This document shows, piece by piece, positions 1 to 64,000 of a DNA stretch of 64,000 nt. The translations under genes were made by a program, and so were the position numbers. Where the stretch lies: NCBI GenBank assembly GCA_963803145.1, contig CAWDLW010000008.1:256001-320000 (forward strand), given 5' to 3'. This stretch comes from Methanotrichaceae archaeon (GTDB taxonomy: Archaea; Halobacteriota; Methanosarcinia; Methanotrichales; Methanotrichaceae). Position 1 is the stretch's first letter; each line of letters opens with the position of its first letter. Below the pieces are notes generated by a model that saw only the letters and a program-made list of their open reading frames with translations, ran no database searches and was not told the DNA's origin.

Positions 1-1
1 A

Positions 2-1210
2 TGTATTGGGCTGTCCGGTCTCGAAACGTGGCTTGATGAAAAAGGCAGCGACCCTGATGCCGATAAGAGGCTAAAGGGCATTTATACCCAAATAGAAAAA
101 GTGGCCGGAGATCTGGCCGAAGATGTGACGGCTCTGAATGCAGCGAGTCCAGATAAGGAAGCTCCTCCCAGGCTTCAAAAGGCAGGTCTCGCAGCAAGAG
201 ATGCAGTTGCCAGCCAGATAAATACTCTCTCTGGAAAGCTAACCCCGCCCGAGGAATTTGAAGCAGCAAATGCAGCCGAATATCACTCGAGCCTTGTCAA
301 AACATTAGGAAAGACTGTTACGATGTTTGGGCGATCTCAGCAGTTTGTCGCAGCCCTCTTTCCTAAAGAGGCAGAAAGCATCAATGCGAGACTTAACACG
401 CTAAGCCATCTGATTGTTGAACTCGATAAGGAGATAGGCAAAAGGCGTGAAATTGTAGACGAGGTCAAGACGTCCAAAGAACTCCTGCAAAGGCTCCGAA
501 AGGAGTGCGCAAAAATAAACGATCTCAACAGCAGTATTCGCAGCAAGGAAGAAACGCTCGCAGAACTTCGGGATTCAGCCAGGCATCTTCAGGAAGAGCT
601 GGAAATGCTGGCATCTAGCGACGAAGGTCGAGAAGCCCAGAACCTAAAGACGGAGCTAAGCGAAAGTAGAAATGAGCTAAGCCGGATAGAAGCACAAATG
701 GCGGATTTGATTGCTCCTCTGAATAAGGCGATAGCCAGGATAGTGAAGCAAGATGCAAGCGATAGGCTTAGTCTCGATCATAGGAAGGCTTTCGAGCTGC
801 TGTCTAAATCGCCGGCAGAGGCTCTGGATAATGATATCACTGAGCCACTCCGGGAGCTGAAATCCAAAATTGACCTTCTTGGGATAAAGGACAAAAAACG
901 AGAGAAAATCGCTGAGCAAATCGATTGCCTTATCAGAGAGAAGCCGCTTGTTGCTCTCAAGGCAAAGCACTCTCTAGTCCAAAAGCAGATAAACAATTTG
1001 CAGGAAATGCTTCAAAAAAGCAGCCTGAAGACTTTTAAGCTTGAAGAGGAACAGAGGCGGATAAACGATCAGATCTCCAGGTTTGAAGCCGATCTTGCCC
1101 AGGAGAAGGGACACCTCGTAGCTTTGGAGGAGCGAGCCGCCGGAGATAAAGCCGAACTACTCGCAAAGATGGAAGAGCTGGCTGGCAGACCCGTTGAGAT
1201 TGATTTTTGA
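2..1210 (+). CDS. Long coiled-coil hypothetical protein (5'-partial)
   Basis: Frame is open from base 2 to the stop at 1210; E/K/L-rich heptad pattern; no catalytic motif recognised. Confidence 0.6.
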   Translation, partial: CIGLSGLETWLDEKGSDPDADKRLKGIYTQIEKVAGDLAEDVTALNAASPDKEAPPRLQKAGLAARDAVASQINTLSGKLTPPEEFEAANAAEYHSSLVKTLGKTVTMFGRSQQFVAALFPKEAESINARLNTLSHLIVELDKEIGKRREIVDEVKTSKELLQRLRKECAKINDLNSSIRSKEETLAELRDSARHLQEELEMLASSDEGREAQNLKTELSESRNELSRIEAQMADLIAPLNKAIARIVKQDASDRLSLDHRKAFELLSKSPAEALDNDITEPLRELKSKIDLLGIKDKKREKIAEQIDCLIREKPLVALKAKHSLVQKQINNLQEMLQKSSLKTFKLEEEQRRINDQISRFEADLAQEKGHLVALEERAAGDKAELLAKMEELAGRPVEIDF

Positions 1211-1228
1211 AGGAACCTTGAGGAACTA

Positions 1229-2059
1229 ATGCAGGTAAATCTGGGCGGAATTGTACACCTATCGACTGTCGACTGGCCAGGGAGAGCAGCGATGGTTATC
1301 TTCTTAAGGGGCTGTCCGCTTGCCTGTTCTCACTGCCATAACCGCGAGCTACAGATGGGAGAGACATTTGTCGAGCTATCCAAAGTTCTTGGCCATATCA
1401 AGGTTATAAAAGAGATCGAGCATATCGCAGATCAGCTGACCCTTGAAGAAGCCATCAGTATGACAGAGGCTGAACCATTTCTAAGTGCACTTGTGCTATC
1501 GGGTGGTGAGCCTTTGATGCAGTCTAATGCAGTAGCTGCTCTCGCGAACCTGGCAAGGGGCCTCGGCATGAATGTAGGTATAGAGACCTGCGGCTACTAT
1601 TATGATCACCTGCAGGGGATTTTGAACAAAGGCTTGGCCGATAGGATTTTCCTCGATATCAAAGCGCCTTTGAGGGAGCCAGAGTACCTTGCAGTAACAG
1701 GCAAAAAGGGCTCAGCCTTACGAGCCTTGAAGAGCCTCAAGATATGCATAAAGTCAGAAGTTCCTTTTGAGGTCAGGACAACGGTTTTTCCTGAAACGCA
1801 ATCCTTACGTGTGCAGGATATTGCAACTACATTGTCGGATCTGTTGGTTAAGTCCCCTGAAAATCAGTTTGATGCGCTTGTGCTCCAGCAGGGCCAACCA
1901 AGAGACCGGGAGTTTGAGCCTGTATCATTGGAGAGCTTAAAAACGCTTGCAGAATCGATTGGAGATTTGAGAGTCGAGGTAAGGGCTGCATCACTCGCGA
2001 AGGTTAATAAGGCAGATAATTCAGAGATTCCCAAGCCGACGGATGTGAGGACGGATTGA
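1229..2059 (+). CDS. Radical SAM protein, anaerobic ribonucleotide reductase activase (NrdG-like)
   Basis: STVDWPG..IFLRGCPLACSHCHN (CxxxCxxC), SGGEP, DIKAP and EVRTT motifs. Confidence 0.85.
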   Translation: MQVNLGGIVHLSTVDWPGRAAMVIFLRGCPLACSHCHNRELQMGETFVELSKVLGHIKVIKEIEHIADQLTLEEAISMTEAEPFLSALVLSGGEPLMQSNAVAALANLARGLGMNVGIETCGYYYDHLQGILNKGLADRIFLDIKAPLREPEYLAVTGKKGSALRALKSLKICIKSEVPFEVRTTVFPETQSLRVQDIATTLSDLLVKSPENQFDALVLQQGQPRDREFEPVSLESLKTLAESIGDLRVEVRAASLAKVNKADNSEIPKPTDVRTD

Positions 2060-2637
2060 AGATCATCGGATTTGTGGGCATGCCCGGCTCAGGCAAGGGT
2101 GAAGCTTCAGATGTGGCACGCAGCATGGGTCTTGTGGTAGTAGTAATGGGAGATATTATCCGCCTGGAGGCCGCTCGCCAGGGCCTTGAATTGACTGATG
2201 AGAACCTCGGAAAGGTCGGCAACCTGCTCAGATCCCAAGAAGGACCGGAGGCCGTTGCCAGAAGGACGCTGGATATAGCAGAGTCGTCCGGAAAGGATCT
2301 CGTAGTAGTAGACGGCATTAGAAGCAAGGCCGAGGTCGATTTCTTCAGAGAGCATGCTGAGGACTTTCACCTGATCGAGGTCTGGACCCCTCCTTATGCA
2401 AGATTAAATAGGGTAATAGCGCGTGGGCGATCTGATGATGCAGACGACGGCGGCATTGTTCTTCAAAAAAGAGACTGCAGGGAGCTTGGATGGGGAATGA
2501 ATGAAGCCATTTCGCAGGCTGATCTCAGGCTTAAGAACGATGGCGATCTTAAGATTTTTAAGGGATCTGTACAAAAGTTATTGGAAGATATTATATCCTG
2601 CAGCGCCGTTAATTTCAAAGAGCAATCTAAATCATGA
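2056..2637 (+). CDS. P-loop kinase, archaeal UPF0200/CoaE-like
   Basis: N-terminal GMPGSGKG Walker A, VDGIRS, RGRSDD, RELGWG. Confidence 0.75.
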   Translation: MKIIGFVGMPGSGKGEASDVARSMGLVVVVMGDIIRLEAARQGLELTDENLGKVGNLLRSQEGPEAVARRTLDIAESSGKDLVVVDGIRSKAEVDFFREHAEDFHLIEVWTPPYARLNRVIARGRSDDADDGGIVLQKRDCRELGWGMNEAISQADLRLKNDGDLKIFKGSVQKLLEDIISCSAVNFKEQSKS

Positions 2638-2754
2638 GGCCATATATCGCTCATCCATCAAGGGGTGCAGGACTTATAAAATTTTAAATAGGTTTAGAGC
2701 CTAGTATCTCTTATCCTAAATAACGTTCAATATAATACTGAGAGAGGAAAAAAC

Positions 2755-3000
2755 ATGGAGGCGGATAAGATTCAGCAGTTTAAGGACAAGCTTGCCCTTG
2801 ATGAGATTGGGAATATGGAGATAACCTTGCCCTCAACGAATTTAGAGGAATATATGAGAGTTTTGAAGCTCGCAAGAAAGCCCGACTATGAGGAGTTCAT
2901 CAATATATCTCAAATCTCAATGGCTGGAATTGGCATCATCGGCGTAATAGGCTTTCTTTTATACGCCCTGCTGACGGAGCTTCCAAAAACTCTTAGATAA
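2755..3000 (+). CDS. secE: Protein translocase SecE / Sec61 gamma
   Basis: EYMRVLKLARKPDYEEF followed by a GIGIIGVIGFLLY transmembrane helix. Confidence 0.85.
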   Translation: MEADKIQQFKDKLALDEIGNMEITLPSTNLEEYMRVLKLARKPDYEEFINISQISMAGIGIIGVIGFLLYALLTELPKTLR

Positions 3001-3073
3001 TGATCTTTAGATCTATCCCTTTGAAGTGGTTGCCGGTAGGATTTGGTTCCAAGCAATCCACCGCAAGATTTAT

Positions 3074-3102
3074 CTAACCCGAAGTTACTAACATAAAGTT
3101 TA
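3074..3102. promoter_or_regulatory. Two overlapping CTAAC-N5-GTTAG-like heat-shock repressor operators
   Basis: CTAAC-CCGAA-GTTAC (3074-3088) and CTAAC-ATAAA-GTTTA (3088-3102) directly upstream of an HSR1/Phr-like repressor and cdc48. Confidence 0.6.
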
Positions 3103-3106
3103 TTGA

Positions 3107-5925
<2,819 letters not shown>

Positions 5926-5932
5926 TAGGGCC

Positions 5933-7933
5933 TTGACAAAATCAGAACAGGAGCTAAAGTACAATTTAAAGCATCAGCTATATGAGTCAGGAAAGCCAAA
6001 TGAAGATAAGAGGGCCGAAGACTTGACTATAGAAGATGAATCCAAAGAGCTGCTTGGCGATATTGATTTTAAGGATACGAGCAGCGTTAAAGTGCCTGAG
6101 AATCTTATCGATCAGGTGATCGGCCAGGATGAATCTGTTGAGGTTATAAAAAAGGCGGCCCGCCAAAGACGCCATGTCATGCTCATCGGATCTCCGGGAA
6201 CTGGTAAATCCATGCTCGGAAAAGCGATGGCAGAGCTGCTTCCAGTGGAAGAGCTGCAGGATGTTCTTGTTTACCATAATCCAGAGGATAACAACATTCC
6301 GCGTGTCAGGGTAGTGCCCGCCGGAAGAGGCAAGCAGATAGTCGATGCCCAGAAGATGGAGGCCAGGAAGAAGACGCAGACGCGCAACATGTTCTTCATG
6401 TTGATTGTGATGGCCTTGTTAGTCTACGCATATTACACGGGCCAGCTGCTCTTCGGCATAATAGCAGCAGCTCTTATATTTTTATCAATGCGCTATATGC
6501 TGCCTAAAGAGGATGCCATTGTTCCAAAGCTGCTTGTAGACAACAACGGCAAGAAAAAGGCTCCATATGTCGATGCAACGGGGGCACATGCAGGAGCACT
6601 ATTGGGCGATGTCAGGCATGATCCATTCCAGTCTGGCGGCCTTGAGACGCCTTCGCACGAAAGGGTTGAATCCGGTGCAATTCACAGAGCCCATAAAGGC
6701 GTCCTGTTTATAGATGAGGTCAATACGCTGAGGCTTGAGTCACAGCAGAGCCTGCTCACTGCCCTTCAAGAGGGAGAGTACCAGATCACAGGCCAAAGCG
6801 AGCGCTCCTCCGGCGCATTAGTAAGAACAGAGCCTGTTCCGTGCAGCTTCATTATGATTATCGCTGGAAACCTGGATGCAGTCCAGGGTATGCATCCTGC
6901 GCTCAGGTCGCGTATCAAAGGATATGGATACGAGGTCTATATGCGGGATACAATGGACGATACGCTCGAAAACCGCAACAAGCTCATAAGGTTCGTTGCC
7001 CAAGAGGTAGTCCGAGACGGAAAGATACCTCACTTCACTCACGATGCAGTAGCTGAGATTATGCGTGAGGCCAAGAGAAGAGCTGGCAGGAAAGGCCATC
7101 TGACGCTTATGCTCCGCGATCTGGGCGGTCTGATAAGAGTTTCCGGAGATATTGCTCGAGCAGAGGGAACATCCCTCACAGAGGTTAGCCATGTCCTGCA
7201 GGCCAAGAAGATGGCAAGATCTGTTGAGCAGCAGCTGGCAGACCGCTACCTCGAGAGGCGCAAGGATTACAGCATGTTCCACTCCACCGGCGATGAGATC
7301 GGGAGAGTCAACGGCCTGGCTGTCATGGGAGATTCAGGAATTGTCCTGCCGATCATGGCCGAGGTAACTCCTGCCCAGTCCAAAGAAGAGGGCAAGGTCA
7401 TAGCAACAGGCAAGCTGCAGGAGATCGCCAAGGAGGCGGTGACAAACGTTTCCGCCCTGATCAAGAAGTTCATGGGAGAGGACATCACAAGCAAGGATGT
7501 CCATATTCAGTTCATTGGAACCTACGAGGGCGTGGAAGGAGACAGCGCATCTATATCAATAGCAACAGCAGTGATCTCTGCTCTCGAGGGCGTTCCAGTC
7601 AGGCAAACAGTTGCAATGACGGGCTCTCTGTCAGTCCGCGGCGACGTCCTGCCTGTCGGCGGTGTGACCCAGAAGATTGAGGCAGCAGTGCAGGCGGGCA
7701 TTGGGACGGTGCTTATACCCAGATCGAACCTTGGCGATGTATTGATAGATGAATCCTTCAAGGATAAGGTGAAGATCATACCAGTCTCAACAATCGGCGA
7801 GGTATTCGAGTATGCAATGGTCGGCCAAAGGACGAGGCTGATCGAGAAGCTCAAGAAGTTCGCTGCCGAGAAGGCGATAGGCATAAGTCTTCCTGAACCT
7901 ATCACTTCTCCTTCAGGAGCCTTTGATATCTGA
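5933..7933 (+). CDS. lonB: Archaeal membrane ATP-dependent protease LonB
   Basis: GSPGTGKS, TM insertion, VRHDPFQSGG, catalytic GDSAS and PVGGVTQK. Confidence 0.95.
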   Translation: MTKSEQELKYNLKHQLYESGKPNEDKRAEDLTIEDESKELLGDIDFKDTSSVKVPENLIDQVIGQDESVEVIKKAARQRRHVMLIGSPGTGKSMLGKAMAELLPVEELQDVLVYHNPEDNNIPRVRVVPAGRGKQIVDAQKMEARKKTQTRNMFFMLIVMALLVYAYYTGQLLFGIIAAALIFLSMRYMLPKEDAIVPKLLVDNNGKKKAPYVDATGAHAGALLGDVRHDPFQSGGLETPSHERVESGAIHRAHKGVLFIDEVNTLRLESQQSLLTALQEGEYQITGQSERSSGALVRTEPVPCSFIMIIAGNLDAVQGMHPALRSRIKGYGYEVYMRDTMDDTLENRNKLIRFVAQEVVRDGKIPHFTHDAVAEIMREAKRRAGRKGHLTLMLRDLGGLIRVSGDIARAEGTSLTEVSHVLQAKKMARSVEQQLADRYLERRKDYSMFHSTGDEIGRVNGLAVMGDSGIVLPIMAEVTPAQSKEEGKVIATGKLQEIAKEAVTNVSALIKKFMGEDITSKDVHIQFIGTYEGVEGDSASISIATAVISALEGVPVRQTVAMTGSLSVRGDVLPVGGVTQKIEAAVQAGIGTVLIPRSNLGDVLIDESFKDKVKIIPVSTIGEVFEYAMVGQRTRLIEKLKKFAAEKAIGISLPEPITSPSGAFDI

Positions 7934-9252
7934 TGTCTGACTCTGATTTCTACGATGTCCGAGTTTTAAGGGGCAGTCTGACAAGGATAATATTAGATAA
8001 CGGCAAGCTCGATGAGATCTCTGAGGCACCTTTTCAGGGAGCATCTGTGCGTGCCCTGTCAGGTGGAGCCTGGGGTTTTGTTACCACAGATAATATTGAT
8101 GGGCTGGAGAAAGAGATCGATCTTGCGAAGAGGATGGCCCGGAAGATCGGCAAAAAGGAGCTGAAGCTTGCAGAGGCTCCATCCGGACGGAGCCAAACCA
8201 TTCCAGTTAAGAAGGACCCTAGGGATCTCTCTCTTGAAGAGAAGGTCGAGCTTCTGAGGGAGATCGAAAACGCGGCGAAGATTAAGGGAATATCAAGTAC
8301 CCAAGCGGTCTACTCTGAGGTCGAGATAAATGCCCATTACATGAATTCAGAGAGTTTGGATCTGGACTGCGAAATAACAAGGATGGGCTATGTAATAAGT
8401 GCCGTCGCCAATCGCGACGGCCTTTACCAGGCCAGCGGCGAAGGCAGGGCAGGTATCGGCGGCCTAGAGATTTTTGATAAAGAGGATCCTATTGCCCTTG
8501 CAAAGCAGGTAGGCCAGATGGCAGTGGCTCTTTTGGATGCCGAGGCTCCGAAAGGAGGAAGCTTCCCGGTTGTTCTTGATCAGGAGCTTGCAGGTGTGTT
8601 CGCCCATGAGGCAGTGGGACATGCAACCGAGGCTGACATAATCCTGGAGGGCGGATCGTGCTTTGAGGGAATGCTGGGGCAACAAATCGGCTCAGAGCTT
8701 GTAACAGTCAAGGATGATCCAAGCATGATGCAGAACGGCTATTATCCGTTCGATGATGAGGGAAGCCTTTCTCAGGAGACTGTTCTTGTTAAAAATGGAA
8801 TCCTGAACTCGTACCTCCACTCTCGTGAGACTGCAGGGAGAATGGGCGGTGTGCCGAGAAACGCACGGGCTCAAGGAACGGACAGGCCGATTGTACGCAT
8901 GAGCAACACCTATATCGCCAACGGCGACTGGAAGCTCGACGAGATCTTCGAGGATCTTGGGGATGGGGTTTACCTGATGGGAAGCCGTGGCGGCCAGGTG
9001 AACACTGCAGAGGGCGTTTTCCAGTTCAATGCCAAGCGCGGCTATCTCGTGGAGAACGGCGAGAAGACCAAGCTGCTCAGAGACGTTTCGCTTTCAGGAA
9101 AGATTATGGAGATCCTGAAAGAAGTGAAGGCAGTTGGGAGCGACCTTAAGTTCAACTCCGGCAGATGCGGCAAAGGCGGGCAGCTCGTGCCAGTGAGCGA
9201 TGGGTCGCCACACTTGCTGATTGGGAAGGCGACGGTGGGCGGGGCAGGATAA
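7933..9252 (+). CDS. tldD: TldD/PmbA family metalloprotease (TldD type)
   Basis: HEAVGHATEAD, FDDEG, RMSNT, CGKGGQ. Confidence 0.9.
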   Translation: MSDSDFYDVRVLRGSLTRIILDNGKLDEISEAPFQGASVRALSGGAWGFVTTDNIDGLEKEIDLAKRMARKIGKKELKLAEAPSGRSQTIPVKKDPRDLSLEEKVELLREIENAAKIKGISSTQAVYSEVEINAHYMNSESLDLDCEITRMGYVISAVANRDGLYQASGEGRAGIGGLEIFDKEDPIALAKQVGQMAVALLDAEAPKGGSFPVVLDQELAGVFAHEAVGHATEADIILEGGSCFEGMLGQQIGSELVTVKDDPSMMQNGYYPFDDEGSLSQETVLVKNGILNSYLHSRETAGRMGGVPRNARAQGTDRPIVRMSNTYIANGDWKLDEIFEDLGDGVYLMGSRGGQVNTAEGVFQFNAKRGYLVENGEKTKLLRDVSLSGKIMEILKEVKAVGSDLKFNSGRCGKGGQLVPVSDGSPHLLIGKATVGGAG

Positions 9253-9371
9253 ATTAATTTTTCTTCATTTCTTAATCATCCGACAAGCGATTTCGTTCCA
9301 AATGATAGCAATATTTTTAATCTACAATTGTTTAGCAGCTTTGCAGAGAATGATTTTAAGCATAGACAGCA

Positions 9372-10547
9372 ATGACGATCTCTGTGAAAGATAAGTCCCT
9401 TGCAGTTCTGGCAGATACATATGCTTCACCTCTATTTCTGAATACATTGGTCAGAGAGGGCATACCAGCTTTTGCCCAAGGTGATAGACTTAAAGAAGAG
9501 TTCAAAAGATACCGCCGTGATCTGCTGCTACTGGATAAAGCTGATGCTTTGAATATAATCGCTCAGCCTGATAGCCAATTATTATTAAACTCTGAGATCT
9601 TCTTGCCGTGCCTGATCGATCATGGAGATTCCTCAAAGGCAGAAGCCATCAGAACCTTCAAGGACAAGCCCGAATTCAGGCAGCTTTTAAGCAAGTCTTT
9701 TCCAGATTACTTCTTCACTGAAGCCAAGGCGGATGAGCTTAAAAATATCGATCTACCTTCTGGAAGGGATTATGTAATCAAGCCGTCATCCGGCTTTTCA
9801 GGAGCAGGAGTAGCGAGGATAAAAGGCTCGAAAGATCTGCGTGAAAAGGCAGATGATCTGCTCAGCGAGGTCGGGCAAAATACGGGATCGATCAGCTCTG
9901 ATCTCCTAAGCTCAGACAGGTTTCTGATAGAAGAGCACATAAAAGGCGAAGAGATAGCATGCGATGCATATTTCAATTCTAAAGGAGAGCCGGTTATTTT
10001 AGGAATCTATGATCATCCTCTGATGGATGAAGATGATTTCAGGGATATCCTCTATTATACTAGCCCCGATTTGGTCAAAAAAATGCATCCTGGAATAGAG
10101 GATTTTCTGCGAAGGCTATCTTCACAGATGGCTGTTAAAAACTTCCCTGTACATGCCGAATTCAGACTTCAGAAAAATAGGCTCATGCCAATAGAGATCA
10201 ATCCCATGAAGTTCGGCAGCTTCAGCCTGCCGGATTTGACCTTCTTTGCCTTCATGCTGAACCCTTACAAATACTATTATAATGAACAGAAGCCCGACTG
10301 GGAGGAGTTTCTTCCTAAGGCTCAGGGCAAGATCTTCTATCGCGTGCTCAGCAGAATGAAAGCTCCACTTGCGGAGGGCGTTAAACCCGATCATGACGAA
10401 TTCGCTTCTGACTTTCCGGATCTAGTTGGCTATTGCAAGCTGGATCCAAAGAGATATCCGGCCTTCTCCATTGCCTTCGGCCGAGCCGATAATGCCGATG
10501 AGTTAAAAAGGTATCTGAAGGTCGATTTCCATGACTATATCTCATGA
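9372..10547 (+). CDS. ATP-grasp domain protein
   Basis: VIKPSSGFSGAGV, IEEHIKGEE, PIEINP. Confidence 0.8.
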   Translation: MTISVKDKSLAVLADTYASPLFLNTLVREGIPAFAQGDRLKEEFKRYRRDLLLLDKADALNIIAQPDSQLLLNSEIFLPCLIDHGDSSKAEAIRTFKDKPEFRQLLSKSFPDYFFTEAKADELKNIDLPSGRDYVIKPSSGFSGAGVARIKGSKDLREKADDLLSEVGQNTGSISSDLLSSDRFLIEEHIKGEEIACDAYFNSKGEPVILGIYDHPLMDEDDFRDILYYTSPDLVKKMHPGIEDFLRRLSSQMAVKNFPVHAEFRLQKNRLMPIEINPMKFGSFSLPDLTFFAFMLNPYKYYYNEQKPDWEEFLPKAQGKIFYRVLSRMKAPLAEGVKPDHDEFASDFPDLVGYCKLDPKRYPAFSIAFGRADNADELKRYLKVDFHDYIS

Positions 10548-10621
10548 TCTGAAATTATCATCTGAAATAATGATCTTAGGTTATTATCTGAAACAATGAT
10601 CTAAGGTTATGATCTTAACAT
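10544..10621. repeat. Six degenerate 13-bp tandem repeats (atgatct-core)
   Basis: atgatctgaaatt/atcatctgaaata/atgatcttaggtt/attatctgaaaca/atgatctaaggtt/atgatcttaacat. Confidence 0.75.
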
Positions 10622-10678
10622 TAATATTTCAAGGGAAAACTAAATAAGCCTGATGGATAATTAAGACTGGGATGTAAG

Positions 10679-11041
10679 ATGCCTGGTATAATCTTTTTTG
10701 AGGTGCCTGCTGACGATGTTGACAGGGCAAAGGGCTTCTATTCGGACATCTTCGATTGGAGGATTAACTGCAAACCGGAAAGGGATTACTGTGAGATCAA
10801 TACCAATGACAGCACCGGCATGACCTGTGGCGGCATGCTGAGGAGGGTGCATCCGGAGCAGAGAATAACAAACTATATCGATGTCCCTTCGGTTGATGAG
10901 TACTCTGAAAAAGTAGAGGAATTGGGGGGCAAGGTAATCCTTCCCAAGAAGGCTGTGCCTGCGATGGGATATTTCGCGATCTGTCAGGATACGGAAGGAA
11001 ATGCCTTCATACTCTGGGAAAGCGATGATCAGGCTCGATGA
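10679..11041 (+). CDS. VOC/glyoxalase family protein
   Basis: FFEVPADDVDRAKGFYSDIFDW, YIDVPSVD, DTEGNAF. Confidence 0.9.
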   Translation: MPGIIFFEVPADDVDRAKGFYSDIFDWRINCKPERDYCEINTNDSTGMTCGGMLRRVHPEQRITNYIDVPSVDEYSEKVEELGGKVILPKKAVPAMGYFAICQDTEGNAFILWESDDQAR

Positions 11042-11181
11042 GCGACAATTTATTTTTCAATTAAAAAATAGTGCTATTTGAGAATATAATATAGTGATTT
11101 TAGTATGTATTTAAAAAGCATTTTGTAAGTTAACGCTAAATATGTAAACGTTATAGAACAGGTAGTAAGAAAATCTCAGTA

Positions 11182-11859
11182 TTGGGGAGGATTATGAAGA
11201 TGAAGTTAAGCCTAAGAATCGCACTCTGCTTGTTGATTATGAGTATTGGTGCGATCTTCGTTTCTTCCGCTGAACTGCAGAATAGCGGTATATCTAAGGG
11301 TAAACTATTGTACGAAGATAATTTTTCGAGCAGCAAATTTGGCGCATTTGTAGGAGGACAGCAAGACAATAATGTTAGCGTTTATTTTGGAGACGGAAGA
11401 TATCACATTGAAGTAGTGCCACTCGATATGAGTTATACAGCATCTTACGGTTCAGAATATAATAATACCATTTTTGAGGTCGAGGCTACGCAGGAATCAG
11501 GTCCTGATGATAACTTCTATGGCGTCGCATTTAGGAAGGTTGACTGGAATAACTACTACCAATTCCTTATTTCCGGGGATGGCTATTATCGGATTGAGAA
11601 GAAACAAGACAGTAAGTGGGTCTTCGCAACACCTTGGAAAAAGTCTAGCGCAATTCATACGGGTAGTGTCACCAATATAATAGATACCGTATGCAATGGA
11701 GAGAAGTTCTCCTTCTATGTGAATAATATTAAGGTGGATGATTATACCGATAGCAGCTTTGGATCTGGTATGATTGGCTTTGTAGCTGGATCTGAGTATT
11801 CCAAGGGTCCTGTTATAATAGGCTTTGATAACCTGAAGATCTGGCAGATTGCCCAATGA
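11182..11859 (+). CDS. Secreted beta-sandwich (DUF1080/LamG-like) protein
   Basis: Signal peptide, LLYEDNF, YGVAFR, FYVN..GMIG..FDNLKIW. Confidence 0.6.
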   Translation: MGRIMKMKLSLRIALCLLIMSIGAIFVSSAELQNSGISKGKLLYEDNFSSSKFGAFVGGQQDNNVSVYFGDGRYHIEVVPLDMSYTASYGSEYNNTIFEVEATQESGPDDNFYGVAFRKVDWNNYYQFLISGDGYYRIEKKQDSKWVFATPWKKSSAIHTGSVTNIIDTVCNGEKFSFYVNNIKVDDYTDSSFGSGMIGFVAGSEYSKGPVIIGFDNLKIWQIAQ

Positions 11860-11952
11860 TAGATATTTCCAGATGCAGATGATGGTTATTCAAGTGGTAC
11901 AATGCGAGAGGCAGCAAAGAAAATCCTTCTCAGTAATCCTGCCTTCTCGCTA

Positions 11953-12210
11953 TCATTCTTTCAATTTAGATCTAAGTTTTTTTAGCGCTTCTATCTCAAT
12001 GCCGATTTCCATCCAGGCCCAGGCCCAGATCACAGCTTCAAAGGCCCTTATCAAATCTCCCTTCTCAAGAAAATATTTAGAATCGGATATATAAGCCGAT
12101 ATATTATCTATAAACTGCTCCTTCCCCGATACCTCTGAGAATAAATTCTCTGCCCTTTCTAACCATTTCAGCGTCTCTGCTCGCAGATCTATCTCCAGAT
12201 TACTGCTCAT
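11953..12210 (-). CDS. DUF357 domain protein
   Basis: AYISDSKYFLEKGDLIRAFEAVIWAWAW. Confidence 0.85.
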   Translation of the reverse strand: MSSNLEIDLRAETLKWLERAENLFSEVSGKEQFIDNISAYISDSKYFLEKGDLIRAFEAVIWAWAWMEIGIEIEALKKLRSKLKE

Positions 12211-12229
12211 TCTATCTTCTCATACTGCT

Positions 12230-12850
12230 TTATACAGCCTTACCTGAGCTTGTGGCGTTATGAGCAGGGGATGACTCAATCACTTTTGTCACGCGCTTCT
12301 CATCAACCTCAACCTGAACCATCGTCTTGACATCATAGCCCTCAGCCTTGAGCCTCTTCACTCCCTCGCCTCGCTCTATCACAGTTACGATGTCCATTAC
12401 CTCTGCACCAGCTGCCTTAAGTGACTGAAGCGTTGCCAGAAGGGTTCCGCCTGTGCTGATAACATCATCAACGACTATTACTCGATCGCCTTTCTTAATT
12501 CCGTTCAGGAAGAGCTGAGATTTGGAATAGCCTGTGACCTGGGCGACCTCAATCTCTCCAGGCAGTCCATACTTTCTTTTCCTGATTATCACCAGGGGTA
12601 TATCGGTTATGATTGATAGGGCTATGCCTATGGGAATGCCCATTGCCTCGATGGTTACAATCTTATCTACATCAAGGCAGGCTATCCTGATAATATGGCT
12701 GACAACCTCCCTAATGAGATCCGGCTTTACCTCGGGAACTCCATCGGTAATGGGATGAATAAAGTAGTTGTATTCGCCTCTCTTGAATATGGGCGCTTCC
12801 AGCAGCGAGCTTTTTAGCCTATCAAGCAAATTCTTTGCCTCCTTAGCCAT
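12230..12850 (-). CDS. hpt: Archaeal hypoxanthine/guanine phosphoribosyltransferase
   Basis: [40 protein letters not shown]; ATG at 12850 preferred over 12940. Confidence 0.9.
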
Positions 12851-13093
12851 TCTACACTGGATATCTTGAACCTTAAAGGTATTGGCCTTTGTCAAGCAAT
12901 AGGCATGAGCGTCGGCACGATTGTGCTGCATACTTTTCAAGCAAATCTAAGAGTTTTATAAATTCTGCAATCGATATTGTTAAAGGCATTGCTTCTGGCG
13001 TTTTCAGAGGCAGAGCAATTTGGATTTTTCAATAACAATGCTCCCAAGCTTTTTCAGGGGCAATGTTTTTAGGTTTCCTTAATTAAAGAAGAC

Positions 13094-13123
13094 AAGGTTA
13101 AAGGTAAAGGTAAAGGTAATGGT
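13094..13123. repeat. Short AAAGGT hexamer tandem repeat upstream of gatD
   Basis: aaggttaaaggtaaaggtaaaggtaatggt. Confidence 0.5.
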
Positions 13124-13145
13124 CATCTAGACCTGGTGGTTGTAA

Positions 13146-14384
13146 ATGGACCTAGGGGATCGGGTATCTGTAGAGAAGGGCGGCATGGCCTACGAAGGCG
13201 TACTTATGCCGTCGCGTCGCAAGGATCACATAGTTATAAAGCTGGATAATGGCTATAACATCGGGCTCCGAGTGCCTGAATCGGATTTGAAGCTGGTTGA
13301 GAAGGGGCATGAACTTAAAGTACCACCGCTGCCGCCACTGTGCGCCAGAGAAGGACTGCCCCAGGTCTCTATTTTGTCCACAGGAGGGACCATCGCCAGC
13401 AAAGTTGATTATAGAACTGGAGCTGTGACGAGCCAGTTTTCCGCTGGCGAAATCGCAGCAGCGATCCCTGAGCTTGGGGAGATTGCCAACTACAATGCAC
13501 GCATAATCTATCAGATATTGAGCGAGAACATGCGTGCAGATTACTGGATGGAACTTGCAAGAGCCGTTGCCGAAGAGATCCGCGGCGGAGCCGAGGGCGT
13601 GATAATAACTCATGGAACTGACACCATGATGTATACTGCTGCGGCTCTATCATTCATGCTTCATACACCAGTTCCCGTTGTTATAGTAGGATCTCAGAGA
13701 AGCTCGGACCGACCAAGCAGCGATGCGAGCATGAACGCCATATGTGCAGCTACAGTCGCCATTAGCGATATAGCTGAGGTATGCGTTGTGATGCATGGCA
13801 CTCCAAGTGATAGCTATTGTTCGATTCACCGAGGTACCCGCGTTAGGAAGATGCATACCTCCAGGAGAGATGCTTTCGGAAGCATTAACCAGCATCCGAT
13901 TGGAAAAGTGGACTATCTTACCAGAGGCATAGAGACGTTCATACCCTACCGCCGCCGAAATGAGATAGCGCTGGAGGTCATGGATAAGCTTGAGCCGAGG
14001 TGCGCACTTGTAAAGTACACGCCAGGAGCGTCATCTGATATCATGGGTTACTATATCGATAAGAACTATAAGGGCATCGTTATTGAAGGCACAGGACTTG
14101 GGCACGTGGCCTCGAACTGGATAGAATCAATCAAGCGTGCCACTGATGCTGGCATACCCGTTGTAATAACATCTCAATGCCTCAGAGGCAGGATCTGTGA
14201 CCGCGTTTACGATACAGGACGCTATATGCTTGATGCAGGCGCAATTGAGGGCGAAGATATGCTGCCCGAGGTGGCTCTCGTGAAGATGATGTGGGTTCTG
14301 GCAAATCACCCGACAGAAGTTGAATCATTGATGAGAACGCCCATTGCTGGCGAGATCTCTCCGTCCACGCTTATGACCGTTTGA
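13146..14384 (+). CDS. gatD: Glu-tRNA(Gln) amidotransferase subunit D
   Basis: [43 protein letters not shown]. Confidence 0.95.
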
Positions 14385-14498
14385 GTGCGGTATCTAATAA
14401 AAAAATGGCCCATTAGGAGCTTATGGGAACGATCGAGGCCAAGCCTTATAAACTAGTTGAATAGAGCACTAATCTCAGGATTATTGGAGGAATTCGTT

Positions 14499-15011
14499 TT
14501 GACACGTAAGCCAGGAAGCATGTACAGAAAGATCGAGCGCCCCTACACACGCAGAGAGTATATGGGCGGCGTTCCAGGAAGCAAAGTAGTTCATTACGAT
14601 ATGGGAAACCTGCAGGAAACCTTCTCCATCAACCTCACTCTTGTGGCCAGAGAGCCATGCCAAATCAGGCATACATCTCTTGAGGCGGCAAGGGTTGCAG
14701 CTAACCGTTTCCTGCTGAAGCAGGCAGGCAGGACCAACTTCCATCTGAAGCTCAGAGTCTATCCGCATCATGTCATAAGAGAGAACAAGCAGGCGACAGG
14801 TGCAGGTGCGGACCGAGTCTCAAGTGGAATGAGGCGCGCCTTCGGCAAGGCCGTGGGGACTGCGGCTCAGGTGCAGGCAGGTCAGAAGATATTCACCCTT
14901 GGAGTCACACCAGAATTTCTGAACGATGCCAAGACCGCATTGAAGAGAGCAGGGCACAAGCTCCCGACCCCGATTCAAATCATCACTGAATCAGGCAATG
15001 GGCTCTCCTAA
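14499..15011 (+). CDS. rpl10e: 50S ribosomal protein uL16 (L10e)
   Basis: [37 protein letters not shown]; TTG start after GGAGG. Confidence 0.95.
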
Positions 15012-15021
15012 GGTAATCTAG

Positions 15022-15651
15022 ATGGATGATTACATCTCAGGCCTAGAGCGGGCAATGAAGAAGATGCCCGCCACGCAGGGCACCAAGGAACGGTTTGTAT
15101 TGCCTTCCCCCAAGGTATTCTATGAGGGCAAGACAACAGTCCTTGAGAACTTCGGTGCAATAGCTGATACACTGAACAGAGATCCAGACCACTTGATGAA
15201 ATATCTCCTTCAAGAGCTCGGAACTGCTGGCAAGATCGAGGGCGGACGTGGCATCTTCCAGGGAAAGTTCGGCGAGCAGGCCATAGCCAGACAGATTGAG
15301 TCCTACTTCGAGGAATACGTAGTCTGCACTGAATGCAGGCTGCCCGATACTCACCTTACCAAGAACGATCGCATTCTGATGCTGAAGTGCGATGCATGCG
15401 GCGCACATCGGCCGGTTCGGAGAAGAAAGGCTGCAACAACGATTCAGAAGGAAATGATTGAAGAGGGCGAGACCTATGAGCTACGCGTTGAATCTGTCGG
15501 CAATAAGGGCGACGGCATAGCCAAGGTGGACAAGTACCTTATCTTCATCCCCAGCACTGTTAAAGGCGAGGTTGTAAGGGCCAAGATCAAGAAGGTCAGC
15601 GGTACCTTGGCCTTTGCGGAGGTCGTGGAGAGAAAGAGCAAGGCCCCTTAA
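15022..15651 (+). CDS. eif2b: Translation initiation factor aIF-2 beta with C-terminal TRAM domain
   Basis: [41 protein letters not shown]. Confidence 0.95.
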
Positions 15652-15744
15652 AACCTTCTGAAGACATCACTTGATCACATAGAATTGCATTGTTGGTATA
15701 GGGCAGGCCACAGGTAGGCACTAGGCACTAAGCTTGAGGAAGAG

Positions 15745-15978
15745 ATGGATGAGAAGATCTCGTTGACCTTTACGGAGAAGCACCAGTATCAGCTTGAGTT
15801 CTATCCACCAAATTTTTGGAGACATTTTGCAGAGGGTTATGATGCTCTGCCCTGGTCTGAGATAAGCGATAATCGAGTGGCTGTGACTGCCGAGAGTTAC
15901 TCATATCTTTTAGATATGCTGGTGCAGGCAAGGCTCTATTACCTCAGCACTATGCCTGTGGATGAGCGGTTCAAGTGA
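15745..15978 (+). CDS. Small hypothetical protein
   Basis: 77-aa ORF with GAGG upstream, co-directional with its neighbours. Confidence 0.6.
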   Translation: MDEKISLTFTEKHQYQLEFYPPNFWRHFAEGYDALPWSEISDNRVAVTAESYSYLLDMLVQARLYYLSTMPVDERFK

Positions 15979-16011
15979 CGGCACAAGATATTGCATAAGA
16001 TGGCATAAGCT

Positions 16012-16761
16012 ATGTCGGAAACATCCTCTATAGCGCCCTCAATGCAGGGTTTCTTAATATATGGCTTACCAGTGATCAAAGAGGGCGACGACCTGGCCTC
16101 GCTTATAGAGTCCCGTTTCGAGCTTCAGGACGGAGATATCCTCTGCATTGCGAGCACTGTGGTCGCCAAATCAGAGGATCGTTTCAGAAGGCTCGAAGAC
16201 TATGAGCCGAGCCTAAGGGCGAAAAGCATAGCACAAACCATCTCCAAGGACCCAAGGTTCGTCCAGGCAGTTCTGACAGAATCTGAAGATATCCTTCTTG
16301 AATATCCTTTTCTGCTTTCCGTCACTAAGTTTGGCCACATCGGCGTAAATGCCGGAATTGATCAATCCAATGTCGGCGAAGGCAGAATATTGCTATTACC
16401 CGAAAACCCAACTGCCAGTGCCGAGATGCTAAGGAAAAAGCTCAGCAAGGATTGTGCAGTGATAATTACTGATACTTGCGGCAGGCCATTCCGTTGCGGA
16501 GTCGCAGGAACTGCAGTGGGCTGGTCCGGCATCGCGGCACTACGCGATTGGCGAGGCGAGCCGGATATTCACGGCAGAAAGCTGGAGATCACCCTTGAGG
16601 CCACTGTAGATGAGATCGCGGGGATGGCAAATATGCTTATGGGTGAGGCTAGCGATGCTACTCCTGTGGCAGTTTTTAGAGGATTAAAATACTCTCGATC
16701 AGGAGGAAGCCTATTTAGGCCCAAGGGCCTTGATGTAATTCGCCATCATCTTAAGCCCTAA
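16012..16761 (+). CDS. cofE: Coenzyme F420-0:L-glutamate ligase
   Basis: EGDDL, NAGIDQSN, DTCGRPFR. Confidence 0.9.
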   Translation: MSETSSIAPSMQGFLIYGLPVIKEGDDLASLIESRFELQDGDILCIASTVVAKSEDRFRRLEDYEPSLRAKSIAQTISKDPRFVQAVLTESEDILLEYPFLLSVTKFGHIGVNAGIDQSNVGEGRILLLPENPTASAEMLRKKLSKDCAVIITDTCGRPFRCGVAGTAVGWSGIAALRDWRGEPDIHGRKLEITLEATVDEIAGMANMLMGEASDATPVAVFRGLKYSRSGGSLFRPKGLDVIRHHLKP

Positions 16762-16799
16762 CGCAACTATTTTATCCTTAGGCCAGTAGCACCTCGCTA

Positions 16800-17456
16800 A
16801 TGCAAAGGCCAGTTCATGTCATCATTCCCTTCAAGCTGAATGGAGCAAAGTCACGTCTAGGAGCCGTCCTTTCGCCTGATGAGCGCAGGCTCTTTGCGCT
16901 GGCAATGCTTCAAGATGTCGTGAAAGCAGTATCATCTGCCGGTCCGACTACTATTCTTGCAAAACCAGGGTTTGATAAATCAGACGAGTATGGTAGTTTC
17001 AGTGTCCTTACATGCGACCTAGATCTGAACGACGCCATCAATGCAACTATTTCGCATCAGCAGAGTGAAGGCTGGCCTGAGGATATCCTGATAGTTATGG
17101 CAGATTTGGCCCTTTTAACCTCTGAGGATGTGAGGAGCATACTCCAAATGGAGGGCGATGTTGTATTTTCGCCGGGACGTGGCGGCGGCACTAACATGAT
17201 TCTGATCAGGAATCCTGTATTCAGAGCCCAGTACCGAGGGTTAAGCTTTCTGAAGCATATAGAATTTGTCAGAACTATGGGATTTAAGGCTGGAATCTAT
17301 GCCTCGTATTATGCGTGTTGCGATATTGACGAGCCGTCGGATCTTGCTGAGATTTTGATCCATGGGAAAGGCAAAAGCAGATCCTTTCTGGAATCAATAG
17401 GCATAGAGTTGTCCGAAAGGGGTCGGGCTATCATCACAAGGAAAAGCTACGAGTAA
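16800..17456 (+). CDS. cofC: 2-phospho-L-lactate guanylyltransferase
   Basis: AKSRL, MADL, PGRGGGTN, DIDEPSDL. Confidence 0.9.
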   Translation: MQRPVHVIIPFKLNGAKSRLGAVLSPDERRLFALAMLQDVVKAVSSAGPTTILAKPGFDKSDEYGSFSVLTCDLDLNDAINATISHQQSEGWPEDILIVMADLALLTSEDVRSILQMEGDVVFSPGRGGGTNMILIRNPVFRAQYRGLSFLKHIEFVRTMGFKAGIYASYYACCDIDEPSDLAEILIHGKGKSRSFLESIGIELSERGRAIITRKSYE

Positions 17457-17497
17457 TAAAATAAGAGTAAAACTAATACTAATATACTATAACAATA

Positions 17498-18001
17498 TTA
17501 GTATACGGTAACTCTTCTCACGCCTTCGATTTCCATCAGCATCCTGACAAGATCACCCGGAATTTTGCCATCGGTAATTATTGTCAGCTTTGGGTTCTCG
17601 GTGAATTGGGGATCATCCGATACGGCCTGGCGTATGCTTAAACCATATTTCGCGACAGCGCTTGCAACGTTCCCAAGAATCCCCGTCTGCGTAGCGTTTA
17701 CAGGAGTTATCTCTATTACTCCTAGGCCCAAAACTGGCGCTACCTCGCCTAGGAATATCATAGATCGAACGTTTCGAAATACCTTCCATAAGGTCTCATC
17801 TTCGCGAACTGCCATGGCTGTCGTATCCACGACCCTGCGGTCTACGCCCAGCTCCTTCGCAATCTGCGCGTGAGGTATCTCAATGTTGCCTGAAACTACT
17901 CGGCCATGCTCATTGATTTGGAACCCTCTCTGCAGAATGAGCCTGATGACCTTTTCCTGCGCTGGGAATCTTTTGAATTTGTTTAAAATCTCCTGCCACA
18001 T
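17498..18001 (-). CDS. ACT-domain regulator of amino acid metabolism
   Basis: HTH (IAKELGVDRRVV) plus ACT (SIRQAVSDDP). Confidence 0.8.
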   Translation of the reverse strand: MWQEILNKFKRFPAQEKVIRLILQRGFQINEHGRVVSGNIEIPHAQIAKELGVDRRVVDTTAMAVREDETLWKVFRNVRSMIFLGEVAPVLGLGVIEITPVNATQTGILGNVASAVAKYGLSIRQAVSDDPQFTENPKLTIITDGKIPGDLVRMLMEIEGVRRVTVY

Positions 18002-18019
18002 GATGCCTCTCTGCCGGTT

Positions 18020-19117
18020 TTAGGTGAACATCTCCTTCGGAGGCTCTTTGTAATCTTTCTTGGCTTTGGAAATTGCGTCTTCCAGGAGTTTTATGGTTAT
18101 TTTGCTGTCATCCATGATAGCGTGGTGGAGCGAAACCTTCAGCACCTTCTCCACAATGTCCCTCCCGGAAAAACCTTCAGTTTCCTTTGCTACATCTTTG
18201 AGATTGACGCCTTCCATCTCTAGAGGCAAGGTAGCTGCGTTTTTCTCGAGTATTGCCAGCCGCTCCTTTATATTTGGCAGCTTGAACTCTATCTCTTCCT
18301 CGAACCTAGAGCGAACTGAGCTATCTATAAACTCTATCTTGTTAGTGGCAGCTATGGTGCAGACTCCATTCCTTTTATGGATGCCATCCATCTCTGTGAG
18401 CAGTGAGTTGACGATTTCGGATACATCTCCACGCAGGTCCTGATAATGCCTGTCTAGGGCGATTGCATCCAGTTCGTCGATGAAAATTATACAAGGCGAG
18501 ATCTCCTCAGCCTTCTCATAAAGGCTATGTATCTGGCGGGCTCCTTCACCCACGAACTCACCTATCAGACTTGTAGCCTTCACAGGCAGCATCGGCACTT
18601 TGGCTTCTGTTGAGAGAGCCCTGGCGATCATAGTTTTACCTGTGCCTGAGAGTCCGTAGAAGAGAATATTTCTTGGCGCCCATTTTCCAAACTTCCCGGG
18701 CTCTGCAAGGAACTTTTCAATGATCTTGACCTTTCTCTTTGCTGTTTCCTGGCCAACTATATCCTCGAACCTGACATCACATTCGGCCTTCTTGGGGTCG
18801 GCCTGCCGCTCGACCTCTATCATTGTCTCTGCGCCGACAACTGAGTATGGCGGACGAACTTTGAGAACTTTGAAGGCGAAATCCGGGTAAAGCCTGCGGT
18901 CGAAGAGAAAGCATCCAGGCTTAACAGGTTCACCGTACCACTGTTCTCTGGCATATAGCTCAAAGAGCTTGGCATCGGATACAACAGGGTACTCTTGAAA
19001 TACACTCTTCAGGGGATATCCAGCAGGCCGAAGAAGAATATATTTCGCGCCTGTTGCTTTATTCCTTTCAAGCTTGCTCCCTTGTACCTTTGTTCCGCTT
19101 TTCTGGACAGATCGCAC
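18020..19117 (-). CDS. Archaeal AAA ATPase (COG1223-like)
   Basis: YAREQW, PDFAFKV, GKWAPRNILFYGLSGTGKT, SRFEEEIEF. Confidence 0.85.
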   Translation of the reverse strand: MRSVQKSGTKVQGSKLERNKATGAKYILLRPAGYPLKSVFQEYPVVSDAKLFELYAREQWYGEPVKPGCFLFDRRLYPDFAFKVLKVRPPYSVVGAETMIEVERQADPKKAECDVRFEDIVGQETAKRKVKIIEKFLAEPGKFGKWAPRNILFYGLSGTGKTMIARALSTEAKVPMLPVKATSLIGEFVGEGARQIHSLYEKAEEISPCIIFIDELDAIALDRHYQDLRGDVSEIVNSLLTEMDGIHKRNGVCTIAATNKIEFIDSSVRSRFEEEIEFKLPNIKERLAILEKNAATLPLEMEGVNLKDVAKETEGFSGRDIVEKVLKVSLHHAIMDDSKITIKLLEDAISKAKKDYKEPPKEMFT

Positions 19118-19250
19118 GTAAAAATGGTCTCTTTCCGAGAAGTTAAATGTATTGGCTTTGGATACAATGGATATACTTCGGCAGAGTTGACGTTCCGATA
19201 GTGATTAATATTACCTATTACAAGCTTGATCCAAGCATAGGAGGATCATT

Positions 19251-19343
19251 ATGGGAAATGATGCTGTGGCGATAGTTCTGATGGTTATAGGGTTTATAAT
19301 AACGTTCATGGTTCCGATATTTTTCCTATCTACAATGTTCTGA
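19251..19343 (+). CDS. 30-aa single-pass membrane microprotein (not in ORF track)
   Basis: GGAGG-atcatt-ATG; MGNDAVAIVLMVIGFIITFMVPIFFLSTMF. Confidence 0.55.
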   Translation: MGNDAVAIVLMVIGFIITFMVPIFFLSTMF

Positions 19344-19447
19344 GCTGTCGATAGGAAAGCTATCTCTAAAAGCTATTTTTTGCACTGTCAATTGGATTAA
19401 TATACTTTAAATTATCATTGCTAGCTGTTATTGCTTTTTATGGTATA

Positions 19448-19924
19448 TTACAGCTGCGCCTCTTTTTTTATGAGTTCGGCGTTCATCACTATACCCTTGC
19501 AGGTATGCAAATTCATTGAAAGCAGCATGCCGACAACTTTGCCGTCCTGTACGACAGGTGTTCCGCTGTCCCCGGGCCCTGGCAGGTTTCTGGGCTGAAG
19601 TGCAACGTAGGCGATAGACCAGGACACATCGGTTACTCTGCAACCCATGCTGTCCCTTGCATTCACGAGCATTGCATCTCCAAAATGGGGCTTGCCAATC
19701 TGTGAGGGCTCGCAGGCACTTAGCACGGGAAATAATGCAAGGTCTATATCACTGGCGAAATGTGCCACTCGCGTTTGCTGGTTTCCGATCCTCAAAATAT
19801 CAGTTCCAGAATACTGGAATATATGTGCTGGTGTGGCTCCGACGTAGGCTTTTCCCCATGGAACAAAGGCGCATACTACTCCTCCGGTGTTACCTGATAG
19901 GAAGAAATCGCCTGCTTTGAGCAT
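19448..19924 (-). CDS. Small trypsin-like serine protease
   Basis: TPAH, DIDLA and GDSGTPV triad motifs. Confidence 0.65.
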   Translation of the reverse strand: MLKAGDFFLSGNTGGVVCAFVPWGKAYVGATPAHIFQYSGTDILRIGNQQTRVAHFASDIDLALFPVLSACEPSQIGKPHFGDAMLVNARDSMGCRVTDVSWSIAYVALQPRNLPGPGDSGTPVVQDGKVVGMLLSMNLHTCKGIVMNAELIKKEAQL

Positions 19925-20004
19925 GTTTTAATGAATGCCCTGCCAGATAATTAGGTTTCTGCTCATTTAGCCAAAGCTTTTATCCTTTCTAGAGCATTTT
20001 CATA

Positions 20005-20487
20005 ATGTTGTTGAACACTGATACCAAAGAGGAGCACCTAATTGGCGTCATATCGGACACACACGGCCTGATTCGGCGTGAAGCCCTTGAAAGGCTTGAA
20101 GGCTCTGAGATGATAATTCATGCAGGCGATATAGGAGGGCCAGAGGTTCTTGAAGTCTTTAAAGTCGTGGCCCCTGTTGTGGCTGTCAGTGGGAACAATG
20201 ATCATGGGAGTTGGGCCCGCAGGCTGCCAAAAGTGAAAGTCGTTGAGTTTGAAGGCTCTCGGATTGCAGTTGTTCACATCCTTAGAGATCTAAAACTGGA
20301 TGTAACAAGCCTGGATTGCATAATCAGCGGCCATTCGCATAGGGCATCTGTAAAGAGATGGAATGGAGTGCTCTATCTGAACCCTGGGACTGCTGGGCCA
20401 AGGAGGTTCGGGCAGCCTGCGACCATTGCTCTTCTGCGAATTCAGGGGCATGAGCTGAACGCAGAGTTAATAAAACTTGTGACATAA
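20005..20487 (+). CDS. YfcE/MJ0936 metallophosphoesterase
   Basis: SDTHG, HAGD, GNND, GHSH, NPG. Confidence 0.9.
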   Translation: MLLNTDTKEEHLIGVISDTHGLIRREALERLEGSEMIIHAGDIGGPEVLEVFKVVAPVVAVSGNNDHGSWARRLPKVKVVEFEGSRIAVVHILRDLKLDVTSLDCIISGHSHRASVKRWNGVLYLNPGTAGPRRFGQPATIALLRIQGHELNAELIKLVT

Positions 20488-20520
20488 AGATTTTTATCTT
20501 CGCTTGACGATTCCAAAGCT

Positions 20521-21420
20521 ATGCCATCCCTAACAGTTGATGCAGGCGGCCTGACACTGCAAAACCCTGTCATCCTTGCAGCGGGAATCCTTGGCACAAC
20601 CGGTGCATCCCTGCGACGTGCAGCCCTGGCAGGCGCAGGCTGTGTGGTCACTAAGTCATTGGGCTCTGAGCCCAGATCAGGACATCCGGGCCCCACAATC
20701 GTTCAAGTTGAGTGCGGTCTCTTAAATGCAATGGGGCTGCCCAATCCTTCTTATAAGGTCTTTCAGGATGAGATCGATTTTGCGAAGAAAAGCGGCACGC
20801 CTGTCGTTGCAAGCATCTTTGGATCAAGCGCCGAGGAGTTTGCAAGAATCTCCAGGGGTCTTAGGGCAGATGCCTTCGAGCTGAATCTATCGTGTCCGCA
20901 TGCTGAAAGGTATGGATCTGAGCTCGGGCGCTATCCTGATCTAGTAGAGGCGGTCACGGGAGCGGTCAAGGCATCAGTGGACGTGCCTGTCTGGGTCAAG
21001 CTGACACCGAATACGGCCGATATAGTAGAGCTCGGATTGGCAGCGCAGAGAGGCGGCGCAGATGCAGTTGTGGCAATCAATACTCTCAAGGCAATGGCTA
21101 TCGATATTGAGACTGGTTATCCAATTTTGGGCAACAAATTCGGAGGCTTATCAGGCGCTGCTACCAAGCCCGTGGCAGTCAGGTGCGTCTTCGAGCTCTC
21201 TACACAGCTGGAGATCCCTGTGATCGGAGTTGGCGGTGTGAGCACCTGGGAAGATGCAGTGGAGATGATCATGGCTGGTGCCTGCGCTGTTCAGGTAGGA
21301 ACTGCTCTTCAAAGAGGTTATGAGGTTTTCAAAGAGATAACGGAAGGATTGTCCGGCTATCTTGAAAGGAAGAAAATGACTTTGGAAGAGCTAAAGGGCA
21401 TAGCCGGGAGGCGATCATGA
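20521..21420 (+). CDS. pyrD: Dihydroorotate dehydrogenase B, catalytic subunit
   Basis: NAMGLPNP, ELNLSCPH, KLTPN, AINT, GGLSG. Confidence 0.95.
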   Translation: MPSLTVDAGGLTLQNPVILAAGILGTTGASLRRAALAGAGCVVTKSLGSEPRSGHPGPTIVQVECGLLNAMGLPNPSYKVFQDEIDFAKKSGTPVVASIFGSSAEEFARISRGLRADAFELNLSCPHAERYGSELGRYPDLVEAVTGAVKASVDVPVWVKLTPNTADIVELGLAAQRGGADAVVAINTLKAMAIDIETGYPILGNKFGGLSGAATKPVAVRCVFELSTQLEIPVIGVGGVSTWEDAVEMIMAGACAVQVGTALQRGYEVFKEITEGLSGYLERKKMTLEELKGIAGRRS

Positions 21421-22187
21421 GGCCGATTAATGCTACCGTCATCTCTGTTGAGAATGAGACCCCGATTATTAAAACCATAAAGTTTGATAAATTCATTGGC
21501 CCAATTCCGGGCCAGTATGCAATGGTATGGATTCGAGGGATGGATGAGATTCCTATGAGCTTCTCCGATCCTGAGAAGATAACAGTTCATGCCGTTGGCG
21601 AGGCGACAAGGGCTTTGATCGGCCTCCAGCCCGGAGATAGCTTCGGCCTGAGAGGACCGCTTGGGAGCGGCTTTAGCCTTATTGGTAAGAATATTTTGCT
21701 CATTGGCGGAGGCGTTGGCGTAGCGCCGCTGGCGTTTTTGGGTGAGCGGGCAAAGAGAGCTGGCATAGAGGTAACATCGCTGATAGGTTTCAGGTCTTCT
21801 GAGGATATGATCTTCGGGAACAGATTCAAGAGTATTGGGAATTCAATTATTACTACAGATGATGGCTCACTGGGGATTCCCGGCCACGTTGCAGCAGGTC
21901 TAAACGAGCTGAGCTTGGATGAGTTCAGCCAGATCTATCTCTGTGGCCCTGAGCTAATGATGTGGGATATAATCTCGAGAACTAAGGAGTATGCTGGAAA
22001 GACTCAAGCATGCATCAACAGGCACTTCAAATGCGCCGTCGGAGTCTGTGGGTCATGCTGCCTTGATCCAGAGGGAATCAGGGTATGTGTCGAGGGGCCT
22101 GTGATCATGGCTGATAGACTTTTGAACAGTGAATTTGGCAGGTATAGACGAGGGCCTGACGGCGGCATTGGGCCATGCAAGGGATGA
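21417..22187 (+). CDS. pyrK: Dihydroorotate dehydrogenase electron transfer subunit
   Basis: RGPLG, GGGVGVAPL, CGPE, CAVGVCGSC..CVEGP. Confidence 0.9.
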   Translation: MRPINATVISVENETPIIKTIKFDKFIGPIPGQYAMVWIRGMDEIPMSFSDPEKITVHAVGEATRALIGLQPGDSFGLRGPLGSGFSLIGKNILLIGGGVGVAPLAFLGERAKRAGIEVTSLIGFRSSEDMIFGNRFKSIGNSIITTDDGSLGIPGHVAAGLNELSLDEFSQIYLCGPELMMWDIISRTKEYAGKTQACINRHFKCAVGVCGSCCLDPEGIRVCVEGPVIMADRLLNSEFGRYRRGPDGGIGPCKG

Positions 22188-22193
22188 TTAGCA

Positions 22194-22919
22194 GTGATAG
22201 TAAGATTTAGATTAGACGGAAAAGTTTGCGGTGGATCTCTGAGCGGAGAGCGGATTGTCTCAGGCGGCGAGATATACAACCTTCAGGATGTAGAGCTGCT
22301 TGCGCCTTCTTCGCCTAGCAAAGTCGTTTGCATTGGGCTCAACTATAGAGAGCACGCAAATGAGCTCAATATGAAGCTTCCCGACGAGCCGATAATATTT
22401 CTCAAACCGCCATCAGCGGTTCTTGATCCGGGGAAGGATATCATCTATCCCAAATCCAGCAGTCAAGTAGATTATGAGGGCGAACTTGGCGTGGTGATCG
22501 GGAAGAGGTGTAAGAACGCCAAGGCAGAGGATTATGCTGAATACATTTTAGGTTATACTTGCTTCAATGATGTTACAGCACGCGATCTGCAGAAAAAGGA
22601 TGGCCAGTGGACACGTGCGAAAAGCTTCGATACCTTTGCGCCCTTCGGCCCATGGATCGCTGAGATTGATCCCTTAGACGCAAAAATTCAGACGCGCGTC
22701 AATGGAAGCGTTAAGCAGAAATCAAACACGTCCGATTTGATCTTTAATGTGCCAAAGCTGATCGAGTTCATCAGCGGAATCATGACGCTGCAGCCTGGAG
22801 ATGTTATTGCTACAGGAACCCCGCCAGGGGTCGGACCACTTCAAAAGGGTGATGTGGTTGAGGTGGAGATAGAGGGAATAGGAGTTTTGAAAAATTCTGT
22901 TGCTCTTGTTGCTCTTTGA
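22194..22919 (+). CDS. Fumarylacetoacetate hydrolase family protein
   Basis: CIGLNY, DYEGEL, NDVTARD, KSFDT, TGTPPGV. Confidence 0.9.
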   Translation: MIVRFRLDGKVCGGSLSGERIVSGGEIYNLQDVELLAPSSPSKVVCIGLNYREHANELNMKLPDEPIIFLKPPSAVLDPGKDIIYPKSSSQVDYEGELGVVIGKRCKNAKAEDYAEYILGYTCFNDVTARDLQKKDGQWTRAKSFDTFAPFGPWIAEIDPLDAKIQTRVNGSVKQKSNTSDLIFNVPKLIEFISGIMTLQPGDVIATGTPPGVGPLQKGDVVEVEIEGIGVLKNSVALVAL

Positions 22920-23068
22920 TTGCTTTCTTTTTCTATAGTTTTCAGATCGCTTCGAAATATCCATCGCTTCTATTTCCTGCCCTATGGACTATTATCAGCT
23001 CTCCAATCAGCTCTCCAAATTTGTAATACTTTGATATACAAGTAATACTATTACGGTTTTGGTGGTTA

Positions 23069-23296
23069 ATTATCACTACATCTGTTTCCATAAGAATCCC
23101 AGATGATCTAGCACGTAGCTTAGAAAACCTTGCTAAAACGATAGAGCGTCCCAAAACCTACATAATTCGAAAGGCTATTGAGGAATATCTGGAGGAGTAT
23201 GCGGATTACCTGATAGCTCTGGAGAGGTTAAATGATAAGAATGACAGGATAGTCTCTAGCGATGAGATGAGGGACCTCCTTGGCATACAGGATTGA
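23069..23296 (+). CDS. RelB-like ribbon-helix-helix antitoxin (not in ORF track; only ATT/ATC start available)
   Basis: TTSVSIRIPDDLARSLENLAKTIERPKTYIIRKAIEEYLEEYADYLIALERL..; GGTGG SD at 23061; overlaps the relE start. Confidence 0.75.
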   Translation: MITTSVSIRIPDDLARSLENLAKTIERPKTYIIRKAIEEYLEEYADYLIALERLNDKNDRIVSSDEMRDLLGIQD

Positions 23297-23540
23297 ATGT
23301 GACTTCCTCCCTTTCCCCTAAAGGGGAAGGGCTTCCTGCTTCAACGATTGGCTATTGCCATATCTCGACAGGCTCACCCCCTCAGTCCGAGGGTGCGGTT
23401 CCCGTTCTTAGAACGGTTAAGGTCGTCACTCAGCGTTCCAGGTTTTACATATAGGGCTTCCCTATACAACCAGATACCGTGAGTTCAGAGCAACTCTGCA
23501 AAGTAGCATTTTCAGCTTCCAGCGCAGACTTGACCTGATT
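23279..23540 (-). ncRNA. Putative TnpB-type omega/reRNA scaffold plus flank-derived guide
   Basis: TATA-like ctatatattt near 23560 on the minus strand, several perfect hairpins, 3' end resembling IS605 right-end RNA (GAAGCAGGAAGCCC..GGAAGTCAC). Confidence 0.5.
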
Positions 23541-23890
23541 AGGAGATTATCATGATCAAATATATAGCTAATCCTGACAGCGAAAGTAATTCTGGAAAGC
23601 GTATGTCATTCGTCCCGTCCCTTGAAAGGGATGGGTCTTCTGCCTGCTTTCCCTATAAGTACTCTGTCTCCTACGATCTAAAACATTTGGATAAGAGCAT
23701 TGCCAAGAGACTTATAAAAGATCTGGAGACTGCTTTATCCAGCAACCCACACTGCGGCGAATCTCTCTCGGGCCAGTTTAAAGGTATGTTTAAGCTACGC
23801 ATAGGAGATTATCGAGTCATTTATTCAAAAACCAAGGAAGGCGTTTTGATACTTCGGATAAGGCATCGCAGTGCCGTATATGAAAGATAA
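23280..23890 (+). pseudogene. relE: RelE/ParE toxin split by a 356-bp insertion
   Basis: TTG-AYRIE (23280-23298) joins in frame to YKYSVSYDLK..FKLRIGDYRVIY..RHRSAVYER after removing 23299-23654. Confidence 0.85.
23299..23654 (-). mobile_element. Non-autonomous IS200/IS605-family element with no tnpA or tnpB
   Basis: Subterminal hairpins 23309-23331 and 23614-23635; TTAT directly 5' of the left end and ..GGAAGTCAC right end on the minus strand; no TSD. Confidence 0.8.
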
Positions 23891-23970
23891 CAAATATAAT
23901 TCAAAACCTACACTTTCATCTGGCGCTAAAACTATTGGCCTTATTAGCGCGCTCAGTCGCTGCGCGGACT
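23889..23970 (+). repeat. DGR-VR-like repeat, copy A (partial)
   Basis: gcta-aaactattggccttatt-agcgcgctcagtcgc. Confidence 0.7.
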
Positions 23971-24032
23971 TAAAGGGATTGCAATTTTAGGGATTATGAA
24001 TCGGATCCACTGTTACATTGCTTTTTGCGCCG

Positions 24033-24170
24033 ACTAATAATTCAAAGCCCGCATTTGCTTCTGGGGCTAACACTAGCGGTTTTCCTAGCGCCCTCAGTCG
24101 CCGGGCGGGCTACCCCTAACCCCTCGCTGGGGGAAGGCTTTGGAGAACGCATGCTAAAAGGTTGAAGGGG
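24033..24170 (+). repeat. DGR-VR-like repeat, copy B
   Basis: gcta-acactagcggttttcct-agcgccctcagtcgccgggcgggctacccctaa-cccctcgctgggggaaggc. Confidence 0.8.
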
Positions 24171-24532
24171 ATAAGATTAACTAATCCCTTAATCTGTTAT
24201 GCCGAGGCGCTAAGGAATTCATTAATATTTAGGAAATCCCCGGGATTCTTATAAATTAATATTTGATTATATTTCAAATCTCGGGTGTGAAATATATACC
24301 TGAAAAGGCAGAAAATTATATTACTAATATAATTAATAATGTGGATGGAGAAGGAAAAAGCACTTGGTCATTATATATCTTCCAAAAGCAATTAAATAAG
24401 CATTTTCATCGAAAATACGAAAAGACCGAGAAAAGATTATTTTGACTTAATTTCTTCGGGGATTTGCCCAAGCCGATCGACATATGCTTCTGCAAGCACG
24501 AATGCCACTGAAAATAGAATACTCCTTATTTA

Positions 24533-25615
24533 TAGTTAATCCACGTAATTTTTACCTCATAGATACCCTTAAATAATTAATATACGATATAGCCGTTCAT
24601 GGGCAGGAAACCTGTAATTGTAAGACATATCTCGAAGGTAGAATTAGATCAATTGTATAAAGATGAGAGAAACATAAGAATTAAAGAACGGCTACTAGCG
24701 ATAATACATTTATACGAAGGAAAGAATGTATATATAGTAGCTGATATTCTTAAACGAAGTGAAAAGACAATAAAGAATTGGCTAAGCGATTGGAACAAAC
24801 AAGGATATGATGGATTGATACCACAGAATAGAAACGGCAAAGAACCAATGATATCTTTTGATGAATGGGATAAAATTATCGAAGAGATTGAGGACAAAGG
24901 AATGACTATAAAAGAGGTAATAAAATATGCAAAAGACACAAGAGGCGTAGAATATTCGTATAAAGGTGGTTGGAAGATTTTAAGATCAATAAAGAAAGTC
25001 AAATATGGTAAACCATATATTAGAAATAATAAGAGGCCTGTTAATGCAGAAAGTTTTCTAAAAAAAGGATAGATTCAGTAATAACAACAGTCAAAGAACC
25101 TATTATTGGATTCCTTGATGAAAGCTCTTTGCAACAGCGACCTAATACACGCAGGGTTTTAAACACCCATATGCTAAATTATCAACCTGGAAAAGTTAGG
25201 TCTAGAACTGTTTTTGGGTTCATTGCATTGAATGGAAATGATGAAGTTATGGTCTCTCACTCATCCAAGAAAGAAGATTTAATGATCTTCGCCCAAAAAT
25301 TGAGAAGTAACAATATTATGAGACCAATATGTATTGTCCTAGATAATGCTAGAATACATCTAGCTAAGAAGTTTAGGGCATTAGCCCACGAACTTGATAT
25401 CCATTTAATATATAACGTGCCATATTCCCCTGATTTAAATCCTATAGAGTTCGGTTGGAAGGATTTTAAAAGAGAGATATCAAAATATACTGATTTTGAT
25501 GAAGCTATTGAGGATGCCCAAGATTGCGCTTTACAAATATTTTATTCCAATAAAGATGGATACTCTAAGTCTTGGATAAAGCAGTTTATAAGGTAAAAAG
25601 TTGGGAGAATGACTA
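24533..25615 (+). mobile_element. IS630-family element, variant 1
   Basis: TA duplication, imperfect IRs tagttaatc/gaatgacta, HTH ORF plus DDE ORF. Confidence 0.9.
24599..25596 (+). CDS. IS630 transposase (two ORFs joined by a -1 shift at A7G)
   Basis: HTH ORF 24599-25072; FLDES..LDNARIH..PYSPDLNPIE in the -1 frame. Confidence 0.85.
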
Positions 25616-27033
25616 TAAAATCTCCAGCCAAAAAGTTTTTGGTTAGTTGCAATAATCCAATTTGTATGCAGCTCGAAGAGCCTTGTATTGAGCTAGGGCA
25701 ACGAATGGAAACACCAAATCAACCAATTGAAATATACCGTGGAGGACTAAAGGTCGAATATAAAGGAGTAGCTGTTCATGGGAAAGGGAGGATTTTCGTT
25801 AGGTGGCTACCCATGCCCGAATTATGGTTCGAGATGCAATTTTGCTATAAGTGTGGGCTTACATATCCAGCAACCATATCATCTGGTGAAGCCGTTGATT
25901 ATCTCATGAAAACAGGACCTAACCAATCTAGCAATTGGTTAAAAATCACTGGAATTCCTGAATTTGCCGCAAAAAGTAATGATCACTTATTTCCTAGCAA
26001 AGCTAAATTCCGTTCTATGCTGCGTAGCATTCGAGACCCCGATATCTTTGCCGGTAACATATACTTCCCACAGTCAAATAGGACTTGCGATTACATCAAA
26101 TTTTATCTAACAAATTTTAGGAGATTCAGAGATTTGAAATTAGAGGAAACGGCTTGGAGGTTAAAACTCGATGAGATCGATTTCACTAAACACCCCGATG
26201 ATGAATCGGATATCCTAGAAGGGAGGATGAAAAAGACCGGCGGGTTCATAATAACGCATGCTTGCACATTGGAACAATTAGATAAATCTACCTTTTCTCT
26301 TTCTGATGCTATAAATTACCTAAATGCTATTTATTTTTTCACCTCTTTTCTGAGTGGTACATGGTGTGGCCCAGCCCTTGCCAGAGGAATTATGTCTGAA
26401 CAAACAGTTTGGCAGGGTGGCATTCCTGATCGTTTGACTATGTGGACTTACCAAGGTGGATGCATCAGAGGATGGATGGGGGACATTGAAGAATTGTTTA
26501 AAAATTTCATGGTAGAATGGAGAGACAGAGAAAAACAAGATGCAATAAAGAGTTTAATACAGTGGTACGTGGAAGCAAATTTAAACGCAGGAGGAACAGA
26601 AGGGTCAATAATCCTCGTTCACTCTGCCTTAGAGCTATGTACTAACCTGAACGGGTATGAGGAGGAACGCCCAGCATACTGCATGATACGTAAGCTTATC
26701 AAAGATCTTAAAGTCAATTCTGATATAACTAGCAAACAGGCGAACTTGAGATTAGTATATGATGATAATAACTACAAATTAAGAAGAAAGGGCAATCTCG
26801 ACATATGGGACGGCCCGAGCATCTTTTCAGAACTAAGAAACGCAATTGTCCATACTAGAAGTACAAAGAACTATAGGCCGCCACTTCATCAGGTTCCAAA
26901 GGAAGCGAGGGATGAGGCGCTAGATTTAGGACTATGGTATCTCGAATTGTGTATCCTAAAAATGCTGGGGTACAAAGGGCAATATCTAAATCGTGTCAAT
27001 ATAGAATATGAAAAAGTCCCTTGGTGTTCCTAA
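25609..27033 (+). CDS. ApeA/YopA-like protein with C-terminal HEPN motif (native start probably 25666 or 25705)
   Basis: ELRNAIVH (RX4H), SALE, LWYLELCILKMLGYKGQY. Confidence 0.6.
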   Translation: MTIKSPAKKFLVSCNNPICMQLEEPCIELGQRMETPNQPIEIYRGGLKVEYKGVAVHGKGRIFVRWLPMPELWFEMQFCYKCGLTYPATISSGEAVDYLMKTGPNQSSNWLKITGIPEFAAKSNDHLFPSKAKFRSMLRSIRDPDIFAGNIYFPQSNRTCDYIKFYLTNFRRFRDLKLEETAWRLKLDEIDFTKHPDDESDILEGRMKKTGGFIITHACTLEQLDKSTFSLSDAINYLNAIYFFTSFLSGTWCGPALARGIMSEQTVWQGGIPDRLTMWTYQGGCIRGWMGDIEELFKNFMVEWRDREKQDAIKSLIQWYVEANLNAGGTEGSIILVHSALELCTNLNGYEEERPAYCMIRKLIKDLKVNSDITSKQANLRLVYDDNNYKLRRKGNLDIWDGPSIFSELRNAIVHTRSTKNYRPPLHQVPKEARDEALDLGLWYLELCILKMLGYKGQYLNRVNIEYEKVPWCS

Positions 27034-27148
27034 AATGGTAATATAGATTAGGTCTATATTCAATGCCTATGCCCTCTAAAGATCAGGCTTTCCAGGTTTT
27101 TTATATTCGCGGATTGAGTAGGATACCATACCTGAAGTGGACTCAGGT

Positions 27149-27210
27149 GGAGCGCGCTAATATAGCCATTAGCTCTAGCCCAAAAAGAAGTTTAAGATTC
27201 TTAAATAAAA
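27149..27210 (-). repeat. DGR-VR-like repeat, copy C (partial)
   Basis: Reverse complement reads gcta-gagctaatggctatatt-agcgcgctc. Confidence 0.6.
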
Positions 27211-27223
27211 ATACTAGGGTCAA

Positions 27224-27496
27224 ATGAGTTCTAGTTCCCATGATTGCTGCTGTTACGCAGGCAAGATGCGTGAGGGCAAGCATGAATTTATGGCAAGAGT
27301 TGGAGATGAGATAGTAGTCATCAAGGATGTTCCGGCGCTTATCTGCGATATCTGCGGCGAGGTCGAATACACGCCTGAGGTGTCAGAAGAGATCGATGTG
27401 ATTATGGAGGAATTCTTTGCTGGGCGGCTGCTGGCTAGGCCACTGTCGGCGGGGGAGGTTGTGTTTGGGCAGCAAGATGCGGGGTCTATGGGATGA
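27224..27496 (+). CDS. YgiT-type zinc finger (MqsA-like antitoxin), orphan
   Basis: GKMREG..VVIKDVPALICDICGE. Confidence 0.8.
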   Translation: MSSSSHDCCCYAGKMREGKHEFMARVGDEIVVIKDVPALICDICGEVEYTPEVSEEIDVIMEEFFAGRLLARPLSAGEVVFGQQDAGSMG

Positions 27497-27586
27497 GCGT
27501 CGCATATATGGCTCTAGAATCATTGTGGGATGAACTGAAAGTGTGGAATGTAGCTGTAAAGATGAATGCAAGGCAGGAACACATGC

Positions 27587-29601
27587 TCACTGCCTGTTCC
27601 AGAACCACCTGTAGAATCCTTTTGGCGCAGGTCCGCTATTATAGTTAATCATTGAGCTTATTGCCCTATAGATACATTTAATAATTAATGCGTGAAAATA
27701 CATAGGCATGGGTAGAAAACCTATAATAATTAGGCATATATCAAAGATAGACCTTGATAAATTATATAAAAAAGAGACTGATCTAAGGATTAAGGAACGG
27801 TTATTGGCAATAATACATTTATATGAAGGGAAAAACGTATATGAGGTAGCTGATATTTTAAAAAGGGGCGAGAGGACAATAAAATATTGGTTAAGCAGAT
27901 GGAATAATCAAGGCTATAATGGATTGACACCAAAGAATAGAAATGGCAAAAAGCCAAAGATGTCTCTTGATGAATGGGATAGAGTTATTAAAGAAATTGA
28001 AGACAAAGGAATGACGATAAAAGACGTATTAAAATATGTAAGGGATACAAGAGGTATAGATTTTTCATATAAATATGGCTGGCGAATTTTAAGAGTAGTG
28101 AAAAAAGTTAAGTATGGGAAACCATACATCAGAAATGAAAAGAGGCCTGCAGATGCAGAAAGTTTTTTAAAAAAGGATAAAATCAGTGCTGACCACTGTT
28201 ACTGATCCTGTTATAGGATTTCTTGATGAAAGCTCTTTACAACAGCGCCCTAATACACGTAGAGTCTTAAACACTCATTTAATAAATTATAAACCTGGAA
28301 AGGTTAGATCAAGAACTATTTTTGGATTTATAGCATTAAATGGCAATGATGAGGTTATGGTTTCCAACTCCTCTAAGAAGGAAGCGTTGATGGCATTTGC
28401 TCAAAATATAAGAAATAATAATATTATGAGGCCAATTTGTATACTTTTAGATAATGCTAGAATTCATTTGGCCAAGAAATTTAGAAAACTAGCTGAGGAA
28501 ATCGATATTCACTTAATTTATAATATCCCCTATTCACCAGATTTGAATCCTATAGAATTCGGTTGGAAGGATTTCAAAAGAGAGATCGCCAAATACACTG
28601 ATTTCGATGAAGCTATTATAGCTAGCCAAGATTGCGCTTTAGAAATATTTTATTCCAAAAAGGATGGATATTCAAAGTCCTGGGTGGAGCGATTTCTTAG
28701 TGCAAAAAGCTAGGAGATTAACTATAATAGTGTTTGCTACAAAATCCCGCTTCGTCTTCTCTGTCTGTCCTCTTCTAGAGTCGATGTAATTGGTATAAGT
28801 AGCCATGCCATCGAGCCCAGGCAGCACGATCACTTGAACGTACTTCTCATCATAGAAGCAAGGCAAAAAAGCCGCAAGGGATTTGATATCTTCAGGCTTC
28901 CTAATGACACCAACCGATGGTGCATGCATTTCAGGGACGTTTCTGCTGCGGCCTTCCATGTAGTTCAAAGACCAGGGAGCTTTGCCTTCATTGATGATCT
29001 TCCTCACGAAGTCCGCTTCTGGCGACAAGATGTACTCATACCCAAAACAGTAAAACATCATTAAGAATGCAGCGTGTACAGCAGACAAGACCCTATTATT
29101 CAAGGCCGAGTGGGTATCGAATGAATAGCCCATCTTAAGCTCACTAGGATTGGATGCATGAGCTTCAAACTCTTCATTAACGGCTTGGTAGTTTGGATCA
29201 GCCCAATTCGTGGCTTTGAGCACTGCTGTAGGGCCGTCTTCATAAGAGATAATAGCGGCAGATGATTTATCATTAGCCCTAAAACGCACGAGTCTCTCAG
29301 TGCCAACTTTCCTGTGCGCCCAAGCAATGGCCTCTCTCATGTTAGCCACGTGGGAATCGTACTTCGAGCCTATCTTGGAATTGCAGTCACCACATTCGAG
29401 CGTGGTCATATGGCCCCCTGCGTTTTTAGGAGCAATGTGGCCGAGGGTTAATGCCTGATCAACGGCCAGCGCAGATCTATCGAAATCTTTGAGGCACACA
29501 GGGCACCTGAAGGTATCAATAGTTTCAGGTTCCACTTCCGATAGGTTCTGAGAATATATGTTGAAAAGAAGCTCTCGGTGTTCCTGAGCATTGAGGCACA
29601 T
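27587..29601 (-). pseudogene. HNH-like endonuclease gene interrupted near its 3' end by IS630
   Basis: CPVC..TLGHIAP..ECGDCNSKIG; removing the IS gives the in-frame end NTINSGPAPKGFYRWFWNRQ-stop at 27587. Confidence 0.7.
27642..28724 (+). mobile_element. IS630-family element, variant 2, copy 1 (1083 bp)
   Basis: TA duplication, IRs tagttaatc/gattaacta; ORFs 27708-28205 and 28186-28713; appears identical to 47274-48356. Confidence 0.92.
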
Positions 29602-29784
29602 GGGATCTAAATTGTAAGCTCCGAGATATTTAATGCTTCGAGCATATCGAAGCTAGTACTTTAGCAAAAAAGTAGTGCAGCATAACCAGTGCTGTCAGCC
29701 TCAAGCGGTATCTATGGGATAGTAGTTACTGGTTTTCTTTACAGACAATTCTACTATCAGCCCATTCGTGCGAGGGCTTACTAC

Positions 29785-29880
29785 AGCATGCGTTTTCCAA
29801 AGCCTTCCCCCAGCGAGGGGTTAGGGGCAGCCCGCGCGGCGACTGAGCGCGCTGTAGTCACCGTTATTGTTAGCCCCAAA
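29785..29880 (-). repeat. DGR-VR-like repeat, copy D
   Basis: Reverse complement reads gcta-acaataacggtgactac-agcgcgctcagtcgccgcgcgggctgcccctaa-cccctcgctggggg. Confidence 0.8.
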
Positions 29881-30012
29881 ACGCCCATGACCTTTAAGGC
29901 TCATACATGGCCAATGAAAAACTTGGCATCAACAAAGGTTTTTCATGGGAAAGTAAATATAAGGCAGTTAAATTGTATTAGCAGGTGCAAATGCTACGAG
30001 AAACAAAAGAAG

Positions 30013-30222
30013 TCATTCGAGCCTCTCTCCGTCCATTGGGGGCTCCTTTTTAACGGGCTCTATTTTGATATAGATTCCTTTTTTATCTGTTTCGAATCGC
30101 CAAATCAGCTTATCACCTTCCTTTAAATCAAATTGTCTGATAACGCTGGATGGTACTGTAGTGCGTAGGGATTCGCTGTTCCTATTTGCTTTGGTCAAGC
30201 TGGTGATTTGACCACGTGGCAT
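30013..30222 (-). CDS. AbrB/MazE/SpoVT-like DNA-binding protein
   Basis: SESLRTTVPSSVIRQFDLKEGDKLIW. Confidence 0.75.
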   Translation of the reverse strand: MPRGQITSLTKANRNSESLRTTVPSSVIRQFDLKEGDKLIWRFETDKKGIYIKIEPVKKEPPMDGERLE

Positions 30223-30369
30223 GCCTAGTCCATTGCCCGGTTATATTATATAACATTACCGAAATATCTGCCAAAATTTCTATCTAAATAGTTTGGATTA
30301 CTTGCGCTCCTTGCCAGTTAGCTTTAAATATCTTTAGCCCATTTATAGGTAACTTAAGAGGTAATATAA

Positions 30370-30591
30370 GTGGCTCAGGATAAGGCTTCCAAAAGCGATA
30401 TAACCTCACGCAAGCGGTATGTTGGACCAATAGCTAACTGTGGTAGTCAAATCGAGAGGATTAGCGATCATGCCTATAAGATAAAGTCGCAATCAGGCGA
30501 GGAATTCTATGAAGTTATAGAGACTGAGGATGGGATAACTTGCATTTGTTCGGATTTTGTTTATCACGGCGATCAAACGGAGGCGATCTGA
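30370..30591 (+). pseudogene. Truncated SWIM zinc-finger protein, possibly the N-terminus of an archaeal transposase
   Basis: QIERISDHAYKIKSQSG..CICSDF, ending before the second CxH half of SWIM. Confidence 0.55.
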
Positions 30592-31173
30592 ATGCCCCCC
30601 ACAAACCACCCCGAAAACGCCGATCTGGTAGCGACCGATCCCGCAATCGCAGATGATTCAGCAACCACAGACACGCTATCAGAGCTAAACACAACACTAG
30701 CCGAGCTCCAACCCCTAGCCTCCAAGATCTCCGATCTGCAAAAGGAAACCCTTGAAAAAGAATCCTCAATCCTAAAAGCGATCCTGGAGAAGCTCAAGCC
30801 TCTGGTGCCTCTGCTGAGTGAAGACTGCGAGCAATGTTACCGCCGTGAGATTATCCTTCTGACCCGCGAGGAGAGAGTACAGCTTGAGGAGGGTTTAGGC
30901 TTTTTCAGTGAGTACAGGCTGATTCTCTATGAGAATGGTCTGCTGGTAAGGGCACATCGCTATGGCCAATCAATGGAAGGTCTGCACTTAGGATGGGAGA
31001 ATACAGATGAGGATGTGCTTACACCCGAGGCTGCAATAACTGCATTCGGTTTCACGGCAATTTCAAAGGGCTTGATGAAGGCTCTTGGTGAGGTGTCATC
31101 GATGGCCATTCTTAAAGAAGAGCTTGAGGGCAGGATCGCTGCATTAACTAATGCTCTCGAGACTCTATTATGA
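30592..31173 (+). CDS. Unknown protein family, paralog 1
   Basis: GGAGG SD; high similarity to 34417-34932 and 35905-36471. Confidence 0.7.
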   Translation: MPPTNHPENADLVATDPAIADDSATTDTLSELNTTLAELQPLASKISDLQKETLEKESSILKAILEKLKPLVPLLSEDCEQCYRREIILLTREERVQLEEGLGFFSEYRLILYENGLLVRAHRYGQSMEGLHLGWENTDEDVLTPEAAITAFGFTAISKGLMKALGEVSSMAILKEELEGRIAALTNALETLL

Positions 31174-31261
31174 GGCAACAGCGAGCATGCTAGCGGAAAA
31201 GTTGCAAAAGGCTGCACGAGATAATGGTGATGGATTATTTGATCTTAGGTTGGATTCAAAA

Positions 31262-31375
31262 TTCCAGATCCTTTCCCCAGCGAAGGGTCAGGGGCAGCCT
31301 GCACAGGCGTTGGAGCGCTAGCAAACCCGCAAGTATTAGCCCAGAAGAAAGTGTAGGTTTTAAGTTATCGTAGTC
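31262..31375 (-). repeat. DGR-VR-like repeat, copy E (diverged tail)
   Basis: Reverse complement reads aaaacctacactttcttctgg-gcta-atacttgcgggtttgct-agcgctc..gctgcccctgacccttcgctgggg. Confidence 0.75.
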
Positions 31376-31648
31376 TTGCCCTTCTTCATCCCGAAGACCG
31401 CATGAGCTACAATATCTTTTCATGAAAAATCCTTCAAAAAGGATTAAGCCTCGTATTTTTGCCAGAAATATCAGGATTCTTGCCAGCAATGCCGCTTCAT
31501 AAGCTTGACCTCATAGAAGGTTCACAAAGATTTTAGATCGATATCTGGTTGAAAAAAAAGAAAAGAAAGCTGCCCCTACATAGGGGCATTTCGTTTTCGA
31601 GGTTCTTGAGAGTTGCCTAGCTTTGTCTGCTCTTTGTCTAACGTTTCC

Positions 31649-33025
31649 CTAGCTTTGTTGGGGATAAGGTACCGCCTTGAGGGGGAAAGTGATTGTATCC
31701 TCGATGACTGGCGGGTTGTAGAGTTGAGGTTCGTCATTGCATTGCCCACATGTGAGCTTGGCCACAATAATCTCCTGCGCAGTTGCAGTATTGTTTTCTG
31801 GATCGACAGTGACCTTTAGATACCCCAGCGCCATTGGCAAAACCGCCTGTTTCCCGACGGCATATATGGTAGAGTTGGGGATTTCACCAGTCGGAGCCCC
31901 CCCGTTGCCGACTACGAAATATGGTATCCCGCTTATGTTATATCTCTGGTAATTGTGGGTATGGCCTGCGAAATTCGCGCTGATTCCGTATTTGTGATAC
32001 AGGTTTTCCCATGGTTCCATCTCCGAACTGGAATTGGCCCTCCCAAAATCCCAGATCGGATGGTGATGTATGGTAAACACCCCTTTATTGTTCTCCTTCA
32101 AGAGCTGCTCAAGCCAGGGTGCCTGCTCCCTTGAGAGGCTGAGTGATGTATGGGGATCATCACAGCAAGTGGAATTCGGATCCGGTGAGTTCAAGACGAT
32201 AAACCGGACACCGGCGCAATCAAAGGAATAGTTCAAAGGCATGTCAAACGCCGACCTGTAATTGACCGCATCGGTGGCTGGGGCGCATTTATTGCACGGC
32301 ATACAATGTTCAGGGCAAACTGTATAATTTTCCTCATCAAGATTTTTATTCTTAGGTTCGTGATATTCGTGGTTCCCTATGGCTGGGAAAATTGCGGATT
32401 TCGCGAGCATCCTGTCGGCACACTTGAAAAATGTGGCCCACGCAGGTTCATAATCATGACGGCAAAAATCCCCGTCATGCAAAACAAAGAGCACATTTGG
32501 TTCATTTGCGATGGCATCTGCTACGTACTTGAACCGTTTCGTCTCAGCATAATCAACACCTTCCCGAGTATCGCCGACTACAATAAAGGTAAATTGACCG
32601 CTAGTCGGCATTGTCCGGAACGTGCGATAACCAAACGCAGATGCGTCGCCTGAAGGTCTCACCAAGTAGGTATACGATGTATTTGGTTCAAGGCCGATAA
32701 GCTGAACGTGTTGATATTGGGCGGCTGTATGAGTTTCTGTCTCTTTTTCAAAAGTATGATGCTGGTTGAAATAATTCGTCGTAGCGTAGAAGATTTCGCC
32801 TGATTCTTTGGTTTCACTCCGCCAGTTGATGGTCGCTGAATCTGTCGTGGTTTTTGTTACCCATGGAGCCCAATAGTCGTTCGAAGCTTCTGTTTTTGCG
32901 CTGTTGCCGGAACAAATCCAGATAGCGCAGAGAAGCAGCAGGACTAGCAAAATCCTGCAGAGCTTTTTTGTCATTATTTCCCTCAAATGTAAAGAATAGG
33001 TTTTGAATTTAAAAATGTCGGTCAA
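31649..33025 (-). CDS. Secreted purple-acid-phosphatase-like metallophosphoesterase with FN3-like N-domain
   Basis: Signal peptide, GLEPNTSYTY, GDTR, GD, GNHE, HHP, GHTH. Confidence 0.85.
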   Translation of the reverse strand: MTDIFKFKTYSLHLREIMTKKLCRILLVLLLLCAIWICSGNSAKTEASNDYWAPWVTKTTTDSATINWRSETKESGEIFYATTNYFNQHHTFEKETETHTAAQYQHVQLIGLEPNTSYTYLVRPSGDASAFGYRTFRTMPTSGQFTFIVVGDTREGVDYAETKRFKYVADAIANEPNVLFVLHDGDFCRHDYEPAWATFFKCADRMLAKSAIFPAIGNHEYHEPKNKNLDEENYTVCPEHCMPCNKCAPATDAVNYRSAFDMPLNYSFDCAGVRFIVLNSPDPNSTCCDDPHTSLSLSREQAPWLEQLLKENNKGVFTIHHHPIWDFGRANSSSEMEPWENLYHKYGISANFAGHTHNYQRYNISGIPYFVVGNGGAPTGEIPNSTIYAVGKQAVLPMALGYLKVTVDPENNTATAQEIIVAKLTCGQCNDEPQLYNPPVIEDTITFPLKAVPYPQQS

Positions 33026-33078
33026 TATATGAGGTTTTTCTCGACAAGTAATCTAAAGTATATGCGGGCTTTGCCTTC

Positions 33079-33464
33079 GTGGGCAGTCAGTATCATCTGG
33101 AAGTAGGAGGCGAGGATTTCTACATCGATCTGCTCTTCTACCACCTGCGTCTGCGCTGCTACGTAGTCATAGAGCTGAAGATCTGCGAGTTCCAGCCGGA
33201 GTTTGCGGGAAAGATGAATTTCTATCTCTCTGCTGTAGACGACCTGCTCAGGCATGAAGAAGATAGGCCATCTATTGGGCTAATCCTCTACAAAACAAGA
33301 AATAAAATCATCGTGGAGTACGCCCTGAGAGATACGCTGAAGCCTATGGTCGTGGCCGCTTACAGATCACGGCATCATTGCCAGAGCACTTCAAGGGTAA
33401 TCTGCCGACGGTGGAGGAGCTGGAGAGGGAGATGAGAGAAGCAAATGGAAAAGACGATGAATGA
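33079..33464 (+). pseudogene. C-terminal remnant of DUF1016/YhcG PD-(D/E)XK nuclease, frameshifted
   Basis: FYIDLLFYHLRLRCYVVIELK..GKMNFYL; LPTVEELE in another frame. Confidence 0.85.
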
Positions 33465-33470
33465 TCTCGC

Positions 33471-33610
33471 CTCCTTTAACCTTATAGCATACGTTTTCCA
33501 AAACCTTCCCCCAGCGAGGGGTTAGGGGCAGCCCGCGCGGCGACTGAGCGCGCTATCGTTGTCGTTAGTATTAGCCCCAGAAGAAAGTATCGTCTCTTAA
33601 TTAGTAGCAA
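33471..33610 (-). repeat. DGR-VR-like repeat, copy F
   Basis: Reverse complement reads gcta-atactaacgacaacgat-agcgcgctcagtcgccgcgcgggctgcccctaa-cccctcgctggggg. Confidence 0.8.
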
Positions 33611-33725
33611 TCTTCAACTACAAAAATGAAGTGATTCTGGAATGTGCTTTCCTTTTATGCCTGCGTATTTTTGTTTTAAACAGAATGTGAAGGGCTTTAT
33701 CCGAGCACCAACAATAATTTCCGTG

Positions 33726-33980
33726 ATGTTCGCAGAGTACATCAAAGCCGCAATGGACAAAGCAGTCTATGAGATTATAGACGATCCCGAGCCCTTTTAT
33801 GGCGAGATCCCGGAGCTTCAGGGCGTATGGGTCACAGGCAAGACCCTTGAGGCATGCCGAGATGACCTGATGAGTGCTCTCGAAGATTGGATCGCATTCA
33901 GGCTCAGGACAGGCAGACCCATTCCATCGATTGGTGGGGCTTCGATTACGGTCTCCACGGAGCCGGTTTCTATTGTCTAA
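33726..33980 (+). CDS. hicB: HicB-family antitoxin
   Basis: YIKAAM..FYGEIPELQGVWVTGKTLEAC. Confidence 0.85.
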   Translation: MFAEYIKAAMDKAVYEIIDDPEPFYGEIPELQGVWVTGKTLEACRDDLMSALEDWIAFRLRTGRPIPSIGGASITVSTEPVSIV

Positions 33981-34078
33981 GCTCACCCCAGTCTCTCGGC
34001 GAGAGATGATCCAGGCGATTAAGGAAGTTGGGGTTTGAGGGGCCATATCCGGGATCACATCACCAGGTCATGGCTTGA
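33973..34078 (+). pseudogene. hicA: HicA toxin remnant (frameshifted, truncated)
   Basis: SKLTPVSRREMIQ then LRKLGFEGPYPGSHHQVM in a shifted frame. Confidence 0.7.
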
Positions 34079-34189
34079 GGCAGCTTAGGTGCGTAGTGGC
34101 AAACAAGCATTTTATGAAGAAGAGCTTATATAGGCATGGATTATTTATATATCCAAATTATATGCGAGGCTGTAACTCCTAATAATAAT

Positions 34190-34333
34190 CTATTTCCCCT
34201 TCTTTATCCAATCCTTAATCGCTTCTTCCATAGCTATCTTAATATTCCCCTTTTTCATTCCCAACCGCTTGGCAACCTCATCTCTAAACTGCTTATCTAA
34301 CTCATCGTCTATTGACACATTGATGTAGGCCAT
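34190..34333 (-). CDS. 47-aa ribbon-helix-helix DNA-binding protein (not in ORF track)
   Basis: MAYINVSIDDELDKQFRDEVAKRLGMKKGNIKIAMEEAIKDWIKKGK. Confidence 0.75.
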   Translation of the reverse strand: MAYINVSIDDELDKQFRDEVAKRLGMKKGNIKIAMEEAIKDWIKKGK

Positions 34334-34389
34334 AATCAATAATACGTAGTTTTCGATATATCAACTTAATTACTTATCCACTAACTATT

Positions 34390-34407
34390 TATGTAGTTAA
34401 CTACATA
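34390..34407. promoter_or_regulatory. Perfect 18-bp palindrome, probable RHH operator
   Basis: tatgtagttaactacata between the divergent RHH gene and paralog 2; half-site tacgtagtt near 34343. Confidence 0.55.
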
Positions 34408-34416
34408 TGTTGGATT

Positions 34417-34932
34417 ATGCCATGGGATGGATCTAATATATCAGACTTGACCGCATCGCTAAACGAGCTTCCGCCCCTCGCCTCCAAGATCGCCGATCTG
34501 AAAAAGGAAACCCTGGCGAGAGAGGCTGCTGTCCTAAAAGCGATCCTGGAGAAGGCCACGCCTCTGGTGCCTCTGCTGAGTGAAGACTATGATCAATATT
34601 ACCGCCGTGAGATTGTTATTCTGACCAGCGAGGAGAGAGTACAGCTTGAGAATTTTAGCATATTCAGCGAGCACACGCTGATTCTCTATGAGAACGGCCT
34701 GCTGGTAAGGGCACATCGCTATGGCCAATCAATGGAAGGTCTGCACTTAGGATGGGAGAATACCGATGAGGATGTGCTTACACCCGAGGCTGCAATAACT
34801 GCATTCGGTTTCACGGCAATTTCAAAGGGCTTGATAAAGGCGCTTGGTGAGGCATCATCGATGGTTGTCCTTAAAGAGAATCTTGAAGGCAGGCTAGCGG
34901 CTTTAACTCAGGCATTGGAGGCTCTACGATAA
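34417..34932 (+). CDS. Unknown protein family, paralog 2
   Basis: Similar to paralogs 1 and 3 with a different N-terminus. Confidence 0.7.
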   Translation: MPWDGSNISDLTASLNELPPLASKIADLKKETLAREAAVLKAILEKATPLVPLLSEDYDQYYRREIVILTSEERVQLENFSIFSEHTLILYENGLLVRAHRYGQSMEGLHLGWENTDEDVLTPEAAITAFGFTAISKGLIKALGEASSMVVLKENLEGRLAALTQALEALR

Positions 34933-34959
34933 GGCAGCGGCGAATGCAGGCGAATAGGA

Positions 34960-35040
34960 TGCGAAGGGCTTTATCTTACCCACAAATAATAATTTCCCTG
35001 ATGTTCGCAAAGCACATCAAAGCGCGATGGATACAGCAAA
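34960..35040 (+). pseudogene. Decayed hicB upstream region and 5' end
   Basis: gaagggctttatc..ataatttcc..atgttcgcaaagcacatcaaagc matches 33689-33760. Confidence 0.55.
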
Positions 35041-35115
35041 GATCGATTACTGAGATAAGTGGTGGCACTTTGGACTATTTTGGTAGGAGACTCTTGAACA
35101 ATCGTAAGGGCAGCC

Positions 35116-35475
35116 TCATTTGCTCATCGAGGAGAGCCGAGATCTTACAAATTCCATGAACTGGCGTACGCCTAAAATGGGATCATTGTCGATGCGGCTC
35201 TCTTCGACGACATCTTGAGAGCCGTTATGGAAGTGTTTCGGGAAAGTTGGTACCCTTTGCCAATTGATATCTGGAAAATTATCATGGCGGTACATGGTAC
35301 CGTCGATATGCCTTCGCTCCCAGTGATACGAGAATCGTCCAGGTATCTTGAGTGAGAACCATATGTCAATAATGGAACCGTCTTTTACAAACGCTCTGAG
35401 CTTGCCGCGGTGAATGATCGAATCTGTAGAAATATCAGCATATTCAGTATCGATGATTTTCTTCAATACCTCCAA
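35116..35475 (-). CDS. DUF6516/TumE-like toxin
   Basis: FSYHWERR..YRHDNFPD..TFPKHFH. Confidence 0.75.
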   Translation of the reverse strand: MEVLKKIIDTEYADISTDSIIHRGKLRAFVKDGSIIDIWFSLKIPGRFSYHWERRHIDGTMYRHDNFPDINWQRVPTFPKHFHNGSQDVVEESRIDNDPILGVRQFMEFVRSRLSSMSK

Positions 35476-35480
35476 ATCGA

Positions 35481-35765
35481 TTATTGGTGCTGAAGCTTCG
35501 TCATCGCAGCTAATAGCTCATCTCTCCTGGCTTCAAGGTAATCGAGTTCCTGGAAATCATCCAGGATATCTTCTTCCCTCATCTCGCCTTTCTTCAGCTT
35601 ATCGTCAAGCTCAAAGATGGACTTTATACCGTGCCTTGTGCCTATCTCGTATATCTCGGCCTCGACGCATCTCAGCTCCCTGTCCAGGAATGCCTTGAGG
35701 CTTTCTCTGGTCAGAGCGTCACGATCCATTTTCAGAGCACTTGCGACCTCATCGATAACTTCCAT
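35481..35765 (-). CDS. Cognate antitoxin of the DUF6516 toxin
   Basis: Acidic 94-aa ORF directly upstream (RHGIKSIFELD..DDFQELDYL). Confidence 0.65.
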   Translation of the reverse strand: MEVIDEVASALKMDRDALTRESLKAFLDRELRCVEAEIYEIGTRHGIKSIFELDDKLKKGEMREEDILDDFQELDYLEARRDELLAAMTKLQHQ

Positions 35766-35904
35766 GATTCACCATCTTTACATCATACTGCAATGATATT
35801 TTAAACCTCTCATCACACTTTTAGTTCGATGACAGTATCCTGAGAGCGTTATCGGGCTATGAAGATAGTAGTCTATTCAGATAGCAGGACTAGAGGCGGT
35901 CTAA

Positions 35905-36471
35905 CTGCCCCCTACAAACCATTCCGAAAACGCCGTTCTGACAGCAACCGATTCAGCAACCACATGCATGCTATCAGAGCTGAGCACAGCACTTAACGAG
36001 CTTCAGCCCCTCGCCCTCGCCTCAAAGATCGCCGATCTGAAAAAGGAAACCCTGGCGAGAGAGGCTGCTGTCCTGAAAGCGATCCTGGAGAAGGCCACGC
36101 CTCTGGTGCCTCTGCTGAGTGAAGACTATGAGCAGTATTACCGCCGTGAGATTGTTATTCTGACCATCGAGGAGAGAGTACAGCTTGAGGAGGGTTTAGG
36201 CTTTTTCAGCGAGTACAGGCTGATTCTCTATGAGAACGGCATGCTGGTGAGGATACATCGTTATGGCCAATCAATAGAAGCTTTGCACTTAGGATGGGAA
36301 AACACCGACGAGGATGTGCTTACACCCGAGGCGGCTATAACCGCATTCGGTTTCACGGCAATTTCAAAGGGCTTGATAAAGGTTCTTGGTGAGGCATCAT
36401 CGATGGTTATCCTCAAAGAGAATCTTGAAGGCAGGCTTGCGGCTTTGACTAGGGCACTGGAGGCTCTATAG
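35905..36471 (+). CDS. Unknown protein family, paralog 3 (CTG at the position of paralog 1's ATG; first ATG 35968)
   Basis: gaggcggtctaaCTGccccctacaaacc aligns with gaggcgatctgaATGccccccacaaacc. Confidence 0.7.
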   Translation: MPPTNHSENAVLTATDSATTCMLSELSTALNELQPLALASKIADLKKETLAREAAVLKAILEKATPLVPLLSEDYEQYYRREIVILTIEERVQLEEGLGFFSEYRLILYENGMLVRIHRYGQSIEALHLGWENTDEDVLTPEAAITAFGFTAISKGLIKVLGEASSMVILKENLEGRLAALTRALEAL

Positions 36472-36525
36472 TGAGGCAAAAATGGCCCCGCAGCATTAAA
36501 TTCCTCGGAGACAAATAGGATCTTG

Positions 36526-36768
36526 ATGTTTTGCGAATACATCCATGCGGCCCTTTCCAAGGCGACTTATGAGATCATTGAGGACGAAGAGCCTTTTTAC
36601 GGAGAGGTTCCGGAACTTAGAGGCGTGTGGGCTATCGGTAAGGCCTTGGAAGAGTGCCGTGAAAACTTGAAAGGCGTAATTGAAGGTTGGATAGCCTTAA
36701 AGTTGGGGTTGGCTATACCTCCCATCAATGGATATACGATAGCCCTTAAATTTACTTCAATATCTTGA
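36526..36768 (+). CDS. hicB: HicB-family antitoxin, orphan
   Basis: [27 protein letters not shown]. Confidence 0.8.
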
Positions 36769-37549
36769 CGGCCTCTTCCGCAGTCTTATCGTGATGAACT
36801 ATTGCAGATATGGCCTGGGTCATTTTCACAGGATCTTCAGCTTGGAAGACGTTCCTGCCGATTGCAACGCCTCTTCCTCCTGCTTCAAGCGCACCCTCAA
36901 TCATTTGAAGGAACTCCATATCAGTCTCGGTCTTCGGCCCGCCTGCGATCACGACAGGTACAGGACAGCCTTCAACGACATGCCTGAATGTGTCAGGATC
37001 TCCTGTATAATTTGTCTTGATTATATCGGCGCCGAGCTCAGCTCCGGCACGAGCTGCATGCGCTACTACCTCAACGTCATTAGGATTGGAGATTGCCTTT
37101 CCTCGCGGGTACATCATCGCAACAAGCGGCATTCCCCAGAAGTCGCAGCGCTCTGAGACACATCCGAGAATCTTGAGCTGGTCAGCCTCCGTTTCAGAGC
37201 CGATGTTAATGTGGACGCTCATTGCATCTGCGCCCATCTTCAGGCCCTCCTCAACTTCACAAACCTGGACTTTGTTGTTTGGATCCGGGCCGAGGCTTGT
37301 GCTCGCAGACATGTGAACGATCAGGCCCACGTCTCTACCGTAGCCTCTATGTCCATGCCTGACCATACCCTTCTGCTGCAGGACGGCATTGGCACCTCCC
37401 TTGGCAACCTTATTTACCATCTCCTGCAGGTTTACAAGGCCCTTGATGGGACCTACTGAGATCCCGTGATCCAGGGGAATTATAACAGTGTTACCGCTAT
37501 CTCTATCTATTATTCGCTCTATTCTAACTCTCTTTCCTATTTCGCTCAA
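36752..37549 (-). CDS. aroA': 2-amino-3,7-dideoxy-D-threo-hept-6-ulosonate synthase (AroA')
   Basis: [48 protein letters not shown]. Confidence 0.85.
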
Positions 37550-37567
37550 ATCGTACCATCCCGCAAA

Positions 37568-37590
37568 TGCTAACATGTATCATGTTAGCA
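37568..37590. promoter_or_regulatory. Perfect 10-bp inverted repeat upstream of aroA'
   Basis: tgctaacatg-tat-catgttagca. Confidence 0.5.
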
Positions 37591-37728
37591 CATGGCGTAT
37601 TTAAGGCTGACGCTGATATGATAGAATTCTAATGATAATAATCTTGTTCGTAAGATACATACGAGCTATTGTTCCTGAAGGGAGAAAACACATATGTTAT
37701 AAACTGCAGAGTAAATTCTGGTGTATAT

Positions 37729-37932
37729 ATGGTCGAGATTGGAAGAATAAGAAAGAACGATACTACAGAGATTGTTGTTGAGAAGAGCGAGTATAAGGGC
37801 AAGATAGGTATCAACATCCGTGAATACATCACATCCGATAGATACACTGGTTGGTCTAAGAGCGGCTTAAGGATTCCCTTTGAGCAGTGGAAGGCCCTAA
37901 AGGAACTCTTGGATAAGGTGGAAAGTGCCTGA
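37729..37932 (+). CDS. PC4/Sub1-like ssDNA-binding protein
   Basis: SEYKGKIGINIREY..GWSKSGLRI. Confidence 0.75.
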   Translation: MVEIGRIRKNDTTEIVVEKSEYKGKIGINIREYITSDRYTGWSKSGLRIPFEQWKALKELLDKVESA

Positions 37933-38734
37933 TAGGGATCGCGAGAGGTTCGAGCAGGATTATAAAGATTGGCTCCTGCTGATGGCCAGAGATGCAACCC
38001 ACAGGCTGGCAGCTATGCCGCCTTCTAGACGCATGGCATTGGTAGATGGCTATAACCGATTGAAAAATCCCCATTTTGTCTTTCGCCATCCTTTGGATAT
38101 GAGACGGATTGAGCGCCTCGCGGGCGTTAGGATAGCGAGCTTCATTGTAGTAGAGACAGATGCCATTACCTTCTTTCCCTCGATCTATTCATCCGGTGCT
38201 CTGGATTTCGCAGTCGCTATGAATAGGCGATTCTTCTATACGGGACTATGGTTCCCGATAATTGCTTTGAACTCCGAATATATACGTCGGAGCAGCGACA
38301 AGGTGCTTGCCTTTACACTTGATCATGAGTTCGAGATGAGTCGGATTTACATGGAGATCTCAATGAGTTTAAGATCTCTATCGCCTGATGAAAAGCGTGG
38401 CGTCGTGGATTCGGCCCAAAACATTTCAACCGAGCGGCTAAAGATCACGGAAGTGGAGCTCTTTGAAGATGAGAGGCTCATGCAAGACCTTTCCGGAAGC
38501 GAGCCTCTTATTCCAAAACCCTATGCGGAAAGCGCAATGCTGGCATATCTTGAGGATAACTACGACAGTCTAAAGCACTTGGGCCAAAAAAGCCGTAATC
38601 CTGAGGAAGATTCGTTTGGCGCTGGCCTTTTAGAAGAATTTCGAGGTTGGTCAGAGTTCTCTCGAAAGACTTATGAGCTCTTTGTGAGCGAAGTATTATC
38701 GAATCTGAGGGACGCGAACAAAGGATATGTATGA
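37925..38734 (+). CDS. Hypothetical protein
   Basis: 269-aa ORF coupled to the PC4-like gene. Confidence 0.6.
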   Translation: MPDRDRERFEQDYKDWLLLMARDATHRLAAMPPSRRMALVDGYNRLKNPHFVFRHPLDMRRIERLAGVRIASFIVVETDAITFFPSIYSSGALDFAVAMNRRFFYTGLWFPIIALNSEYIRRSSDKVLAFTLDHEFEMSRIYMEISMSLRSLSPDEKRGVVDSAQNISTERLKITEVELFEDERLMQDLSGSEPLIPKPYAESAMLAYLEDNYDSLKHLGQKSRNPEEDSFGAGLLEEFRGWSEFSRKTYELFVSEVLSNLRDANKGYV

Positions 38735-38807
38735 ATGGAGCCATGAAGTATTTATATAGTGATGTCCATCAATTCTAAGTTATCGCAATTATCCAGGAGA
38801 TTCTAAT

Positions 38808-40115
38808 TTGGTGAAAGCAGAAGTTAAATCTGAAATCGAATCTGAACCCAAGCCCGAAGCAAAAAAATCGGAAGCTAAAAAGGTAGCCTCAAAACCGGAG
38901 GTCAATATTGGCATGGTGGGTCACGTCGATCACGGCAAGACCACCCTTGTCAGGGCCCTTTCGGGAATATGGACGGACCAGCACAGCGAGGAGATCAAGA
39001 GGGGCATCTCAATTCGTTTAGGATATGCAGATGCCACTTTCAGGAAATGCCCGAACTGCCCTGAGCCTGATGCCTATACCGTCGAGCTGACTTGTCCCAG
39101 CTGCGGCGCTGAGTCTGTAGTTTTACGTACAGTATCCTTCGTTGATTCGCCAGGCCACGAAACGCTTATGGCTACTATGCTCTGTGGAGCCGCAATAATG
39201 GACGGCGCTGTTCTGGTTATATCTGCAAACGAGCCCTGCCCTCAGCCTCAGACAAAGGAGCACCTGATGGCTCTAAACATCACAGGCATCAACAGGATAG
39301 TAATAGTTCAGAACAAGATTGATCTCATCCCGAAGGAGCAACTGGTAGAGCATTATCGTCAGATAAAGGAGTTTATAAAGGGCACAGTTGCAGAAAATGC
39401 ACCAATTATCCCGATCTCAGCCCAACAGAACATCAATATCGATTTACTTATTGAGGCCATTGAGAAGACAATACCCACCCCGCCTAGAGACGTAAGCAAA
39501 CCTGCACTCCTGAAGATAGCAAGATCATTCGATGTGAACCGGCCTGGGGCCACACCCGAGAACCTTAAGGGCGGTGTCATAGGAGGCTCACTAAGTCAGG
39601 GTACCATGAAACCGGGCGATAAGCTCGAGATCTGTCCGGGAAGATTGGTTGATGCCGAAGGCAAGAAACAGTGGCACTCCATTGAGACCAAGGTCGTAAC
39701 TTTGCTCGCGGGAAGCCAAGTTCAGGATAAGTTAACTCCTGGTGGCCTTGTGGGTGTCGGGACTCAGCTTGATCCTATAATGACGAAGAGCGATGCCCTT
39801 GTAGGCCAGGTTGCTGGCGAGCCTGGCAAGCTGCCGCCTGTAAGGAACTCATTCATAATGAACATGCAGCTGCTTGAGCGTGTTGTAGGTGTCATGGATG
39901 AGTCAATGGTTGAGCCTATTCATTCAAGTGAACCTCTGATGCTGAATATAGGGACTGCGACAACTGTCGGGGTCGTATCAAGCGCGCGCGAAGGTGGGAT
40001 AGTTCAGGTACAGCTCAAGAGGCCGGTATGCGCTGGTGTTGGCGATAGAGTTGCAGTCAGCAGGCGTATCGGTGCGAGATGGCGGCTTATAGGCGTAGGC
40101 ACAATTGCTGAGTAA
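38808..40115 (+). CDS. eif2g: Translation initiation factor aIF-2 gamma
   Basis: [34 protein letters not shown]. Confidence 0.97.
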
Positions 40116-40119
40116 GTCC

Positions 40120-40509
40120 ATGAAGGTGATTCTAGATACGAATGCCCTGATGGTCCCTGAGCAGTTCGGGGTGGATATATTCTCGGAGCTTCATCGCTTA
40201 GGGTATGTGGAATGCATTGTCCCTACTCAAGTTCTGGATGAGCTCGAGACTCTGAAAATCAAAGGTAACAAGGGGCTCGATAAAATAGCAGCTCGTGTAG
40301 GCCTAGGTCTCGCAGAACGGTGCAAGATCATCGATGATGTTTCCGGAAATGCAGATCAGGCGGTGGAGCAGCTCGCAGTTCGCGAACATATTGCAGTCTT
40401 TACAAACGATAAGGCACTGAAGAAAAGGTTATTTACTAAAGACGTGACCGTTGTATACCTACGCCAGGGTCGATATCTAGAGGTAACGTTGAGGAGTTCT
40501 GATGTATAA
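40120..40509 (+). CDS. PIN-domain protein (Fcf1/Utp24-like)
   Basis: VILDTNALM..TNDKAL, in the conserved eif2g-PIN-rpoE operon. Confidence 0.85.
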   Translation: MKVILDTNALMVPEQFGVDIFSELHRLGYVECIVPTQVLDELETLKIKGNKGLDKIAARVGLGLAERCKIIDDVSGNADQAVEQLAVREHIAVFTNDKALKKRLFTKDVTVVYLRQGRYLEVTLRSSDV

Positions 40510-41083
40510 ACGGATGAAGCTTGAGGGAATAGCCAAGATAGAACCAACTCAGCTGGGGGACCCCATAGAGGCGGCTGTGAATCGAGCACTACGCGATAAA
40601 TACGAGGCCGTTGTAGATAAAGTGTTGGGGACAATCGTGGCGGTTCTCGGTGCGGATGATATAGGTGATGGGCATATTCTACCAGGAGATGGGGCCATCT
40701 ATTACAACGTAACCTTCGATGCTCTGGTATTCAAGCCCGAGATGCAGGAGATAATCGAGGGCGAAGTCGTGGAGATCGTGAAGTTCGGGGCATTTCTGAG
40801 CATGGGGCCGTTCGACGGTCTCCTTCACGTGAGCCAGATCACCAATGAGTATATATCATACGATGAAAAGAATTCGCGGCTTGTCAGCAAAGAATCAAAC
40901 AAATCCCTAGGCGAGAGCGATAAGGTCCGAGCTAGGGTGATCGCTGTTAGTCTCAACGAGAAGGAACCGCGGGAGAGCAAGATAGGTCTCACTATGAGGC
41001 AGACGGGGCTTGGCAAGCTGGAGTGGCTTGAACCAACTACTGAAGCGGCGCCTGGCAAGAGCGCAGAGGCAGAGGCTAAATGA
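40502..41083 (+). CDS. rpoE1: RNA polymerase subunit E' (Rpo7)
   Basis: PGDGA, FGAF, DGLLHVSQI, KIGLTMRQ. Confidence 0.95.
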   Translation: MYKRMKLEGIAKIEPTQLGDPIEAAVNRALRDKYEAVVDKVLGTIVAVLGADDIGDGHILPGDGAIYYNVTFDALVFKPEMQEIIEGEVVEIVKFGAFLSMGPFDGLLHVSQITNEYISYDEKNSRLVSKESNKSLGESDKVRARVIAVSLNEKEPRESKIGLTMRQTGLGKLEWLEPTTEAAPGKSAEAEAK

Positions 41084-41265
41084 CAGAGCAGGCTTGTAGA
41101 GAATGTCACAGGATAGTCGAGGGGCTTATATGCCCTATATGTGGTTCATCATCGCTTAGCAAGGACTGGGGCGGATACGTCCTGATTCTTGATCCGAATG
41201 GATCGACTATAGCGAAGAAGCTTGGAATAACGCTCCCGGGCAGGTACGTTCTGAAGGTGCGCTAG
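41080..41265 (+). CDS. spt4: Transcription elongation factor Spt4 (RpoE'')
   Basis: ACRECH..CPICG..W.G..PGRY. Confidence 0.93.
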   Translation: MTEQACRECHRIVEGLICPICGSSSLSKDWGGYVLILDPNGSTIAKKLGITLPGRYVLKVR

Positions 41266-41267
41266 AA

Positions 41268-41798
41268 TTGAGGCTACTGGTCCTACCCGAAGAGCTACGA
41301 TCTGATCTGAAGAATCCGCTAGGGCGATTATGCAAAGGCAATGGCCTTGAATGCATAAATGCCATGAATTCGGAGCTGAAGGCCGCGAGGAAGGTAGCTG
41401 CTGTCGGAGATATGACCGCCTTTTACCTTCTTGAGTCTGGCATGCAGCCGGATCTTATCATCGTGGATCATAAGACCAAGAGGACGCAGACACCTGAGCA
41501 TATCAAGCAGAGCTTAATGCAGGATAGGTATAAAACAGTGGAGGTCGTGAACCCTCCTGCCACATTGACCAGAGATCTCCTGGATGCGATCAACAATTCG
41601 CTAAGCGGCAATGAGAGAACAAAGATTGTGGTCGATGGCGAAGAGGATTTGGCTACTTTGCCTGTGATCCTGTATGCTCCCTTGGGGTCCGTAGTGGTCT
41701 ACGGCCAGCCCAATGAGGGAAGCGTCATTGTCAATGTTACCCCTGAGAAGAAGGCGCAGATCAAAAACTTAATGGATAAAATGATTGTAGAGGAATGA
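41268..41798 (+). CDS. GTP-dependent dephospho-CoA kinase (DUF359)
   Basis: VGD, VDHKTKR, NPPA, VDGEEDL, YGQP. Confidence 0.9.
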   Translation: MRLLVLPEELRSDLKNPLGRLCKGNGLECINAMNSELKAARKVAAVGDMTAFYLLESGMQPDLIIVDHKTKRTQTPEHIKQSLMQDRYKTVEVVNPPATLTRDLLDAINNSLSGNERTKIVVDGEEDLATLPVILYAPLGSVVVYGQPNEGSVIVNVTPEKKAQIKNLMDKMIVEE

Positions 41799-41800
41799 GG

Positions 41801-42127
41801 ATGGATATACAGGTTATTCAAGAGAAGAACAACCCGATGCTTAACAGGCGTGAGATTGTCTTCAAAGTCACCTATGATGAGGCTACCCCATCTAGGAAAA
41901 GCATAGTCGATAAGATAGCTGCCACTATGAACTCAAAGCAGGGACTTGTGATAATAGACAATATCAAGACAGAGTTCGGCAAGCGTGAGGGCATTGGATA
42001 TGCGAAGATCTATGAGAATGCCGATAGAGTTAAGCAGGTCGAGAGACCGCATATTATAGAGAGAAATATGTTCAACAAGCCTGAGGCTGGAGCGAAAACC
42101 GAGGAAGCCAAGAAGGAGGCAAGCTAG
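41801..42127 (+). CDS. rps24e: 30S ribosomal protein eS24
   Basis: NPMLNRREI, TPSRK, GYAKIYE. Confidence 0.95.
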   Translation: MDIQVIQEKNNPMLNRREIVFKVTYDEATPSRKSIVDKIAATMNSKQGLVIIDNIKTEFGKREGIGYAKIYENADRVKQVERPHIIERNMFNKPEAGAKTEEAKKEAS

Positions 42128-42277
42128 ATGGGCGTTGGAAAGTACTATGAAGTCAGTGGAGATACTGTCAAGGCAAAGAAGCCTGTATGCCCACGATGTG
42201 GCAATGGTGTTTTTCTCGCCGAGCATGCTGAGAGAGTCGCTTGCGGAAAGTGCGGTTACACTGAGTTCAAGAAGTAG
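42128..42277 (+). CDS. rps27ae: 30S ribosomal protein eS31 (S27ae; not in ORF track)
   Basis: [38 protein letters not shown]. Confidence 0.95.
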
Positions 42278-42379
42278 ATCTGCCGATCTAGCTTCTTTAT
42301 TTTACCAAGCCAATACCAAGCAAAGCCAAATGCCAGCACTTATTTAAGCAAGAAGCCATAACTAGCATAGGGTGCAAAT

Positions 42380-43168
42380 TTGGCAGCATTTGATGTTAAT
42401 ATCATCATAGCTCTGATTATAGTAATAATAATTCTCTCTCAAGCAATAAAGATCGTAAGAGAGTATGAGCGGGTGGTGATCTTCCGTCTGGGTCGATTCA
42501 GCGGCGTGAAAGGCCCAGGGATATTCTTCATAATCCCCATAATCGATCGCGTAATGCAGCTTGATCTGCGAGTTGTCACCATTGATGTCGCAAAGCAGGT
42601 GGTCATAACTAGGGATAATGTCACCGTCGACGTGGACGCTGTGATATATTATAGGGTCGTAGATCCCGAGAGAGCGATTATTCAGGTTGAGAACTATAAG
42701 ATGGCAACGAGCCTGCTTGCCCAGACTACACTCAGAGATGTCCTTGGTCAGATAGACTTGGATGACCTGCTATCCAAGCGTGAAGAGCTGAATAAAAAGC
42801 TACAGGCGATATTGGATCAGCATACTGACCCCTGGGGTATCAAGGTGACAGCTGTGACCCTCAGGGATGTAAGCCTGCCTGAGGAGATGCTGAGAGCAAT
42901 AGCCAAGCAGGCAGAGGCCGAGAGGGAAAAGAGGTCCCGCATAATCCTGGCAGAGGGAGAGTTCCAGGCATCCAAGACAATGACTGAGGCTGCCAAGCTC
43001 TATGGTGAAGCACCTGTGGCAATAAGGCTAAGAGAGCTTCAGACTCTTGCCGAGATAGCCAGGGAGAAGAACCTCATAGTAGTAACGCCAAGCGGCGAGA
43101 CGGGCACAGGCGCAGTGGCAGGTCTCACTGCTGCCATCAATAGGGCGACATCCAATAAGGGACAATGA
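42380..43168 (+). CDS. Stomatin/SPFH (slipin) protein
   Basis: EYERVVIFRLG, AQTTLR, WGIKV, QAEAERE. Confidence 0.92.
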   Translation: MAAFDVNIIIALIIVIIILSQAIKIVREYERVVIFRLGRFSGVKGPGIFFIIPIIDRVMQLDLRVVTIDVAKQVVITRDNVTVDVDAVIYYRVVDPERAIIQVENYKMATSLLAQTTLRDVLGQIDLDDLLSKREELNKKLQAILDQHTDPWGIKVTAVTLRDVSLPEEMLRAIAKQAEAEREKRSRIILAEGEFQASKTMTEAAKLYGEAPVAIRLRELQTLAEIAREKNLIVVTPSGETGTGAVAGLTAAINRATSNKGQ

Positions 43169-44505
43169 GATCTGTCAGGCCTACATTAGGCTTTATCGAG
43201 AAGCCGTGCTTCTCGATAAGGTGTGCCCAAAGGGCTTTGTTATTTTTAATATTACTGTTACTGCTAATGGGCGGATCTGCTTATGCAGAGGGACCCGTCC
43301 TGGCAGTCAAGCTCGATGGAGCCATCACCCCTGCAAGTGATGATGTTATCCGCGCTGCCGTTTTAGAGGCCGAATCAGGAAACTATCAGGCCATGATTGT
43401 CATCCTGAATACGCCAGGCGGCGGCTTGACAGAGACAATGGACATAATCGGCCAGATAGAGAATACAAGTCTCCCGGTGATCGGATATGTTTATCCCGAG
43501 GGTGCAACTGCATGGTCTGCAGGCACGATAATCCTCATGTCATCAGATGTGGCTGCGATGAGCCCTCACACAATCATCGGCTCAGCCCAGCCTGTTGAGC
43601 TCTCGCCTACGGGTGGAACTACGCCGATAAACGATACAAAGACCATTAATGCTATAGTTGCCCTGATAGAAGAGAAGGCGAGGGTACACGGCCGGAACAC
43701 AACTGCAGCGGGTGCGTTTGTTCTTAAAAACCTGAACTTAAACGCCGATGACGCAAAAAAATACGGAGTTGTCGAGTATGTCAGCTCCGACCCTCAGGAT
43801 TTGCTGCGACAGGTGAACGGCCTCAAAATAAAGAATACTACCCTCAGTACTGCTGGTTCACAGGTTCAATACTTTGAGCCACCCCTCGGTCTATCTCTAC
43901 TGATGATCCTTTCAGATCCGATGCTGGCAGGGATATTGCTATTGATTGGGCTATATGCTCTTATATTTGGGCTCTCCAGCCCAGGCTGGGGGGCAGAGGC
44001 CTTCGGAGCGATCTCACTCACGCTCGGTCTAATCGGTCTGGGATTCGATGTGAACTTTGCAGCTTTAGTCCTAATCGCTCTTGGGGCAGGGCTGATCCTG
44101 TTTGAGATCCACAGCCATGCATTTGGGATCCTGGCAGCAGCTGGCCTGATCTGCATAATCGTCGGAAGTATTTTGCTGGTGCCGACAAGCTTTCCCGAGT
44201 GGTATTTACCAGGCCAGTATCAGCGCTCTCTGGCTACTGCTTTCATTGTGCCATCACTTATTTTGGGAGCATTCCTGGCATTTGTAGTTTATAAGGTTGC
44301 ACGAATCAGGTTTGCTCCGCCAGTCACTAATCAATTTGTTGGCGAGGAGGCAGTGGCGATAGAGAAGATTGCGCCCAGAGGCTATGTTCTGTTTCATGGC
44401 GAGTACTGGCGGGCTGAGTCTGACGAGCCGATAAATTCCAGGGAAAAGGTGGTAGTAGTAGATAAAAAAGAATTAGTGCTGAAGGTAAGGCGAAAACAGA
44501 ACTAA
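43165..44505 (+). CDS. nfeD: NfeD membrane-bound serine protease
   Basis: LNTPGG, AWSAG, IGSAQP, TM region, C-terminal OB fold (GEYWRA). Confidence 0.9.
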   Translation: MRSVRPTLGFIEKPCFSIRCAQRALLFLILLLLLMGGSAYAEGPVLAVKLDGAITPASDDVIRAAVLEAESGNYQAMIVILNTPGGGLTETMDIIGQIENTSLPVIGYVYPEGATAWSAGTIILMSSDVAAMSPHTIIGSAQPVELSPTGGTTPINDTKTINAIVALIEEKARVHGRNTTAAGAFVLKNLNLNADDAKKYGVVEYVSSDPQDLLRQVNGLKIKNTTLSTAGSQVQYFEPPLGLSLLMILSDPMLAGILLLIGLYALIFGLSSPGWGAEAFGAISLTLGLIGLGFDVNFAALVLIALGAGLILFEIHSHAFGILAAAGLICIIVGSILLVPTSFPEWYLPGQYQRSLATAFIVPSLILGAFLAFVVYKVARIRFAPPVTNQFVGEEAVAIEKIAPRGYVLFHGEYWRAESDEPINSREKVVVVDKKELVLKVRRKQN

Positions 44506-44658
44506 AATCGTCCATTTTTCAATTTAGACTCCATCTGCTGTTTTTGATTATTTCTTGGTTTTTAATTGGTAATCCCTTTTATGAATCGATATCCAATCGG
44601 TTAGGGAGAGGTAACTATTTATACAATAAAATGTTATTGTCTAGAGAGGTAGTCAATA

Positions 44659-45234
44659 TTGAAGAGTCAATTAGAAAGGAAAAAGCTTGCAGATATAGTT
44701 GTAATCTTAAAAATGGGCTTATCTTCCTACTACCTGAAGGGCGATGATGAAACAGTGAAGATAATCAATAACAAGGATATCGAAAATGGAAAAATCAATC
44801 CTGATTCTATTGAAAGGGTCTCAGTGAAAAAGACACCTCTTTTAGAAAAATCCCGCATTGAGGCAGGAGATCTCATTGTTACTACCAAAGGGTACAACTT
44901 CAAAGCAGCTATAGCAGATGAATCTGTTGCTGATTTTGTTATAAGCGCTAATCTTATCGCTATCAAGCTATCAAATAATATCCAGCCAGAGATTGTGGCA
45001 GCCTATCTCAACAGTACCCGAGGCCAGCGAGACTTGCAGGCTCTCGCAAGTGGGTCCTCAATTCAGGGTTTAAATGCAAATTCTTTTCTAGAAATTCAAG
45101 TGCCAATACCTCCTTTGCATGAGCAGAAATTGTTGTCAGAATACCTCTTTTTGGCTAAGGAGTATAACAGCCTTCTTAGAAAGGAGATCGAACTGCGAAA
45201 TAAGCTTAATAATACTCTTATTACGCAAATTTGA
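44659..45234 (+). CDS. Single-TRD (half-size) Type I specificity subunit
   Basis: KKLADI, GDLI, YLNS..GSSIQGL..IPIPPLHEQ plus C-terminal helix; TTG start. Confidence 0.7.
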   Translation: MKSQLERKKLADIVVILKMGLSSYYLKGDDETVKIINNKDIENGKINPDSIERVSVKKTPLLEKSRIEAGDLIVTTKGYNFKAAIADESVADFVISANLIAIKLSNNIQPEIVAAYLNSTRGQRDLQALASGSSIQGLNANSFLEIQVPIPPLHEQKLLSEYLFLAKEYNSLLRKEIELRNKLNNTLITQI

Positions 45235-45243
45235 GGGGACGTT

Positions 45244-46740
45244 ATGGCGAAAATTACTATTGAGGAAATGAAATCAAAGGTTTGGGGTGCTGCAGATATC
45301 CTTCGCGGATCTATCGATTCAGCGGATTATAAAAATTATATTTTTGGGATGCTTTTTTTGAAAAGGCTCTCTGATGTATTCGAGGAGGAGGCCGAGAAGA
45401 TCCAAGCCGAGACCGGAGACAAAGATCTCGCATGGAATGATCCTGACGAACATCAGTTCTATGTTCCAGAGAGAGCTCGCTGGGAAAATATCAGGAAGCT
45501 GGCGCTCAATATAGGGGACGAGCTTAATAAGGCATGTTCAGCTCTTGAGGACCAAAACCGCATTATGGAGGGAGTGCTGGAATCCATTGATTTCAATTCC
45601 GATAGGCTGGGAGATACAAAGCAGAGAGATACAACCCTGATCAAGCTTATCCAGCATTTTTCGAGCATTCCCATGAAGAACAGCAATCTAGCTGAGCCGG
45701 ATATGCTAGGCAGAGTTTATGAGTACTTGATCGAACAGTTCGCAGATGATGCGGGCAAGAAAGGTGGCGAGTTCTACACACCGAGAAATGTCGTTCAGCT
45801 GATAGTTGCATTGCTAGAGCCACAAGAGGGCATGCGTATCTGCGATCCAGCCTGCGGTTCAGGCGGCATGCTCATCGAGAGCGCAAAGTACGTGGAGCGC
45901 CATGAAGGAAACCCCAAGAACCTCTCTCTCTACGGTCAGGAGAAGAACATCGGAACATGGGGCATCTGCAAGATGAATATGTTGTTGCACGGCATCCCGG
46001 ATGCAGATATCAGGAAGGGAGATGTTATTCGTGATCCCAAGTTCCTTCTAGATGGCCAGCTTATGCTTTTCGATAGGGTGATCGCCAACCCGCCATTTTC
46101 GCTGAAGAACTGGGGCTATGAAGAGGCGCAGGATGACGGCTTTGGGAGGTTCCGCTATGGAATCCCGCCAAAGACAAAGGGCGACTTTGCCTTCGTGGAG
46201 CACATGATCTCCACTCTCAACCAGGAAGGTCGGATGGGAGTGGTTGTTCCTCACGGGGTGCTATTCAGGGGTGGCTCGGAGGGCAAGATCAGAGAGAGCA
46301 TTCTGAGGGAAGACCTCATCGAGGCCATCGTAGGTCTGCCTTCGAAGCTTTTCTACGGCACGGGTATTCCTGCAGCCATAATAGTAGTGAACAAGAACAA
46401 ACCGCCTGAAAGGCAGGATTCGATTCTCTTTATCGATGCCTCCAGGGAATTTCATGAGGGCAAGAACCAGAATACCCTCAGGCTTGAGGATATTGAGAAA
46501 GTCGTTTGGGCTTACAAGAGTTTCAAGGATATTACCAAGTACTGTCGGGTTGTGCCAATCTCAGAGATCGAGGAGAACGACTACAACCTGAACATCTCAC
46601 GCTATGTGGATACTGCGCCTGAGGAGAAGCCCATTGATGTGGCTGCCACACTTCGGGAGCTGAGAGAGTTGGAGGCCAAGCGCAGGGAGATCGAGGCTAA
46701 GATGAACGGGTATCTGAGAGAGTTGGGGTACGAGACTTGA
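45244..46740 (+). CDS. hsdM: Type I R-M methyltransferase (m6A)
   Basis: GEFYTP, DPACGSGG, ANPPF, YNLNISRY. Confidence 0.95.
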   Translation: MAKITIEEMKSKVWGAADILRGSIDSADYKNYIFGMLFLKRLSDVFEEEAEKIQAETGDKDLAWNDPDEHQFYVPERARWENIRKLALNIGDELNKACSALEDQNRIMEGVLESIDFNSDRLGDTKQRDTTLIKLIQHFSSIPMKNSNLAEPDMLGRVYEYLIEQFADDAGKKGGEFYTPRNVVQLIVALLEPQEGMRICDPACGSGGMLIESAKYVERHEGNPKNLSLYGQEKNIGTWGICKMNMLLHGIPDADIRKGDVIRDPKFLLDGQLMLFDRVIANPPFSLKNWGYEEAQDDGFGRFRYGIPPKTKGDFAFVEHMISTLNQEGRMGVVVPHGVLFRGGSEGKIRESILREDLIEAIVGLPSKLFYGTGIPAAIIVVNKNKPPERQDSILFIDASREFHEGKNQNTLRLEDIEKVVWAYKSFKDITKYCRVVPISEIEENDYNLNISRYVDTAPEEKPIDVAATLRELRELEAKRREIEAKMNGYLRELGYET

Positions 46741-49162
46741 AGGGCAATATGAACACAAATTTGTCAGATATCCCAAAAGGCTATAAAGAAACTCCAATCG
46801 GAACTCTGCCTGATGATTGGAACGTAACTAGGTTAATAGATGCAGTAGGAAAGAAGAAAGATCTTATCGTCGCAGGGCCATTTGGTTCAAATCTAAAGGT
46901 GTCTGACTATATAGAGGAAGGCGTCCCAATAATCAGGCTTCAAAATATTGACTATGGATTATTTATAAATAAGGATATCAAATTCATATCTCATAACAAG
47001 GCTAAAGAGCTTAGCTATCATTCTTTCAAAGGCGGGGACCTTGTTCTTGCTAAATTAGGTGATCCGATCGGAAAGACTTGTATTGTACCCGATTACTTGG
47101 GAAAAGGTATCGTTGTAGCCGATGTGGTAAGGATAAGAATTGATAATAAGAGTATTGATAAAAAATTCATCATGAATGTACTAAATTATACGACCACTCA
47201 AAGACAGGTGAATAATGGCACAATTGGCTCGACTAGACCTAGAGTAAATTTAGATCAAATAAGGAATATATTATAGTTAATCATTGAGCTTATTGCCCTA
47301 TAGATACATTTAATAATTAATGCGTGAAAATACATAGGCATGGGTAGAAAACCTATAATAATTAGGCATATATCAAAGATAGACCTTGATAAATTATATA
47401 AAAAAGAGACTGATCTAAGGATTAAGGAACGGTTATTGGCAATAATACATTTATATGAAGGGAAAAACGTATATGAGGTAGCTGATATTTTAAAAAGGGG
47501 CGAGAGGACAATAAAATATTGGTTAAGCAGATGGAATAATCAAGGCTATAATGGATTGACACCAAAGAATAGAAATGGCAAAAAGCCAAAGATGTCTCTT
47601 GATGAATGGGATAGAGTTATTAAAGAAATTGAAGACAAAGGAATGACGATAAAAGACGTATTAAAATATGTAAGGGATACAAGAGGTATAGATTTTTCAT
47701 ATAAATATGGCTGGCGAATTTTAAGAGTAGTGAAAAAAGTTAAGTATGGGAAACCATACATCAGAAATGAAAAGAGGCCTGCAGATGCAGAAAGTTTTTT
47801 AAAAAAGGATAAAATCAGTGCTGACCACTGTTACTGATCCTGTTATAGGATTTCTTGATGAAAGCTCTTTACAACAGCGCCCTAATACACGTAGAGTCTT
47901 AAACACTCATTTAATAAATTATAAACCTGGAAAGGTTAGATCAAGAACTATTTTTGGATTTATAGCATTAAATGGCAATGATGAGGTTATGGTTTCCAAC
48001 TCCTCTAAGAAGGAAGCGTTGATGGCATTTGCTCAAAATATAAGAAATAATAATATTATGAGGCCAATTTGTATACTTTTAGATAATGCTAGAATTCATT
48101 TGGCCAAGAAATTTAGAAAACTAGCTGAGGAAATCGATATTCACTTAATTTATAATATCCCCTATTCACCAGATTTGAATCCTATAGAATTCGGTTGGAA
48201 GGATTTCAAAAGAGAGATCGCCAAATACACTGATTTCGATGAAGCTATTATAGCTAGCCAAGATTGCGCTTTAGAAATATTTTATTCCAAAAAGGATGGA
48301 TATTCAAAGTCCTGGGTGGAGCGATTTCTTAGTGCAAAAAGCTAGGAGATTAACTATAATTCCGCTTCCTGGACCATCTGAGCGATATAAGATCATAGCA
48401 ATCCTTTCAGCGGTAGATGAGACTATCGAAAAAACCAATGCTATTGCCTCGCGGATGGAACAAGTTAGGACATACCTAGCGCAGGAATTGTTTAGTAAAG
48501 GCATTGAGCATAAAGAATTCAAGAACACTTCGATCGGATGGCTCCCTAAAATTTGGGGTACTATAGAATTAAAAGATTTATGCTCTTCGATAATCGATTG
48601 CCCGCATAGCACTCCAAGATTTACAGATAAAGGTGTTCTAGTTATCAGGACTCCTAATGTAAGAAGGGGGACGTTGAGCTTAAGCGAGCCCTCGTTTACA
48701 TCTGAAAGTGAGTATAATAATAGAATAGAGAGAGAAATCCCCCAAGCAGATGACATTTTGTTTACAAGAGAAGCTCCCATCGGGGAAGCTTGTTTAGTCC
48801 CACCCAATCTAAAATGTTGTCTTGGACAGAGGATGATGCTATTTAGGCCAAATAAACCATTAATACGAAGCTATTTTCTGCTCGAGGCACTTTACTCAAA
48901 AAATGTGCAACAACAAATATTATTTAAATCTGCTGGATTAACGGCCAAGCATCTCAATGTCTCTGATGTTAAAAAGATTTTAGTGCCTTATCCGCCTGTT
49001 GCGGAGCAGGATAGGATCATAGGAATTATTTCTTCTTTAAATGAAAAGCTAGCGCTAGCAACTGAAAAGAAACACCTCCAGTGCCTTAAAGAACTTAAGC
49101 GTGGCCTCATGCAGGACCTCCTCACAGGTAAAGTCCGGGTTAAGGTGAACGGCCATGCCTGA
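46737..49162 (+). pseudogene. hsdS: Type I specificity subunit split by IS630 between TRD1 and the central conserved region
   Basis: ..DQIRNIL | IPLPGPSE.. rejoins in frame; ends LKRGLMQDLLTGKVRV. Confidence 0.9.
47274..48356 (+). mobile_element. IS630-family element, variant 2, copy 2
   Basis: TA duplication, same IRs and identical ORF translations as 27642-28724. Confidence 0.92.
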
Positions 49163-52118
49163 CCAGAAGGAGATCCTTGAGGTTGAGGACCCAGCGGTTG
49201 AGGTTCTTACTCAGCATTTGGGCTGGACGGAGATCGATTCTAATAAGGCTAATGAGATGAGAGATTCTTTGAAGCAGCCCATTCTTATCCCTACTTTTTT
49301 GGAGGCAGTAAAAAGAATCAATCCCTGGATCTCTAAGGAAAACGCCCAGCGTGTGCTCCGTAGCATCCTCAGCCCTCAGGCAACCTCCGTACTGGAGGCG
49401 AACGAAATGATCCACTCCATGCTCGAGCGTGGAACAACAGTTAAGCAAGATCTCAAAGACGGTCTGGGGCTGAAGAACAGAGATGTTTTCCTCATCGATT
49501 ATGATAACATCAATAATAATCAGTTCCACGTAGTCCGCCATTTTCAGGTGAAGCATTACGATGATTGCTTCCCGGACATAGTGCTTTTCGTCAACGGCAT
49601 GCCCATAGTAGTCATAGAATGCAAGAGCCCTTACAATAGCCGTGACCCCATGAAGTTGGGAATAGAGCGGCTTTTCAGATATCAGGAGATGGAGGATCGC
49701 TTCAAGAATCTGGGGTGCCCTCAGCTTTTCAATACAGCACAAATTGTTGTCTCCACATTCAGGGATAGGGTGAAATATGCCACCAATTTTACCCCTGTGC
49801 GCCATTGGTCGGAGTGGAAAGATCCCTATCCATTGACCAAGATGGACGTGGCAAAGAGGCTGAATTACATCGTTGATCCGGATAAGATCAAGGACCAGGA
49901 GATATTTCTCTTCGGCGTATGCTCTAAAGAAAACCTGCTGGATCTCATTCGCAACTTCGTGGTATTCGAGAGGGAAAAGGGTGAAGTAGTCAAGAAGCTG
50001 GCTAAATATCCTCAGTTCCGAGCGGTCAACAAGACTCTAAAGAGGATCGATGAAAGAAAGACGGGCGGTATCATATGGCACTGGCAGGGAAGCGGCAAAA
50101 GCCTTTCCATGCTCTGGACTGCAGTCAAGCTACGACGCATACAATCCTTGGAAAATCCTACGATGGTCATTGTAACAGATCGGCGGGACCTGGATGAGCA
50201 GATTCGAAGCACCTTCGAACGTTGCGGATTTCCCAATCCAGTTAAGGCAAAAACTTCAAAGAAGCTACAGGCGCTGCTGAGCAATCCAGTCGGCCAAACT
50301 ATTACTACCACAGTGCAAAAGTTCCAGGATGCTGCAGAAGTATACCCCACACTTAGCGAGAACTCCAACATCTTTGTTCTGGTAGACGAGGCCCACCGAA
50401 GCCAATACAGATCTTTGGCAGCGAATATGAGAAGAGCGCTTCCTAATGCATGTTTCCTTGGATTCACAGGTACGCCGCTCTTCAAGAAAGAACGTGATAC
50501 TTTCAGGACCTTTGGCTCATACATAGATAGGTATGATCACATCCAATCTGTAGGAGATGAAATCACGGTGCCTATCTTCTACGAAGGGCGCATGCCTGAG
50601 CTTCAGGTCAGTAGCAATTCCATAGATACCCTGCTTAAGCGCCTATTTCCCGATTATAGCGAGGAAGATTTGGATCGCATAAAGAAAAAATATGCAAACA
50701 TGGAAGCAATAGCTGGATCCAAGACTCTGATCAAAGAGATTGCCCTTGATATTATCAATCACTATGAGAGCTACATACTGCCTAACGGATTCAAAGCCCA
50801 GATTGTTGCTGTCAACCGCGAAGCCGCCCTTAGATATAAAGAGGTCTTAGATGAGCTAAATGCTCCCTCCAGCGAAGTGCTAATTTCAGTAATCCCTGCT
50901 GATGAGTCGAGGTACCGTCCTTTCCGGCGATCCAGATTGGATGAAAAGGAGACCATAAGGCGATTCAAGGAAGAAAACGATCCGAAAATACTGATTGTAT
51001 GCGATAAGCTCCTCGCAGGTTTCGATGCTCCTGTAGAGCAGGTGATGTACCTTCACAAGCCGCTCAAGGAGCATAATTTGCTCCAGGCTATGGGCCGAGT
51101 TAATCGCAAATATCACAAAAAAGATTATGGGCTCGTCGTAGATTATTGGGGGGTAGCCGATGAGCTGCAGACAGCTCTAAAGATGTACAGCCAGGATGGA
51201 ATTGTCGATATCGTTACCCTTGATTACAAGAAAGAAATTCTTCCACGGCTTCAGGCTGCCCATCATGCAGCTATGAATTTCTTCAGAGGAGTCTTGCCCC
51301 AAAGGGATGAGGAATCTTTCAAAGAAGCATGCGTTCAATATCTTGAGCCTGAGGACCTCAGAGTCGCTTTTGACCAAAGGTTCCGATTGTTTTCACGTTA
51401 TATGGATATGCTGCTGCCTGATCCCAGAGCCTTAGATTACAGAAAAGATCTGAAATGGCTTGGGGAGATCAGAATAAGAGCCAGAAACAGGTATCGCGAT
51501 GACCAATTAAGCCTTGATGGATGCAGTGAGAAGGTAAAGAAGCTGATTGATGAGACTATCAAGGTAGAAGGGATAACTCAACTAATCGAGCCTACTTCAG
51601 TTTTCTCTAAGAAATTCGATGAAGAGGTTGAGAAGCTATCTACTACAGAAGCAAAGGCAAGCGAGATTGAACATGCCATAAAACATGAGATATCCGTGAA
51701 AATCGATGAAAATCCGGTTTTCTATGAGTCCCTGAGGGAACGTTTACAGCGTTTGATCATTGATTATAGGGAAAATAGAATCAACAGCGCAGAACAGCTA
51801 AAGCTCCTGAGGGATATACTCGAAGAAATAAGAGCGCCTGAAATACGTGCCGCAAAACTGGGTGTTGATACTGATGTTGCTCCGTTTTATGAGTTGATAG
51901 CCGAAAGATCTGAAGATGGAGATGAAACAAAGTCTGTTGCAAAAGAGATCTATCTCTGTCTGAAGGAATTCACCGTGGTAGACTGGCAGCAGAAAGAGGA
52001 TACTAAGAGAGAACTTAGACGCCAGATAAAAAGAATTCTTAGAGCTGCAACCTATCCTGCAGATAATATCCAGGATATGACTGCACGAATAATGGATTTG
52101 GCTGCCAGGAGGTTCTAA
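49155..52118 (+). CDS. hsdR: Type I restriction endonuclease subunit R
   Basis: PDIVLFVNG..IECK, WQGSGKS, DEAH, FTGTP, QAMGRVNR. Confidence 0.95.
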   Translation: MPDQKEILEVEDPAVEVLTQHLGWTEIDSNKANEMRDSLKQPILIPTFLEAVKRINPWISKENAQRVLRSILSPQATSVLEANEMIHSMLERGTTVKQDLKDGLGLKNRDVFLIDYDNINNNQFHVVRHFQVKHYDDCFPDIVLFVNGMPIVVIECKSPYNSRDPMKLGIERLFRYQEMEDRFKNLGCPQLFNTAQIVVSTFRDRVKYATNFTPVRHWSEWKDPYPLTKMDVAKRLNYIVDPDKIKDQEIFLFGVCSKENLLDLIRNFVVFEREKGEVVKKLAKYPQFRAVNKTLKRIDERKTGGIIWHWQGSGKSLSMLWTAVKLRRIQSLENPTMVIVTDRRDLDEQIRSTFERCGFPNPVKAKTSKKLQALLSNPVGQTITTTVQKFQDAAEVYPTLSENSNIFVLVDEAHRSQYRSLAANMRRALPNACFLGFTGTPLFKKERDTFRTFGSYIDRYDHIQSVGDEITVPIFYEGRMPELQVSSNSIDTLLKRLFPDYSEEDLDRIKKKYANMEAIAGSKTLIKEIALDIINHYESYILPNGFKAQIVAVNREAALRYKEVLDELNAPSSEVLISVIPADESRYRPFRRSRLDEKETIRRFKEENDPKILIVCDKLLAGFDAPVEQVMYLHKPLKEHNLLQAMGRVNRKYHKKDYGLVVDYWGVADELQTALKMYSQDGIVDIVTLDYKKEILPRLQAAHHAAMNFFRGVLPQRDEESFKEACVQYLEPEDLRVAFDQRFRLFSRYMDMLLPDPRALDYRKDLKWLGEIRIRARNRYRDDQLSLDGCSEKVKKLIDETIKVEGITQLIEPTSVFSKKFDEEVEKLSTTEAKASEIEHAIKHEISVKIDENPVFYESLRERLQRLIIDYRENRINSAEQLKLLRDILEEIRAPEIRAAKLGVDTDVAPFYELIAERSEDGDETKSVAKEIYLCLKEFTVVDWQQKEDTKRELRRQIKRILRAATYPADNIQDMTARIMDLAARRF

Positions 52119-52119
52119 G

Positions 52120-52848
52120 ATGAGCAGTGGCAGCATCCAATTCGGCATGACAACCATTCCCTATGAAGTGGTCTACAGTGAAAGACGAAAGCGTGCGGCT
52201 ATTGCTGTCTATCCGAATAAGAGAGTTGTCATCACAGTTCCAAAGAATCTAACGCCAGATGAAACTTATGGGTTGATGCAGAAGAAAGCCCCCTGGGTGA
52301 TACGGAAAATTGATTGGTTTAATCAGCTCGAACATCCTACGCTGGAAAAGGAATATGTTAATGGAGAGACCTTCCTTTATCTTGGGCGACAATATCGGCT
52401 GAAAATCCGGCACTATGATAGTGGCCCCACTGCAAAATTAAAAGGAAAATTTTTTGAAGTAGCAATACCTGTAAACACGTCTGATCTCGAGAGATCTAGC
52501 TTAGTCAAGAAAGCTCTTCTACAATGGTATAATGAGCATGCTGAAAGAAGGATTGGCGAGATAGTCTTTAATTATGCTAAAAGGTTGTATGTTGAAGCAC
52601 CAAGTTTCAAAGTAAAATATCAAGCCAAAAGATGGGGAAGCTGTTCGAGGGGTAATAAGCTGAACATAAATATACGCATCATTATGGCGCCAGTTAGCCA
52701 AGTAGAGTACGTTATTGCACATGAGCTTTGCCATTTAAAGTATAACGATCACTCTACAGAATACTGGCAACTGCTTCGCTTAATTATGCCAGATTATGAA
52801 ATCCGCAAAGAAAAGCTGAAAAGTAACGGATGGATGTATAATATCTGA
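52120..52848 (+). CDS. M48/YgjP (DUF45) metallopeptidase
   Basis: RWGSC, YVIAHELCH. Confidence 0.9.
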   Translation: MSSGSIQFGMTTIPYEVVYSERRKRAAIAVYPNKRVVITVPKNLTPDETYGLMQKKAPWVIRKIDWFNQLEHPTLEKEYVNGETFLYLGRQYRLKIRHYDSGPTAKLKGKFFEVAIPVNTSDLERSSLVKKALLQWYNEHAERRIGEIVFNYAKRLYVEAPSFKVKYQAKRWGSCSRGNKLNINIRIIMAPVSQVEYVIAHELCHLKYNDHSTEYWQLLRLIMPDYEIRKEKLKSNGWMYNI

Positions 52849-53063
52849 TAAATATTAAGGTTAAGCTTAATCCGATAAGGTAATATTAGTTGACTATTAA
52901 TGGGAGCTGAATGACCTGCAACTTAGGGGAAGAAGAACTATTTATCCTCAATCTGCTATATTCTAAACGAAATCTGAGACCCGATGCAGGATATCATTCG
53001 GATAAATTGAATAAGCTTTTTAAGAAAAAATTCGCCAAAGATGTAAAGGATGCTCTCAAGAGG

Positions 53064-54594
53064 GAACATGCTCAATAGCAGGTAAAATTAGCCGACCTTT
53101 GGGATCATATCGGCTAATCTTGGCATAGAAAAGCTATTAGAATAAATATCCTTGACATACAAATAGAATCTAACCTTTTGCTTTCTGCAAGTATCAAGCA
53201 TAGAAAGCAAATTCCCCCAGGCTGCTTTGCCTAACTCAGATCTAGTGCCATAGCTGATCTTTCTTTTTAGCACACCCTCGCGAACAGCTATTTCAGATCC
53301 ATTGTTGTGAAGAGGGATCTCCGGAAAATCGAGCATAAGGAGCAACTTATCTCGATCGCTATGGGTCGATGCTATCCGCTTGTCCAGTTCGAAGTATCCT
53401 GTAGTCGTTGTAAACAGGGATTCAAACCTTCGTTCAATTAACCTTCTGAGATCAATCTTTGGTTGGGATTTGAATTTCTTCAATAAATCGTAGAACTTCC
53501 AAAGACTGGCAATGAATTTTTCCAGAATTGATCGGTGAAGGTCCAAATAAGGTTTCAACTTAATGTAATGCTGTATCTCGTGTAACCAGCAGTGACCATG
53601 ATGGCAAGCTATGCCGTCATATTGATGAGCACTATCGGTTACCATCGGAGTAGGCGTCAAGACTCCATCCAATAATCCGAGCAGGTCTCTAATTGTTTTT
53701 CGCTTCCTGTTTTTCTCGATAAAATAAGTAGAAAATTCTTCATTGCCGATATAATGCATATCGCCATTCTTGGCTGAATGCCTTGCGCCAGTACTATCGG
53801 TTTGGAAATACTTGGCGCACCTCATACCGGTTTCAAATATTGCTGATTTCTCAGCTGAGAAGACTCCGCTCTTCTCTTTAGTCAGTATATTTGAGATTTC
53901 GCCTTCTGAGATGAAGATACCAAAATCAGTTAAGATACTATGGATCTTGTTTTCAGTCACTCTGCCTGCATAATAAAATGTAGCAATGAGCGCCTTTAGG
54001 TCGCTGCCAAATTGGGTGTTCTGAATTTCCTTTGGAAGCTCAGCATAATAATGCTTGTCCAGTGACTTGGAATAATAGTGTCCTCGCCGATATTCGATAT
54101 TATCAGTCTGTAGCTTGATATTTTGGATTATTACAGGTTCATACCCACGGTATACAGCATCCGGCGGCAAGATATCGGACTCGATATCTAACCAAACTAC
54201 TCGATTGATCTTTATCTTGGGATTCTTCGATCCCTTTGACCATTTCTTAGACTTCTCTGCTGATGCTTGTTTTGGTTCCAGATTAGGGATGTTTGGCGCG
54301 ATCTTCGGTTTGCCCTTCAAACCTTTTAATCTTGCTATTTCATCACCTTGTTGTTGGATTATCTCATTTTGCCGCCGTATCACTTGAGCTTGATATTCTA
54401 TAAAGTTGAGCAACTTTCGGAATAGCTCTTTAGTTGCCTCCTTGTCATCGAAGTCGATCTTATCGATATCAAGGGTTATTATTTCTTCTTCAATTGCCTT
54501 ATCCACAAGTATACTTATTTAGTTTTCTCAGCATTTTTAATTTCTGAACGATACGTCTTAATCTGCTGATCTGAACAAGCTATTGAGCATGTTC
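53064..54594 (-). mobile_element. IS66-family single-ORF element (ISBst12-like)
   Basis: Perfect 16-bp IRs gaacatgctcaatagc; 8-bp TSD tcaagagg. Confidence 0.85.
53088..54506 (-). CDS. IS66-like transposase
   Basis: N-terminal coiled coil, TDSTG, HCWLH, PLHNNGSEIAVR..KRKISYGTRS. Confidence 0.85.
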   Translation of the reverse strand: MDKAIEEEIITLDIDKIDFDDKEATKELFRKLLNFIEYQAQVIRRQNEIIQQQGDEIARLKGLKGKPKIAPNIPNLEPKQASAEKSKKWSKGSKNPKIKINRVVWLDIESDILPPDAVYRGYEPVIIQNIKLQTDNIEYRRGHYYSKSLDKHYYAELPKEIQNTQFGSDLKALIATFYYAGRVTENKIHSILTDFGIFISEGEISNILTKEKSGVFSAEKSAIFETGMRCAKYFQTDSTGARHSAKNGDMHYIGNEEFSTYFIEKNRKRKTIRDLLGLLDGVLTPTPMVTDSAHQYDGIACHHGHCWLHEIQHYIKLKPYLDLHRSILEKFIASLWKFYDLLKKFKSQPKIDLRRLIERRFESLFTTTTGYFELDKRIASTHSDRDKLLLMLDFPEIPLHNNGSEIAVREGVLKRKISYGTRSELGKAAWGNLLSMLDTCRKQKVRFYLYVKDIYSNSFSMPRLADMIPKVG

Positions 54595-54732
54595 TCAAGA
54601 GGCTTGTAAATGAGGGATATCTGGCTCCGATAGGTAAGAGTCCACCCAAATACTACATATCCGACAAACCAAGAGCATTCTTTGCTCTCGGTCAACACGG
54701 CTACTCAGTTACACAAGGTCGGATAAGGCGGT

Positions 54733-54750
54733 TGTAAAATTGATTTTACA
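54733..54750. promoter_or_regulatory. Inverted repeat upstream of the wHTH gene
   Basis: tgtaaaat-tg-attttaca. Confidence 0.4.
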
Positions 54751-54810
54751 CCATTAGCAAAATAACTATATATTAGAATGATAAGGATTACCTTGGTGAG
54801 ACTGGTGGCT

Positions 54811-55296
54811 ATGCCATTCGAGGGCCTATTGGGAAATAGCTGTGAGCTTAAAATAATCGAATATCTTTTGCCTTTGAGAGGTATGGAATTTAATCTTACA
54901 GAGTTGGCGAGAGAGGTAAACATCTCAAGACCAACAGCGGATCGCATAGTAAAAAAATTCGTTAACTGGGGCCTAATGGACGTTACCAGTGTATACGGCA
55001 AGACGAAGTATTACGCACTAAACGAAAATTCTGGCTTCATAGATGTATTCGAAAATCTAAATAATCGATTAGTAGAGCATATACTCGGAGAGGAAAATCT
55101 ATACGAAGTTGGGGATTATTTGATGCAACATGCTCCAGTATGTTCGCCCAAACCAATTACACTCTCTGAAGAGGTAGCAAGCTGGGTCCCAAGTATTTCT
55201 AAGAGGCAATCTGAGCCAGTAGATGGCATATTCATAAAAGAGGTTCAAGATTTCCCAAATGACATAATCGCTATGGGGGGAATAAATGCAGCATGA
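54811..55296 (+). CDS. Winged-helix DNA-binding protein
   Basis: KIIEYLL..NLTELAREVNISRPTADRIVKKF..YYALNE. Confidence 0.75.
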   Translation: MPFEGLLGNSCELKIIEYLLPLRGMEFNLTELAREVNISRPTADRIVKKFVNWGLMDVTSVYGKTKYYALNENSGFIDVFENLNNRLVEHILGEENLYEVGDYLMQHAPVCSPKPITLSEEVASWVPSISKRQSEPVDGIFIKEVQDFPNDIIAMGGINAA

Positions 55297-55702
55297 AAAT
55301 TTTTTTAGAAGAGAAATGGTGCAGGAGCTGAGACGTGTAGAGAATTTGATGAGGCGTGAGAGTTCATTAGAGAAAAAGATATACTATTTTTCAGCTGCAT
55401 ACGGGGTAACTAGTAGAACCTTTAGATCCTCTTTCTCGAAGGATATACTCTTAGCCGACTTTGTTCTCCAAGGTGCATACAATATACTTATGGATAGGCT
55501 GAATAGGCTAAAAACTGGAGATAAAAATGTACCGCTCAATGAGGATTCCTTCGAGGTAATATGCAATGGATTGAAACTCCTTGCCGACAAATTTGACGCA
55601 AGAGAGAACATACAAGATGCCCTTGAGATTATTCTTACAACAGCATATGCAACCACAGGGCCTGGGAATTACTTGAGAGAGAAGGGAGACATTAAATTAT
55701 AA
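55286..55702 (+). CDS. Hypothetical helical protein
   Basis: 138-aa ORF overlapping the wHTH gene. Confidence 0.6.
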   Translation: MQHENFFRREMVQELRRVENLMRRESSLEKKIYYFSAAYGVTSRTFRSSFSKDILLADFVLQGAYNILMDRLNRLKTGDKNVPLNEDSFEVICNGLKLLADKFDARENIQDALEIILTTAYATTGPGNYLREKGDIKL

Positions 55703-55725
55703 GAATTATATAATTGAACGTTCTG

Positions 55726-56863
55726 GAGGATTCCTATTTACTTGTATCCTAAGGGCGGTTTTTTTAAATCGACTCTAGATTTGCCTTACGATGTTCGCTA
55801 TTCTTGGTCTAACCTGTTTTTTTTCAGTTAATTCTCGATAGCATCCGCTATCCCTAAATGACATTTGCCTTTTTAAGAGTACAAAGCTGATACAAGTTAA
55901 AAGCGAAAGCGGTAACTATCATTTTCACATGCACTCTTCTGACTGATGTAACAAGCACTCTTCCAGCCTCGAAAACCCTCTTGATTACAGCATGGGGCCT
56001 TTCGCCAGGCGATCTGAGGATACTGATCAACTGATTGCGTTCTTTATCAAGATCAGAAAGAGGTTTATCAGTAGTCCTGCGCTTCATTGTAAAATCAATA
56101 CCTTTGGCCTTCACACCGAAATATCCTCTATCTCTGAAAACTGGCACGCCAGGGATAGAGAGATCAACCTGACTGTCATGCAGTGATGCAGTCGAGGTCT
56201 CTATATCACGTATTAGGCTGTAATCGATATCAGTTATTTGATGTAACTTATATCCGAAGTGAGTTTCATTGCCTTTCTTAGCCCATGTGCCATCCTTGCT
56301 GCGACGTGTCTTAGCCTCATCGCCACGTGGTTTCTTTGACTCCGATGATCCTGGATCTGCTTCTATAAAGGTAGCATCCTGAACAATTCCGCGTCTGATC
56401 TTCAATCCTTTTGCATCCAACTGTCTTTGAAGTTCAGCCCAAACAAGCCTATCTGTTCCTGTCTCCGCCATTCGTTCTTTGAATGACCATATAGTTCTGG
56501 AATCAGGGAACTGATCAGGAAAACCAAGAAATGCCATAAATGATATGCGATCAGCCATTTGCCGTTCAACAGCCAGATCGCTCAGGCCATACCACTGCTG
56601 GAGAATCAGGATCCTGAACATTAGAATAACATCACAGTTGGGCCTTCCGCCCTTCTCGGTCTTATTAGTATACATCCCTTCCAGAAGAGGACGAAAGGGA
56701 ACCCAATTGATCAATCCAGATACTTGAGCTAATTTAGACTCCTCTTGCTTTGCATTTAGACCTTTCAATACCCAAGTAGTAAAAGAATCCATAACAATAA
56801 ATACTATTTGCTGTATTTAACACTTTCGATGCTAAAGCAGGGGGTAGGTTTATAGGAATCCTC
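55726..56863 (-). mobile_element. IS5-family element
   Basis: 12-bp IRs gaggattcctat/ataggaatcctc; no TSD visible. Confidence 0.85.
55854..56792 (-). CDS. IS5 transposase
   Basis: GGRP, LQQWYGLSD, QDAT, GYKLH, DRGY, R..GER. Confidence 0.9.
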   Translation of the reverse strand: MDSFTTWVLKGLNAKQEESKLAQVSGLINWVPFRPLLEGMYTNKTEKGGRPNCDVILMFRILILQQWYGLSDLAVERQMADRISFMAFLGFPDQFPDSRTIWSFKERMAETGTDRLVWAELQRQLDAKGLKIRRGIVQDATFIEADPGSSESKKPRGDEAKTRRSKDGTWAKKGNETHFGYKLHQITDIDYSLIRDIETSTASLHDSQVDLSIPGVPVFRDRGYFGVKAKGIDFTMKRRTTDKPLSDLDKERNQLISILRSPGERPHAVIKRVFEAGRVLVTSVRRVHVKMIVTAFAFNLYQLCTLKKANVI

Positions 56864-56958
56864 ACAAAGAAAAGCATATTAAATATTATTATCGTATAAA
56901 TATTTTCTTAAGTTTCAATAATAGCGGTAATAGCGATATAAAACGCATTCCTAATATC

Positions 56959-57669
56959 TTATATCATCCTTTCTTCCTCTTCTTCAGATCTGATGCCCAG
57001 GTCCATAGACTCCATATATTCTTTGATCATTATTGGGAACGATCGAGACTCCATGAATCTTAAACCAAGTTGCTCTGCCCATCTCTGTATACCGAGGTCC
57101 TGCGATATCACAGCAGCGTCGAGATCTTTGGCAAGCAACAGCACATCTATATCCGGCGCGCTGTCAAGGATTCCATAGCGGAGAGCTGCACGATACTTCT
57201 CTCTGAACTTGCGGATTATGCCTCCGACGACCTCACGCTCGATCTCATCCCTCATATCCTTGAGGTTTCCTGTCTCACTCAAGGTAATGCACCTTGATAC
57301 CGACTCCCATATCGCCTCCTCAGATATGTTCATTCCTTTATTGATCCTGCTGCGCATATAATCTACATAATCGTAAAATATCTTTGAAGGCACCTTGACC
57401 TTATACCTATCAGGCGTCTTCTTGACAAGCCAAGTATCCACCTTGCTCAACACGCTCGCATTGCAGTTATTATGCCTGGCAAAGTCCTTTATCTCATTAT
57501 AAACCGAAGGATAAGGAACATAGCAGCTTATCCCCAGGTGAAGTCTGCCCTGTGCTATTCTATCCAGTATGGCATTCATCCCTTCGCAGATATTTGTACA
57601 GCCCTCGCTCTCCCAGGCCATGGAATCCGTAAGGGCGGTTGTATCCAGTACGAACCTCTGGCGCAGCAT
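56959..57669 (-). CDS. HARP, RNA-free RNase P (UPF0278/PIN_5)
   Basis: [48 protein letters not shown]. Confidence 0.85.
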
Positions 57670-57786
57670 TACTAACAGTATGAGGGAGGTGATATAAGAT
57701 TGCTTCTAAGATTGTTTTAAAGTAGGTGCACTGAAAATCCAATTAGGAAATGAAAGATCTATAAATCCCTATGGAGATTAAAGTCT

Positions 57787-58512
57787 GTGAAATCATCACA
57801 ACCTCTTATATTCGCCCTGGCCAGGATTGAGAATCTGATGCAGCAGGTTAGCCTTGACCCATTAAAGAAGAAAGGCAAGATCATCACAAACACATCCTTT
57901 GTAAGGAAGGATAAGCTGAAGGAAACCCTAGATGTATTCCATGATGTCATTCAGAGCGGTCTCACAGTCTGCCCCATGATCAAGCTCGAAGAAGATGGCG
58001 ATCGCGTAAAGATCAAAACTGCATGCAGCCTTACGATATCAGGAGTGCTTCTAAAGTATGGCATACCCATCAGGCCAAAGGGTGGCGGAATAATTGAGGT
58101 AAGGGAACGCGAACCTACCAGATTCACAGATATGCTGATGTATTGGGCCACAACCATAGATCCTATCGATATTCTTACAGCACAAGGAATAACTGATATT
58201 ACAGGCATGATAAAGCATGGGAATGGAAGGATTTTAGGCAACCTACAGGAGGCCCCAATGCTTGCCAGGGATCGAATCGAGGAAGTGCTCGATCACCTGG
58301 AAGATGCTGAGTTTGCAGGGATACTGGAGCTTGGCGAGCCTAATATGGATGTTCTGGGAGTCTCAGTTGAGAGAGATCATCTGGGGATTGCTCTTGTAGG
58401 CGGCACAAATCTTGTGGCTGCTGCCCGTGAGCTGGGTCTTGAGGTTGAGCACGAGTCCATATCTGGTCTTACCGAGGTCTCGGAGATGAAGCACATCGAG
58501 AAGCTAATCTGA
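57787..58512 (+). CDS. NrpR regulatory-domain protein (NrpRII/DUF128-like)
   Basis: TACSLTISGVLLKYGIP, PTRF, TIDP, GGTN; no N-terminal wHTH. Confidence 0.75.
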   Translation: MKSSQPLIFALARIENLMQQVSLDPLKKKGKIITNTSFVRKDKLKETLDVFHDVIQSGLTVCPMIKLEEDGDRVKIKTACSLTISGVLLKYGIPIRPKGGGIIEVREREPTRFTDMLMYWATTIDPIDILTAQGITDITGMIKHGNGRILGNLQEAPMLARDRIEEVLDHLEDAEFAGILELGEPNMDVLGVSVERDHLGIALVGGTNLVAAARELGLEVEHESISGLTEVSEMKHIEKLI

Positions 58513-58626
58513 AGAGGATTTAAAATCTATAAAACCAGAAGATCTGTCTTAAAGACCAGGGAAATACTGACATTTTCGGCGATGTACTTATACTATTACT
58601 GATATCCTTCTTTTTGTGAAATTGCT

Positions 58627-60342
58627 GTGAGAAACCGCGAGGTTGCAAACGTCCTTTATCAGATGGCTGAACTCTTGGAGCTTCATGCAGACAACCGCTT
58701 CAAGATCATTGCTTATGGAAAGGCCGCCAGAGCAGTCGAGTCTCTGAAGGAGGATATAGAGCAGGTCTGTAGAGATGGCCGTCTGGATTCAATCCCGGGT
58801 GTCGGCAAAGCCATCGCCCAGAAGATTGAGGAGTACCTCAGAACGGGCAAGATTCAGGCGCACCAGGATCTTCTTAAGGATACGCCACCGGGTCTTGCAG
58901 AGCTTCTCAATGTGCCCGGCCTCGGTCCAAAGACTATCTTCATGCTTCACGAAAAGCTGGGTATCACAAACCTCGACGAACTCGAGAAAGCGGCCAGAGA
59001 GCACCGTATACGCCGCCTGCCCAGGATGGGGCCTACAAGCGAGAAAAATATACTCAAGGGCGTAGAAAGGTACAGGAAGAGAAGCACACGACTCCTTTTG
59101 AGCGCCGTTGAGCCTATCGTTGATGAGATATTGGCATACCTCAAAGGCATGGAAGGGCTCGAGCACATAACAGCCGCAGGAAGCTACCGCCGTTGCAAGG
59201 AAACAGTAGGCGATATAGATATACTTGCAACCGCCGCAAGGCCTGAGCAGATAATATCTGCTTTTGTACGCATGCCCATGGTCGAGGAGGTGCTTGGAAA
59301 AGGACCGACAAAGGGCAGCGTAATAGTCAAGGAGACTATTCAGGTTGACCTGAGGATTGTTGAGCATAAATCCTTCGGAACAGCGCTCCAGTATTTTACA
59401 GGATCAAAGGAGCACAATGTCAAGCTCCGACAGATTTCCCTTGATCGCGGCTATTCTCTGAGCGAGTATTCGCTAAAGAGGCTAATCGATGGCCAGGATA
59501 TGTTCTTCAGCAGCGAACAGGATGTTTATGCGACCCTTGGGATGCAGTACATTCAGCCGGAGTTGAGGGAGGACACCGGCGAGATAGAAGCGGCGCTTGC
59601 CGGACAACTGCCGAAATTGATCGAACTTGAGGATATAAAAGGCGATCTGCACGTACACAGCGATTGGTCTGATGGGCGAGTGACCATTGAGGAGATGGCA
59701 AGGGCTGCTAAAGCGCTTGGATATGAGTATATCTCAATCAGCGATCACTCGCCTTCAATAGGCATTGCGGGCGGGCTCACGCCCGAGGAGCTCGACAAGA
59801 AGATCGATGTTATTGCCGCAATAAATGAAACGCTGAAAGGTTTTACGGTACTTGTAGGAACAGAGGTGGACATAAGGGCAGATGGCAAGCTGGATTACCC
59901 TGATGAGATCCTCGCCAAATGCGATATTGTCGTAGCCTCAGTTCATATGGGCCAGCAGCAGAAGGAGAGAGCAATAACAGGCAGGCTGATAACAGCCATT
60001 GAGAATGAGAACGTAGACATCATCGCCCACCCAACAGGACGGAAGATCGGCGAACGGGACCCTTACGAGGTCGATATGCAGAATGTGCTTGAGGCGGCTT
60101 CAAGGACGGGAACCGCAATGGAGATCAATGCATTTCCAACAAGGCTCGACCTAAACGATGTCTGGACAAGACTCGCGAAGGAGATGGGTGTGAGGATGAC
60201 GATCGACTCAGATGCACATGATTCCATGCACCTGGGCGTCATGAGATACGGCGTAAATGTAGCAAGACGCGGGTGGCTCGAGAAGAAGGATGTGCTGAAT
60301 ACGATGAGCCTTCAGGATATGAGGAAAGCGCTGAAGCATTAG
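58627..60342 (+). CDS. polX: DNA polymerase X with PHP exonuclease domain
   Basis: AGSYRR..GDID, YFTGSKEHN, DLHVHS.WSDG, AHP, SDAH. Confidence 0.93.
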   Translation: MRNREVANVLYQMAELLELHADNRFKIIAYGKAARAVESLKEDIEQVCRDGRLDSIPGVGKAIAQKIEEYLRTGKIQAHQDLLKDTPPGLAELLNVPGLGPKTIFMLHEKLGITNLDELEKAAREHRIRRLPRMGPTSEKNILKGVERYRKRSTRLLLSAVEPIVDEILAYLKGMEGLEHITAAGSYRRCKETVGDIDILATAARPEQIISAFVRMPMVEEVLGKGPTKGSVIVKETIQVDLRIVEHKSFGTALQYFTGSKEHNVKLRQISLDRGYSLSEYSLKRLIDGQDMFFSSEQDVYATLGMQYIQPELREDTGEIEAALAGQLPKLIELEDIKGDLHVHSDWSDGRVTIEEMARAAKALGYEYISISDHSPSIGIAGGLTPEELDKKIDVIAAINETLKGFTVLVGTEVDIRADGKLDYPDEILAKCDIVVASVHMGQQQKERAITGRLITAIENENVDIIAHPTGRKIGERDPYEVDMQNVLEAASRTGTAMEINAFPTRLDLNDVWTRLAKEMGVRMTIDSDAHDSMHLGVMRYGVNVARRGWLEKKDVLNTMSLQDMRKALKH

Positions 60343-60575
60343 AGAGATCAAGACATATCGTGAGATGCCATAGCGATGAATCTGTAATAGATTCGATTGG
60401 ATACATCATATATTCTAAGTATTTGTCCGAAAGGATGTTTTGGTTGGTAATGTAATCGGTTAACCTGAGGTAGGCAAAACCGAACCGATAAGGAGAAACA
60501 CTGCGCTAGGTCTGATGAAAATGTTACCACGTTAGTGATATTTTAAAATATAAAGCCGTAATATAATCTAAAGCT

Positions 60576-60776
60576 ATGCAGTCTAACGGCGGTGGAATCC
60601 TTAATGGCAATATCCAAAACCTAAACAAATATCTGGTACAAAATATAGCCATAAAGAAGAATAGTGCACCCATAGATGGCAACGGGATCTATAATGGTGA
60701 CATGATCAACCCCGACCACAGCAACTGCGACTTCGGCACAGGAGGAGATGCTAACATGCCGGATGATCATAATTAG
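60576..60776 (+). CDS. Small Asn/Gly-rich hypothetical protein or gene remnant
   Basis: 66-aa ORF just upstream of 60789. Confidence 0.35.
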   Translation: MQSNGGGILNGNIQNLNKYLVQNIAIKKNSAPIDGNGIYNGDMINPDHSNCDFGTGGDANMPDDHN

Positions 60777-60788
60777 GAGGCTATATCA

Positions 60789-61721
60789 ATGAAAATCCTC
60801 GCACTCATAGCATTTCTGGCCCTGATCTCTAGCACCAGCGCTGCCTTCTGGTCCAGCACAGTTAGCACGAATGCCAATTCCTGGTCGATCTACCGCCAGA
60901 GCGAGAGCTTACTCTTCAACTATTCCCAGTTTGTCAAGGGGACAATATCACCTGTTGATTACCACGGCAGAACTCTCAACCCGTACATCTCCAGCTACCA
61001 GGAGATCAAAATGAACGATGTCAGGCAGCGGGACAGAACCTCAGCCCTCCAGGGCGCTTACGCCTCGGAGGAGGAAACTAGCCTGCGGTCGGACGCATAC
61101 AATCCAGTCTACATCAACGTCACCAAGGCAGCAGGAAGTCCAGTCTACACCGTCCAGTACTTCGAGCAATGGCCGGTGATACTCTTATCAAGTAAGGCTC
61201 TAAGGTATTCCGGGAAGGAGATAAACGATCGCGAGTTTGAGGGCAACAACCTGGATTTTGCGGGCAGTAATTTTCTATTTAACAAAAATCTCTCAAAGGA
61301 TACCAGAGTGGGCCTGCTAATTAAGGGGATGAACGCAACTGTCATAGCCACCGATAATTCTATCCTCTCGGCGGAATTCATGCCCCTCAAAGAAATGGAT
61401 TATAGAATCACGGCTCAAACTACAGGCATTACAGATCTGAAGTACAGGCAGACTGGCCCAGATTATGACACAAAGCGAGGAACCTATAAAGTGATAAACG
61501 AGGGTGACGAGAGGTACATTGGATTATACAATATCTCCAGGCATATCCACATGAACTCAGACTTCCAAAATATCACTTCGGACTACGATTGGCTGTCATG
61601 CTGCTATGGCGGCTGGGATTCGATGAATTATTACGATAAGAAGGGCTTTGGAGCTAGCACAAAAGGGTTATTCGATTGCACTTGTTATAAGGTGCTGTCA
61701 AAGGCTCAGTTTCCACAGTGA
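60789..61721 (+). CDS. Secreted hypothetical protein
   Basis: AGGAGG SD, signal peptide, C-terminal WLSCCYGGW..FDCTC. Confidence 0.7.
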   Translation: MKILALIAFLALISSTSAAFWSSTVSTNANSWSIYRQSESLLFNYSQFVKGTISPVDYHGRTLNPYISSYQEIKMNDVRQRDRTSALQGAYASEEETSLRSDAYNPVYINVTKAAGSPVYTVQYFEQWPVILLSSKALRYSGKEINDREFEGNNLDFAGSNFLFNKNLSKDTRVGLLIKGMNATVIATDNSILSAEFMPLKEMDYRITAQTTGITDLKYRQTGPDYDTKRGTYKVINEGDERYIGLYNISRHIHMNSDFQNITSDYDWLSCCYGGWDSMNYYDKKGFGASTKGLFDCTCYKVLSKAQFPQ

Positions 61722-61735
61722 ATCTTTTCGGATTT

Positions 61736-61777
61736 AAGGCTGAGAATAATTTCCTATTGTGCTTTTCTCAGCCTTTT
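61736..61777 (+). terminator. Hairpin followed by T-tract
   Basis: aaggctgagaa..ttctcagcctt-ttt downstream of 61721. Confidence 0.55.
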
Positions 61778-62050
61778 ATATATATTTCGTGCTTTAATTC
61801 TAAGTTCCTTTATATGCTCTTTGTGTCTTTGCCTTCTGTGGTAGATTGATATTGCACGCTCACCACAAAGACGCGAAAGATTGTACCACGAAGCTCAAAT
61901 TTATTAAGCAATTAGCCGGAAGAACTATTGATTAGAAACGAAGCATTTTAATTTTTACAGAGATCAAGGGCGATACGCAGAACTGCTATAACCTCATTAA
62001 AAATAGGGCTGTGCTGAGCCCTCCCTTAACATCAGAAGCTAAAGCGAATG

Positions 62051-62530
62051 CTAAATTGTCGGCAACTGATTCGGGCAATTGCAAGATAGCGATGGTGCTA
62101 AAATTATATCCTCATCAGAGGCTTTTTCTTCCTTAGCCTTTTGATAATTGGGGTTTAGCCCGATGGCCTCATTGTAGGCCTCGATAGCTGAAGGGTAATC
62201 TCCCTGTATATCGAAGATCACGCCCATGTTGTACCAGGCTTCTGCATACGATGAATTGATTGTCGTCGCTTTAGTGAATGCATCAAGGGCATCATCATAC
62301 TTATTCAACAAACCAAGATCTATGCCTTTGTTATTCCAGGCTTGGTCGTTCAGTGGATTGATCGCAAGAGCATTATTATAGGCTTGTAATGATCCTGAGA
62401 TGTTGTTTTGGATATAAAGTATCATGCCCTGATTAAACCAGTAAGATGCGTCCGTCGTCTGCCCCAAAGCTGGAGCCATGAGCACAGTAATTAGTATTGA
62501 CAATGCTAGAGTGATCTTTAACGTCGGCAT
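62051..62530 (-). CDS. Secreted TPR-repeat protein
   Basis: Signal peptide; AWNNKG, AWYNMG, AI.LNP repeats. Confidence 0.85.
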   Translation of the reverse strand: MPTLKITLALSILITVLMAPALGQTTDASYWFNQGMILYIQNNISGSLQAYNNALAINPLNDQAWNNKGIDLGLLNKYDDALDAFTKATTINSSYAEAWYNMGVIFDIQGDYPSAIEAYNEAIGLNPNYQKAKEEKASDEDIILAPSLSCNCPNQLPTI

Positions 62531-62854
62531 TCTTCCCTCCGAGCCTTACTATTCACCTTAGTTGGATAAAAAGGTTTGTGCAATCCCACTTAGGACCTGT
62601 TCAAATAACCTTAAGTGCTTATCTAGTTTGCTCGAGTTCCCAGTTGACAATTGGCCAATATCCTCAATAGAATCGAAGACTTGAAAAAGGTTTTGCAGTC
62701 TGAAGAGCTGGGATCTAATATAGATCTGCAGATTCTATATCTACAGACCCTAGCACCCATTTTTGAAAAGGCCATCCAGCCCTTCAAACTGCCTTTTTCA
62801 GACTACCCGAACGCTTGATAATCGATGATATATGCACGCAGTATATGCATGTAT

Positions 62855-63458
62855 CTAGCGTGTAGCACTGCAGAACCCGTCTGTGCAGACATTCCCAGGA
62901 GGGCAGATGCTTCCGCATGCTCCGCAGTTCTGAGAATCAGTGTTGATATCAGTGCATGTCCCGTTGCAGATAGACTGATTCAATGGATAAATGCAATCGC
63001 CATTTACACAGCTTGCACCTGATGGACATACTTTTCCGCATGAGCCGCAATTAGATGCATCGCTCGTAATATCAGCACACGTTCCATTGCAAGAGACTTG
63101 ACCTGCAGGACAGGAGCACTTTCCGTTAACACAATACTTATCTGGAGAGCAGGCTTTTCCGCATGCTCCGCAGTTTAGCGCATCGATACTTGTATCAACG
63201 CATGTTCCATTACATAGCGTAAGACCTGCCATGCATGAACAGGTTCCATTTACACATGACTTTCCCAGAGGGCATGCATTTCCGCACGATCCACAGTTAA
63301 GTAGATCGACGCTGGTGTCGGTACATGTTCCGTTACATCGTGTAAGACCATCCAGCGCAGACGGGGCTACTTGAGGAGTTGGTTAAGCTATCAACCATTC
63401 CGCAATTCACCGATAACAATATTAAGAATATTATGAATTTGATATAGCTTTTTTTCAT
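62855..63458 (-). pseudogene. Secreted Cys-rich repeat protein (Stig1-like repeats) with a +1 frameshift
   Basis: Signal peptide MKKSYIKFIIFLILLS; four CNGTC.D...D..NCG.CG..C repeats; one extra base near 63357. Confidence 0.7.
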
Positions 63459-63731
63459 TTTATTCTCACCCACGAATTGATTCAATTCTTCATTCTATTA
63501 GAGCTTTTTGAGACATATACTATTAAGTTATAATCACTACACAAATATGAAGATTTTCATGTTGTTGATACAATGGTATACACTATGAACTTTTTAGGTC
63601 CCATACTTATTGGGATTATCCAATAGCGTGCTGAATATTGTTATAGAAAAAGAAAAGGTAAAATAGTTCATTTCCATCTCGGATCAGTTCGATGTCAGGG
63701 TACCAAAAAATCGAACCCATGCCGATCTAAG

Positions 63732-64000
<269 letters not shown>

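Follow-up and report, generated by a model that had tools for sequence, protein, structure and literature searches.

The relE toxin gene of a toxin-antitoxin operon in a Methanotrichaceae archaeon is interrupted by a 356-nt insert that is, with high probability, best explained as a MITE/PATE of a tnpB family, probably immobile now, with an omega-RNA that would be usable in trans. The locus lies in a stretch of 64,000 nucleotides (the window; contig CAWDLW010000008.1, positions 256,001 to 320,000), and all coordinates without a contig handle are positions in it. The features are collected in Table 1.

Table 1. Features of the insert and of the interrupted operon (positions in the window).
Feature	Position	Strand	Basis
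relB-type antitoxin gene (ribbon-helix-helix)	23027..23296	+	frame open from 23027, stop TGA 23294-23296
relE/ParE-type toxin, 5' stump: TTG start, MAYRIE, first base of codon 7	23280..23298	+	sequence
Would-be omega-RNA guide, 20 nt directly 3' of right end, ATTCAATCCTGTATGCCAAG	23279..23298	-	IS200/IS605 rule (excerpted text of PMC10055086)
ORF-less IS200/IS605 derivative (MITE/PATE), entire, 356 nt	23299..23654	-	junctions, shared ends, empty site
Right end with conserved predicted omega-RNA core of ~125 nt, three hairpins and long-range helix, ending GGAAGTCAC	23299..23426	-	covariation
Right-end subterminal hairpin, CCCTTCCCC TTTA GGGGAAAGGG	23309..23331	-	compensatory variants in relatives
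Upstream RNA domain, decayed tnpB 3' coding region, with three perfect hairpins	23400..23540	-	homology to ORF-less G100 and G101 elements
TATA box of former tnpB promoter, AGCTATATATTT	23558..23569	-	same box ~30 nt before tnpB ATG in full-length copies
Left end, begins AGGGAAAGCAGGCAGAAGACCC	23579..23654	-	matches left ends of C15:12311-13615 and C8:511539-512861 (85% over 74 nt)
Left-end subterminal hairpin	23614-23635	-	read from sequence
TTAT target motif / TAM	23655..23658	-	directly 5' of left end
relE 3' remainder: AT of codon 7, KYSVSYDL...AVYER, stop	23655..23890	+	ParE_toxin
112-aa fusion ORF, ATG inside insert behind GGAG, in frame with relE remainder	23552..23890	+	ORF list

The interrupted relBE locus and its empty site

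From its profile matches, the host locus is a RelBE/ParDE-type type II toxin-antitoxin pair in which the gene of a ribbon-helix-helix antitoxin overlaps that of a toxin with the RelE/ParE fold, relE starting 17 nt within relB. The translation of relB over 23069-23293 matches the Pfam families RHH_1 (E 1.4e-9) and RHH_3 (E 1.3e-8); no ATG, GTG or TTG start was found in its frame, and lacking a canonical start it is missing from the ORF list. The insertion lies behind codon 6 of relE and spares relB. The preliminary description of this DNA was right about the TTG start of relE but placed it at 23279, one base too early. The frame of the stump, MAYRIE followed by a T, now continues into the insert and is closed by a stop after 13 codons; AT AAG TAC at 23655 continues the gene and the remainder matches ParE_toxin at profile positions 10-89 of 89 (E 1.3e-12).

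Both junctions were read from the sequence. On the minus strand the insert stands directly 3' of TTAT (ATAA on the plus strand) and terminates at 23299, and no target-site duplication was found at either junction; motif, terminus and missing duplication are all as first described. The expectation that deletion of 23299-23654 gives back an intact relE was borne out in another genome of the same genus, G001, where the empty site is present (G001:C126). Here two flank pieces, 92% and 89% identical to those of the window, abut at one base, ...ggattgaat being followed directly by ataagtcc..., and encode an intact RelE of 84 aa (MAYRIEYKSSVTRDL...), which starts identically to the stump and matches ParE_toxin at positions 1-89 (E 1.6e-12). 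This empty site argues against the 356 nt being a part of the ancestral relE locus. With the empty site in G001 and both ends recurring on full-length tnpB elements, the anatomy of the insert is not a product of chance. The filled site is also present in sequencing-run contigs: one contig of a sediment sequencing run covers 23150-23704, insert included, and a contig from another study crosses the left-end junction (23619-23753) without difference. A joint skipping 23299-23654 was not found in the sequencing-run contigs, which has little weight either way as contigs drop rare variants.

The relE remainder could have acquired a new start within the insert, either ATG 23552, which follows GGAG, or ATG 23603, also in frame, yielding a RelE of 112 or 95 aa with a foreign N-terminus that is possibly toxic. 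The frame 23552-23890 is indeed in phase with the remainder, and residues 42-110 of the fusion ORF match ParE_toxin (E 3.5e-12). Nevertheless, the first nine profile positions, which hold the N-terminal strand YRIEY of the G001 protein, are replaced, and the start falls in a section of the insert peculiar to the MITE copy. Moreover, no plus-strand promoter was identified, and an open run of 34 codons in one of three frames arises easily by chance. We therefore consider a remodelled toxin improbable and regard the locus as a disrupted relE beside an intact relB.

Anatomy and family of the element

Its ends place the element as an ORF-less, non-autonomous internal-deletion derivative (MITE/PATE) of an IS200/IS605 family of Methanotrichaceae, which occurs as tnpB-only (IS1341-type) and as tnpA+tnpB (IS605-type) copies. 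Two intact tnpB-only copies with the same ends are present in the same genome, C15:12311-13615 and C8:511539-512861, one of them on the contig of the window; both follow TTAT, end GGAAGTCAC and share 86% identity with the right end of the MITE over 50 nt. TTAT stands 5' of the left end in all four copies of this genome and in 29 of the 32 left-end motif hits among 74 related loci. It is also found at two of the four short copies in G095 and G076, the other two having TTAC and TGAT.

The ORF of the full-length copies is a TnpB by its Pfam matches (OrfB_IS605, 7.8e-28; Cas12f1-like_TNB, 2.2e-24; HTH_OrfB_IS605, 1.4e-14) and measures 381 aa in the sister elements, the gene occupying 12433-13575 of C15 in one of them. 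Its closest natural relative of solved structure is the ISDra2-type TnpB (E 1e-61, residues 4-365), second after an AI-designed nuclease (E 8.5e-71), and its RuvC motifs (DxG, E, DRDxN) are intact in the alignment to that top-listed designed nuclease. A Y1 tnpA lies directly upstream of tnpB in 11 of the 74 related loci, seven of which (L088, L094, L101, L102, L106, L110 and L139) carry the same left-end motif; the L088 copy, from a genome of the same genus, has both the left-end and the right-end motif of the element. A search for autonomous elements with the ends of the MITE had been suggested, and they exist as tnpA+tnpB copies in related Methanotrichaceae, but the MITE's own genome has tnpB-only copies.

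BLAST of the element against its own genome returned 12 places (14 at a laxer cut-off), the others being full-length copies or single ends, and neither BLAST nor the search with model R1 (13 matches) detected a second short copy with two ends. With 30 TnpB candidates scored, right-end-only matches away from TnpB places were located at C15:267803-267931, C48:1647-1773, C16:96762-96889 and C8:503460-503565, and the right-end match on C18 adjoins only a 44-residue piece of TnpB.

The structural landmarks of the preliminary description were recovered. The subterminal hairpins are present at both ends, the TATA-like box expected at about 23560 was located on the minus strand, and the three perfect interior hairpins (23402-23416, 23450-23466 and 23486-23498) lie exactly where they had been placed. 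No ORF for TnpA or TnpB occurs in the insert, whose own entries in the ORF list measure 31-53 aa. The interior had been described as hairpins in place of tnpA and tnpB, which holds as far as no transposase or nuclease gene is present; the interior itself, however, derives from the 3' end of tnpB, now decayed. A decayed TnpB C-terminus is visible by eye, DLNRSKNGNRTLGLRG in the insert against DLNASLNIRTLGLRG in TnpB. An origin of the interior as foreign DNA was rejected on this ground. The decayed stretch corresponds to the omega-RNA region. Of the full element, the MITE keeps its left end, including the TATA box of tnpB, and about 240 nt comprising the tnpB 3' end and the right end.

Similar reductions are found elsewhere in the family. 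ORF-less elements of G100 and G101 are 72-73% identical to the upstream domain over 177 nt, with compensatory changes. The MITEs of G095 (207 nt) and a 444-nt derivative of G076 have the TATA box as well. These short copies of G095 and G076 formed independently, all with promoter and RNA core.

The element was inserted by the usual route of its family, 3' of TTAT and without target duplication, on the strand opposite to the relBE-type operon and after the split from the sister species, an internal deletion having taken almost all of tnpB. For the idea that TnpA acting in trans could reactivate the toxin, a suitable enzyme is missing from this assembly. A cognate TnpA was not detected in the assembly by a Pfam Y1_Tnp search or by tblastn with the L088 TnpA, bearing in mind that repeated elements can drop out of a 51-contig MAG. 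The Y1 transposases of the assembly are all of the IS200 type, share 32% identity with the TnpA (126 aa) that is cognate in the relatives, and have unrelated end hairpins. As the cognate TnpA is absent from the assembly, the element is probably immobile at present and relE stably disrupted, and excision with reactivation of the toxin in this genome is unlikely. The tblastn search with L088 TnpA also gave a 29-aa match at C23:58814-58900 (E 0.018).

The RNA core and its possible use in trans

Covariation marks the retained 3' part of the MITE as a conserved RNA of the element's family. In alignment A2 of 37 copies, a structure derived from A2 itself comprises 19 pairs in five helices with 93.3% of the cells paired, and 12 pairs are changed on both sides (87 cells). 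None of 500 shuffles scored as high, and slid controls gave 25-53% paired. C8:511539-512861 was left out of A2 (its printed last 95 nt equal those of C15a; TnpB 99%), as were L068 and L069, which have the same printed right end as L067. Conservation stops at ...GTCAC, exactly at the boundary of the element, in the 37 aligned copies, and their flanks all differ.

In the MITE the core has lost none of its five covarying helices or invariant stretches, and the right-end hairpin differs from those of the relatives by compensated changes. The MITE alone takes up the same helices, the single-sequence fold of 23279-23535 having an energy of -93.6 kcal/mol (z -3.5). With model R1 it reaches 121.6 bits and the intact copies 110.4, both being within the training set. 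Compared with the MITE, the intact TnpB copies have an insertion of about 30 nt in the middle hairpin of their own scaffold; the MITE core is nearer to the C12 and C18 copies (82% over 99 nt), of which the C12 tnpB is interrupted by an in-frame TGA. Rfam searches of 22900-24300 at E up to 10 returned sub-threshold matches only (RAGATH-18, 21.9 bits with a cut-off of 44.9; CRISPR-DR57, 19.1 with 39), and on six related loci a single one, HgcC on L003 (28.7 bits, 50 required). The proposal of a probable TnpB guide RNA is backed by the shared ends, by the covariation and by the intact structure in the MITE. Because the left end with its TATA box, the tnpB 3' end with the right end, and the covarying core are all kept, the MITE is very likely a stand-alone cassette for a predicted omega-RNA usable in trans.

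IS200/IS605 elements take their guide from the flank 3' of the right end, and excision joins the TAM to that same flank (Meers et al., PMC10055086). From the TATA box, a transcript of about 250 nt would be made on the minus strand, starting near 23530 and running across the right end into the flank, where the guide of the resulting omega-RNA would be ATTCAATCCTGTATGC(CAAG). A partner for this RNA in trans could be the TnpB (381 aa) of the two intact sister elements, and the complex would cut only the TTAT-adjacent empty site, which is the uninterrupted relE. The differing scaffold of the resident TnpB counts against such use, but its cross-loading with the MITE scaffold may plausibly occur. 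Elsewhere in the genome, no TTAT followed by the guide was found with fewer than four mismatches over the first 16 nt; exactly four occur at three sites, and five guide-like sites with two mismatches each all lack TTAT. The guide had been described as aimed at the relE allele that the element interrupts. It does match the repaired site, but this is built into every IS200/IS605 insertion and hence is no special targeting; nothing in it is specific to relE. As first described, the RNA would also be antisense to the relB/relE junction, its would-be guide complementing the end of relB and the start of relE.

A stronger proposition is that the cassette is kept as a working trans-acting guide gene, the RNA of which, on the resident TnpB, destroys uninterrupted relE. 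We judge this to be unlikely. Were it true, any uninterrupted relE arising from excision, or from recombination with relatives like G001, would be cut; the disrupted allele would behave as a small gene drive with the toxin permanently disarmed, and the read-out would in addition be antisense to relB.

Among contigs of RNA libraries, X7 (151 nt) is the sole one to overlap the element. It agrees with the window over 23469-23540 but departs from it past 23540, which marks it as derived from a relative, and DNA carry-over is possible. No RNA contig across the element was present among the sequencing-run contigs examined, and contigs cannot establish absence. None of the three grounds on which the preliminary description could have failed spoke against it: the right end does occur on tnpB elements, and relE homologues do fit the reconstructed junction.

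It is quite possible, though short of an even chance, that the insert is a true IS200/IS605 MITE that has become a dead relic, now silent or with an RNA that the resident TnpB cannot use, its effect being a relE pseudogene beside an orphan relB. The transcript not seen in contigs, the missing cognate TnpA, the lost tnpB reading frame in the upstream domain and the standing of the element as the sole two-ended short copy of its genome, which gives no sign of recent spread, all fit such decay. Against it stand the integrity of the five helices and of the invariant core stretches, the R1 score (with the reservation on training made above), the intact TATA box and the compensated changes in the terminal hairpin.

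A domesticated regulatory RNA, independent of TnpB and acting as antisense to the 3' end of relB and the start of relE, seems very improbable. The read-out from the right end is always antisense to both genes, a PATE-derived RNA with a phenotype is reported for Halobacterium (PMC4615843), and the species G100 and G101 both keep an ORF-less homologue at a single locus. However, the insertion is young, being absent from the sister species, relE is already broken and leaves little to regulate, and antisense read-out is a side effect of all such insertions. Taken together, the evidence favours a tnpB-family MITE that carries a predicted trans-usable omega-RNA.

Comparison with known systems

PATEs (palindrome-associated transposable elements) are protein-less derivatives of IS200/IS605 that were named in Haloquadratum walsbyi (PMC3119063), and PATE-like elements are reported in Geobacillus stearothermophilus (PMC10055086). 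The MITE shares with them both IS200/IS605 ends with subterminal hairpins, the lack of a protein gene, a short motif without duplication, and a retained guide-RNA region that would need a TnpB encoded elsewhere. It differs in its host family, Methanotrichaceae, and in a scaffold sequence of its own. It also keeps a decayed tnpB 3' stretch of about 140 nt upstream of the core, whereas the 207-nt copies of G095 have the core only.

OMEGA systems are reported to include stand-alone omega-RNAs that function together with compatible effectors in trans (PMC10691335). Both they and the MITE are mobilised guide-RNA loci without effector or transposase, accompanied in the genome by effector loci of the same family. 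For the MITE, activity in trans is a prediction, and the scaffold of the resident effector differs by the hairpin insertion of about 30 nt.

The archaeal sotRNAs and HgcC RNAs (Rfam RF00062) likewise occupy the 3' end of tnpB genes of the IS1341 type, with a terminal hairpin loop of UUCA or UUUA (PMC4615843). The alignment of HgcC with the sister copy L003 is end to end and takes in the ...GAGGA.GUCA tail, though its score is below the gathering score of HgcC, and the MITE has no HgcC match at E up to 10.

In ISDra2, whose TnpB has solved structures (8bf8, 8ex9, 8exa, 8h1j), transcription of the guide RNA passes through the tnpB 3' end and the right end and continues into the flank, which is also the arrangement predicted for the MITE. 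The motif of ISDra2 is TTGAT, while that of the MITE family is TTAT.

Protein-less omega-RNA elements, PATEs and trans-acting stand-alone omega-RNAs are thus already published, and the MITE does not change existing knowledge. Its locus combines a filled site, the empty site of a sister species, tnpB-only parents in its own genome, a tnpA+tnpB form in the same genus and independent short derivatives. The shrunken copies that keep promoter and RNA core support the published view that the guide-RNA part survives as such elements become smaller, and a testable Methanotrichaceae system is now defined by its TAM (TTAT), scaffold and TnpB.

The split relBE locus and its empty counterpart

Profile searches identified the split locus as a ribbon-helix-helix antitoxin gene (RHH_1, E 1.4e-9) and a RelE/ParE-fold toxin gene, the relE remainder of which matches ParE_toxin (E 1.3e-12) at profile positions 10-89 only. 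The relE start codon is TTG, as the preliminary description had it, but lies one base further on than the 23279 given there. The 5' stump of relE ends at 23298 and comprises MAYRIE and the initial base of codon 7; after the insert the frame is picked up again at 23655 (AT AAG TAC TCT ...) to read Y K Y S V S Y D L. Read on the minus strand, the insert directly follows TTAT and ends ...GGGAGGAAGTCAC, with no duplication at either junction. These junctions, the subterminal and perfect interior hairpins and the TATA-like box are all as originally described.

The region 23040-23900 was searched against 105 genomes of the host's family. In a genome of the same genus (G001), two matching pieces with 92% and 89% identity, corresponding to the left and right flanks, meet at a single base (...cttggcatacaggattgaat|ataagtcctctg...). 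RelE is intact there, an 84-aa protein (MAYRIEYKSSVTRDLKHL...) spanning ParE_toxin positions 1-89. The empty site and the intact RelE therefore confirm the repaired relE that had been reconstructed by removing the insert. The insertion postdates the separation of the host species from that of G001. The filled site was also found in public sequencing: one sediment-run contig covers 23150-23704, and the left-end junction (23619-23753) occurs with zero differences in a contig from a different study.

Some further observations concern the surroundings. The relB frame (23027-23296) has no ATG, GTG or TTG from the upstream stop (23024-23026) to the ribbon-helix-helix domain, and relB of G001 (locus L039) likewise translates as ...WFWWFIISTSVSIRIP... 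without methionine; translation may begin at an unusual codon or be leaderless. A dispersed repeat of ~140 nt, unrelated to the TnpB element, begins shortly after the end of relE, where two partial copies lie in tandem. BLAST of 23896-24200 against the host genome gave 135 matches (69-88% identity), many clustered on contigs C8, which holds the window, and C15. Two consecutive ORFs (157 and 155 aa) resemble a transposase of another IS family that is split into a helix-turn-helix half and a catalytic half.

Coordinates of the features (window positions unless a contig or locus is named)
Feature	Position	Strand	Remark
relE start codon	23280	+	TTG
relB stop codon	23294-23296	+	TGA
Insert	23299-23654	-	356 nt
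Subterminal hairpins	23614-23635; 23309-23331
Interior hairpins	23402-23416; 23450-23466; 23486-23498		perfect
TATA-like box	23558-23569
Dispersed repeat	23896-24200; ~29785-29881; ~31263-31375; ~33473-33607
Two consecutive ORFs	24599-25596	+
Full-length tnpB element	C15:12311-13615		host genome
Full-length tnpB element	C8:511539-512861		host genome, window's own contig
TnpB homologue, in-frame TAG	C8:73335-74450		host genome
TnpB homologue, in-frame TAG	C2:24678-25778		host genome
TnpB homologue, in-frame TGA	C12:19633-20769		host genome
ORF-less RNA homologue	L083 (G100:C12:23100-25400), ~78-540	-
ORF-less RNA homologue	L084 (G101:C253), ~860-1303

Full-length relatives and origin of the insert

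The insert shares its left end (85% identity over 74 nt) and its right end (86% over 50 nt) with two near-identical 1.3-kb elements of the host genome, each located 3' of TTAT and ending GGAAGTCAC. Each has one 381-aa ORF with the domains OrfB_IS605, Cas12f1-like_TNB and HTH_OrfB_IS605, matching the solved ISDra2-type TnpB over residues 4-365 (E 1e-61); its three RuvC motifs are intact in a single alignment, that to the top-listed AI-designed nuclease. Three other TnpB homologues in the same genome each carry a single in-frame stop and are otherwise full-length.

The search for related loci gave 74, nearly all labelled as Methanothrix or Methanotrichaceae MAGs. At 11 of them tnpB is immediately preceded by a Y1 transposase gene of like orientation, and in seven of these (L088, L094, L101, L102, L106, L110 and L139) the same left-end motif lies ~100 nt ahead of the Y1 gene. 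The family therefore comprises IS605-type (tnpA+tnpB), IS1341-type (tnpB only) and gene-less forms. Counted by eye, TTAT is immediately 5' of the left end in 29 of the 32 motif matches in related loci; the other three are L095:1623, where the motif occurs by chance and a left end is absent; L101; and L153 (CTAT).

Left-end homology of the insert extends through the TATA box, which in full-length copies lies ~30 nt ahead of the tnpB ATG. Beyond the first ~115 nt the sequence reads as the decayed 3' end of tnpB (...DLNRSKNGNRTLGLRG, compared with ...DLNASLNIRTLGLRG in TnpB), and a foreign interior was thereby rejected. The insert is therefore an internal-deletion derivative, which has kept the promoter, the last ~240 nt and both ends. 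Short derivatives formed independently in other genomes follow the same pattern: three 207-nt copies in G095 run from the left end and TATA box straight into the ~115-nt core, and in a 444-nt copy of G076 the first tnpB codons are still fused to the last ones. Two of the 207-nt copies lie at one locus of a small contig (L086, G095:C44:300-1000; 106-312 and 390-597) in the same orientation with 77 nt between them, and are preceded on the 5' side by TTAC and TGAT instead of TTAT.

A covarying RNA scaffold

The core, i.e., the last ~125 nt of the element, was aligned for 37 copies, of which six belong to the host genome and 31 to relatives. The alignment omits a further three with printed right ends identical to those of included rows. 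Conservation ends exactly at ...GTCAC, and the downstream flanks all differ. RNAalifold predicted a long-range helix (GCCTG...CAGGA) around a variable hairpin, together with a 5' hairpin and the terminal right-end hairpin. In the 19 pairs, 93.3% of cells are paired and 12 pairs have both sides changed (87 cells), values obtained with a structure derived from the tested alignment and among related sequences, which inflate such scores. None of 500 column shuffles reached any of the five measures, and pairing fell to 25-53% when partners were slid by 1-3 columns. The long-range helix switches from G-C to A-U in 11 sequences and the inner hairpin has 13-14 double changes, none of which is readily accounted for unless the region forms an RNA or single-strand structure. 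The insert keeps every helix, and 23279-23535 folded alone gives the same helices (-93.6 kcal/mol, z -3.5). A covariance model of the core found 13 places in the host genome, among them the insert with 121.6 bits, itself a training member.

The upstream ~140 nt recur, with 72-73% identity and compensatory changes, in an ORF-less element of two genomes of another genus (G100 and G101). This homologue of ~250 nt has a ~30-nt hairpin insertion, adjoins the same membrane-protein gene in both and shows no left end that could be assigned to the family; such a gene-less guide-like RNA, retained by two species at a single locus, might be domesticated. In the host genome, C30:390-501 (113 nt) matches the upstream RNA domain with 73% identity (element positions 121-230) and has neither the right-end core nor either of the ends. 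A 151-nt soil metatranscriptome contig (X7) matches 23469-23540 with one difference and runs on into a diverged TATA-box region; it therefore comes from a related element of another habitat, its RNA-library origin alone being no proof of transcription.

No Rfam family was reached: RAGATH-18 gave 21.9 bits for the insert, below its cut-off of 44.9, and HgcC, although aligned end to end with a sister copy, gave 28.7 against 50. HgcC has been linked to RNAs at the 3' end of IS1341-type tnpB genes and to an RNA derived from a PATE (PMC4615843), a published connection that the HgcC resemblance fits.

Proposed working and comparison with known systems

Identity, insertion mode, an intact promoter box and an intact covariation-supported scaffold are established for the insert, and the host genome has two members of the family with an intact TnpB gene. 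Transcription would begin near 23530, ~25 nt past the TATA box, and proceed across the scaffold into the flank, giving an omega-RNA with ATTCAATCCTGTATGC(CAAG) as its guide. Bound by TnpB of the sister elements, it would direct cutting only of a TTAT-adjacent copy of the guide sequence, i.e., the uninterrupted relE; no other TTAT-adjacent match was found in the host genome, the closest sites having four mismatches in the first 16 nt. The guide thus does match the allele it had been said to be aimed at, but this is a built-in property of the family and not specific to the locus.

In the published scheme (PMC10055086) TnpA first excises the element, and the subsequent cut brings it back through recombination. 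The tnpA genes of the assembly are of IS200 type, three of them identical and a fourth decayed; the IS200-type TnpA is 32% identical to the cognate TnpA, and the ends of these IS200-type elements carry unrelated hairpins (CCCCACAGC...GCTGTGGGG). No cognate TnpA was found in the assembly, a 51-contig MAG that may be missing repeated elements. With no evident excision actor there, the insert is probably stuck and relE stably broken. An ATG at 23552, preceded by GGAG, opens a 112-aa frame into the relE remainder; a surviving toxin is unlikely because the N-terminal strand is replaced. Taken together, the observation is confirmed and the reading as an ORF-less IS605-type element with a probable TnpB guide RNA is supported, with the qualifications that the targeting is generic and that the partner for excision is missing from the assembly.

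This kind of element is already in print. Altae-Tran et al. (PMC10691335) describe stand-alone omega-RNAs without effector or transposase, found in genomes that likewise contain effector loci and acting in trans, and a transcribed PATE-derived RNA was described in an archaeon by Gomes-Filho et al. (PMC4615843). The present case stands out only in how complete its natural series is, in its host family and in having a toxin gene as target.
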